The notes under the pieces were generated by a model. The model worked only from the letters and a program-made list of their open reading frames with translations. It was not told the origin of the DNA and ran no database searches. A DNA stretch of 63,070 nt, the filler included, from Olpidium bornovanus S191 (lineage: Eukaryota > Fungi > Olpidiomycota), in NCBI GenBank assembly GCA_017911155.1. It is 31 parts of 31 records of this genome, joined end to end, with 100 filler letters (N's around TTAATTAATTAA, not from the genome) between each part and the next. Parts side by side here need not be neighbours in the genome. Positions count along the whole stretch, not along the records: positions 2,370 to 5,089 come from JAEFCI010009726.1; 30 more parts are not named here. One strand, given 5' to 3'. How positions within the stretch are numbered: the stretch's first letter is position 1; each line of letters starts with the position of its first letter. The translations under genes were made by a program, and so were the position numbers. Below are positions 1-63,070 of the stretch, piece after piece.

Positions 1-883
1 CCATGCGGTCGTTGATAATGTGCGAGGGGCAGTATCTACAATGCTAAAAAGCGGTGAGTGGCGAAAAAAGGTTCCTAGACCCGGTTGCAAGTACCCGCCC
101 TTTACCCCCCATCTTCCCCTCTTCGCCCGCTCCACCTGAGAATATTCCAGTGCGCTACCTTAATTTTTTTTTTTTTTTGTTTCGTCACGTTTTCAAAGCC
201 CCCGCCGTTTCCTTCCGCGCTGACAGCCAATTACACCCCGTCTCTTTACTAATTTTTTTTGGAAGCATTGGCGGATGCCGCCGAAACCGCGAAAAAGCAA
301 GAGGTATGCGGGGAGGGGGAAAGAATCTTTAACGCAAAACTTCATTTTTCAATTTTTGCACCGGAAAAATCAGTGTAAAAAAAGCAACGGCTCTGGCCGA
401 ATTTCTGTTTTGACTTTGCTGAAGGAAATTTTCTTTTCTTATCAGACTGCGCGGCAAGAGATGGACGGGTTTGCGTCCAAGTTGCAGACGGTGGTCGAAA
501 AGGGGCAAGAAAAGGCGTTCAAACTTAACAAGCCTCTGATCGAACTGCCAAAGGAGACAAAAGAGATCGAGCAGGCGAAAGCCCAGCTGGACGTCGCCAA
601 GGAGAAGTACACTCGGTTGACGACTCAGCTGTTGGACAAAGCCGGCGTAAGCGGGCGATTGCGGTTTCTTCTTCTTTTCTTTTTTTCTTTTTTTCGTTAT
701 GTTTTGTTGTTGGCGTTTTGGCGGGGGATGTTTTTCTTTTTAAACGATTCAAATCCCCGTGGGGAAGATACGTTTTGGCTCCGGGAAGTGCGAACGGAAG
801 GGGTCGACGTTGCTCATCAGAAAAAGAAAAAGGGGCGTGCGCGCGCGCGCGCGGGCTGGGGACGGAAGTCGGTAAAAATCTCT

Positions 884-921
<38 letters not shown>

Positions 922-1053
922 TTCGTGCAGATGCTGGAGGCCAAGCGCGCCGCTGACATCCCCGAGCAAATCGCTGCTCTCATGAGGTCCGGGCTCAACT
1001 GCCACTCGGCGGGTCAAGTGGCATACCAGCGGCCAGCGACGGGCGGCGGCTGA
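1..1053 (+). CDS. Arfaptin-homology (AH)/BAR-domain protein, 3' part; exons 1-53, 266-303, 446-646, 931-1053
   Basis: GT-AG introns with consistent phases give ...ALADAAETAKKQE/TARQEMDGFASKL...AKEKYTRLTTQLLDKAG/MLEAKRAADIPEQIAALM. By eye this matches the arfaptin C-terminal helix pattern ([22 protein letters not shown]...HKEKYDKMR...KLKFLEENK). Confidence 0.65.
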
Positions 1054-1286
1054 GCCCTCCCCTCCCCCCTCCCCAATCATAAAAAAATAAAACCTCTCTT
1101 ANNNNNNNNNNNNNNNNNNNNNNNNNNNNNNNNNNNNNNNNNNNNTTAATTAATTAANNNNNNNNNNNNNNNNNNNNNNNNNNNNNNNNNNNNNNNNNNN
1201 NAAAAAAAAAACTCGGGAGATCATATACTCGGAAGAGGGAAGGCGTGTCTTGGGCGAGACCGCGAGAGCGACCTCCTTAGTCCACC

Positions 1287-1317
<31 letters not shown>

Positions 1318-1908
1318 TCCCCCCCCCCCCCGCGCCCGTCACTCGTCCCCCGACCCCCCTCCGCCCGCGTCCCCCGCCCACCCCCGTCGACTTGACCGCA
1401 AACTATGCAAATTGACATCCTTCCTAGAAGAGTGTGACCAATGAGAACCGTATAAATCATAACGAGAGCATTTCCTTCCTCAATCACCATCGAACTATGA
1501 AACGACAGAAAATGCACACGCGACCCTGGCACTGAAACACGTGCGGATGCCGTTGCCATCCATCGGACTCCCAGACTACACGCCCTCACAGGAACACTGC
1601 CATCGTTCAGTCCGAGCTTGCCAAGTTCGGGGATGACAGCATTGCGTACGCATCCATTAAAAAAGGCCGCCGATACTCCAGGAGAGGCCGTTTCACGAAA
1701 ATCGAAACGGCAACTAGAAACCCCTGGGCCCAACCCTACCTAAGACCTGAGATGGTTGGGGGTTCCTGCCGTCCGTTCATCTCGTTGGAGGTGTTGGCGG
1801 GTGAAGTCTTGTGACTCCTTGGTGAACGCTTCTACGTTCCACCATTAGATGTGGTGGATGTAAAATATGCCGGTTAAAAACTTCCTTACATATTTGCCGC
1901 GTGGCAAA

Positions 1909-2269
1909 TTAATCTGACATTGCGGGCGTGCCGGCGGCCGCACCGGGCGAACTAGCTACTTGGGCGACGGAAACTCGTGGGGACGCGTTGTTCGGCTGTT
2001 TCTTCTTCTTCGCTTGGGCTTTAACCGTCTTTTCGGGCGGGTAGGCCAGCTCAGCGATCTCCTGCAGTTCAGGGCTCTCCAGGAATGTTTTTCGCACTGG
2101 CTCGAGCAGCTCATTCACCGAGTCCGCGACGGCCTTCTTAAGGGCGCCCGGGTGAACTATCTTCTCGGCAAAGTCCCGCTCCAGCGCCTCAGGGTCCTTG
2201 TAGGTGACATCGCCGCCATACTTTTCGGGGCGCCGGATTGTAAACGAGGCCTGCGCGCCGTCCTTCATG
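1909..2269 (-). CDS. TYS1: Cytosolic tyrosyl-tRNA synthetase, C-terminal fragment
   Basis: FTIRRPEKYGGDVTY...LERDF...VHPG(A)LK..V...NELLEPVR..F...ELAYP is the eukaryotic TyrRS anticodon-domain signature. Truncated at the contig end. Confidence 0.9.
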
Positions 2270-2369
2270 NNNNNNNNNNNNNNNNNNNNNNNNNNNNNNN
2301 NNNNNNNNNNNNNTTAATTAATTAANNNNNNNNNNNNNNNNNNNNNNNNNNNNNNNNNNNNNNNNNNNN

Positions 2370-2940
2370 AAGGAAAATAGGCGAGAATTCAACAACGCGG
2401 GGCTCCAAGCTTTTGCGTGTGATGGGGTGCAGGGGCAGTCGGTAGGGGGCTATGGTTGGCGGGGGTTCCCGCGTGTGGCGCTGGGGGGGGAAGGGGGAAA
2501 GGGGGAAGGCTCTTCGATTGGCGCTTCGAGGTGGGAAGGGGGGGAGCGCTCTTCGATTGGCAGGCTTCGAGGGGGACTATTCTATTGGTCGGCCCCCGGG
2601 TTCGGGGGCCGTCCTGCCCTTGATCCTGCCGCCGCCTCCGCCCTTTGCCCGCCTCTCGCCCTTTGCCCTGCGCCCTTCGCCCGTCGCCCCTCGCCCGCCG
2701 CCCCTCGCCCGCCGCCCGCCTTTCGTGGCGTCGGTCGACAGGCGGTTCGAGGGCCGTGCTACAGCAAACCCTATTTGAATGCTGCGTGCATTCTCCAAAT
2801 CTGCGCTGCGTGCGCTAAGTGCTTTGATCACGGGTTTTTCCCTGATGCGATCAGGTTTTACTGAGATCACCAATGAAGTACGATCACGCTCACCTGGCTC
2901 TGTAGGCTGAGTGTCCGCTGAGCGAGGAGGAGTGTTGTGA
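2370..2940 (+). mobile_element. Degenerate Ty1/copia fragments (integrase-like) interrupted by an LTR-like insert
   Basis: 2371-2433 reads ENRREFNNAGLQAFACDGVQ (copia integrase DNGxEFxN motif). A TLFE-like segment follows the insert. Purine tract GAGGAGGAG followed by TGTTG near 2926-2939 resembles a PPT/LTR junction. Confidence 0.45.
2434..2763 (+). repeat. ~330-bp GC-rich LTR-like (solo LTR-like) element, copy 1
   Basis: Highly similar to 61019-61333 on the minus strand. Ends in GCCGTGCTACA; start GGCAGTCG versus GTAGTCG in copy 2, consistent with TGTAG...CTACA termini. Confidence 0.75.
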
Positions 2941-3163
2941 ACCGAAAGAGTACGCTCTACGGTCACGTGCCAAGACCCGGAGGGGAGCTCCCCCTGGAGC
3001 TCTTCCTCCCGGCGTCAAACGCAAACAACGGAAGGGAAAAGGAGAGAGGAAGGAAGACGGAAAAGAGAGAGCCCATTTTTCCGCAACAGAGCGCATGCCA
3101 ATAGTACAGGCGGAACGGCAACTCCCGCACGAGGAAACCGTTCCCCCCCGCCGCACCCCAGGA

Positions 3164-3424
3164 ATGCGCTGGCCCTTGGATGGCCTCGCCCCGCTCTTCG
3201 CCGCTGCGGCCGTCTCGGCGGCGCTGACGGACTGCCAAAAGTCAATCGTCCAGCAGACGACAAACATTTTCGAGAACAGCCAAAAGAACTTCGCTTTCGA
3301 CTACTGTGCCGACATCAACGACGGGAGGGGCTACACCTGCGGAATAGTCGGGTTCACAACGTGAGAGGGAGGCCTTGCTCCTCCTCGCCCCCATCTTCTC
3401 AGTCTCTCCGTCTCTCTCCCGCTG

Positions 3425-3490
<66 letters not shown>

Positions 3491-4374
3491 CTCGCTCTCT
3501 CTCTCGCCTCTCTCTGTTTCCCTCTTTCTCCTTCTCCGTTCCGTCCCGCCGTGAGGCCGCGGGACGATGGCCTTCCGGGGCCCGCGCCCCGCACTCAGAT
3601 CAGGCACTCTCTACTTTCGGGCCGCCGCGCCACACACTCTTCCGCAGGGCAACGCACGATGCCTACGACGTGGTCAAGACGTACGCGACCCTCCCGAACT
3701 ACACCGCCGAGTTCGATCCGTACCTCTCGCGGCTCGCCCAAATCAACGAGAGCGGCGCCGCCTCCACCTCGGGGCTGGCGGGCTTCTGCGATGCATGGTA
3801 CACCGCGGCGTCCAACCCGGCGTTCCGCCAACTCCAAGTCGCCAAAGCCGACTCCCTTTACTACGCCCCGTCCCAACACCTGGCCGACCTCATGGGCCTG
3901 ACCCTGCCCGTCTCGAGAGGCCAGTTTTACGACGCCGCGGTACAGATGGGCACCGCCGGCGACGCCGACTCCCTCCCCTCCGTAGCCGCCCGCACGCCGC
4001 GGCCCGCGGACATGGCCGAGGCCGAGTGGATCGGGAGACTCATGGAGGAGCGCGCGCGGACGCTTTGCAATCCCGCCGACCGCGCCACGCAGAAGGCGTG
4101 GTGCGCGAGCACGTATCGGGTGGCGTCCTACCAGCACGTCCTTGCGACGTCGCAGGCCAACTTCACGGACTCGCTCAGGGTGCTCGACAACGACGGGAAG
4201 GAGGTCGCCGTCGGCTGCGACCTGGACCTCTGGACGGCCTACGTCCCGGGCCCGCGCCCGTCGGCCGGCCTTTCTGCGGGAGCGGTCGCGGGCATCGTCG
4301 TTTCCGCGCTGGTGGTTATAGCCGTGGCGGCTATCTTGCTGCGCAGGCGGTTGAGGAAACAAATCGGGAAATAA
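3164..4374 (+). CDS. GH46 chitosanase with signal peptide and C-terminal transmembrane helix; join(3164..3360,3648..4374), 307 aa
   Basis: IFENS (catalytic Glu) and DINDGRGYTCGIVGFTT/ATHDA (catalytic Asp) are GH46 motifs. Also YYAPS, GQFYDAAVQMG. The phase-2 intron 3361-3647 (GTGAGA...CCGCAG) restores the frame. C-terminus AVAGIVVSALVVIAVAAILL followed by RRRLRK. Confidence 0.9.
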
Positions 4375-4929
4375 AGTGCCACGTTTGCACTCTGAAGGAG
4401 ATCTCGATACAGAAAAAGAGATCATGCACTGCAAACCAAAAATTTACAAGTCTCCTGGGAAAAAAAAACGTTTGGCGCACTTTACGGCCGCTTTCCCAAT
4501 TGCCGCGCATACGGCACCTTCGAACGGTGCATGCGGCCCGGTCGGATGGCGCGCGCCTCACGTTCAAACGGCGCACGCGGCACTTCCAACGCCGCCCCGT
4601 GCCGCACATACGGCACGTTCAAGCGGCACATTTCGGAACGTTCAAAACAGCACATGCGGCACAATTTATACGGCGTATACAGCACACCCCGTGGTACAAA
4701 CGAACGGCCACACTCCACCGGCAGGTTCGGCACATTACGGCACTCCAAATGACACGTGCAGCCCAGAGAAACTCCGTCCGAATTTTGGAGGTCGGAAGCT
4801 GGAAATCGCTTGGATCAAACTCTTCGTGCGGTTAGCCCAGGTAACCCTGCCGAACCTACTGCGTACTCTCCGACTACACCTCTAATCGGTATGGCCGTTG
4901 TCTTCGCTTCGAGTACATCCCCGACGATT

Positions 4930-5089
4930 CGAACCCTTCGTCAAGGTCCGCCGCCGAGGACGTGGAGACAGGCGATGGCCTCATACGATGCTCCGTACTG
5001 GCTGCCGGCTGCTATCAAAGAATACGGTACCCTTACTGCATCCCCGGCCTGGCATATCATCAGACGGCCAGCCCATTATCTCCTCCATG
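4930..5089 (+). mobile_element. Ty1/copia pol fragment (start of the RT region)
   Basis: PPPRTWRQAMASYDAPYWLPAAIKEYGTL...WHIIRRP matches the copia EPxTYxEAM...W..AM..E..SL...TW.LV..P motif. Runs into the contig end. Confidence 0.7.
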
Positions 5090-5412
5090 NNNNNNNNNNN
5101 NNNNNNNNNNNNNNNNNNNNNNNNNNNNNNNNNTTAATTAATTAANNNNNNNNNNNNNNNNNNNNNNNNNNNNNNNNNNNNNNNNNNNNAAGCGGTACCA
5201 CCCCTATCTCCGGGTCCTTTGACCAACACTCAACAAGAATCCGCCCCTTGAGTATAAACTTGATCACTTTCTTCCGCTAAAACAAAAAAAAACCGTTGTC
5301 GTTCAGCATGGAAAACACAACAACTTTCCGCGTCAACGTCTGGTCTCCACTGAGAGTGCTTTTTTCATGGACCTCCAATTTCCAAGTTCTCCACGACGAC
5401 TACGTTGCCCAC

Positions 5413-6628
5413 CTTGTTGGCATCGTTCTTCCTAACCGCCAGCTTCGCGAAACCGTATGCGCCTTCGCCCATGGTCTCGAGCAGCTGATAATCATTGATG
5501 GACTTGGGTTTGATCTCCAGTCCGAATGCGGCAGCCTTTTCCTGATCCGCCGGAGTCTTCGGCTCCAGCTCTGCGAATTTCTCAGCGGGTTCTCCCTCGC
5601 CTCGGAACTCGGGCCCGTCCTGCTTCTGTGCCACGTCTGGCGCAATCTGGTCGTTATCGTCCGGATGGAGCAGCGACCTGTCGTACGTGATCCAGATCGC
5701 GTAGGCGGGAGCTCCCATCTCCGCGTGGCTTCTGAGGACGCGGATTTGGATGTCGATGCTGATGGGAAAGCCGTCCCGGTGCATTCCCGTGATGCCCGTC
5801 ACGGAGGATGCGCCGGGTGACATCGGGTTCACGGAGGGAGAAGGCGCTTCGGAAACGCCGGTGGCCGACTTGTCGGCGGGCGGCGGCGGCGCGAGCGGCG
5901 GTGCTGACGGGACAAGCGGCGCGGGCGGCTGCGCAGCAGGCGCGCGGGCGGAATCCGTTGTCGTTGTCCGTGTAGAATCGTCCTGTGGAGTTGCGGGTAT
6001 GGCCGACAGCCTGCCGCCGCCCGCCGCGCCGCGCCCGTCCGCGGGGTTCGGCGCCATTCGCGGGAGAGGCGAGAGCGTGGCCTGCATTCGCCAGTACGAC
6101 GACGACAGGATCCTCGGCGAACGCGCACTCGCCGGCGCCGGCGCCGCGGACGCCAGGTCCTCTGGCAAGTTCTGAATCAGCTGGGGAAACTGCGGGATCA
6201 GGACCGAGATGTTCTTTCGGCCTTCCACGAGCTCGGCGGCAGAATACGCGAACATGTGCTTCAAAAACGAATCGTTGCCCGCAGTTATCGTCCCGTCCAA
6301 CGATGTAATCACCATCCCGCTTATCGTGACCAGCGAGGTTATTGTCAGGCACAGGGGGACGTCCGCGCCTTTCGACCTCTGCGGAGCGTCATCTTTCAGT
6401 TGCAGAGTAAGCGGGAAGCAAGAGCCGTCCGCAAATTTTCCCGCGACAAAACTCCGCCGTGCAAGCTCTTTGAAATCCAGCTTCTTCCGGCCGCCGTCGG
6501 CGAACTCGGCCGACGTTCTGGGGACGGCTGGAAAAATATCCGTGATATTAGTATCCTTCAGCTCCGCACCTGTGTGACCAAAAATGTCTTTTAGCGCGCC
6601 AGACGCGTTCTGGATGACGCCCTGCATG
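5413..6628 (-). CDS. PAS-domain Ser/Thr kinase (PSK1/PSK2/PASK family), internal exon
   Basis: Two PAS-like segments (GKFADGSCFPLTLQL; SGMVITSLDGTIT...NDSF...FAYS..EL), then GMHRDGFPISIDIQI...YAIWITY and the kinase start DYQLLETMGEGAYGFAKLA. Donor after NDANK. Confidence 0.88.
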
Positions 6629-6948
6629 NNNNNNNNNNNNNNNNNNNNNNNNNNNNNNNNNNNNNNNNNNNNTTAATTAATTAANNNNNNNNNNNNNNNN
6701 NNNNNNNNNNNNNNNNNNNNNNNNNNNNACCCCGGCGGCAAAAACGCGTCCGTGTCGACGGCGGGAAAGCGCGGAAGTTATCTACTTCGCGCACACCCTC
6801 TCCCCGCGACCTGTATTTTTCGTTCGGAAAAAAAAAAAAAAAAAAAAAATTCACCGGGCCCTTTCTCGCCCCCCCCCCCCTTTCCTGCGCATGAAACCAA
6901 AAAAAAAAACAAAAAAAAAAATTAAAAACCAGCACAAGCCTTTTTCAG

Positions 6949-7459
6949 CTTCCACACGGTGAAGGTCCTGCAGCGGACCATAGAGTGCGACGCCCTGGAG
7001 CAGCACCTGTGCGGGCTCGCCGGGTCGTGGTACCGCGGCTCGGGAGGGTCTTCCGCGGGCCGCCGCCCCCACCGGCCGGGCGAGTTCGAGTTCATGGGCG
7101 CCCGCAAGTTCCACCCGGGTCTCCTGCGGTCGCGCCCGCCGCCGCCGCCGCCGCCGCCGTCGTCGTCCGTGGCGCAGGCGCGGCCGGCGCCGCACGCCAT
7201 CGCCGCCGCCCCGGGGGGAAGCCGGCAGCCGACCGCCACCATCGAGGAGCTCGCGCGACGAGCGGCTGAGGGACGGAGGAGAAGGAGACCGCCCCCTCGT
7301 CCTCCGGGGAAAGCCGCGTGGGGGCCGGGCGCGGCTGCGGCGTCGTCACAGCGTAGCGAGAGCAGGAAGAGGATGGCGAGCGCAGCGGCGCGCGGCGTCA
7401 CGTACGACGAGGAGAACAAGCAGCAGAAGTGGAGGCACGGCGAACAGCCCTGGAGGTGA
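6949..7459 (+). CDS. Hypothetical protein, 3'-terminal exon
   Basis: A pyrimidine tract and CAG acceptor precede an open frame FHTVKVLQRTIECDALEQHLCGLAGSWY...GEFEFMGARKFHPGLLR. No family recognised. Confidence 0.4.
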
Positions 7460-7902
7460 AAAGAAAGCCCCCGATGAACAACTTCACCCACGGAACGGAA
7501 ATGATTTTGAACTCTTGGATCAGAATGTTTACACAAGGGGTGCAACTGCAACATAACCCGTACAATCACCTAGGCACTCACGCTCGACGCCGTTTCCCAA
7601 TGCTGGAAAAGGGAAACTGGCACGATTGGCACCCCAAACGCAATTAATATTACATTCAAGCGCGACCCCGCCAGCTACGGCAAACTAACTAATCCATCAA
7701 TCTCCGTCTTTTCAACGTCATACAGCCAGAGGTATTCGTGAGTGCGATCTGAGTGCATTTTTTTCCCGAGCCATTGTTCGTAGCTTGACGGGAAAAGGGC
7801 AAAATGAATGCGTCCCGTAAACTGTCGTGTTGCCCTCGAGTGTGTTGTGTTTGCCCAGTTTCGATAGCCCTTCAACTATCCCAATCTTAGTTGTTCTCGC
7901 CG

Positions 7903-8525
7903 TCACCAGCCAGTCCCTCCTCCGCCGGAGGAATGCGATTGCGGGGCATCCCAACCTCCGCCACCCCCTCCGCCGCCAGATGCGGCCGAGTTCGGAGCGT
8001 CCCATCCGCCACCTCCACCGGATGCACCTGATTTCGGTGCTTCCCAGCCGCCGCCTCCACCTCCCGTAGTACCGCTGCTCTGAGTCCACTCGTTGCCTCC
8101 TCCGCCTCCTGCAGTGTTGACACCGCCATAGCCGCCGCCACCTCCTTCAGAGCCATAGCCACCACTGCCGCTTCCGAAACCCCCTGAGCCTCCTCCATCA
8201 CCTCTTGAATTGTTGTCGCCGCCTCCGGAACCGTTAGCGAATCCGCCTCCGCCTCCGGTGTAGCCATTGTCACGATCGCGGGCTGAGATCCAAGCATCGA
8301 CAAGCAGTAATCAATCATCTGGTGCGTTTTATAACCAAATGATAAACGGTAATGACATTGACAAATTCTACCACTCACGCTTTCTCGGTTCCGGACAGTC
8401 TCGCGAGATGTGGTCAGGAGACCCGCAGTTGAAGCTGCGAGGGGAACAATTAAACCTCATCAAATGCAGCCATTCTGCACCTTTCCAAGGTACTCACCAA
8501 TCGCGTGGTGGACCACCGTCACGGG
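7903..8525 (-). CDS. CCHC zinc-knuckle protein with Gly-rich, GW-repeat C-terminal tail (3' part); exons 8525-8498, 8434-8379, 8282-7903
   Basis: Spliced translation PRDGGPPRDC/FNCGSPDHISRDCPEPRKP/RDRDNGYTGGGGG...GGGWEAPKS...GGGWDAPNS...GGGWDAPQS...GTGW*. Both introns are GTGAGT...AG and in phase. This frame is absent from the ORF track. Confidence 0.85.
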
Positions 8526-9643
8526 CTGGAACGTAAAATGGCCACCGAGACAAAATATTGTTGGCTTAAAATAACCCCGAAATGCTTCCCAGCCAATCGC
8601 ATGACNNNNNNNNNNNNNNNNNNNNNNNNNNNNNNNNNNNNNNNNNNNNTTAATTAATTAANNNNNNNNNNNNNNNNNNNNNNNNNNNNNNNNNNNNNNN
8701 NNNNNCATGTAATTTTACCTCCGTCAGAACCTGCCAGTGGTAAAAACGTCAGACAGGATAAAGGTGAAGCGAAAACCAAGATTCTGGGAATGATGCGTTT
8801 TTTTTAAAGGCGTTTTTGGCTGTACTATTAAACGAAAGAGTTTGAAATTGTATTTGCGTCAGTGAACAAATCAACGGACCACCTGGATGAGATGAAGATA
8901 TCACTTGAAGCGGCAAAAAAAAAAAATAAAATTTGACGCATCGCGCCGGACCTGTAAGTGAAAAAAAAAGACAACAGCCGGCTTTTGATCGAAACCTTTA
9001 TCACAGTAAAATTATGATTTTTCAGTGTGACACAAAGCAAATTCCCGAAATTCAAAAATCTTGTTTTCTCTTTTTGGCTCTTTGTTGGACTCTGAACTTT
9101 CTTTGTGTTAGCAAGGGCGCATTAGCATGTTTGCCGGCTCCCCAAGTTGGAACGTTCTGTTGACCACGCCGAGCCCGCTCGATCAAGTATTTTCTTTCAA
9201 TTTCCAAAGTTTCCACCTTCGTGATTAGGTCCTGGGCCGCCTTGCCTTTCCTCATTTTCGGAACGTCGGTCTCGCCAAACGTTGTCAGTCTCACTTTGTT
9301 GTGTTATGGAGGGCACGTGCTCAACGGCAAGGGGGGGGGGGGGCTGCCCCTGTCGTAAAGATTTCTCTCGTCTATCTGTTTCCAATAAATCTGTAAGGGT
9401 TGTAAATGCGTTGAAGGCCTCGCTCGACCTGTGGCATTCATTGGCAATCTTGTAAACAATCAATCTACTGTAATCACCCTTGATGACCTTTCGCTACAAC
9501 ATAGAGAGTACTAAATTATCTATATAAATATAATTATAGAGCTCATCTGATTCGCTCGTTTCAAACTTTTCGAATTTGGCCGCTTTAACAACTAACCAAT
9601 TGTGGTAATAAAAGACGGCGTTCTAAAGTTCGTCAAGCGGTAA

Positions 9644-9674
<31 letters not shown>

Positions 9675-9874
9675 CAAAAGTGCCGTCGATGGAACGGGCG
9701 GACCGGCCCGGCGCCGACCACGCGTCGTCAGGCGGCGGGGCGGGACGTTAGGGCGGCGGTGCGGCGCGGGGCAAAACTTCGGGGTGCAGGGCGCGCCGGC
9801 ATCGAGCGGAGGTGCGTGGCCCTGCACGGCCGCAATGCGCGCGCTAAGCACGCGAGGGGCGGGAGGTAGCGGCG

Positions 9875-9914
<40 letters not shown>

Positions 9915-10755
9915 CGGGGGGGGGGGGGGGGGGGGGGAGTGAGCGACGGGGCTGTTCNNNNNNNNNNNNNNNNNNNNNNNNNNNNNNNNNNNNNNNNNNN
10001 NTTAATTAATTAANNNNNNNNNNNNNNNNNNNNNNNNNNNNNNNNNNNNNNNNNNNNCATGGTTGTACCGCGGACGGGGTAGGGGCGGGGAGATAATTAA
10101 ATAACTTTAGTAAATGTTAAGCTTAAGAGCAGCAATCAGCTTTTTTTTTTCTACTTTGTCTTTTTCTTCTGCTTTGGCGGGGAAAGTCGGTCTGAGCTCA
10201 TAGACCGTTGTACTTCGGGGCCGAGAAGCAGAGCGTCACCGGGCGCCGCCACGAAACCGAGGAGGAGCGGTCGCACAAAAAACATTCGGCTGTCTGTCTG
10301 TATGTATTTTCGGGCTGTCTGCGCCAGGCTTCTTTCTTTCATGCGGCGGCGCCTCGAGAGGGATCCTGCGGCCGCAAAAGGGCAAAAGGGCAAAAGGGCA
10401 AAAAGAGGAAGGGGGGGAAGGGGCCGGCGGTTGGAGCGCGTCTGTGGCTGGAGCGCGTTGTGCCCCGCCGCGCCACGGGGTCCCTCGTACGTATTTTCTC
10501 CACGCCGGCGGGGGGGCGCTCCCCACTGTTCGGGACCCGCGCCGCGTTTTCGTTTTCTTTTTCTTTTTTTTTTTTTCTCTTTTTGTTAAAACTCTCCTGG
10601 CCAGGCCACGGCGGCCGGCCGACGCACGCACACGCGGAAGCGGAGCCGGGAAGGGCCTGGCTCCCAGGTTTTTTCCCGCCGCGCCTTCCTCCTTCTGGGC
10701 GCGCGACAACGCCGAACGGGCCGGCGCGCGCGCGCGCCCGCCGGAGAGACAGACC

Positions 10756-11292
10756 ATGCGGCCCCGCAGCTCTCGCTCCTTTCGCGGCGAAACCCAAGGC
10801 AACTCGCGCCCCGCTCTCTGCGTGGTGAGCAGGCGAGCCATCAGGATCACGTTCAGGACAAGGGTGGCCGTTTGGGCTGGTTCGCTGACGTTGCTGTGCG
10901 TCAGCGTCATGGCGACGGTGGCGTGGTTGATATCGGTGAAACGGCTGTCGTCCGAGCTGGCGACCAGACTCTCGACGATCAGCGACCTGCGGAAAGAACA
11001 GATCCTGGACTTCTTCGAGAACGTTTTCCTCGTTGCGGGGCTCATATCATCCAGAGTGCTGATCCAGAGCTACATGCTGCATCTGAAGAAGGGAGAGGTT
11101 GTATCACAGCAGCTTGCGCAATCGGCGGGAGAGGCCCTCATTAGTGCAACACAATCCGCCGAACATATTGTCATGGCGGAGTTCATCTCCGAGAATGGGA
11201 CGTCGGTACTTCGCAACTGGAAGCCTCCATTCAACGATCCAGCTCATCAGAACCTTAACTACACGTTTGATGATGATGGCTCGGTCGATAAA
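10756..11292 (+). CDS. Sln1/TcsB-like transmembrane hybrid histidine kinase, N-terminal sensor portion
   Basis: IRITFRTRVAVWAGSLTLLCVSVMATVAW (TM), then RLSTISDLRKEQI...ISSRVLIQSY, resembles the N-terminus of fungal Sln1-type osmosensors. The kinase domain is not in the contig. Confidence 0.6.
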
Positions 11293-12479
11293 NNNNNNNN
11301 NNNNNNNNNNNNNNNNNNNNNNNNNNNNNNNNNNNNTTAATTAATTAANNNNNNNNNNNNNNNNNNNNNNNNNNNNNNNNNNNNNNNNNNNNCATGATGG
11401 AAACATTATTTCCTCACTTCCTGCCAGGGAGGTATAAAAGAAGATGTGTAGGGATGGCACCAAACGTGTGAATGCGAGGAAACGTTTCCTTTGTGGGACG
11501 AGGATTGCCTCACTTTGCCAGCACCGGAGCAACAATTGCCGGGTGCCCCACTTCCTTCGCAAAGGACAGTGGGGATGGTGAGCTTCTCGGCTCTTTATTT
11601 CACACGACTACTGCCGCTGCCGCACGCGCCAATTCTCCTTGCGTTCTTTGACAGCAGGGAGCTTCGCACGACTGCGCGTTCCGCTGTTGCGCGCCCAGAA
11701 TCGCCTTTCACTGCGGCGCGCGCTGTGGTCCCCTGCTGCACGCGCGACGGTGCGCTGCTGCGCGCGGCAGGCGGCGATCCGCTGCTGCGTGAGAGTGTGG
11801 CATCGTTTGCTCACGGACAGGGCGAACAATTAATTATTCATAACCTGTCCGGTTTATTTTTTTTTTTGTTTCCGGAAAGCACGGAAGAGCGCTACATAGG
11901 AGAACTACGACATTACCTATTTCTCATTCGTCTTACCAATCATAATCTCCCTCGTGCCTTTCGCGCTACGCAAGCCAGGGAGGCTAAAGCAGAGATGAAA
12001 AAAACGGGGTGAAACAAAAAAAACCGTCGAAAATGCACTGGATGAACTTTGCCGGCCCCGCTTTTCCCTTGGAACCCCCTCCGCCCCAAATGATCCATAG
12101 TAGCTTTTCAACGCTTTCCCAGAGGCAGCGAAACTGTTTCTCCGCGTCGGCGAGTGCGTAGGGAGTGTGAATGTGTTTTTTTCCCTTCTGGTCCGGCTTC
12201 CAGGATCCAGCAAGAACTCGGCGAAAATGTGAAGATCCAGAGAGAGAGCATGGCCCTCCCCAGGCTGGATTTTATCGGTGTTTTGGCTGCCACCAGAAAA
12301 TAATTGCGTATAGTGCAAACCAATATACAATACACGCGCGCTACATATCCTGAAGGCAGTTCGTTCACTACCACCTGCGGACAATGTGATGCAAAAAGAG
12401 GAGGGAAAACAATCAGTACAAACGAGAAGGGCGAATAACGAAGCATTTAAGAAAAAGGTACACGACACCATCGCTGAAC

Positions 12480-13249
12480 AAACCTTTCCCGTTCCTTGTC
12501 CCTATTGTCTCGGTATTCATATTCACGGTAATGGTCCCTATCGTCTTTCCGTCCTGTTCGCAACAAGAAGTAAGCGGCGGTCAGAACAAAACAAAATGCA
12601 CTAGTAATCAACGACAGCGTAAAGGGACAGACGAGGCGCCGCACAGGAAAAAAAAGACGAGCACAGAACAGCTACAAACGTCCCGCCTCCGCAAAAACGT
12701 CGAACGGCAAACAACATGTGCAAACATAAAAGGGTAAAACACCAACTAACTTACCACGGTCACGGTCCCTGCGCGGGCTCCTGCTGCGACTCCCGTGCGG
12801 CCTGCGGCCACCGCCCCTTTCTCCATCATAACCTCCCTCGTCCTCGAGGCGGCGACGGCCGCCGCTCCTGACGCTGTATGCGCTGTCGTAATCCATTTTA
12901 GCCGATGACTTGCTGTCGAGGTTGTGATAATGATGGTGGTAATCGCCCTCGCCGAACTGCGGGGGACCTCGTGGGTAACCGTTTTCGGGAAGTGGAGCAG
13001 GAGCAGGGACGTGCCCCCCACGGTCATAATCCCGGGGTGCTCCACCGCGCTGGTAGCCGACGCCGTTTCGGTAGGGTGACGGTCCGCTGTGTGGGGGCAG
13101 GTGAAGCCCGCGGTCATAGCGCGGGGTCCCCGCGTGTGAAGGAGGTGGCGGACCCCGGGAGGATTGGTGGTAGTCGCGGGGCGGACCGCCGTAGTCGCGT
13201 GGAGGACCGCCCCGCGGCGGACCGTAGCCGCTACCCACCCGCCGCGGAC
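12480..13249 (-). CDS. Arg/Gly/Pro/Tyr-rich low-complexity protein (RGG/RS-like), partial
   Basis: GPPRDY repeats and RSRSPRRDRDR, donor GTAAGT near 12753, and a downstream exon GRKDDRDHYREYEYRDNRDKERE. Confidence 0.55.
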
Positions 13250-13355
13250 NNNNNNNNNNNNNNNNNNNNNNNNNNNNNNNNNNNNNNNNNNNNTTAATTA
13301 ATTAANNNNNNNNNNNNNNNNNNNNNNNNNNNNNNNNNNNNNNNNNNNNAAATTA

Positions 13356-14201
13356 GGAAAACTTACCAATATCGCGCGCCGCCGACGCGGAGTGCAGCCG
13401 GCCCACCGGTCTGCCGACGCGCGCGCGCCAAAGCGGTTCCCGGGAGACCCCAGGGCTTGACGGTGGCCTGCCCGATCCGCCGGGCCTGGGACCGCACCGG
13501 GTCCGCGAGGACACGCAGTCCTCGCCGCATGTGGGAGTTGCGGGGCGGGTGCATTCTTTTCTTTTCGCTCGGGCCTCTTCTCGGAGAGGCCTTCTAATCC
13601 CCGAGCGCGAGGGGTAACGGAGAGGCGAGGTGGAGGGGAGGGAAATGGGTTGTCGGCGAGGGAGAGAAAGTGCGGTCTTGTCGAAGTCTTGGGGGGAACG
13701 CGGTATAGCGCCGCGTTGTGGGGGGGGGGGGGGGGGGGGGGGGCGGGGGGGGGGGAGGCGCGGGCCCCCCCGCGGATTTAAACGGCAGCCGCCCCCCCGC
13801 CAAAATCACGCCCCCAGCCCCCCCCCCCACAACGCGGCGCTATACCGTGTCCCCCCCAAGACTTCGACAAGACCGCACTCTCTCTCTCCCTCGCCGACAA
13901 CCCATTTCCCTCCCTTCCACCTCGCCTCTCTACCCCACGCGCTCGGGGATCAGGAAGCCTCTCCCAGAAGAGGCCCGAGCGAAAATAAAGAAAAGAAAGC
14001 ACCCCGCCCCGCCACACTCACAAGCGGCGAGGACTGCGCGTCCTCGCCGACCCGGTGTGGTCCCAGGGCCCGGCGGATCGGCCAAGACCACCGGCAAGAC
14101 CTGGGGTTTTCTCGGAAAACCGCTTCGGCGCGCGCGCGTCGGCAGTCCGGTGGGCCGGCTGCACCCCGCATCGACGCGGCGCGAATCTTGGTAAGTTGTC
14201 C
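13356..14201. repeat. Long imperfect inverted repeat (arms ~13356-13730 and ~13818-14201; ~90-bp spacer)
   Basis: The left arm is the reverse complement of the right arm, with scattered substitutions and indels (e.g. TTACCAATATCGCGCGCCG vs revcomp TTACCAAGATTCGCGCCG). Confidence 0.9.
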
Positions 14202-14658
14202 GCCTCGTTTGGATTCCCCCTTTTTTGCGCTTCTGGCATTCCGGAAAAAAACTGTTTTGAGCTCACGTTGTTTCGTTCCGACTCTCGCACAGATACAACA
14301 AAAAGCCTTGTAAAGGTCCGGCGATGTATTTTTCCCGGCTGGCTGCGGTTTTCCGGGAGCTTGCCGTCCCCCAGGGTCAAGGGCCGGTGGCTGCTGTCCG
14401 CGGGCGGCCTGCGGGCCGGGACCNNNNNNNNNNNNNNNNNNNNNNNNNNNNNNNNNNNNNNNNNNNNTTAATTAATTAANNNNNNNNNNNNNNNNNNNNN
14501 NNNNNNNNNNNNNNNNNNNNNNNGGAAGCACTGTGAGGGATCATTTGCTTTTTTTTTTTTTTTTTTTTTTTTGAACCCCCCCCCCCCCCCCCCCCAAAAA
14601 AGGGGGGGGGGGGGTTTCAAAAAAAAAAAAAAAAAAAAAAAAGCAAATGATCCCTCAC

Positions 14659-14852
14659 AGTGCTTCCAATATCAACGGGGTCGCCGGCCACGATGTCTTC
14701 AACCAGGTGCGCACAGGCGGTGAAGACGCGTCCGCAGCTGACGAGGTTGCCCAAAGCACTGCGGCAGCGAGGAGCCACGCGGAGATCGACAACACGCGCC
14801 GCGCAGCTGTTGGAAGCGGGTCATGCGCTCCGGACCGCAGACACGAGGACAT
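14659..14852 (-). CDS. UGGT: UDP-glucose:glycoprotein glucosyltransferase, first exon
   Basis: Signal peptide (SISAWLLAAAVLWATSSAA), then SPPVRTWLKTSWPATPLILEAL, matching the UGGT N-terminus (TTSLTTKWFSTPLLLEASE type). Donor GTGAGG. Confidence 0.75.
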
Positions 14853-15838
14853 TCGCCGACGTCACACTCGCCCTCGCTTTTTTTTTCTTTCCTTTTACCG
14901 GTAAACAAGTTACCAGGACGCGACAGCAAACGGCTGAAAGCCGGCCCCAGGCGACCGCGCACCTGACGACCGCAAAAATCGCGGGCCTCGGAAAAAAACC
15001 CAGGGGCCTTGGGAACGTCCCGCTTCTCCGCGCCCGGGCCGCCGAGAGTGGATTGGACCAGCCACGAAAAACGAGGCGCGCAGAAACTTGGGCTCGCGCG
15101 GGCGGCCCGGCGGGCGCGGTGTCGACGTGACTGCGGATCGGCGCGGCGGGGCCGTCGACACACGAGCCCCACGGGGAGGGAGGTGCTTTCCAAATCCTCG
15201 GACTGACAGCCCGGGGCAGAGCGGGGGACGGCGGGGCGGCTGCGTCGAACCGGGCGCGATAAACGCGGGGAGTGCGGGGTTTGGATGGGAGGAGGGTGCA
15301 TGCGGCGGGAGGGAGCGGGCGTGCGGCGGGGGCGGATTTTCCCCGCTTTTTCCGGCCGGGCCGCGAATTTTTTTGCGAGTGCGCATTGCTTGCTGCCGGC
15401 GCCCTTCCGTCCAAAGCGAAAAAAAAGAAAAACCGAGTGTCAGCGAAATGGCGCCTTCGCCCAAAGCGCCGTCGTTGCCGCGGCGGCGCGGAGTCGTCGT
15501 CCACGGCCCGGCTGCAACAGGCGGAGCGTGTCTGACGCGCGCGGCGAGCCCGCGGCGAAAGACGGGGGGGGGGAAGGGGCGGCACGGAGAGCGAGCGATG
15601 CAATTTGCAAATTCTGTGCTTCCCGCCTTTTTTTCTTTTTTTATTTTTTTTTTTTTTTTATTTTTTTTTTATTTTTTATTTTTTTTTTATTTTTTATTTT
15701 TATTTTTTGGCCTCGGCGTGTGACACCCGCATTATTGGTTTGTTTGTTTCCGCAATTTCGCCCCGAATTGCCCGTTCCAGTTCCCTCAAACGCCCGCCCC
15801 GCCCTCGCGCGCGCGACGCCCGCCAACCGCAACCCCCG

Positions 15839-17600
15839 ATGGACATCAGCGCGTGGGACATCCCCGGCAAGGTCAAGGTCGTGCGCTTTGCCCTGCCCTC
15901 CGCGCTCGCCGGCCGCACTTCGGCGACGCTGGCGCTGGGCACCCACGACGCAGGCGCTGCGAACCGCATAGAGCTGTGGTCCGCCAACGTCGGCGGCGCG
16001 CGGCCCGACGGCATTTCCCGCAATGTGGCGGCGAAGAAACTCGCCGAGCGTCAGCATGCGGGAGACGTCATCGATATGTCGGTACGCGGGGCCTGCGGAC
16101 TGGGGTACGGGACGGCGGGTGGGAGGGCTGCATAAGCAAAAAAGAAAAGAAAGAGAGAGAGAGAGGGAAAGAGAGAAAAGAAAAGAAAGGCCGGACTGCC
16201 AACCAAAACGCCGGCGGCCACGCCGGCACCGCGCGTACCGTCCGCGCCTGACTCGCGTTTTCCCGGTCGGCGTCGCGCTGCCTCTTCCTTGTGCGCAAAT
16301 CAGTTTGTCAATGCAGACATTTTGGTGACAGGCTCGTCCAACGGGTCCGTGTACGTGTGGAAGACAGTCCCCGAGGTGAGCCCGGGGCCGCGGGCGCCGT
16401 CACGCTCCCCCAACTTGAAACCAGTCCGGCTCTTGCGCTGACCGGCGTTTTTTGCTGCGTGCAGGATGACGGCCGAACCTCGTTTGACTGGCTCGCGAGA
16501 TACGCGCCGCACTCCTTCGGAGCTAACCTCCCTGAGGCGTCGTGCAACGGGGTGACTTTCTCGCTGCTGAACGCACCGGAAGTCGCCAGTTGTGGGGAAG
16601 ACGGGCGCTTGAAAATATACAGGTTAGACCTCGGCCAAGTTGTCGAGGATGTCGGTGAGCGGTTGGTCCGGCGGAGAGCCCCGGGCTCACTTGAAATGTA
16701 TCGCGCGGCAAGGTAAGCTGAGCTGTGCGCTGCAACTTTTGTTTCCCTGGAAACAGTCGTGGACCCCATGTCTCTTAGCGGCATCGAGTGGGTCGGACCT
16801 CATAACTTGGTAAGTGTCGAAATGACCTCGTTGTGGGCTTTGATATTTTTCCGCGCCTGACGTGATGGGGGGGCGGCGGGGGGGGCGGCGACGTTTCCTA
16901 TAGCTCTTGTCGTCAACGAGCGGACATTTGCATCTGCGAGACCGACGGGATTGCCGAAAACAGTGGCTTTCCCTCCTCGAGTAGGTTTCTCGCAGCCAGC
17001 GATACTGGCATATCGCGATTGCTGCGCTTTGCGTCTAAACCGCGAATCAATTATGCCCAGTCCGGGTGCGGGTGGTCTGCCGCTATATTGCGTCTCGGCG
17101 AGCCAGACGCAGGCGAACAAGGTGGCGTCAGGCAACGCGGCCGGAAGGGTCGCGGTGTGGGATCTGAGGAACGCGGAGTCAGGGATGTTGGATCCGGTCG
17201 TAGCCAACGCGGCCCAGAACCACGTCGGAGCCGGTACGCAATTCTCCGCCCGTCCGAGTGTTCCCCGTTGCCCTCGTTTTTGTGGTCGGGAGCTCCGGGC
17301 TGACCTGCAGCTTTTTTGCCACGTGGTTTTTTCCCCACCTTGTCAGTATGGGACGTCGGGTTTCACCCTTCAAAACCAGACCACGTCGTCAGCTGCGGAA
17401 ACGACGGCAGAATCTGCGTGCGCAACTGGGCGCAGGCGGACAAGGCGCGAGACCCGGGGCGCTTTCCCGATCAGAAGCCGTACTGGCATCTGGAGGCGCT
17501 GCAGTCGCGGCTGGCGGCGAACTCGGTCGACGTCCACGGGCCCAGCGGCCTGCTCGCGGCTGGAAGCGATGGCCGCAAGTTGCTGCTGACGACCCTGTAG
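15839..17600 (+). CDS. NUP43: Nucleoporin Nup43 (WD40), multi-exon
   Basis: MDISAWDIPGKVKVVRF...RQHAGDVIDM; ASCNGV...PEVASCGEDGRLKIYR; VWDVGFHPSKPDHVVSCGNDG; NSVDVHG..LAAGSDG. These follow human Nup43 motifs (HHGDVMDL, PEIVTVGEDGRI, MWEVHFHPSNPEHLF) in order. Internal exon boundaries are approximate. Confidence 0.8.
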
Positions 17601-17774
17601 CAGGAAAGCAGGAATATAGAACGTGCCGGAAAAAAAATCTCGGGGAACGCCCAGACGTTTTCTCTCGTGGCGGTGCTGTACGGACGGCGCAGGGCCCGCA
17701 GAGCGCGACGCAAAACTCGCCTGGACCTTTCGAGACGTTTTTGGTCCGGGAAAGGCGAGACACTTTCCGCAAGA

Positions 17775-17805
<31 letters not shown>

Positions 17806-19422
17806 GGGGAGGGGGGTTTTGGGAGGAGGCGACGGAATANNNNNNNNNNNNNNNNNNNNNNNNNNNNNNNNNNNNNNNNNNNNTTAATTAATTAANNNNN
17901 NNNNNNNNNNNNNNNNNNNNNNNNNNNNNNNNNNNNNNNCATGGCTCTGCAGCGCACGTCCCTGGAAACGCTGCTGTCGGCATTTTGTAGGCAGGGGATG
18001 GCGGGCGCGGTGTGGCCGTGTCGCGTTCAAGGCCCGCCCCAGACCTTGCAACATCTCGTTTACAGCGCGGACGCGCACGCGAACAGTGCTCGACCGGTCA
18101 TTTTTGAGGTTTAAAATCTAAGCCCAGCATCAGGAGTACTTGGCCGCGGGGGTACGGCTGGAGGGTTCTGGTCATAGAGAATTTCTCGTTATCTCTCTCT
18201 CTCTCTCTCCTTCTCCTTTTGTTTTGCCTTCCCGAACGGCTAGGGGGTCTGTCAGGGAGTTCGGTTTATGCAGCGCCGCCCATATATCGCGACCATCGAA
18301 TATACTACGGCACATTTTGTGGAGCGTCGTCAGTGTGCGGAGCGACGGCAGGTAACAGCGCGGCCGAGCCCTGTGGCGGGCAGTGACAGCGCCTCACCGG
18401 CCCCGACAGACGAACGAGCGCAGGATGAGAAATGATTATCACTCCACGCATGCGGCTCCCTCACCATGCGGTGCATCTCGCCGCACGGTTCGCCAGCCGT
18501 GCAGCCAGGCGTCCTCATTGCCCTCCTCGGCCAACGCTTGGCGCAGTACGGCTCGGCGGCTGCGCGCGGCGCCGCTCTTTGCCACACGCTGCCAAGCCTG
18601 CCGCCGATGGCCCGCAAAAGGATCTCGACGTGCAAGCGAGAGAGCACGGTTTGTCCGCCCGCCGGCGTTCGCCACGGGATGCTCGCCTTCAAGCCGGAAG
18701 TGAGGCCGACGCCGTAAAAAAGCTTCGAATGGAGATCGCAGAACGGCTTTTCCTGGTCCTTTTTTTTTTTTTTTTTTTTTCATCATTTTTTCCCCAGTAG
18801 CAGCAACCCAAAAGAAAAAACAAAAAAAAAAAAATAAGGAAGGTGCCCGCCCGGCTTCCGTCGGCGCACTTTACGGTCTCAAACGAAGCGGCAGAGCGAG
18901 GAGCTCGCCTCCCGTGCGCGACGAGCTCGCTCGCGCGACACATCCCCCCTCCCCCCCCCACCCGGTTCTCAATTCCAATCAGTTCTTCGCGATTTTTCTT
19001 CCTGACCGCCGCGAAAATCTCACGCGGCGTTCCTCCTTTCCCCACTTTGGTCCACGATCCCAAGCTCCGCCCGTTTGCGAGAGGGCGGTCTCGGGGCGCG
19101 CGGGCGCGCGGGAAAGCCCTCTGCGAAGGCCAAAAGGCGCGGTAATTAAAAACAACAAAAAAAGTGCTCTTCAGCGTTCCCCGCCCGTTATCACTTCATC
19201 CGCCCACATCACACAGAAAAGAAAACTAAAGCTGATTCACCTCAAACCTCCCAATAACTGAAAGCTTTATTTTACTCTACACTTACCCCGGGGTACTTTG
19301 GAAGTACGTAATATAACCTCAGCGTGGGCCAGGGGCGTTACTCTCGTGAAACAGGCAAACTGCAGCCAACAACAGGCAGCCCCCCCCACCCTCCCGTCAC
19401 CTGCCCCCACGTTTCTTCCGCA

Positions 19423-19753
19423 TCACTTATCCAGGACATCCTCAAGGGGCACACCCCTCCAATACCCGCCCTCTGCTCCGTTCTCCGCAGCTGCCGATCC
19501 TGGTGCTCCGCATTTACCGGCATCGACGTCCGGCACGACCAGCAGTGAATCGTGGATGGCGTTGAGCGCGCGGGTGGCTTCGGCGGCCTCTATGACGCAC
19601 GAAATGTTGATCTCCGAGGCGCCCTGGGAAATCATCTCGATGTTGATGCCCGCGGCGGCCAGGGTGGTAAACATGCGGCCCGCACTGCCCACTGTCGATT
19701 TCATGTGCCGGCCGACCACGGAAAGGATGGCCAAGTCCTTGAGGACATCCACC
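19423..19753 (-). CDS. HOM3: Aspartokinase, C-terminal ACT domain (last exon)
   Basis: AILSVVGRHMKSTVGSAGRMFTTLAAAGINIEMISQGASEINISCVI is the fungal aspartokinase ACT2 signature. Confidence 0.92.
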
Positions 19754-19762
19754 TGATTTGTT

Positions 19763-19794
<32 letters not shown>

Positions 19795-21055
19795 NNNNNN
19801 NNNNNNNNNNNNNNNNNNNNNNNNNNNNNNNNNNNNNNTTAATTAATTAANNNNNNNNNNNNNNNNNNNNNNNNNNNNNNNNNNNNNNNNNNNNAAAACA
19901 TTAAGCGTTGGCACAGATTTGTGGGATGCAATAAAATATGTTGTCGCAAGACGAGGGGAACGACGCACAGACACGCAGCAACTTCGCCCACCAACATCAT
20001 CGCGCTTTCTCCATGCTTCCCGCTGACGTCGACAGCGACGTGCGATAGCGCGGCACTGCCAGAGACAACCTACAACGTGTTTCCCGCATCTTTCGCCGCC
20101 GTGCTTCCCGCTCGCCTTTGCCGCGACTCTGTTTCTTAAATGCTCCACCCCTCCTTCCTCCGCCCCCCGCCCTTTCTCGACGTTGCGACGCCGACTTCTC
20201 AAAGTTAACCCGACTTCTGGAAGCCGACGTAGGATTCCCTCAACATCCTGAAACTGGCCGGCCGAATAAGCCTCCAACGCAACTCCCGTTTTCATCGAAT
20301 TTCTACGGACCGCGGAAATCTTTCTCCACCCTTCTCCCCTTTGTCTGCAGCCTTTATTTCTCCGTTCCATTCTTTTGGCGGTTCACGAATATATCGCACA
20401 CGGAAAAAGCTTTTGGAATTAGAGGGGGAAAGAAAATGGTTCCCCCTTTTCCCCCCCCAAAAAATAATTGATTTGGGTGATGAACCCCCCAAGGGGGGTT
20501 GAGGAGGGGGACGGGAATCCGAAAAGAGTGTCCTCGCCAATATTTTCAGTTTTTTCAGACAGACAGGAAAATCGAGCGCGCCTCTGAAAATTGGGGCAGG
20601 GCCTTTTTCCTCCCCCCCCTTCTCTGGAAAATTCGGATCAGGATTGAAGCGGGGTTTTTACTGGAAAACGCGGTCGCGGACGGTGAACTACGCGAATTCG
20701 GACCGGCGGGCAAGCCTGGACGGACCGGCCTGAGGGGGGTGGCGGGTTTGGGAAAGAAAACCTCTCGTCCGCGGTCGACGGCGCAGCGGCGATTGACCCC
20801 CCTTCCCCGTTGGTCGCGGCTCCATAGCAAGAACCCGGAAAGACCTCCCTGTTGTCACCTCCATCTATCTTGTACCAAGGGCATCCCCCCCTCCACCGTC
20901 ACCTCTTCCCGATTCCCGATAGAGCAAGGAAGCGTTGGGGACGCGTCTCCTTCCCAATCATATCCCGTTCATCCTGCATTATGCGGATGACGGCGAAGCG
21001 CGAAGTGAAAACAAAAAACGTCGATACGCGCAATTTCTTTATTTATTTATTTCGT

Positions 21056-21349
21056 TTAACCCCCGCTCACGGGAGGTATGACCGCCACCTCGTCTCCCGG
21101 CCTGATGCGGAGTCCTTCTCCACCTGCCGGGGAGCCGGCGGCGGCGGCGGGGCCGGCGTACTCCATGTTGACGGCCAGCGCGGCGGTGTCCAGCACGGGG
21201 CCGAGGCCGGGGAAGCGCTCCCGCAGAACGCGGGCGAGGTCGCCGGCGGCCATAGACTCAGACCCGGCTTCCAGCTCGACTTCCGCCGACCGCGCGCCGC
21301 CCGCCGCATCCCTCGCGGAAGCAAAGAAAAGGACTTTCACCGGCGCGTG
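21056..21349 (-). CDS. MOCS2A: Molybdopterin synthase sulfur-carrier subunit (MoaD/MOCS2A)
   Basis: [14 protein letters not shown]...LAVNMEY...[13 protein letters not shown] with the C-terminal Gly-Gly. Start codon or first exon not resolved. Confidence 0.9.
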
Positions 21350-21454
21350 CTTTTTTGATTTAATTTTTTTTTTCCGGGAAAGGATAAATCAGAGAGGGCG
21401 ATGACGGTTTCTTTCGAGGGTGTGTGTGGGGGGGGGTCTTTTTAATCCTTTTTC

Positions 21455-21487
<33 letters not shown>

Positions 21488-22485
21488 TTTTTTTGAGCTG
21501 GTCGTTCACCGCGCCGGTGGAGCACAGCCAACACGCTTTGAGGTGGGGGCAATGGGGGTGGAAGAAAAGGTCTTGAGGGACACGGCGGGCTTCCTCAGTT
21601 TCCCCTACCCCCCCGACCAAACCCTCCCCCGCGTCCATCTCGTGTCCGCCTCAGCGTCCGCCTTCTTAGCCGTGTTTCCCCTCACCCCCCCCCCCGTCCG
21701 TTAACCGCTAACCTTCGCACCTGGGCCGTCGTCATCTCGGGCTACTCTCTTTTTCCACCCGTCAGCCCCCGGCCGCGTCGAGAGGGGCCGGCGAGGTGGA
21801 GGCGGGCAGGGATTTTTTTTTTTTTTTTTTGGTTCTGGCTTTGGGGAAAATCGGAAGGCTGGCCAACAAACAGCGACGGTTTCGGAAAAAGGCGCGGGGG
21901 TGAATCAAAAATCGGCCCCTTTTTGACGACCATCGACCCGTGCGCTTCCCGTTCAAACATGATTGAGATCCTACAGGTTCGCAGACAGAAAAATACTGTG
22001 CAATGCGAATTATCGCCTGTTATACGAATTGCTCGTATTTCCGAATTCTGCGGAGTCAAGTGAAAAAAAAAGTACGCCNNNNNNNNNNNNNNNNNNNNNN
22101 NNNNNNNNNNNNNNNNNNNNNNTTAATTAATTAANNNNNNNNNNNNNNNNNNNNNNNNNNNNNNNNNNNNNNNNNNNNGCGAGCATGACTGTTCTGGCTC
22201 TGGGATTTGGATCTAGTTTCGAAAGTTCTGGAGTTTCTCGTAGGTCTGAAAAGTACGACTACTTGGTTAGGCACATTACGGAACGGCTTGTTCGCCGGCG
22301 CCCAAGCCGGGGTGACAAAAATTTTCGGTCGTGAGAACTTTTTGGAGGGGCGTCCGGATCTGGTTGGCGCGGCGGCGCCGGCCCGCCTGACAGCGGGAAC
22401 GGGGAAGAGGGAAGAGAGAGAGTTTGTGAGAGAGCGCGGCTTGTTAGAGGCAGAGACGGAGAAAGTGAGAGAAAGCAGAGAGCGA

Positions 22486-22536
<51 letters not shown>

Positions 22537-22590
22537 TTTGGAGAGACAGAGAGAAAGACGGCCGCGACTGGCTCCCGCGCCGTGGAGACC

Positions 22591-23801
22591 ATGCAGTGGG
22601 TGAGCGGGGCCAGAGAGAGGGATCACCTAGATGCGGGGACGCCGTAACCAAAAGCCGCGCTCCTCTTTTTCGCACGTCCCGTCATCCCTGGCGCCGCTAA
22701 TAACTCCTCTGGCGCCGTCGCGCGAACAGGTCGCAGCGTCAAACGGCGAGGTGAGCGGCGTTTCTCCTAGGGTCGTGGCCCTCCGGCCTCGGGAAAAGCT
22801 AAGCCAGGGCCAGCGAAGGTTGGGGAAGATGGGGGGAGAGAGCGGGTTGGGAAGACGGCGTCTGAAGCGCCGCCGCGTTTTTGCGGCCGGGAAAAGAGAA
22901 GGTACCTCCGAACGCGCTCCAGGTCGGCTGCGAGGCCGACGGCCGGCCCGTTTTCGCCGCGCGAGGGCTGTACGCGGGCGGCCTGCAGGTCGGAAAAGGT
23001 GAGGCGCATCGACCGCTGCCTTTTTTTTTCACAGGAACGAAAAGATGGTCGCCCCACCGACTCGGCCGTGTTTTGATTACCTGCCCTCAAGTGGCACCGC
23101 ACCTATTAGGGATGGTCTTCGGTTTCGGCGGTAAGGCCGAGTCGATACAGACGTATGAAGTCCTGGTCGGTGATGCCGGGAGAGCAGGTCTTCAGTGGCA
23201 AGACGCGCTCGGACGTGAGTGAATTTCCCGCCACCACACTCTCCCAGTGCCGTTGACCCTGGTTTTTTTTTTTCAGCAGACTGGCGGGCAGCTTTTCGCA
23301 AATAATGCTTGCGTTCTTCCTACCAGCTGCGCAATCCGCCGAATACGAACCGTTTGAAGCAGGGTACGAGAACGACGGTCGAGAGGTGAATACGTTGCTC
23401 GACGACGGGCGTCCTGTTGCTGCTGGCGAGCTGCGCGCCATTCTCATGTCCTCACGCCACAGCTTTTTGTCGCGAAAGTCAAAGACGACGCCTCGGAAGA
23501 GATCCGTGTAGGGAAATGCGGGTGAGTTTTTGTCCTGCTCAAAACTCGCGGCCGCCCGGTCCCGCGTGCTGAAAATCGGTGTGGTGGCTCTCGACTCTTG
23601 CTGTGCTGAACCGGCCATTTTCTACTTCTTCAAGTCCTCACATCAAATTAGGCATGTCGTGCGCGCACGCGGATCAAGAAGTCATGAACGAACGGTGGGG
23701 ACGGAGGGACAGAAACCGGCTGAATGGCGTATTCTATGCAGCCGCCGCGTGATTACCTTGTGCAGGTCAAACTATTAACCGCATACGTTGCATCACAGTT
23801 A
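22591..23801 (+). CDS. Tandem DM9-repeat (DUF3421) protein, many small exons
   Basis: MQW/VAASNGE/VPPNALQVGCEADGRPVFAARGLYAGGLQVGK/VAPHLLGMVFGFGGKAESIQTYEVLV, then a second repeat W...PFEAGYENDGRE/LFVAKV...IRVGKCG. This matches the DM9 consensus. The 3' end is uncertain. Confidence 0.8.
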
Positions 23802-23962
23802 NNNNNNNNNNNNNNNNNNNNNNNNNNNNNNNNNNNNNNNNNNNNTTAATTAATTAANNNNNNNNNNNNNNNNNNNNNNNNNNNNNNNNNNNNNNNNNNN
23901 NAAAAAAAAAAAAATGAAAGCAAAAAAGCAGAAACAGCAAACAACAGACAAACAAACAGAAG

Positions 23963-24005
<43 letters not shown>

Positions 24006-24035
24006 CCCCCCCCCCCCCCCCCCGGGGGGGGGGGA

Positions 24036-24095
<60 letters not shown>

Positions 24096-24097
24096 CG

Positions 24098-24601
24098 ATG
24101 CCGGCGGCCGCGGGGGCGGCACCGTCGGCCGCGGGTTTCTTCCTTAGGCGGGCTTTGGCGCCGTCGCGGTGCGCGCCCCGCGCCGCCGCCGCTGCCGTTG
24201 CCGCAGGGGGACGGCTGGAAATTTTGGGAGGCGGGGCGGGGATTGCGGGCGCGGGGCCGCCTGGCGCCGCCGCCATTTGGACGCGGGGAGGGCAAGAGGA
24301 GGGCCTGACCGCCGCCGGGCCCCGCGCGTGCGCGCGGACGCCGGCCGCGCCGCGGTCTTGCGCGTGGGCGTCCTCCGCCGCCTTCCCGGCGGCCGCGGCG
24401 CCGGCCGCCGGTCTTTGCTTCGCGTCCGCGCCACCCCTGCGGTGGCCCGCCCCGTCCGCCGCGGCGGCGGGCGCCGTTCGGACGTACAAAGTCAGGGTCG
24501 CCCTCAAAAAGCGGTGCAGTAAGTGCTACTTCAAGTGGATCGAGGACCGCTGGCACGTCCTCTGCGACGAGGTGGCCCGGCATAAGCAGCACACCCCGTA
24601 A
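24098..24601 (+). CDS. MRPL36: Mitochondrial ribosomal protein bL36m with a long Ala-rich presequence
   Basis: C-terminal RTYKVRVALKKRCSKCYFKWIEDRWHVLCDEVARHKQ has the CxxC...C...H zinc ribbon of L36. The start codon is uncertain. Confidence 0.85.
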   Translation: MPAAAGAAPSAAGFFLRRALAPSRCAPRAAAAAVAAGGRLEILGGGAGIAGAGPPGAAAIWTRGGQEEGLTAAGPRACARTPAAPRSCAWASSAAFPAAAAPAAGLCFASAPPLRWPAPSAAAAGAVRTYKVRVALKKRCSKCYFKWIEDRWHVLCDEVARHKQHTP

Positions 24602-26215
24602 GACGGGCGGACGAAACGACGTCCCGCCGCCGAAGGGCGGCGGAAAAAAGCCCAAAGCCGCCGCTTCGCGTTTTTTTTTGGTTCACACGCGCGCGGCTGT
24701 GCTCCTGCTATGGACCGGTGTCCGTGGGGCGTGGGGGCCCGACGTAAAGGCAACGCGGCTTATCTTTTTTCGTTACCCCTTGTCATTTTACTCTTGTCAG
24801 GACTCCCGACCACGTCAAGAAGCTGAGGCGCCTCCTCGGGGCCCATAATTTCTGGAGGACGCGAAGGCTCAAGAAGTGAAATCTGGGAAGAACACGCCGA
24901 GCTCCTGAAGCTGTACACAATAGCGAAAACCGCCGCTCGGTCGCGCTCCGCGCCGGGCCACTTTAATAGCTTGTCGGCATCGCCGGCGGCCGCAGAAAGC
25001 GGCACCGTCATGTACTCGGAAATAGCTCCGCTGGTTGCTTTTTTTGGCATGAAAAGATATGGTGCCGGAGGCTGAAGCTCCCGGGAGCGGCGGTGCGTCC
25101 AATGCGGAAAAGGAGTAATGTAGAAGCCGTTCGTCGGGATCTCCTGCGAAAGTATCGTGGTGTCTGCCTGATGCCGCGCTTCGGCAGCGGTCGTCGCCGT
25201 TTCTAGAAATACCTTTTGCGCCGCCCGTGAGCAACAGCCGCCCCCACTGGTCTTATTTTCGCGAGCCAACCGTCGAACGGCTGTCGAACGTGTGTCGCGC
25301 CGCGGCCCAAAATATAATTTTCGCAAATTGTTCGCCCGCAACTTCCCGACCCCGTCACCAGCGCCACAATCACAGCAGGAACACGCCTGACAGCACGGCG
25401 ACCGCCTCCCCCCTCCCGCCAGAAGCACAGTTAGATGTGTCTCCTTTTATCAGCTGAAGAGAAGGCGCGCATTGTTGGAAACGAAGCAACCCGATGCACG
25501 TTGGGGCAAACATCGCAAAGGAGCTCGGCGTCCCCTGAGTTCAACCATCCGTTCCGTTCTAATGACCTGTGCGAAGCACGCGGCACTGCGAAGACCCCCC
25601 CCCTTCCCCCCCCCCCCAAGCGCGCTGGACGACCACGGAAGTTGACAGGCCGTGACAAGAGGTCTCTTGGCTGCCGCCTTGACACAGCGTTGCCGCGCAC
25701 CACTCGCGGACAAGGGCGGCTGATTTTCAAAAACCGCGAAGTTTTTTTTTTGGTTTTTTTTTTTTCCCCACGCCTGTTACTGCGTATGCCCAAGTAACGC
25801 AGTACCGACGCCTGCATACCGCCGCAGGACAGAGCTTACGAACGGGACGGGAGAAAAGCAAAACTTGAGATCCGCAGCAAGCCCGCGCGGAAGGTGCCGA
25901 ACGGGAGTCGTGTGAAAACCCCGCTCGACCGTGTGACTCGCAACCGCGAGCAACGCGATCTGGCGGTAATTTTTTTTTTTGAGGGGGGGGGGGGGGGGGG
26001 GGGGGGGGGCGGGGGGTGAGGTTTTCCCTTACCCCTCTCGCCAAATCCGTGCATCTCCGTGTGGACGGGTCCGAAGGAACTCAAGCACCCGAGGCCCGGC
26101 GGGAGCGACACCCGCNNNNNNNNNNNNNNNNNNNNNNNNNNNNNNNNNNNNNNNNNNNNTTAATTAATTAANNNNNNNNNNNNNNNNNNNNNNNNNNNNN
26201 NNNNNNNNNNNNNNN

Positions 26216-26410
26216 CATGCCTTTCCTGTCCGGCGGAACATTTGGTGGAAAGTTACCGTCGTGGTGTTTGAGACACTGTCAAAGAAATTTTTCCACAAAC
26301 TCTAGATTTGTCGAAAACCCCCGGGTTAAAACGACTGGACTAGGGCCAAATTGGCCGCCACGGGTAATTTGCCCCGAGAAAAACTCTCGAAATGGGCGGA
26401 AATGGTCTGG
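26216..26410 (-). repeat. Copy of a dispersed repeat family (also at 53415-53632, with the core motif in 48083-48510)
   Basis: The revcomp ...GAGTTTTTCTCGGGGCAAATTACC...TGTCTCAAACACCACGACGGTAACTTTCCACCAAATGTTCCGCCGGACAGGAAA is colinear with the 53.4-53.6 kb region. Confidence 0.65.
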
Positions 26411-28133
26411 CCGGAACAACGACGGTAGGGCGAACTCATCCTTTACGTCAAGAACGACCTATGCTTCCAAAATGGTAAAATGGTATCCACGGCAAACGCC
26501 TCTGCTGTCGAATTCGGACTCGGGGTTTGTAACGAGTCAACTACAAGATCTGCGTGCAGCACTGTCTGGATTCGTGTATTTACAGTCCTAGCTTTGCGCC
26601 GCCAGTTCCGGATTTAATTCTGGGTTCTGGCACTTCATACGTCCTATGGTACGGGGTCTAGCCACGCTTTATATATGCGAAGCCTGTGCCGGTGTCGCTC
26701 CAATCGATCGGGGCGCCGACCGACCAAGCTGCAGAGGGACAGAGAGCGACCCGGTTCTTGCCCGCTGGGGGGGGCGGGGTGATACGTCAAAACTTGTTCA
26801 CGCCTGTCAAGGCCTCGAAGACGAAGCGAGAGCCAAGACGCAGCGATTACCGCTCGGCGCGAAACGGAAAAGCGAAGACGGCGATAGTCCTCGGCGAAGC
26901 AATTGACGCTTCCACGAGCCGGGATTCCAATGCGTTTCCAACGCCTTCGACCGTTTTGCCGCGACGCGGTCTTTGAGAGCCTTCCCGTCGAATCCGTGCA
27001 ACTGATAGGTACCCGTCTAGGGGAACCTCTCCTCGATCACAAATGGCCTGAACCAGCGTCACCCAAACTCTCGATGCGGTCCTACTTTTGCTTTGTTCCG
27101 TCGTTGCGGCTTAATTATTGACTCAACCATGCGAGAAAGAGGAGTAGCTGTGCATATGCACTACTGCCCGTCATATCTCCATCCAGCCCAAACTTTATTG
27201 GCAATAAAAAAGTATGTAATGTTGCTCGGACCTTGTTTTCGGCCATCCGATTGCATTGTCTGCCAACTACATTTTGCTCTGGTGTCTCGCGGAAAGTAGG
27301 CCGCTGATTCCTGTGTCAGCGAGGCTCTTGTCGAACGTGGCCGGGGAATATTCCCCGCACCAAGGTAACAGACCGTACAGCAGGTTCGATATCATCCTCA
27401 TCCTGGTTGTTTGAGGGTCCACGAGGTGCTGTGCCCGTCTGACGGGAAGCCGTACTCATGACTTGGTTGAGGACAACTTTTTCAAGATGTGAGGTCAGTT
27501 TGTCCGTTTGTGCTTTCTGCGCCACTAATTGTGCATGCCCCTCCCTCCGCCCTTCTTCGCGCTCCCTTGTGAGTGTTTCCAGGCGTTTCCATGCTTTAGC
27601 GGTTAGCGTTTCCATGCGGTTAGCGGCAACCGCAGCAGACATGGTCGCCGCGTCGGCGGCGCCGGGGACCCTCTCCGCGAGTGCCGCGTTGGCAGTGCGG
27701 GATTCCTTTTCCGTTAGTGGCGAGTCGGCGGCGCGAGGGCTTCATCTCAGAAGGGGGGCCGCGAGGGAGCCTTTGGGCTCATAACCTGCAGCTAATCCTG
27801 CTTGAAGTTACTCCTATGGCCCCCCCGTTTTGGTCGCGAAGCGCCTTTATTTTATTTGGTAAAAGGGATGACGGAAAGTTTCTCGTTCGTTAGTGCTCGC
27901 GGCAATATCTCGGCACCACCGCTCCCCCTCCTGCCGTGGTGTGCCCCGCCAAGCGAACCCGGAGAGCAGCGGGGGCTTAGCAGGTTAAACCGCGAATCAA
28001 AGACGAAACACGCTGACTGCCTTGCGCACACGCGGCTTGCACCGGGCCCCACATGTTCGAAAGTGCATAAACATACGTGGCGGGCCTTTCGCTCTAGTAA
28101 ATACGTGGTTCAGAAAATACACTGTTCGGGGTC

Positions 28134-29052
28134 CTATTCTGCCGCAACGCGGCGGTGCTCCAGTTTCTCTTCTTCGACTTGGAGCTCCGCCCGTTTGTTC
28201 ACCAGCGATAAATAAGTGTTCCATCCTGGTGCGGCGGCGGGAAGAGAACAGAACCGCCGAAATGGCCGGACGCCCGAGTGAACCTCCCGAACGCCGAAAC
28301 GCGGTGAGCACGGCCTTTGAATCTGGGTTTCCAAATACCTATGCCGACGACGTTAAGGCCGAGCACTCTGCATGACGGCGGTAGAAACATGAAGTTCGCG
28401 GCGTTCGTCACCTGGGTTGGGGAAGATGCGAGGATTGTGAGACATCTTCGCGGCGGTTCAGCGGAACGGCAAGCAGCGAAAGCATCGCACAGCAGAACGA
28501 CAATTTTACCGGCCAGACGAGGCTCCCCGCGACGAAGGTCTTCCAAATGGAAGTTTTCACCCGCTCGACGCCGCTCTGAAAACTCTTGCCTTCCAGCAGG
28601 GCCGAAGCGATAAAGAAGCCGCATAAGTACGGCGGGAATACGAGCAGTTGCGCGGTGGCGCTCTTCGCCAGAACCGATGTTACGGTCTTCGCCGGGAACG
28701 TTTTATCCAGGCGGTCGAAACCTTTTTTATTTTTATGGCAGGGCAGAAGGCCAAGAAAAGTCAGCGATAACTTCGAACACGGCTGCCACGGAGAAGAGAT
28801 GGCAAACCGGCATCGAACGACGCCGGTCTCTTCATCCTCCCGCCTTCCGCGAAACTTGCGGCCGGCTTCGCGGCGCGCGCTGTACCTACAAAGGCGGAAG
28901 TATGGCCCGTGGAGTAGCGCGCCCACTGTGGCAAACCGTGCAGTCCTCCTGGCGTCGTACGGCGTGACCTTCTCTACGAGGGCCTGCGATATGAAATCCC
29001 CGGCGGCGAACAAAGCGCAGGAGGTGGCGGCCGCCTTGATTAACGGCGCCAT
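28134..29052 (-). CDS. Mpv17/PMP22 family membrane protein (SYM1-like), 4 exons
   Basis: PLIKAAATSCALFAAGDFISQ...YDARRTARF..VG..LHGP; QLLVFPPY...FF; FVAGSLVWP; ANFMFLPP..RVL..NVVGI.W; NTYLSLVN. Confidence 0.88.
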
Positions 29053-30253
29053 GCACGTCGGCTCGACAGGCTCCGTCGCCACTAGCGAGAAATCAGCGGT
29101 TTTCTGTGTGGGGGTCGCTTTTGGTCGGGTCACGTGCTTTCTTCGTGTGTGACAAACCGCCCTGTTCCCCCGGTCCGCCGCCGTTGACTCCCCAAAACCG
29201 AAACGGGGGAAAGGGGAAGGATTCGAGCGCACTGCGCCGCCCCAGCCTTCGTTACCCCTTTGTGGGAATCCTTGGTAGATCCCCCCATAAAAATCTCTGC
29301 CGATCACGGGTGATCAAGGCCGTGAAATGTGGCCGGCGGCGGGTGCAGCAGCGACGACGCAACCACTCGATGCCTGCTATGCCCGGGTGATCAACGCCGT
29401 GACAATGTGGCGGGTGACGGGTGCCGCAGCGACGACGCAACCCACCCGATGCCTGCTGAGTTAGTGTTGATGATGACGCCCACATTCCCCGGCCCGACTA
29501 ACGTGACGCGTTTCGCCGGCGGGAACGCAGGCCCGGGTGGACAGGCCTGCTGAAGTCACGTGTCCGAGCGTTGGCAGCAGCTTACGACAGATGCAGAGAA
29601 ATGTTCTCTCACGTTATCTGCCACCGCCGGATGGAATTTGCTGTGGATCTCTCGGGAATCCCCGCACGTGCCGCTCTCCATTTGGGTGTTCTGCGGAAAG
29701 TATGCAGTCTGGGTCTGTGGCCCGTTCATTCCGGCCTTTAATCGTGGCAACGGACTCGGCATCGGAAACAGTCCCGACATTATGCTGGTAAAATGATTGC
29801 GCCGGCGCGAGCGAAAGCGGTGCACAAATGCGTGTGCGTGGGCGGCGGGAAACTGGGGCCACACGGATGACTCGAGCCGACGAACTTCAATCGAAGGAAC
29901 CCACCACCCCGAACGACCGCACGATTCTCTTTCTCTTTTACGTCTTGCTTGGGTTGATCGCGTCCAAATTCTGATACTTGTAAAACCCCTGACCGGTTTT
30001 CTTTCCTGCAAGAATAGGGCGCGATCGATTTAGGTGATCCTGCATCATGGCNNNNNNNNNNNNNNNNNNNNNNNNNNNNNNNNNNNNNNNNNNNNTTAAT
30101 TAATTAANNNNNNNNNNNNNNNNNNNNNNNNNNNNNNNNNNNNNNNNNNNNCCGGATGCTCGGCTTCGAGGGCGCCGCTCTCTGCTTTCTGCGAGGGGTT
30201 TGCGTCGATCCTGATTTTTGATTGGGGGCGCGGCTGGTTTGATCTGCGCCCAG

Positions 30254-30886
30254 GGAAGGCATCGACGTCATGGACGCTGAGGGCAACAAATACGGCAAAT
30301 CGAAGAAGGCGGGCATGTCTGCAGTGACTCAGGTGAGACAAAAAAAAACGAAGGAAAACAAAATTTGAGGGCGGGGAGAGGTGTCGCTTTTTCCTGCTTT
30401 TCGTCATCGTCCGAGTCTAATAACACCTCCACCGCGAATCTCGCATTTTTTTCCTTTCCCGCCCGCCCATTCCCCCACCCCCCCCTTTCTTGCCCCCCTC
30501 TCACACAGGTCGCCGTAACTAGAGTGGTCGCTTCTGTTCCGGTGATGATATTCCCGCCTCTGGCGATGTCCATACTCGAGCGGACGGAGCTGCTCAAGCG
30601 CAGGCCGTGGCTGACGACGCCGGTCAACCTTGGTGAGCGCCTTACGGTTCCGTTCGCAACCATATAGACGACTGTCGACCAACAGACCCAGAATGCTGAT
30701 CGGAGAGGAATTCGTTCTGCGACAGGCCTGATCGGGTTCTGCATCATGACGGCGCTTCCGGCCGCAGTCGCGCTGTTCCCGCAGCGGCCCGCCGTGTCGC
30801 CGACGGTCCTCGAGGAGAAGTTCCACAACCTGAAGGACCCTCGCGGAAAGCCGGTCACGGAGCTCGTTTACAATAAAGGACTGTGA
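30254..30886 (+). CDS. FSF1: Sideroflexin (mitochondrial carrier), last three exons
   Basis: EGIDVMDAEGNKYGKSKKAG..AVTQ/VAVTRVVASVP.MIFPP/...ALPAAVALFPQ...LEEKF...YNKGL* with the diagnostic NKGL C-terminus. Confidence 0.92.
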
Positions 30887-31458
30887 ACACGGGGCGCCCG
30901 GCAAATCGGTCGCCGAAAAAAAGAAAGCAAGTTATCCTGCAAAAGGTCCCAAGGGCGTCCATGCGCCACGCGGAAATCGCGGCCACTCTTAGAGCAATTT
31001 TAAAAAAAAAGAAGTTCGTAGACTTTCGTTCCGCAATCGGTCTATTTGTATTCGAAAACTCCTGCCAGCCCCGTTAAGATCTTTTGACCGTGTGGCCATT
31101 TCGGATCGGCATACGGGGAGGCGGAAAGTGTGCTGTTCGGGCGCCGCCGCCGCTCCCGGCCGAGCGCCGAGGACGTAACGATGCCATCATCTGCGCGAGG
31201 GGATCGTATACGGATTTTTCTTTTTGGTCTTTTTTTTTACATGCTAATCACAACACACGCGTGTACCCACCGCCCGAAGACCGGGGGGTTTCGCTTCACA
31301 AGAGGCAGCGGATTGCCGATCGCGTTTCCGGTGCACGCGTGCGCCGAAGGCTACGCCANNNNNNNNNNNNNNNNNNNNNNNNNNNNNNNNNNNNNNNNNN
31401 NNTTAATTAATTAANNNNNNNNNNNNNNNNNNNNNNNNNNNNNNNNNNNNNNNNNNNN

Positions 31459-32994
31459 AATCGACGAAATCAGGGAGCAATTCGAGGGCAAAATGAAGTC
31501 CGAAAACAGCAAGTACCAGGAGCTCGAGGCCGAAACTCGGCGCCTCCAGGAAAAGTGGCTCACCCAAATCCGCGACATGGAGGTTTCGGAAAGCAGCGCG
31601 CTCGAGGAATTGGTCGATCACTACCAGTGGCAACTGCAGCAGCGCCAGGACGAAATTTGCGCCCTGCAGGGGCAGATGGAACACCAGCAACGCGAGTTCG
31701 AATCTAACACAGAGGCTATCGACCAGGACGCTGACACCGAGGTCCTCGGCCTTTGCCACGAGTACGAACAGAAGCTTTATCATGAGAAGGAAAACGTTCA
31801 GCAAATTAAGCAGGAGAACCAGGTCATGAAAAGAAAATTCGACAGGCTGAACAAGGATATCGCCGACAACAAGGCGGGGCTCAACAAAATGTTCCTCGAA
31901 GAAAAGAAACTGCACAACATCATCAAGAGTCTAGAGAAGGACATCGTTGGTGTCCGACGAGAAATGCAAGAGCGCGACGAGACAATTCAAGACAAAGAAA
32001 AACGCGTTTACGATCTCAAGAAGAAAAACCAGGAGCTCGAAAAGTTCAAGTTTGTTCTTGACTACAAAATAACCGAGCTCAAAAAGCAGGTGGAACCCCG
32101 CGACCGAGATATAATTGAGTTGTCCAAAACCATCAGGGTAAGTAGATCACGGCCAATTTTGGCCTGCGGAGTTTTTTCTGCCCTCGTGATTTCCGTGCAG
32201 CCGGAAAAGCACCGGAAACTGCCGACCAAGTTGTTGAGGTTCGGGAGAGAAAACGGGAGGTTTAATTTCCGAGGGCAAACTGCTTTCGCGGGCAGCGGCT
32301 AAGCGGCTTTTCTACTTTCGGAACGGAACGCCCGAGAACAGGACATTGGCCTCGAAATCGGACAGTACCAAAGCGCCCTGGCCGCTTCGGATCTGACGGT
32401 CGGCGAGCTTTCTCTTAAAGTAAAGGCCAAGGAGCTCGAGGCAGCCGCCGAAAAGGAGCGATACGTGGCGCAGCGCGACGCCGTGAACAGGATTCATCAA
32501 GACCTCGCCGCGTGCATGGCGGTCGTCGCCAACCCGAAAAAGCTCCGGGTATGCAGTTGGCGCAGCGCGCGCCCTCTTCGGCGCGGAACCTTAACTTGCC
32601 GCAAAAATTTGCCCGGCGGCGGGAGTGAACCGACGCGCGAAACTCATGGAAAAATCTCCCTCCCCTCCCCTGGGCCCCCCCCCCTCCCTCCGCCCCTTCT
32701 TTGGGACTGAAAGAGCTCCGTCGTCTCTATGCATCACAAGTACGTTCTCCCGGCAACCGGAGACGACGGATTACCGCAAGCGGCAAACATCCCGTCGTCC
32801 GAGGGCGAGAACCCCTTTCGCCAGATTTATTATCTCGAAAAGACGATAGCGGCCCTGGAGCAGAAGCACGAGCACCAGAAAGCGGCGAGGAGGGTCGACA
32901 CGGAAAAGATTGTGCAGGAAAACGTGACGCTGTTGCAGTTACGTGCTTCCGTTCTGTCTGTGAAGCACTTGCTCTTCTCGATAAGCCTTTCATG
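31459..32994 (+). CDS. CFAP57: Cilia- and flagella-associated protein 57 (WDR65), coiled-coil region, partial multi-exon
   Basis: Signature EMQERDETIQDKEKRVYDLKKKNQELEKFKFVLDYKITELKKQVEPR, and later KIVQENVTLL. The first exon ends at 32137 (GTAAGT). Confidence 0.93.
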
Positions 32995-33488
32995 NNNNNN
33001 NNNNNNNNNNNNNNNNNNNNNNNNNNNNNNNNNNNNNNTTAATTAATTAANNNNNNNNNNNNNNNNNNNNNNNNNNNNNNNNNNNNNNNNNNNNATCGAC
33101 GGCCCCTCCACTGAGAATCTCTCTGCGCTTCTGCGCTCTCCAGCCCGCGTTCTTTTCTTTTCTGCCGGCGGGCGGCCGGCGCGTCGTTCTTTTCTTTTTT
33201 CCCTCGCCGGTCATGTCGGGGAGGAGGGGGCAACGCCATCATTCCTCTCCCCGTGAAAAGGAAGGGGGTTGGGCGGGGGAGAAGCGCACGCGGGCGTTCA
33301 GTGCAGTTGAGGCGGTCACGGTGTTCTCCCCCGCAAAAACGTGAGAGTCTTTGTTGACGACGACGGCGGCGCGGAGTATGGGCAAAGAGCGACCCTAGAT
33401 TCCCCCCCCCCCCCCGGTTTTGTTTGCTCACGGCCGCTCACACTGTGACCCCTGACGTTTCGCAGAAATCAGATAGATACGGCGTTTA

Positions 33489-34430
33489 TCAATTAGGAGC
33501 CGGAGCCGTCGCGCTGCTCGGGACTGGATATCCGTTCTGGGCAGCCGCGGCTTGTGCGCTTTGGGCAGTCGTTGCCCGAGGAAGGACGAGCCCGAGCGCC
33601 AAGCCCGTTGCGCTGATCGCGATTAAGAGGGTGACGAGGATTACCCATTTTCGCTGCGTGCGTCAAAATGCGGGAGCGCGGTCCGAGGGTGAGAAAAGCG
33701 AAAATAAAGCGGCCAATCGTCCCGCCACCTTGAAAAAAAGAAGAGAAAAAAAATTAAAACACGCGGGTCGACATCGCGACGAGCTGCCAAAAAACCTTTC
33801 TGATAGACCGCGCCGTTCTGGCCGCCGCGGAGACCTTCTTCTCCGCTTCCTCGATTTCCATGCCGGAGGCCTCCACGTACGCGGCTATCGTCTGCAGCTT
33901 CTCCTCGTCCTGCGACACGACCGTCCGCATCTGCTGGAACAAATCAGCGAGCCTCTTTGCGCGGAGCAGGGACGGGGAATGGGGGGGGGGGAAAGGCGGA
34001 GGTTGGGGGGAGGGGAAAAGGTGGAGGTTGAGGGGAAGGGGTGACCCCCTGTTGAGCCGCATTATCACGCAGCACGAATTTCGGCGATTTCTTTTCAAAA
34101 ACCGAGGGCGCACGGCGTCCCACCTGGAGAGAGGAATCAATGTTCAGGATTTCTATGTGACGCTCCTCGACTTCCGCGAGGGCCGAGCTGGCCTGCGCGC
34201 TTCTCACGCCGCCGACCATCTGCGATTTTTTTCGAAAAAAAACCCATTTCGCTGTTTCAGAACGCCGTTCTCTCGTCTGATCAAGGCTGCGGGGGGCCCC
34301 GGCCGTCTCAAAATAATCTCTCTCTCTCTTTTTTTTGTTCTCGCTCTCACGGCGGCCGCGAAAACAGTCGCGGATTTCATCTCGATAACGCGGTCGATTT
34401 CGCGTTCTGTCGCATCCGGTTTGACTGCGG
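33489..34430 (-). CDS. Plasma-membrane syntaxin (Sso1/2-like Qa-SNARE), 3' exons
   Basis: VKPDATEREIDRVI...; ALAEVEERHIEILNIDSSL; LADLFQQMRTVVSQDEEKLQTI...AARTARSIRK; RKWVILVTLLIAISATGLALGLVL (TM). Confidence 0.85.
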
Positions 34431-34540
34431 GGGAAAAAATGAGGCGGAAAAAAAAACCCCGGTCACGTTGGTTGCGCCCCCCTCGTCTCCCGCTTTCCCC
34501 CCTTCCCCCGTCGGGCGAAAGGGGGGCGGGGGTAACGGAA

Positions 34541-34572
<32 letters not shown>

Positions 34573-36201
34573 GACGCCGCACAAACACATCACTCTCCCG
34601 CGCTGCTTTCTCGGGGGGGGCCGCCGCTGCCCCCTCACCCCCGGCCTCCTCGTGGGCGCCATGGCGCGCTGCAGCCCTTCCTAGNNNNNNNNNNNNNNNN
34701 NNNNNNNNNNNNNNNNNNNNNNNNNNNNTTAATTAATTAANNNNNNNNNNNNNNNNNNNNNNNNNNNNNNNNNNNNNNNNNNNNCATCGATATCCCTGTT
34801 GCGTGCATCGCGGTTGAAATTCCTCTTGGGATAGCATTTCGTGATTATGCACTTCGTCACAACCCGCAGAATTCGCCATCATCTGTTCGAGGTGTCGAAG
34901 CATGAGAGCGAGGACGAGCTCGCGTCAGCGGTCGCCGTCATACCGCGGCGCGCTGGACCCGTAAACATTTCGCGGAAGCGACGACCCGGGCCGGGTGAGC
35001 GGAGCGGTGGCGAGCAGCTGACGCAAACGGAAATACCGACGCTTTAGCAAGCTTCCGATCATGGGAGCTGGCCCGCCCCGAGGCCCCGAGATAGGCAAGT
35101 ATTGCCAGGGAAATGGGCGCACAAGCGGAAGATGAGCCGTGGCGGAATTATCAACAAGTGCCGCGCGCCCGGGGTTGAGGACTCGCTCAAACCAAGGGGT
35201 GATCGGCTGCCACGAGAACCGTCTCACCCGTGACTCGAACGATACATTTTATTTTGTATTAATTATTTAAATTATTACCACTTAGCAGTAAGAGTCTGTG
35301 TCGGCAGCGACGTTGTGAGTCATAAATCGCCGTTGCGACAGGGAAGGGATGGAGCGTACGCCAACGGGATGTCGTCCTGGCGTATCTCCATGGAGAGCTG
35401 GGCGTCGATTTATATGCGGGAACAGCCGGAAAGGTTTCAAGACTGAACACCGAGTTTGCAAGCTCATCCGGGCCTTGTCCGGGCCGAAACAGAAGCGGCA
35501 GGGCCTGGAACCGTCGCCTGCATCAAGAAATTGATCCACCTCGGTTTGAACCGAGCTCCTCGTGTACGTGCTCAAGAGAAGAAAAAAAAAAACAGGATAA
35601 AAGGCTTTTGGCGGTCGCCCAAAGTCGACGACCTGCTACCGGGGGGACCGGATGACTGAGACCATCAAGCTCCTTCGAGCGGAACCTGGAAAAAAAAGTT
35701 TAAGATGACAGAAGGGGGGGGGAAGACTTTGTCGTTCATCCTGGGCGTCCGAGCGCGGAAGAAAGATGGGACGCTGCTCTACCTTGGATCAGCGGCACCA
35801 CGCGGAGCGGCTGCTGACAAGATTTGTGTATGACGAACGCGAACCCCGGCGAGGCGCCCCGGTCGAATCAGGATCTTTAGAGGCATTGGGCAACACGAGC
35901 ACGTCGGCCGCCCACGCAAGGGTCGAGCGACCAAAAACGCTACGCCGAGGCCGTAGGATCGACCGCGCGGCCGGCGGCCGTGACGGCGGCCGGATCCCGC
36001 GATTCGCTGCAGCATTCCTGGGTTCGACTCGCACCAGCGCCGTCAAGTCCGCACCGGGGGCGCGGTTGAAAAGCGTCGTTCCGACAGAATACGAAATGCG
36101 TTCGCGACGTCGTCCTGTGAAGCAGAGTTTGTTTTGACCCGCTCGATTCTCAATCAAATAGACGAAACCGCCGTCCTAGAGGCAACGGCCTTGGACATGG
36201 A

Positions 36202-36288
36202 CAACCGACGGAGCCGTGGAGCTGACGAACGACGTCGGGATGTCAACCGACGGAGCCGTGGAGCTGACGAACGACGTCGGGATGTCAA
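36202..36288 (+). repeat. Exact 42-bp tandem duplication
   Basis: CAACCGACGGAGCCGTGGAGCTGACGAACGACGTCGGGATGT twice, starting at 36202 and 36244. Confidence 0.9.
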
Positions 36289-36792
36289 AACGATCCAACG
36301 CTCCCCGCGGACTTGCTTTTTTTCTGCCGCCCCTCCCGCCCGCCCGACTCCATTTCCCTTCCGTTTCGGCTCTCCGGGTCGCCGTAACGTCGCGGAGCGC
36401 GCGCGTTCCGTGGGGGGGAAGAGCGCGCATTCAAAAACAAAAAAAAAGCCCAAAGGAGAACCCGCCGTCGAGCCGGCCGGCGGTCACAACAATTATAACC
36501 GAAAGAAACGGAAAAGCGGGATGGAGGGGCGGGGGAAGTGGGGGGGGGGAGATCTGCAGCACACGGCACTGGCGAAAAGGAGCAGCAGAAAAGTACTCGG
36601 CGGGGGAAACGGGGTATGCGGCTGAAAAAACAGAGCTGACAGTGGGGAGGGAGGGGGGGGGGAATTAGATCGCTTAACTGGCCACCTACTCAAAACGGGG
36701 CGCAAGGTGAAGAAGAGGAGACGGGGAGAGAGCCCTCTCCGTAGTGCTCGTGGTCCGAAAAGAGCATTTCTCCGGGTCGTGTTCTTCTTCCA

Positions 36793-37835
<1,043 letters not shown>

Positions 37836-39442
37836 NNNNNNNNNNNNNNNNNNNNNNNNNNNNNNNNNNNNNNNNNNNNTTAATTAATTAANNNNNNNNN
37901 NNNNNNNNNNNNNNNNNNNNNNNNNNNNNNNNNNNAACGACGCCGCGAAGCGGACCGGCGGGGCATCCGACGACAGAGACCAAGATTACGAACGGGCCTC
38001 AGCTCCTTCCCCCCCCACCCGTGCCAGCAGCACTAGCGACTATTCCTCTAGCCATGTGAGAATCATTCTCAAGCAGCGCGGAATGTTATTGTTTTTCTGA
38101 AAACAAGTTCTCTACGCGCCAGGGTGAATCAATGTGGAAGTACGAAGATGCCGGATAATCAAATCCTTGCCTCAAAAAATTAGATCGGTCCCGAGAGTTC
38201 GACTAATTTCAGAGTGGAAGGGGAAGAGAGGGGGGGAGGGGGTGGGGGGGGCGTGGAGTGTCGCAACAAAGCCTCCCGGAGCCGACGCATTAAGCCCGGA
38301 AGACGCAGAGCTCGGAGCGAGACGGGAAGCAGGGTTGAACGTTTTTTCTACAAGGTTCCGTGAGGGAGCTGTCACCCCGCTATCTATTTTGACGGAGATT
38401 CGAAAATCGCAGCTCCATGAAGGGGAAACACCTGCGTGTAACCTCTTCTCTCTCTGTGAGAGGGTACTACTTCCTCTACGGTACGTCAAGCCGCGCGGGG
38501 GTACGATTTACGAGGGCAGCGCAGCTTCCTTACGCGGCAATTCCAGATACAAACCGCTTTGGGGAAAACGGCGGCGGTCCAAAGGGAAAGCTCGCAGAAT
38601 TCAGTGGCGGTCCAAAGGGGAAGTTCGCGGGAATACAGCGGCGGCCGCGACCAGAGACAGGAGCTGGGGCGGGTCGGCGGCGGCCACAAAGCTTCCGCTA
38701 CTGGCAGAAACCCGCCGAGGAGGGCGTCCTGTACGACCACGACGATGTAGGGGGCGAAGGGGAGGGGCGCCCGCCACCGGCAGAGTATCATCTCCGGACC
38801 GAGTCAATGTCGTTATCGTCGTCGTCGCGCTCGAGGTTACGACGGAAGTGGTAACGTTCGCAACCAAGAGGGCAGGCCGTCTACCGCGGGAGGCGCAGAT
38901 GGCGCAGGCGCTTTCCCCGAGAGACGCCCCTCGGCCGCCGCCTGGGCGACGAGACGCTGCGGACTTGGGGCGGGCGGCGGCGGAGGCGGTCGCGAGGGAA
39001 GCAGCGGCCGCGGGGACGGGCACGTCTGGGGGCCGGGCGGTTTCTCGGGCGGCACGCGACGCCGAGCCCGTCGTCGGGGCCGCGGCGAGGCGGCGTACGA
39101 GGCGCGCAAAGCCTCATGCCGACCGTCGGTGCCGCCGACTCGCACGGGGGTCCCCCGCGGAGGCGGCGCCCGCCCCCGGCCCCTTCGCCGGCGGTGGTGA
39201 CCCGGGGAGGGGGGGGGGGGCTTCAACTCCCCCCTCTGCTGGCGCCACCGCCCGACGGGGACACCCGCTGTGGCGCGTTGTTCCGCAGGGTGCGGGCGGC
39301 CAAGGAGCTCTCCGCGAGCGCGTGGGGAAGATTTTCCAGCANNNNNNNNNNNNNNNNNNNNNNNNNNNNNNNNNNNNNNNNNNNNTTAATTAATTAANNN
39401 NNNNNNNNNNNNNNNNNNNNNNNNNNNNNNNNNNNNNNNNNC

Positions 39443-40651
39443 ATGACTGTTCACCAGCAGGAGCGCTTGAAAAACCACATTTCCCGGCTGTCGCAGCTTA
39501 CGAACAGCCGCTCGAACGAAAACAAGCTCCAGCGGCTGGAGCAGGCGCTCGGCCAGAGCCAGAGCGAGAACCAGCGGCTGCTCGCGCGGGTTCGCCAGCT
39601 GGAGCGGGCGCAGGAGATCGCCAACTTCGCAGTTGCAGGGCAGCCGGCGGCGTCGGGACAGGCAGGCGGCAGGGACGCGGACCCGAGCGCGACGGCGATC
39701 ATCGATTGCCTGAAACTGCAGGTGGACCAACTGTCCGGTGAAGCGGAACAGGCCCGCAGGGAACTGCGGACGCTCAACATGCTCCGGCTGGAGGAGTCGG
39801 AGAAAATGCGCCGGTACGAGGCCGCTCTGCAGGAGAGGGAGTCTGAGGTCGAGGAACTCCGCACAGCCAACGCCCACATCTGCTACGAGCTAGACGAGAT
39901 CCGCCTCCAGCAACGTACGAACGAAGACGTGAAGCAGGAGGACGAGGCGTTGCTCGCGCGCGCCGTGGTTGACGTGAGGCACCGCGCGACGCAGACCCCT
40001 GCGCCACCGCAGCGGGAGAGCAGGGCCGCCCAGACCGCCGCTCTCCTCCTCGAGAATTCGGCGTCGCAGACGGATCCTCCCGGCCAGCAGGCCCCGTGCC
40101 GGCAGCAGTGCGCGACCGACGACCCCTTCTTCGTCGCTGACCGCCGCGAAGCTCGAAGGAGCGCGGACGACGGGGAAGATCCGGAGGTAAAAATCCCAAC
40201 GAGCCCGTTACCGCAGCAGCAAGCCCACGCCGTCGGCCGCTGCACCAACGATCTTGGTAACGCCGCCCACGGGGAGGGGTGGAATTCGGAAGTGGACGTC
40301 TCGATGGACGTCGGAGACAGCGACGAAGACTTGTACGTTTACGAGGACCGGGGGGAGCTGAAAGAGAACAAGGGTTCGCCGGACGGCACCCCGCTCCCGC
40401 TCCCGCCCCCGCCCATAAGGGGCGGGAGCCCGCACCCACGCAAGTTTGGATCCGGCAGTTCACACCCGAGGAAGCTCCTTGTGCGGTCCGCCTCTCCGTC
40501 CGGCGCCGCGTCCCGACGGCCACCCCCGCCACCACTACCAGGGCCAGCGGAGCCCAACGCCGCGGGCACAACCGACCAACCAGTCAAGCAAAAACCTAAG
40601 CAGCTCTACATACGACGGGAGGACGTCCGGAACAACTGTAACCAGCAATAG
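39443..40651 (+). CDS. Coiled-coil protein with a disordered Pro-rich C-terminus, partial
   Basis: A 402-aa uninterrupted frame with heptad-rich E/Q/R/L segments. No family recognised. Confidence 0.6.
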   Translation: MTVHQQERLKNHISRLSQLTNSRSNENKLQRLEQALGQSQSENQRLLARVRQLERAQEIANFAVAGQPAASGQAGGRDADPSATAIIDCLKLQVDQLSGEAEQARRELRTLNMLRLEESEKMRRYEAALQERESEVEELRTANAHICYELDEIRLQQRTNEDVKQEDEALLARAVVDVRHRATQTPAPPQRESRAAQTAALLLENSASQTDPPGQQAPCRQQCATDDPFFVADRREARRSADDGEDPEVKIPTSPLPQQQAHAVGRCTNDLGNAAHGEGWNSEVDVSMDVGDSDEDLYVYEDRGELKENKGSPDGTPLPLPPPPIRGGSPHPRKFGSGSSHPRKLLVRSASPSGAASRRPPPPPLPGPAEPNAAGTTDQPVKQKPKQLYIRREDVRNNCNQQ

Positions 40652-40939
40652 AGGCATACTAGCAACACTCCCCCTCCTTCCCTATCCTATCCTATCTAAT
40701 TACTTCCTTACCATTGGACATGCGAGCTGCGCCTGCTCTTCCAACCAGAAGCCGTAGGAGATATTGGCCGGTTGAGCGCCGCCGAACGGGATCCTGGGCG
40801 GGCGATACCGAGTAGCTCTATTTGCCTTTCCAACTCCAANNNNNNNNNNNNNNNNNNNNNNNNNNNNNNNNNNNNNNNNNNNNTTAATTAATTAANNNNN
40901 NNNNNNNNNNNNNNNNNNNNNNNNNNNNNNNNNNNNNNN

Positions 40940-42554
40940 ACCATGACAGAATCGCCAGTATTGCCTCTTCTGCGAGTCGATTGCCATCGGAACGGCCTGC
41001 AGCGGCCCAACTGACCCAGGCTCTCCGAGTTCCCCGCTGGAACCGTCCTTGCCCTTTCGCAGCCCCTTTGCTTCGCTGTCCAGGTAGCCGTGGATGGCAT
41101 CGGCCTCAGTCAGCTGCCACTCGCATAGAGAATGCAGTATGATGACCTTGAGATTATATGAACAGCGTTAGAAACTAGTCGGCGAGAGGAGCTTACATCT
41201 TGGATCTCCCGCACTCGCGACACCTTGTGATGCAGATTAATTTCAGCATATTGGAAGCCTGCAGCTTTCACCGGATTTAACAGCAGCGGGAACGAGTTGG
41301 TTTTTATTTTCGCGTCGATTGCCTCTGAAAGATGACGCCGCCAGTCGGCCACCCTATAGCTGCCCAAAAGCCGAGCGCTCGTCAAATCGCAGTGAACAGG
41401 ACACAGCTTGCGAAAGCACACCGACGTCGCGGGACATACTCCATCTGGTTCTTCCGTCCGAGTAGATTAGAGACAAAGGCGCAATGGATCTTGGCAATCA
41501 GCTCGTCGCCAGCGACAGTATCAGAAGAATCCGCGTCTGAGTCGGGACCGACAAGAGCGACCTCCAGGTCCATGGAGTCGACGTTCCCGACATCGCCACC
41601 AAGAAATCTGCGAAACGCCGCACAGAACCCGACGACGAAGGCCAGTTCCCACATGTCCCTGATCGCTGACAGCTTCTCGTCACGAGCGACGGCCCGAGAT
41701 AACCGCACCGCGGGGTTTTCGTAGGGTGCTTCGGGGACCTCGTCTTCAACTTCCTCCTCGTCCTCCTCGTCCTCCTCGTCCTCCTCGTCCTCCTTTTCCT
41801 TCTCGCCCTCCTCTACGATCTCGGCCTCGTCCTTGTCCTCGCCCTCCTGGTCCTTTTCTCTCTCCGCGACCACCACGGGTTCATCGACTCGACTTTTTGG
41901 TTCGCCGTTTAAACTGGCACGCTCCTTCGCCGCGTTTCTTCGCTGCTCAACTGCCGCATCATAAATTGCGTGCATGCCATTCCTTGCTGTGTTTTCCGTC
42001 TCAACCCCTTGATCGGTTGGCCCCTCCGCATCAGCCGCTTTCTGGCACGCGGACGCGACGCCTTTCTCCGGCGGAAGGACCGCCGGTCTCCTCCCTCCCC
42101 CGGCGGCCTTCTTCCGCTTCGTGGACCCGCTGGAGCGGCCATTCGCGCAGCAGCCGCTGCCGCCGGGGCGCTTCGCGGCGCGGCGGCGGTCGGGACTTCC
42201 TCCCGGCTTCCGGTCGGAAACCGACAACAAGGACGGCACGGATGAAAGGGACGAGTTGGACGACCAGCAGCTGTCATAGCTGAGCGTCGACGCGTCGTCG
42301 GCCGACTTTTCGCCGCGCGTCTGCTCCTCCTCCGCCTCCGCGTCCCCGCAAGCGGCATCAGTTTGCCGGGCTCGGCCGCCGGCGCGGCCAGGCCGTAGCA
42401 ACGGGGCTGACGCTCGGCGCGAGTCCGCGGGTTCAGCGCTCGGGCGTGGAGATCGAGCTGGCGGCCCTCGCCCTCGTCCTCTGCCGCGTCCGCGGCTGCG
42501 TCGGCGTCGTCCTCGTCCTGCTCCTTCTCCTGCTCCTGCTCCTGCATACTCCAT
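40940..42554 (-). CDS. DDT/WHIM-type chromatin protein (RSF1/CECR2-like ISWI partner), 5' part
   Basis: Acidic tract, then IRDMWELAFVVGFCAAF...LEVAL...LIAKIH (DDT-like), KVIILHSLCEWQL (WHIM1-like) and PMAIDSQKRQYWRF (WSD-like PxGxD...YW.F). Confidence 0.65.
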
Positions 42555-43591
42555 ACCGCCTGCCAACGTGTTGGGACCGCCGCGGGGGAGGGGGCGCTGC
42601 GACGCTGACGGAGACAAAACTTTCGCCAATTGCAAAATTTTCCTGCGCAACCGCCGCCGCCAGACGCCTCCGCCCGCCGTCCGGTTCTCCGTGTGACGGA
42701 CTCCGCCCACAAACCGGAGCGCGCCTACGACGGTCTCGTGCTGCGGAACCGTGATGGTGTCAAGATTTGTTACATGCAGAGCAATTCACGCATTCCGGGC
42801 ATGGTGGCATCAAAACCAGATGCGGGTTTTCCAGAGCGTTTATGATATTTATTGCACACGCGAGGCGTGCATGTGCAACTTGTCCACACGTCGTTGGTTG
42901 TTGGCAATGGCCTACAAATGAGCAATGTGGGGGTCGTGGTCTTTGATGGTCTCTCGCAATTGTCCGCGAATTCCATCCAAAGCCGACCCGTGCGCTATTC
43001 ACGACGACAAAATTACACTGCAACGAGGAGTCGATTGATGCAGAAGTGACCAATTGCACCCTGCCGACAGATGCTCTCGTCAAACTTCCCAACGCGCCGG
43101 AAATAGTAGAAACAAGCAGAGAGGCGGGGTCAATGCCGTAAGTAACGCGTTGACGTTTTGATGTGTTTCGCGCTATCGGGCATTGCCGCACGCGTTATTG
43201 GTTTTTTCCATCTTTTTTTTTTTTTTTTTTTTTTTTTCAACGAACATCAAGGTGAAAACGGAATTCTCTCATCCTCGTCCTCTTCGTCCGTCCTCTTTCC
43301 CGACCGGCTCCTCCGCCGGCCGTGTCTGTGAATGCTTCTTTGGTTGCCGGGCGGTGTTTGTTTGTTCTTCGTGGAACGGGACGGCGGACGACGAGGAGGG
43401 AGGAGCAGAGAACCTTCGCGCCCTACCGGCGAAGAAAATAAAATAAAAAAAACGGAAGCGGGGAAAGCCGCTCCCAATCCCCACACACTCCCCATTCCCC
43501 GCTGCTCCCCCACCTCCGACGGGCAAGAAAGCGTAGCGGGGCAGCTGGCCCGCCTGCCAGGCGTCAAGCACAACCCCACCCCACCCCGACC

Positions 43592-44526
43592 ATGGTCCTC
43601 GTCAAGGAGTACCGCGTGGTGAGAGGGGCGGAGGAGGGGACGGCCTGCACGCGCAGGGGGAGAGGGGGGTGTGGGGCGGGCGGAGGGTGTGGAGAGAGAG
43701 AGAAAGAAAGAGAGACAGAGGAGATCAGAGACAAACAGACTGAGCGTGCGAGAGAGGCGCAGTGAGAGAATGAGCGACAGGGAGAAAAACAGAGCAGAGA
43801 GACAGCGAGAGATGCGAAAGTGCAAGAAAAAAAACAGTGGGGGGGAGCGGGAATGAGCGGCAGGAGCGTGGCTGCCGGGCGGCACCGTGGCCCTTGCTGC
43901 TGGTTGGTGTGCCAGAGGAACGGAGCATGCCACGTCCCGGGATCTTTACCTCTAATCTTTCGTTGAATATGTCTTTGGTGGTGTCCTGAGGCCACTGGAC
44001 AAAGCAGCCCGTGCCTTTCTTCCTCGGGCTTCAGATTCTGATCTCGTTCACCGCTTTGGCCACTTCGCTCTTTCGGGGGAATAGCCGGTTAATTGCACGC
44101 GCGCCGAGTACCAGATCGCCCAGCTTTATGCCGTCGCCGAGGCGTCAAAGCAGGAGACTGGGGGCGGAGAGGGCGTGGAGGTCTTGGCCAACGAGCCGTA
44201 CGAGGACGAGCAAGGGAACAAGGGCCAGTACACTCACAAAGTTCGCACGCATTTCGAGGTTTTCCCGACGGTGAAAAGAAAAGAATTGTCCATCTCCATC
44301 TAACAGACTTTGCTAGCTAACATGCTCGTAACATTCTGTTTTAAGGTTTACCACTTGAGCAGGTGACTGATACGCTTTCTGACAGTATTGCGTGGGAGCC
44401 GCCATCTAATGGCATTCGGCACTACCTCCCTCAGCAAAGTGCCAGCGTTGATTCGCATGCTGGCGCCAACTGGCGCCCTCGAGCTCCACGAGAAGGCCTG
44501 GAATGCGTTTCCCAACTGCAAAACAG
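43592..44526 (+). CDS. PITP: Class I phosphatidylinositol transfer protein (PITP-alpha/beta type), 5' exons
   Basis: MVLVKEYRV/...[32 protein letters not shown]...[11 protein letters not shown]/...[25 protein letters not shown], near-identical in pattern to animal PITPNA/B. Confidence 0.93.
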
Positions 44527-44746
44527 GTAGTGGAGTTCACTGCAGTCCGGGCCGTTGGAAATACCGGATGCACCCTCGCCTTTGCTAACCGAGAGAGTGC
44601 TTCTTCTTGGGACCACCCCGTTTTCTAGTCTTGACTGTGAGTCATGNNNNNNNNNNNNNNNNNNNNNNNNNNNNNNNNNNNNNNNNNNNNTTAATTAATT
44701 AANNNNNNNNNNNNNNNNNNNNNNNNNNNNNNNNNNNNNNNNNNNN

Positions 44747-45297
44747 CCCCCCCCCCCCCCCCCCCCCCCTCCTCCTCCCTGCCCGCATACCCTCCCTCCC
44801 CAGCTCCTCGTCGTCGTCCTCGTATTCGTCCTCGTCATCGTCGACGGTGGCCTCCACTTCAATGAAAGGATTATACGCCCTCCTCGCCTTCTTCTTGCGT
44901 GGCTCGTCCTCGTCCTCGTCTTCCTCGTCCTCCTCTTCGTCGCCTTCCTCGTCGTCCTCGTCTTCGGAGTCCTGTGCGCACCGCAACGCCCAAGCAGGCA
45001 TCTCAGGAAAGCAAGGTCTCGCCGAGGACGACGAAAGACCTGGCAGATATGCGCGACATTGCCAGAACAAAATAGACGCACGGGAGCTTTCCGCTTTGAC
45101 CTCCTCCTCGCAGGCCGGCTGACGTCCTCCTCTCCGTCCCCATCGTCCTCGTCGTCCTCCTCGTTTCCCCCGGCCCCGTCCTCCTCGTCTTCCTCTTCCG
45201 CCGCCTCCCCGGCCACCGCCTCCTCGTCCTCGGCCGCCTCCTCTGCGGGCGCGCCAAGGTTTCTGCCGTCAAACTCGTTCTCGCTGTCAGACGACAT
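44747..45297 (-). CDS. SPT5: Acidic N-terminus of a probable transcription elongation factor Spt5
   Basis: D/E-rich N-terminus, then KKKARRAYNPFIEVEATVDDDEDEYE resembling the Spt5 N-terminal (N.FIDVEAEVD) motif. The NGN and KOW domains are not visible. Confidence 0.6.
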
Positions 45298-45681
45298 GGC
45301 GCTGGAAGCTTCGTTCGGCGTGGTAGACGGGCGGTCGGGGAGGTTTTTTTTTGGGGGGGGGGGAGAGGTGGAGGAGGCATCTCCCCCACCCCGCAGTGAG
45401 CGTGTCACGTGACGCCGAAAGCAGCCTTGGAAGGGCGGTCCCCCTTCCCCACTCCATCCGCCGCGCGCTCCGCAGCCGGAGAGCGGTTTGAAGGCGGGGC
45501 GGGGCGGGGCTGTGGAAGCGCGGCCCGATGTCACGCCTTCCAGCACGTAACTCCGACAGCACCGCAATATCAAGAATCTCACGCTCCTGTGCTTTCATAA
45601 ACGGCATGTTCCCTGCAAGCGACGACTCAATCCTACGTTATTAGGCTTCCCACGCTTCTAGCTCTCCAATCTCCGAGTTCT

Positions 45682-46736
45682 ATGCAGCACGGGCAACACG
45701 GATCGCGGGCTTTTCTATTCTTTGCCTTCCCTTTCTTAGCGCAGCTGATGACGTGCCAGCGTGATCGTTACTGTGAGAGCAGCGTCACGCTGACAAGCGG
45801 TGCTCCTCGGTTTGTCATCGTCAACGTTTATCAACAGCACATCACAGGTCGCGGGCTTTTCGGAGTGTCTCCCCAGCATTGGTCGCATTGGGGCCGAGTT
45901 CCTTGTCGATGCGGAGGATCTGGTTGTATCATGCATGGCGTTAGGAACATCACGGGTCATTAGTCTTAATCGCCCGGTGCGAAGACCAACGACAAGGTCT
46001 GTAGTTGCAACAATTGGTTCTATCAATGCAGTGCTAACAAGCACATTGTGGACAGGGAATTGGAGCAACATAACTGGCGAGTCACGCACCTGCGATAAGA
46101 GTATACTGTACAAGCAAAATGGTCGGATTCTGGCTGAGTACGATATAGCAGATAAGGATTGCTAAGAATTTAACGAACTTCAGCTTCTCCGAAGCGGTGA
46201 GCGGCCATAGTTAGCCACAAGCATTGGGCAGTTTTGACGCTGATCAGACGTTTCAATACAATTAAAGTGAATTAAGAACGAACCAACAAATTTGATGCGA
46301 TTCACAACGAAGCACGTGTACTCAAGATTGTACGCTTACGCCTTAATGGACTCCGATACAGATCCGATCTGGTTGACTTTGCGATGTAACGCATTACTAC
46401 GGCTACCTGATCCGAGCCGGATTGGTAACGGCGATGTTGTCGCCAACGATCTGGCAATTGGCCCAGAAAATCAAGGTTCATAGTCGTCCTGATCTACAGA
46501 GTCCTCAGTAAAATCGATACCAAACTTGTCTACGAAGCTCATGCAGAGACTTGTGCGCTGGCCGGCGGGTAGACACTTGGACGCGTGGGGATTTGGGTTT
46601 TTGAAATCAAGGTCGCATGATCCATTCTTAAAGAACTCGGATGCAGCGACGTCCATTCTTATTCTGACCCTGCCAATGTAACCGGCCTTGCCGATGGCGC
46701 TTTTGCGAAGCTTCAGGCCCTCACGTGTGTTCTGAA
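45682..46736 (+). CDS. Possible secreted or surface leucine-rich-repeat protein, 5' part, multi-exon
   Basis: A signal-like N-terminus (RAFLFFAFPFLAQLMTC), Cys-containing segments, and LRR-like pieces (RVLKIVRLRLNGL; NVTGLADGAFAKLQALT). Exon structure unresolved. Confidence 0.35.
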
Positions 46737-47890
46737 NNNNNNNNNNNNNNNNNNNNNNNNNNNNNNNNNNNNNNNNNNNNTTAATTAATTAANNNNNNNN
46801 NNNNNNNNNNNNNNNNNNNNNNNNNNNNNNNNNNNNAACGTATCTCCGCACGCGGGGAAACACATAACCTAACATATACCGTGCAATGGAAGCTTACCAC
46901 GTAGCAGTAAGTGCAAACTGACAATTGTACACATTACCGCCGGACCCTCAGACCATGTTGCATCAGTCTGTCTGCCCGTTAGCGGCTTTCCCTGTGGTTA
47001 AAAAGATATTCTTTCCGTTGTGAAAGCCATTTGCAAAGGTTCCACGATTTTTTTTTTCCGCAGATGATGGTGCAGTGGGTGCTGTGAGATCAAAGTCAAG
47101 GGCAAGGTAGCCACACCATGGCACCTCTACTATGCAATAGCATTTTGGCAAACAGTGGTGTCAACCTTCCCAACCATCCGGCGCAATTTACCTACTTGCG
47201 ATGGTTCGCACAGATGCCTCCAGGTCCATCAGCATGATTTTACTCGGCGGGAATAAATACATTATCACACTCACTGAGCACCCCTCGTGCCGTGCCAACG
47301 TCTCCTTTGTAGGTGCTTTTGGAGTGAAGTAATTCACTACGTCGCGGGCCATTATGTCGCCCAGGCCGCAAGCTAGACTCCTGCGCCGCGACCAAGGGCC
47401 TAACTACATGTATCCCTTTAGCCATCTACTTCTCGCCCCTAGAAATCCAGCGTCAGCCGTCATTGGCATAGCGTAACATATCCGTCGAACCATCAAAGGC
47501 CGTGTGCGCGCAATTCTCTATGAATGCAATCTCTCCACAAAGCCGTGCGCCGAAAAATGCACGGACTTGGCGCGCTGTATTTCACTAAAAGCTTGCGGTC
47601 GGGCAGCTTACGAAGTAAGAGATCAGGGAAGCCGGGCCCAAGAAGGAGCGGGGAAGGGGGGATTCTAAGGCGGCAAACAGCAGCGAACGCGCCCTTTCCT
47701 CTCGCGGGGCCCCTCTGCGGCCCCGCCAGCCCGCCCCTGCTCCCCCCGATGCCCTCGCCCCTTCCCCCCTGGCCCGTACCGGTGCCTCCCCCTCCCCCGT
47801 TTTCTTTTCTTTTTTCTTTTTTTTTTTCGGGCGGGAGAACGGGGGAAGGGGGGACACACCCCCGGACACCGGACCCTCCCCCCGCCCCCG

Positions 47891-47978
<88 letters not shown>

Positions 47979-48082
47979 CTCCNNNNNNNNNNNNNNNNNN
48001 NNNNNNNNNNNNNNNNNNNNNNNNNNTTAATTAATTAANNNNNNNNNNNNNNNNNNNNNNNNNNNNNNNNNNNNNNNNNNNN

Positions 48083-48510
48083 CATGTTCCGCCGGACAGG
48101 AAGGGAAATCTGAAGGCGTTGTTTTTTTAGACGAGCGGACAAGCTTGATGACAGGTCAGTGAAAATCTGAGCGGCAAGCTTGATGACAGGTCAGTGAAAA
48201 CCCGAGCGAACAAGCTTGATGACAGGTCAGTAAAAGTAAATCTGAGCAGGTCAGTGAAAGTCTGCGCTAACTTTCCAGCAAATGTTCCGCCTGTCAGGTC
48301 AGTGAAAGTCTGCGCTAACTTCCCAGCAAATGTTCCGCCGGACAGGAAAGAAAATCTGAAGGCGTTATTTTTTCAGACGAGCGGACAAGCTTGATGACAG
48401 GTCAGTGAAAATCTGAATTTAAAGGCGTTATTTGTCAGACGCTAACACACTATTCGGACAAGCTTGATGACAGGTCAGTGAAAATCTGAGCGGACAAGGC
48501 GCTAACGCCT
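48083..48510 (+). repeat. Complex tandem array built from CAAGCTTGATGACAGGTCAGT(G/A)AAA and AAATGTTCCGCC modules
   Basis: Five CAAGCTTGATGACAGGTCAGT copies (three consecutive at ~35-36-bp spacing), extra CAGGTCAGTGAAAG copies, and a duplicated GTCTGCGCTAACTT(T/C)CCAGCAAATGTTCCGCC. Confidence 0.9.
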
Positions 48511-49181
48511 TATTCCCGCTGACAGCATGTTGCATCCCAGATTCGGGGTCTGAAAAGTTGTCCGGTGCCGCCGCGGGAGTCAGTTGCGCACGACCCCCCC
48601 TCCAATCACCCGAGCCATGCATTGTTTGCCCGAGAAAGGTCATAATCACACATGAAAAATTTGCTGCAGGAGTCTCCTGTCGTTTCCTGGTGTGCTGCAA
48701 GCGGCAGCTGTTTTCCGAAATCCCATATGGAAAGGCGGGGTTTCTCTGTTTTCCTTTGACGTAAGGGAGACGGATCAAGCGGCACTGAGTAAGAAACGGT
48801 TGGTGCCGTTTACGATTGTAAATATCAGCCCAGTTAACCTCAAGAGAACGTATGGCCGCGGGAGGAGGAGAACCAAACCAAAAATAACCTCAACCGCGCG
48901 CGCCGCGCCTCTTCTTCCTCCTCTTCTCTCTCCCGCGCCGCTTCCCCTTTCCCCACGCACACGCGCACACGCACCTTCCCTTCCCCCCCTCCGCGCGGAA
49001 GTGACAGAGTGAGAGAGAACACCCCCCTCCCGCAGGGGAAAGAGAATGGAGATGATTGATGACGGCCGCCGCCACTTTCCGCCGCCCCCGCTTCCCCGCG
49101 CCGCCCTCCCTCGCCCTTTTCGCAGTGCGTGCGTGCGTGCGTATGCGTGCGCCCCCGCGCGTTCGAAAACCCCCCCCTCCC

Positions 49182-49228
<47 letters not shown>

Positions 49229-50708
49229 CGCGCCCCGGGNNNNNNNNNNNNNNNNNNNNNNNNNNNNNNNNNNNNNNNNNNNNTTAATTAATTAANNNNN
49301 NNNNNNNNNNNNNNNNNNNNNNNNNNNNNNNNNNNNNNNGCATGTATACATCACACAGGGTAACTCTTACGGCGGTGGAAAGCTCCTGGGGCACGCAAAA
49401 TTCACGTCGTGCCTCACAAGGATCCACAACCGTTTTATTTTTGCGAGCAAGATCAATGCTGGTAGATTGTACATACTAGGCCGTTCAGCAAGTGTGCACG
49501 CGCATACCCAATTAAAAAAAAAATTCCCGGATCTCGGGATCCGGGGGGTTATGTGCGCGCCGTGCCCTTACGGCCTGCCGCCGGGGTTCATCGTGGGAGG
49601 TTTTCACATTCTAGAAGAGTTTCTTCCCATTCACGCGCGGGCGCGCAAGAAGTTTGCCCGGCTCGGCGGGCGGCTCGGCGACGACTTTCCCCCCGATTCG
49701 AAAGCGGCGGGCCGGCGGCAGGACGCTGGCAAGCGCAGGGCGTGTGCGTGCGTGCGGCAAAGCTCTCCGCCGAGGGGCGGCGCGCGCTTTCGTCCCAGGC
49801 GGGCGACCGCAAAAACCGCAAGGGGGCCCGAGGCGGGGAGGGGGGGGCGGGGGGACTGTCGGGCTGGGGTCCTCGCCCAAAAAAAAAAAAATCTGGCGCG
49901 TGCGCCCAGAAATTCCCGATTAGAACGGCCCACATTTTGGAGCCAAACACATCTCCGCCGTAAACTGCCTCGAAAAATTGGCTTGGTCGCGGGGCGGCGG
50001 AGAGCCAACCCGTCGCGGAAAAAGGCAAGTTAGCGTTCTGCTCTGCGCTCCGCGTGGATCTTGCGGGGTACCCCCGGGGCGTTTTGCGCTCTTGGGCTGC
50101 CGGCCAGAATCCGGGCGTGATAGCCGCGGGTCCGCCGACCCCCCTTCCGCGTGCTGCGCCCAGCTGTCGAACCGCGAGGCGGTGGGCGTGACAGTCGGTT
50201 GTTTCCTTTGCCGTATGTCCGTCGACGTTCGTCCGCTTCTCAGTGTCGCGGCCCAGCGCGCGCGCAGCGGCCGGGGGAACGCGGCCGGGCGCCAATCGTG
50301 ATGGTTCCCAAAATAATCTCGACGATTCCTAGAACTCGTGCCGGTCACCGCGCATGTTAATTCAGGCACGGCATCGGCGGCAGATTACACAGGTGGCGCC
50401 AAACTAACAGAGCGAAGTCGCTTGGATCCACGCGAGCCATCGGCAGTGAAGCTGGAAGTTACGCGAGGGTATTTGGAGACAAAAAATCTCTAGTAACGGA
50501 GATATTGTTGTTCCTCCGAGCTGGAGGCCAAGATACCGCGGGCCTTTTGTGAGCTAGGTAACGTGGCCAAGACGCTCGGGGCCGAATACCTGCAGTGAGC
50601 AAGGCGCATCACACCGGGACGAGCAAGACAGGCTGGAAGTTGCCACGTGTCGCGAGTCGGTCTGGCGAAGAACCGGAGAAATTATTTCGCGCTTCAGACA
50701 CTGCTACG

Positions 50709-63070: not shown

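What the first reader, a model, noticed from the sequence alone, without database searches (positions are those of the whole stretch)
3164..4374. Membrane-anchored, intron-containing GH46 chitosanase of bacterial type
GH46 is characterised mainly from bacteria (Streptomyces, Bacillus) and chloroviruses, while Dikarya chitosanases are typically GH75. This gene keeps both catalytic residues (FENS Glu, DGRG Asp) and has a spliceosomal intron, so it is integrated rather than bacterial contamination. It has a signal peptide plus a C-terminal hydrophobic helix and basic stop-transfer tail, i.e. type I membrane topology, unlike the soluble bacterial enzymes. Inference: an anciently transferred enzyme repurposed as a cell-surface chitosan-remodelling enzyme (encystment, germination, discharge) or for removing elicitors. 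This is the strongest novelty candidate in the window.
Basis: partly seen in the sequence, partly recalled or inferred. Interest (0 to 1): 0.7.

Follow-up and report, generated by a model that had tools for sequence, protein, structure and literature searches.

The report
Membrane-anchored chytrid GH46 chitosanase gene
This is a real, spliced and transcribed fungal (chytrid-type) gene for a chitosan-cutting enzyme held on the cell surface by a membrane anchor; the design is conserved across chytrid fungi, so the gene is an ordinary member of a little-studied family, not a one-off.

Summary
Both exons pass Pfam PF01374, and they abut without gap or overlap on solved Bacillus and Gynuella chitosanases. 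The catalytic Glu and Asp and the DGRGYT motif are intact. The GT..AG junction 3360>3648 appears in contigs of two public runs. An N-terminal signal-like segment and a strong C-terminal hydrophobic helix with a basic tail are present.

The novelty claim is overstated. Orthologues with the same layout (signal peptide, GH46 domain, short stalk, TM helix, basic tail) occur in at least six chytrid orders and in Umbelopsis. Coemansia has GPI-like versions. The window's intron sits at the same codon and phase in Spizellomyces, Rhizophlyctis, Polychytrium and Nowakowskiella. The gene tree follows chytrid relationships, so the gene is old and vertically inherited.

GH46 as a chytrid hallmark was published in 2019, and eukaryotic GH46 in 2015. 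I found no paper describing the membrane anchor, and no fungal GH46 seems to be biochemically characterised.

Best reading: a type I membrane-tethered endo-chitosanase that trims the cell's own deacetylated chitin at the membrane-wall interface. The function is inferred. An ancient bacterial origin is plausible but unproven.

The parts
3033..3163 (+). Probable 5' UTR. It contains an alternative in-frame ATG at 3095-3097 that would add 23 residues before M1.
   Evidence: The exon-1 contigs of X1 and X18 begin at 3033 and 3043, and depth rises there from about 7 to 65 in X1. The ORF 3095..3364 is in the same frame.
3164..3360 (+). Exon 1 (65 codons plus 2 bases). It carries the signal peptide and the N-terminal GH46 segment with catalytic E37 (3272-3274), D53 (3320-3322), R55 and T58.
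   Evidence: Pfam PF01374 E 1e-7. Alignments to 7c6c, 7c6d and 1chk.
3164..3220 (+). Predicted cleavable signal peptide (residues 1-19). The h-region is LAPLFAAAAVSA, with V at -3 and A at -1 before ALTDCQ.
   Evidence: Kyte-Doolittle 1.38, too short and weak for a TM helix. Orthologues have an AxA motif at the aligned place. Solved bacterial mature chains start aligning at residue 20. No SignalP run.
3361..3647 (+). Spliceosomal intron, 287 nt, phase 2, GTGAG...CAG. It contains a (TC)n microsatellite at 3403-3530.
   Evidence: Junction seen in contigs of X1 (depth 53) and X18 (depth 462); unspliced contigs are also present at lower depth. TRF. Same site and phase in four other chytrid genera.
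3648..4374 (+). Exon 2 (1 base plus 241 codons plus the TAA stop). It holds the rest of the GH46 domain, the stalk, the TM helix and the basic tail.
   Evidence: Pfam PF01374 E 6e-23. PDB 6lwu E 8e-23 and 7c6c E 2e-20. 55-65% identity to Spizellomycetales orthologues.
3649..4218 (+). GH46 catalytic domain part of exon 2, up to the last invariant Cys (VGC). Sequons at 3697-3705 (NYT), 3745-3753 (NES) and 4159-4167 (NFT).
   Evidence: The alignment to 7c6c runs to exon-2 residue 182. Four Cys are invariant in 13/13 chytrid proteins and 0-2/15 bacterial-like ones; sequons are shared by 7-9 of 13 chytrid proteins.
4219..4269 (+). Short stalk of about 17 residues (DLDLWTAYVPGPRPSAG) between the domain and the membrane.
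   Evidence: Alignment A1. In the AlphaFold model of orthologue P0003 the equivalent linker is the low-confidence stretch 278-285, between the globular domain and the helix.
4270..4341 (+). Transmembrane helix (exon-2 residues 208-231).
   Evidence: Best 19-mer Kyte-Doolittle 3.05. A weak Pfam similarity to TM segments only. The orthologue model has a helix at 286-313. Conserved in all complete chytrid orthologues.
4342..4371 (+). Cytosolic basic tail RRRLRKQIGK (positive-inside).
   Evidence: Sequence. Orthologues have basic tails of 14-42 residues.
4375..5089 (.). 3' flank: a long 3' UTR or an overlapping transcript. No recognisable coding sequence.
   Evidence: One contig in each of X1 and X18 runs from 3648 past 5089 at one depth. 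Four ORFs here have no Pfam hit.

Best explanation
A native two-exon nuclear gene of a chytrid fungus (in or beside Spizellomycetales) encodes a type I membrane-anchored GH46 endo-chitosanase. Shown: the exon structure and splice junction; family membership with all catalytic-motif residues; orthology with chytrid GH46 genes, including a shared intron site; and conservation of the layout signal peptide, GH46 domain, stalk of about 17 residues, TM helix and basic tail. Inferred: the signal peptide is cleaved in the ER. The disulfide-bonded, probably N-glycosylated catalytic domain then ends up outside the plasma membrane, held within a few nanometres of it, with the basic tail in the cytosol. 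There it hydrolyses GlcN-GlcN linkages by the inverting Glu/Asp mechanism of GH46. Its substrate would be chitosan made by chitin deacetylases from the cell's own nascent chitin, so it loosens or trims the inner face of the wall during growth. Which life-cycle step it serves is unknown.
For: Gene model: Pfam on both exons. Exact collinearity on 7c6c, exon 1 ending at chain residue 47 and exon 2 starting at 49. GT..AG junction in contigs of two runs, with the spliced path deeper than the unspliced one. Catalysis: E37/D53/R55/T58 align with E19 of 7c6c and with E22/D40/R42/T45 of 1chk. These residues are invariant in the 12-protein fungal alignment A3. Fold: the AlphaFold model of orthologue P0003 (pLDDT 82.7) matches B. 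subtilis MY002 chitosanase at TM-score 0.90 and rmsd 2.0. Anchor: Kyte-Doolittle 3.05 plus a basic tail. A TM helix is present in every complete chytrid orthologue and in Umbelopsis. Secretory-pathway adaptations: four chytrid-invariant Cys and shared sequons, absent from bacterial-like relatives. Old residence: same intron site and phase in Spizellomyces, Rhizophlyctis, Polychytrium and Nowakowskiella. The gene tree mirrors chytrid orders. Self-directed role: the obligate plant biotroph Synchytrium endobioticum keeps a TM-anchored copy, and 'chitosanase activity' was found in all chytrids compared (PMC6572847).
Against: No enzyme assay, localisation or knockout exists for any fungal GH46 that I could find. 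The signal peptide and TM helix rest on hydropathy, alignment and an orthologue model, not on SignalP or DeepTMHMM run on the joined protein. The two runs that show the junction are only guessed to be RNA, and each junction contig has 29-30 letters on its short side, just under the tool's 31-letter rule. Two raw RNA-seq runs of the same species label gave no reads. Use of the upstream ATG at 3095 would lengthen the N-region. I found no data on chitosan in spizellomycete walls.
Confidence: 0.62

Rival explanations
1. The enzyme is nutritional or antagonistic. It is displayed on the rhizoid or sporangium surface and digests foreign chitosan (other fungi, detritus), so that the oligomers are released next to the cell's own transporters.
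For: Bacterial GH46 enzymes serve chitosan assimilation and antifungal attack (PMC4663542). Mycoparasitic Pythium species induce their GH46 genes on prey (PMC7720654). Surface anchoring would keep the products local.
Against: The obligate plant biotroph Synchytrium endobioticum keeps a TM-anchored copy. A stalk of about 17 residues cannot reach through the cell's own wall to outside substrates. Most genomes hold one or a few copies and show no expansion.
Confidence: 0.2
2. The C-terminal hydrophobic segment is a GPI-attachment signal, or the protein is shed. The mature enzyme is then wall-bound or soluble and does not span the membrane.
For: Small residues (SAG) precede the hydrophobic stretch. 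Coemansia and Cladochytrium tenue relatives end in a hydrophobic stretch with no tail, which is GPI-like.
Against: Ten strongly basic residues follow the helix here. Chytrid orthologues carry 14-42 residues with a recurring G-x-W motif, which is typical of a stop-transfer anchor and not of a GPI signal.
Confidence: 0.1
3. The protein is a catalytically inactive chitosan-binding sensor or lectin built on a GH46 scaffold.
For: Membrane tethering with a cytosolic tail resembles a receptor layout.
Against: Glu, Asp, Arg and Thr of the active site are invariant across the fungal clade. The tail is only 10 residues long and has no signalling domain.
Confidence: 0.05
4. The gene is a bacterial contaminant or a recent horizontal acquisition.
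For: The closest solved structures are bacterial.
Against: The gene has a spliceosomal intron that is spliced in public runs and shared in position with four chytrid genera. It shows 55-65% identity to chytrid proteins against about 35-39% to the best bacterial-like ones. It nests inside Spizellomycetales with 99% support.
Confidence: 0.01

Closest known systems
Predicted GH46 proteins of Chytridiomycota, e.g. Powellomyces hirtus 'chitosanase' (P0003), Geranomyces variabilis (P0002, P0004), Spizellomyces punctatus SPPG_01379 (P0008) and Rhizophlyctis rosea (P0011)
   Same: Orthologues at 55-65% identity (Spizellomycetales). They share the signal peptide, GH46 domain, stalk, TM helix and basic tail, the same invariant Cys, and in several the same phase-2 intron at GFT|T.
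   Different: The window's cytosolic tail is shorter (10 residues) and lacks the G-x-W...V-I-V ending of most Spizellomycetales. This exact protein is not in the 15-billion-protein collection. None of these proteins has been studied experimentally, as far as I could find.
Bacterial GH46 chitosanases of the Bacillus subtilis type (CsnMY002, PDB 7c6c/7c6d; Gynuella sunshinyii GsCsn46A, PDB 6lwu)
   Same: Same fold (orthologue model TM-score 0.89-0.90), same catalytic Glu/Asp and DGRGYT motif, about 33-37% identity.
   Different: The bacterial enzymes are soluble and secreted, with no C-terminal anchor (PMC4663542). They lack the four chytrid-invariant Cys and the sequons and have no introns.
Streptomyces sp. 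N174 chitosanase CsnN174 (PDB 1chk), the mechanistic reference for GH46
   Same: E22/D40/R42/T45 align with E37/D53/R55/T58.
   Different: A more distant GH46 cluster: exon 2 E 7e-7 against 8e-23 for 6lwu. Soluble.
Other eukaryotic and viral GH46: Lichtheimia ramosa and Rhizopus delemar RO3G_09825 (Mucorales), mycoparasitic Pythium, chlorovirus A292L/vChta-1
   Same: GH46 genes in or on eukaryotes. The Mucorales proteins are also Cys-rich (PMC4663542, PMC7720654, PMC10769135).
   Different: These are reported to sit near the chlorovirus and B. circulans clusters (PMC4663542, PMC7720654). The chytrid clade lies beside the B. subtilis-type cluster. I did not place these sequences in my tree.
GH75 chitosanases of filamentous Ascomycota
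   Same: The same reaction in fungi.
   Different: An unrelated family. They are secreted and are discussed as mostly non-self-degrading (PMC5872309). There is no Pfam GH75 signal here.

Membership tests
Glycoside hydrolase family 46 (chitosanase, PF01374) | Sequence match to the family profile above the curated threshold | tested here: met
   Exon 1 scores 32.2 bits and exon 2 scores 82 bits against a gathering score of 27. The profile ranges 3-37 and 40-196 are contiguous.
Glycoside hydrolase family 46 (chitosanase, PF01374) | Catalytic general acid Glu and general base Asp (E22/D40 in CsnN174; E19 in CsnMY002) | tested here: met
   E37 and D53 align with them. The E19A mutant chain 7c6d shows Ala opposite E37.
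Glycoside hydrolase family 46 (chitosanase, PF01374) | Arg and the water-positioning Thr of the D-G-R-G-x-T motif (R42, T45 in CsnN174; Thr45 is called essential in PMC4663542) | tested here: met
   R55 and T58 are present and are invariant in A3.
Glycoside hydrolase family 46 (chitosanase, PF01374) | Two-lobed, mostly helical lysozyme-like GH46 fold | tested here: inconclusive
Met for orthologue P0003: pLDDT 82.7, TM-score 0.90 to 7c6c.
Glycoside hydrolase family 46 (chitosanase, PF01374) | Endo-hydrolysis of chitosan | not testable with these tools
   This needs a recombinant ectodomain and an assay.
Chytrid GH46 orthologue group | Placement inside the chytrid clade of the GH46 tree | tested here: met
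   The window falls in the Spizellomycetales clade (99/98 support), which is sister to the Rhizophlyctis group. In the 170-row tree the 35-row chytrid core has support 96.
Chytrid GH46 orthologue group | Shared intron position (phase 2, inside the second Thr codon of GFTT) | tested here: met
   Same site and phase in Spizellomyces, Rhizophlyctis, Polychytrium and Nowakowskiella. The intron is lost in Powellomyces.
Type I single-pass membrane protein | Cleavable N-terminal signal peptide | tested here: inconclusive
   The n/h/c layout, the -3/-1 rule and alignment to the mature bacterial N-termini all fit. No SignalP run. The upstream ATG at 3095 is an open point.
Type I single-pass membrane protein | One C-terminal hydrophobic helix of about 20 residues followed by a positively charged cytosolic tail | tested here: met
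   Kyte-Doolittle 3.05 over 19 residues, followed by a tail with 5 Arg/Lys in 10 residues. Helix in the orthologue model.
GPI-anchored wall protein (considered) | The hydrophobic stretch lies at the extreme C-terminus with no charged tail | tested here: not met
   Ten residues with five basic ones follow the stretch. The feature is met instead by the Coemansia and Cladochytrium tenue relatives.

The most novel reading that the evidence does not exclude
Surface tethering is the ancestral state of a fungal GH46 clade: TM helix in Chytridiomycota and Umbelopsis, GPI-like signal in Coemansia and Cladochytrium tenue. This would define an uncharacterised class of plasma-membrane-anchored chitosanases that remodel the cell's own chitosan, possibly needed for cyst germination, rhizoid growth or opening of the discharge pore. 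The family would have entered the fungal stem once from bacteria and been lost in Dikarya.
Probability: 0.3. Interest if true: 0.55.

Novelty: new variant of a known kind. Interest (0 to 1): 0.3.

Why it matters
All biochemically studied GH46 chitosanases are soluble bacterial or viral enzymes. A conserved membrane-tethered form in zoosporic fungi points to an endogenous chitosan-remodelling step at the membrane-wall interface, in a lineage whose wall biology is poorly known. The step is now testable because Spizellomyces punctatus can be transformed (PMC7213984). For this window alone the value is modest. It adds one unannotated orthologue and confirms its splicing. It also exposes a wrong gene model for the model chytrid's copy.

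Tried and rejected
Bacterial contamination or recent transfer was rejected on the intron, the spliced contigs, the orthologue identities and the tree.

A GPI anchor for this protein was rejected on the basic tail.

Raw RNA-seq runs X20 and X23 gave no reads, so they are no test. Stage-specific expression could therefore not be addressed.

The flanking ORFs (2427-2966 and 4334-5088, both strands) have no Pfam hits.

A paper on interkingdom HGT in 44 early-diverging fungi does not mention chitosanase or GH46. The chytrid developmental atlas paper has no chitosanase or deacetylase data. One broad literature query returned nothing useful.

A search for the contig of the closest relative P0001 returned no DNA.

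The organism's name could not be learned, because run labels are coded.

Full report
**Observation.** The piece 2370-5089 holds one convincing gene on the + strand.
- The ATG is at 3164. Exon 1 ends at 3360, followed by GTGAG. The acceptor CAG ends at 3647, and exon 2 runs from 3648 to the TAA at 4372-4374. The split codon AC|G encodes Thr.
Pfam PF01374 (Glyco_hydro_46) hits exon 1 at E 1e-7 on profile positions 3-37. It hits exon 2 at E 6e-23 on positions 40-196. Both are above the gathering score.
- Against solved structures, exon 1 aligns to residues 2-47 of the Bacillus subtilis MY002 chitosanase (7c6c). Exon 2 starts at residue 49. The proposed splice therefore restores the family's sequence with nothing missing or duplicated.
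- E37 lies opposite E19 of 7c6c, and the deposited E19A mutant 7c6d shows Ala there. On Streptomyces N174 (1chk), E37/D53/R55/T58 correspond to E22/D40/R42/T45. Thr45 is called essential in the GH46 review PMC4663542.

**Splicing.** Laying public runs on the piece gave one joint: 3360>3648, GT..AG, skipping 287 bases.
- It appears in one contig each of X1 (depth 53) and X18 (depth 462). These two runs are not on record as the same study (X18 names none), and X18 may be the sample the window came from.
- Contigs that read into the intron are also present, at lower depth (25-31 in X1, 118 in X18). This is the pattern of RNA with some unspliced precursor. A DNA run would not hold the joined form.
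- Limits: the RNA nature of both runs is the tool's guess. The junction contigs have 29-30 letters on the short side, as expected where a k=31 graph branches, and this is just below the tool's 31-letter rule. Two raw RNA-seq runs of the same species label yielded no reads at all, so they are no test.
- The exon-1 contigs start at 3033 and 3043. This puts an in-frame ATG at 3095 inside the transcript. If it is used, 23 residues precede M1 without changing the hydrophobic core.

**Architecture.**
- The N-terminus has a short h-region (Kyte-Doolittle 1.38), with V at -3 and A at -1 before ALTDCQ. Orthologues carry an AxA motif there, and mature bacterial chains begin to align at that point.
- The C-terminus has a 24-residue hydrophobic stretch (best 19-mer 3.05; 4270-4341), followed by RRRLRKQIGK. 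This is a stop-transfer anchor obeying the positive-inside rule, not a GPI signal.
- Only about 17 residues separate the last conserved Cys of the domain from the helix.
- An AlphaFold model of the full-length orthologue P0003 (pLDDT 82.7) shows a globular domain, a low-confidence linker at 278-285 and a helix at 286-313.
- The domain of that model matches 7c6c at TM-score 0.90 (rmsd 2.0), Gynuella GsCsn46A at 0.89 and 1chk at 0.80.
- Four Cys are invariant in 13 of 13 chytrid proteins and nearly absent from 15 bacterial-like relatives. A further pair co-occurs in 8 of 13. Three N-x-S/T sequons are shared by 7-9 of 13 chytrid proteins. These are marks of a protein that matures in the secretory pathway.

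**Relatives.**
- The word search found Spizellomycetales proteins at 55-65% identity: Geranomyces, Powellomyces, Thoreauomyces, Fimicolochytrium and Spizellomyces SPPG_01379.
- A profile search added Rhizophlyctis, Nowakowskiella, Synchytrium, Polychytrium, Gaertneriomyces, Phlyctochytrium, Dipsacomyces and Basidiobolus. The named bacteria among the 27 hits (Chitinophaga, Kofleriaceae) appear only at E 1e-26 or weaker, and the best unnamed bacterial-looking hits at about 1e-49.
- In a 30-row maximum-likelihood tree the window pairs with an unnamed Logan protein inside a Spizellomycetales clade (99/98 support). That clade is sister to the Rhizophlyctis group. Outside it come Synchytrium with Polychytrium, then Nowakowskiella, then Dipsacomyces. 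This follows the organismal relationships.
- Every complete chytrid orthologue has the C-terminal helix (Kyte-Doolittle 2.5-3.3) and a basic tail.

**Intron conservation.** I mapped the annotated proteins back onto their contigs.
- The window's intron site (phase 2, within the second Thr codon of GFTT) is occupied by an intron of the same phase in four genera. They are Spizellomyces punctatus (78 nt), Rhizophlyctis rosea (86 nt), Polychytrium aggregatum (126 nt) and Nowakowskiella (74 nt).
- Powellomyces has lost it, and Dipsacomyces has none there.
- The intron therefore predates the split of at least four chytrid orders.

**Wider distribution.**
- The exhaustive representative search found 1871 GH46 clusters at E <= 1e-3.
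- In a tree of the 150 best plus earlier hits, all named fungal rows except Basidiobolus form one 60-row clade (SH-aLRT 85). It sits beside a 102-row clade whose members look bacterial: lipoprotein or signal-anchor N-termini and few Cys.
- Name look-ups show TM-anchored members in Cladochytrium replicatum, Chytridiales sp. JEL0842, a second Nowakowskiella and a second Polychytrium gene, and Umbelopsis sp. (Mucoromycota).
- Coemansia interrupta, C. spiralis and Cladochytrium tenue end in a hydrophobic stretch without a tail, which is GPI-like.
- The Rhizophydiales models (Gorgonomyces, Globomyces) stop at or just after the end of the domain, before where the anchor would lie.
- Surface tethering thus looks like a general property of this fungal clade. 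The tree is unrooted in any meaningful sense, so a single ancient bacterium-to-fungus transfer is plausible but not demonstrated.

**Mechanism.**
- Shown: an intact GH46 active site, a secretory layout and a very short tether.
- Inferred: the domain faces the wall from the outer leaflet and can only reach polymer within a few nanometres. That polymer would be chitin chains newly extruded and deacetylated at the membrane. This suggests trimming or loosening of the cell's own chitosan.
- Retention of a TM-anchored copy by the obligate plant biotroph Synchytrium endobioticum favours a self-directed role over feeding. So does the report that all compared chytrids carry chitosanase activity terms (PMC6572847).
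- The feeding or antagonism reading remains the main rival.

**Novelty.**
- GH46 was reported as found only in the chytrids among the fungi compared in 2019. It is listed for zoosporic fungi in a 2019 review.
- The first eukaryotic GH46 sequences (Lichtheimia, Cys-rich, uncharacterised) were noted in 2015. Pythium and Rhizopus cases followed.
- No paper I could find mentions a membrane anchor on any GH46, and the review describes the bacterial enzymes as secreted.
- The window's gene is thus one more member of a catalogued but unstudied family. The membrane-tethered design is a real, conserved and apparently undescribed variant.

**Not done.** All searches used the exons by reference or natural orthologues. 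SignalP and DeepTMHMM are not available here. Mucorales, Pythium and chlorovirus sequences were not in my tree.

Noticed in passing
L006:3001-4100 (Spizellomyces punctatus KQ257451.1): The public model SPPG_01379 (252 aa, no anchor) looks wrong at its 3' end. Frame 0 reads straight through the annotated second 'intron' into the conserved AWC...LDNDGK...C...PGP stretch. It continues through a TM helix and an RRWKSGSWRP tail, then runs into an assembly gap of N. The model chytrid therefore probably also has the anchored form.
   Followed up: partly
window 3403-3530: A (TC)n microsatellite of about 65 copies (80% matches) fills nearly half of the intron. Read and contig depth drops there because repeats are skipped.
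   Followed up: no
window 2485-2720: G-rich then C-rich tandem repeats (periods 7, 14, 18, 21 and 39) lie upstream of the gene. Short contigs matching them reach depths of thousands in X18, so the motifs are repeated many times in that sample.
   Followed up: no
window 4375-5089: The 3' flank lies on the same contig and at the same depth as exon 2 in both runs, and the contig extends at least 256 bases beyond the piece. No ORF here has a Pfam hit. It is either a 3' UTR of at least 0.7 kb or an overlapping neighbour transcript. An AATAAA overlaps the stop codon. Extra contigs with loose ends touch 4394-4433 in X1.
   Followed up: partly
window 3005-3088: One X18 contig (377 letters) matches 3005-3088 with 4 differences and then diverges into unrelated sequence. 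It could be a paralogous or repeated 5' region.
   Followed up: no
L002:3653-3740 and L003:3863-3990: A second intron site (phase 0, GQ|MYDAA) is shared by Rhizophlyctis and Polychytrium but absent from the window gene and from Spizellomyces. This suggests intron loss in the Spizellomycetales line.
   Followed up: partly
P0012 (Synchytrium endobioticum), P0019 (Nowakowskiella sp. JEL0078): These public models fuse the GH46-TM protein to an EF-hand protein (N-terminal) and to ATP phosphoribosyltransferase (C-terminal). They are probably merged neighbouring genes and not real fusions.
   Followed up: no
P0072, P0155 (Coemansia), P0102 (Cladochytrium tenue), P0035 (Umbelopsis): Relatives outside the chytrid core switch between a GPI-like C-terminus and a TM helix with a tail, so the tether type changes while tethering itself is kept. 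Basidiobolus GH46 proteins (P0024, P0157) fall outside the fungal clade, next to unnamed rows in the bacterial-looking clade. This hints at a separate origin.
   Followed up: partly
P0001 (Logan contig, closest relative, 61% identity): Its prokaryote-style ORF call starts with unrelated residues and joins the family exactly at ...S|ATHDAYD. This is what an intron at the same site would produce.
   Followed up: no
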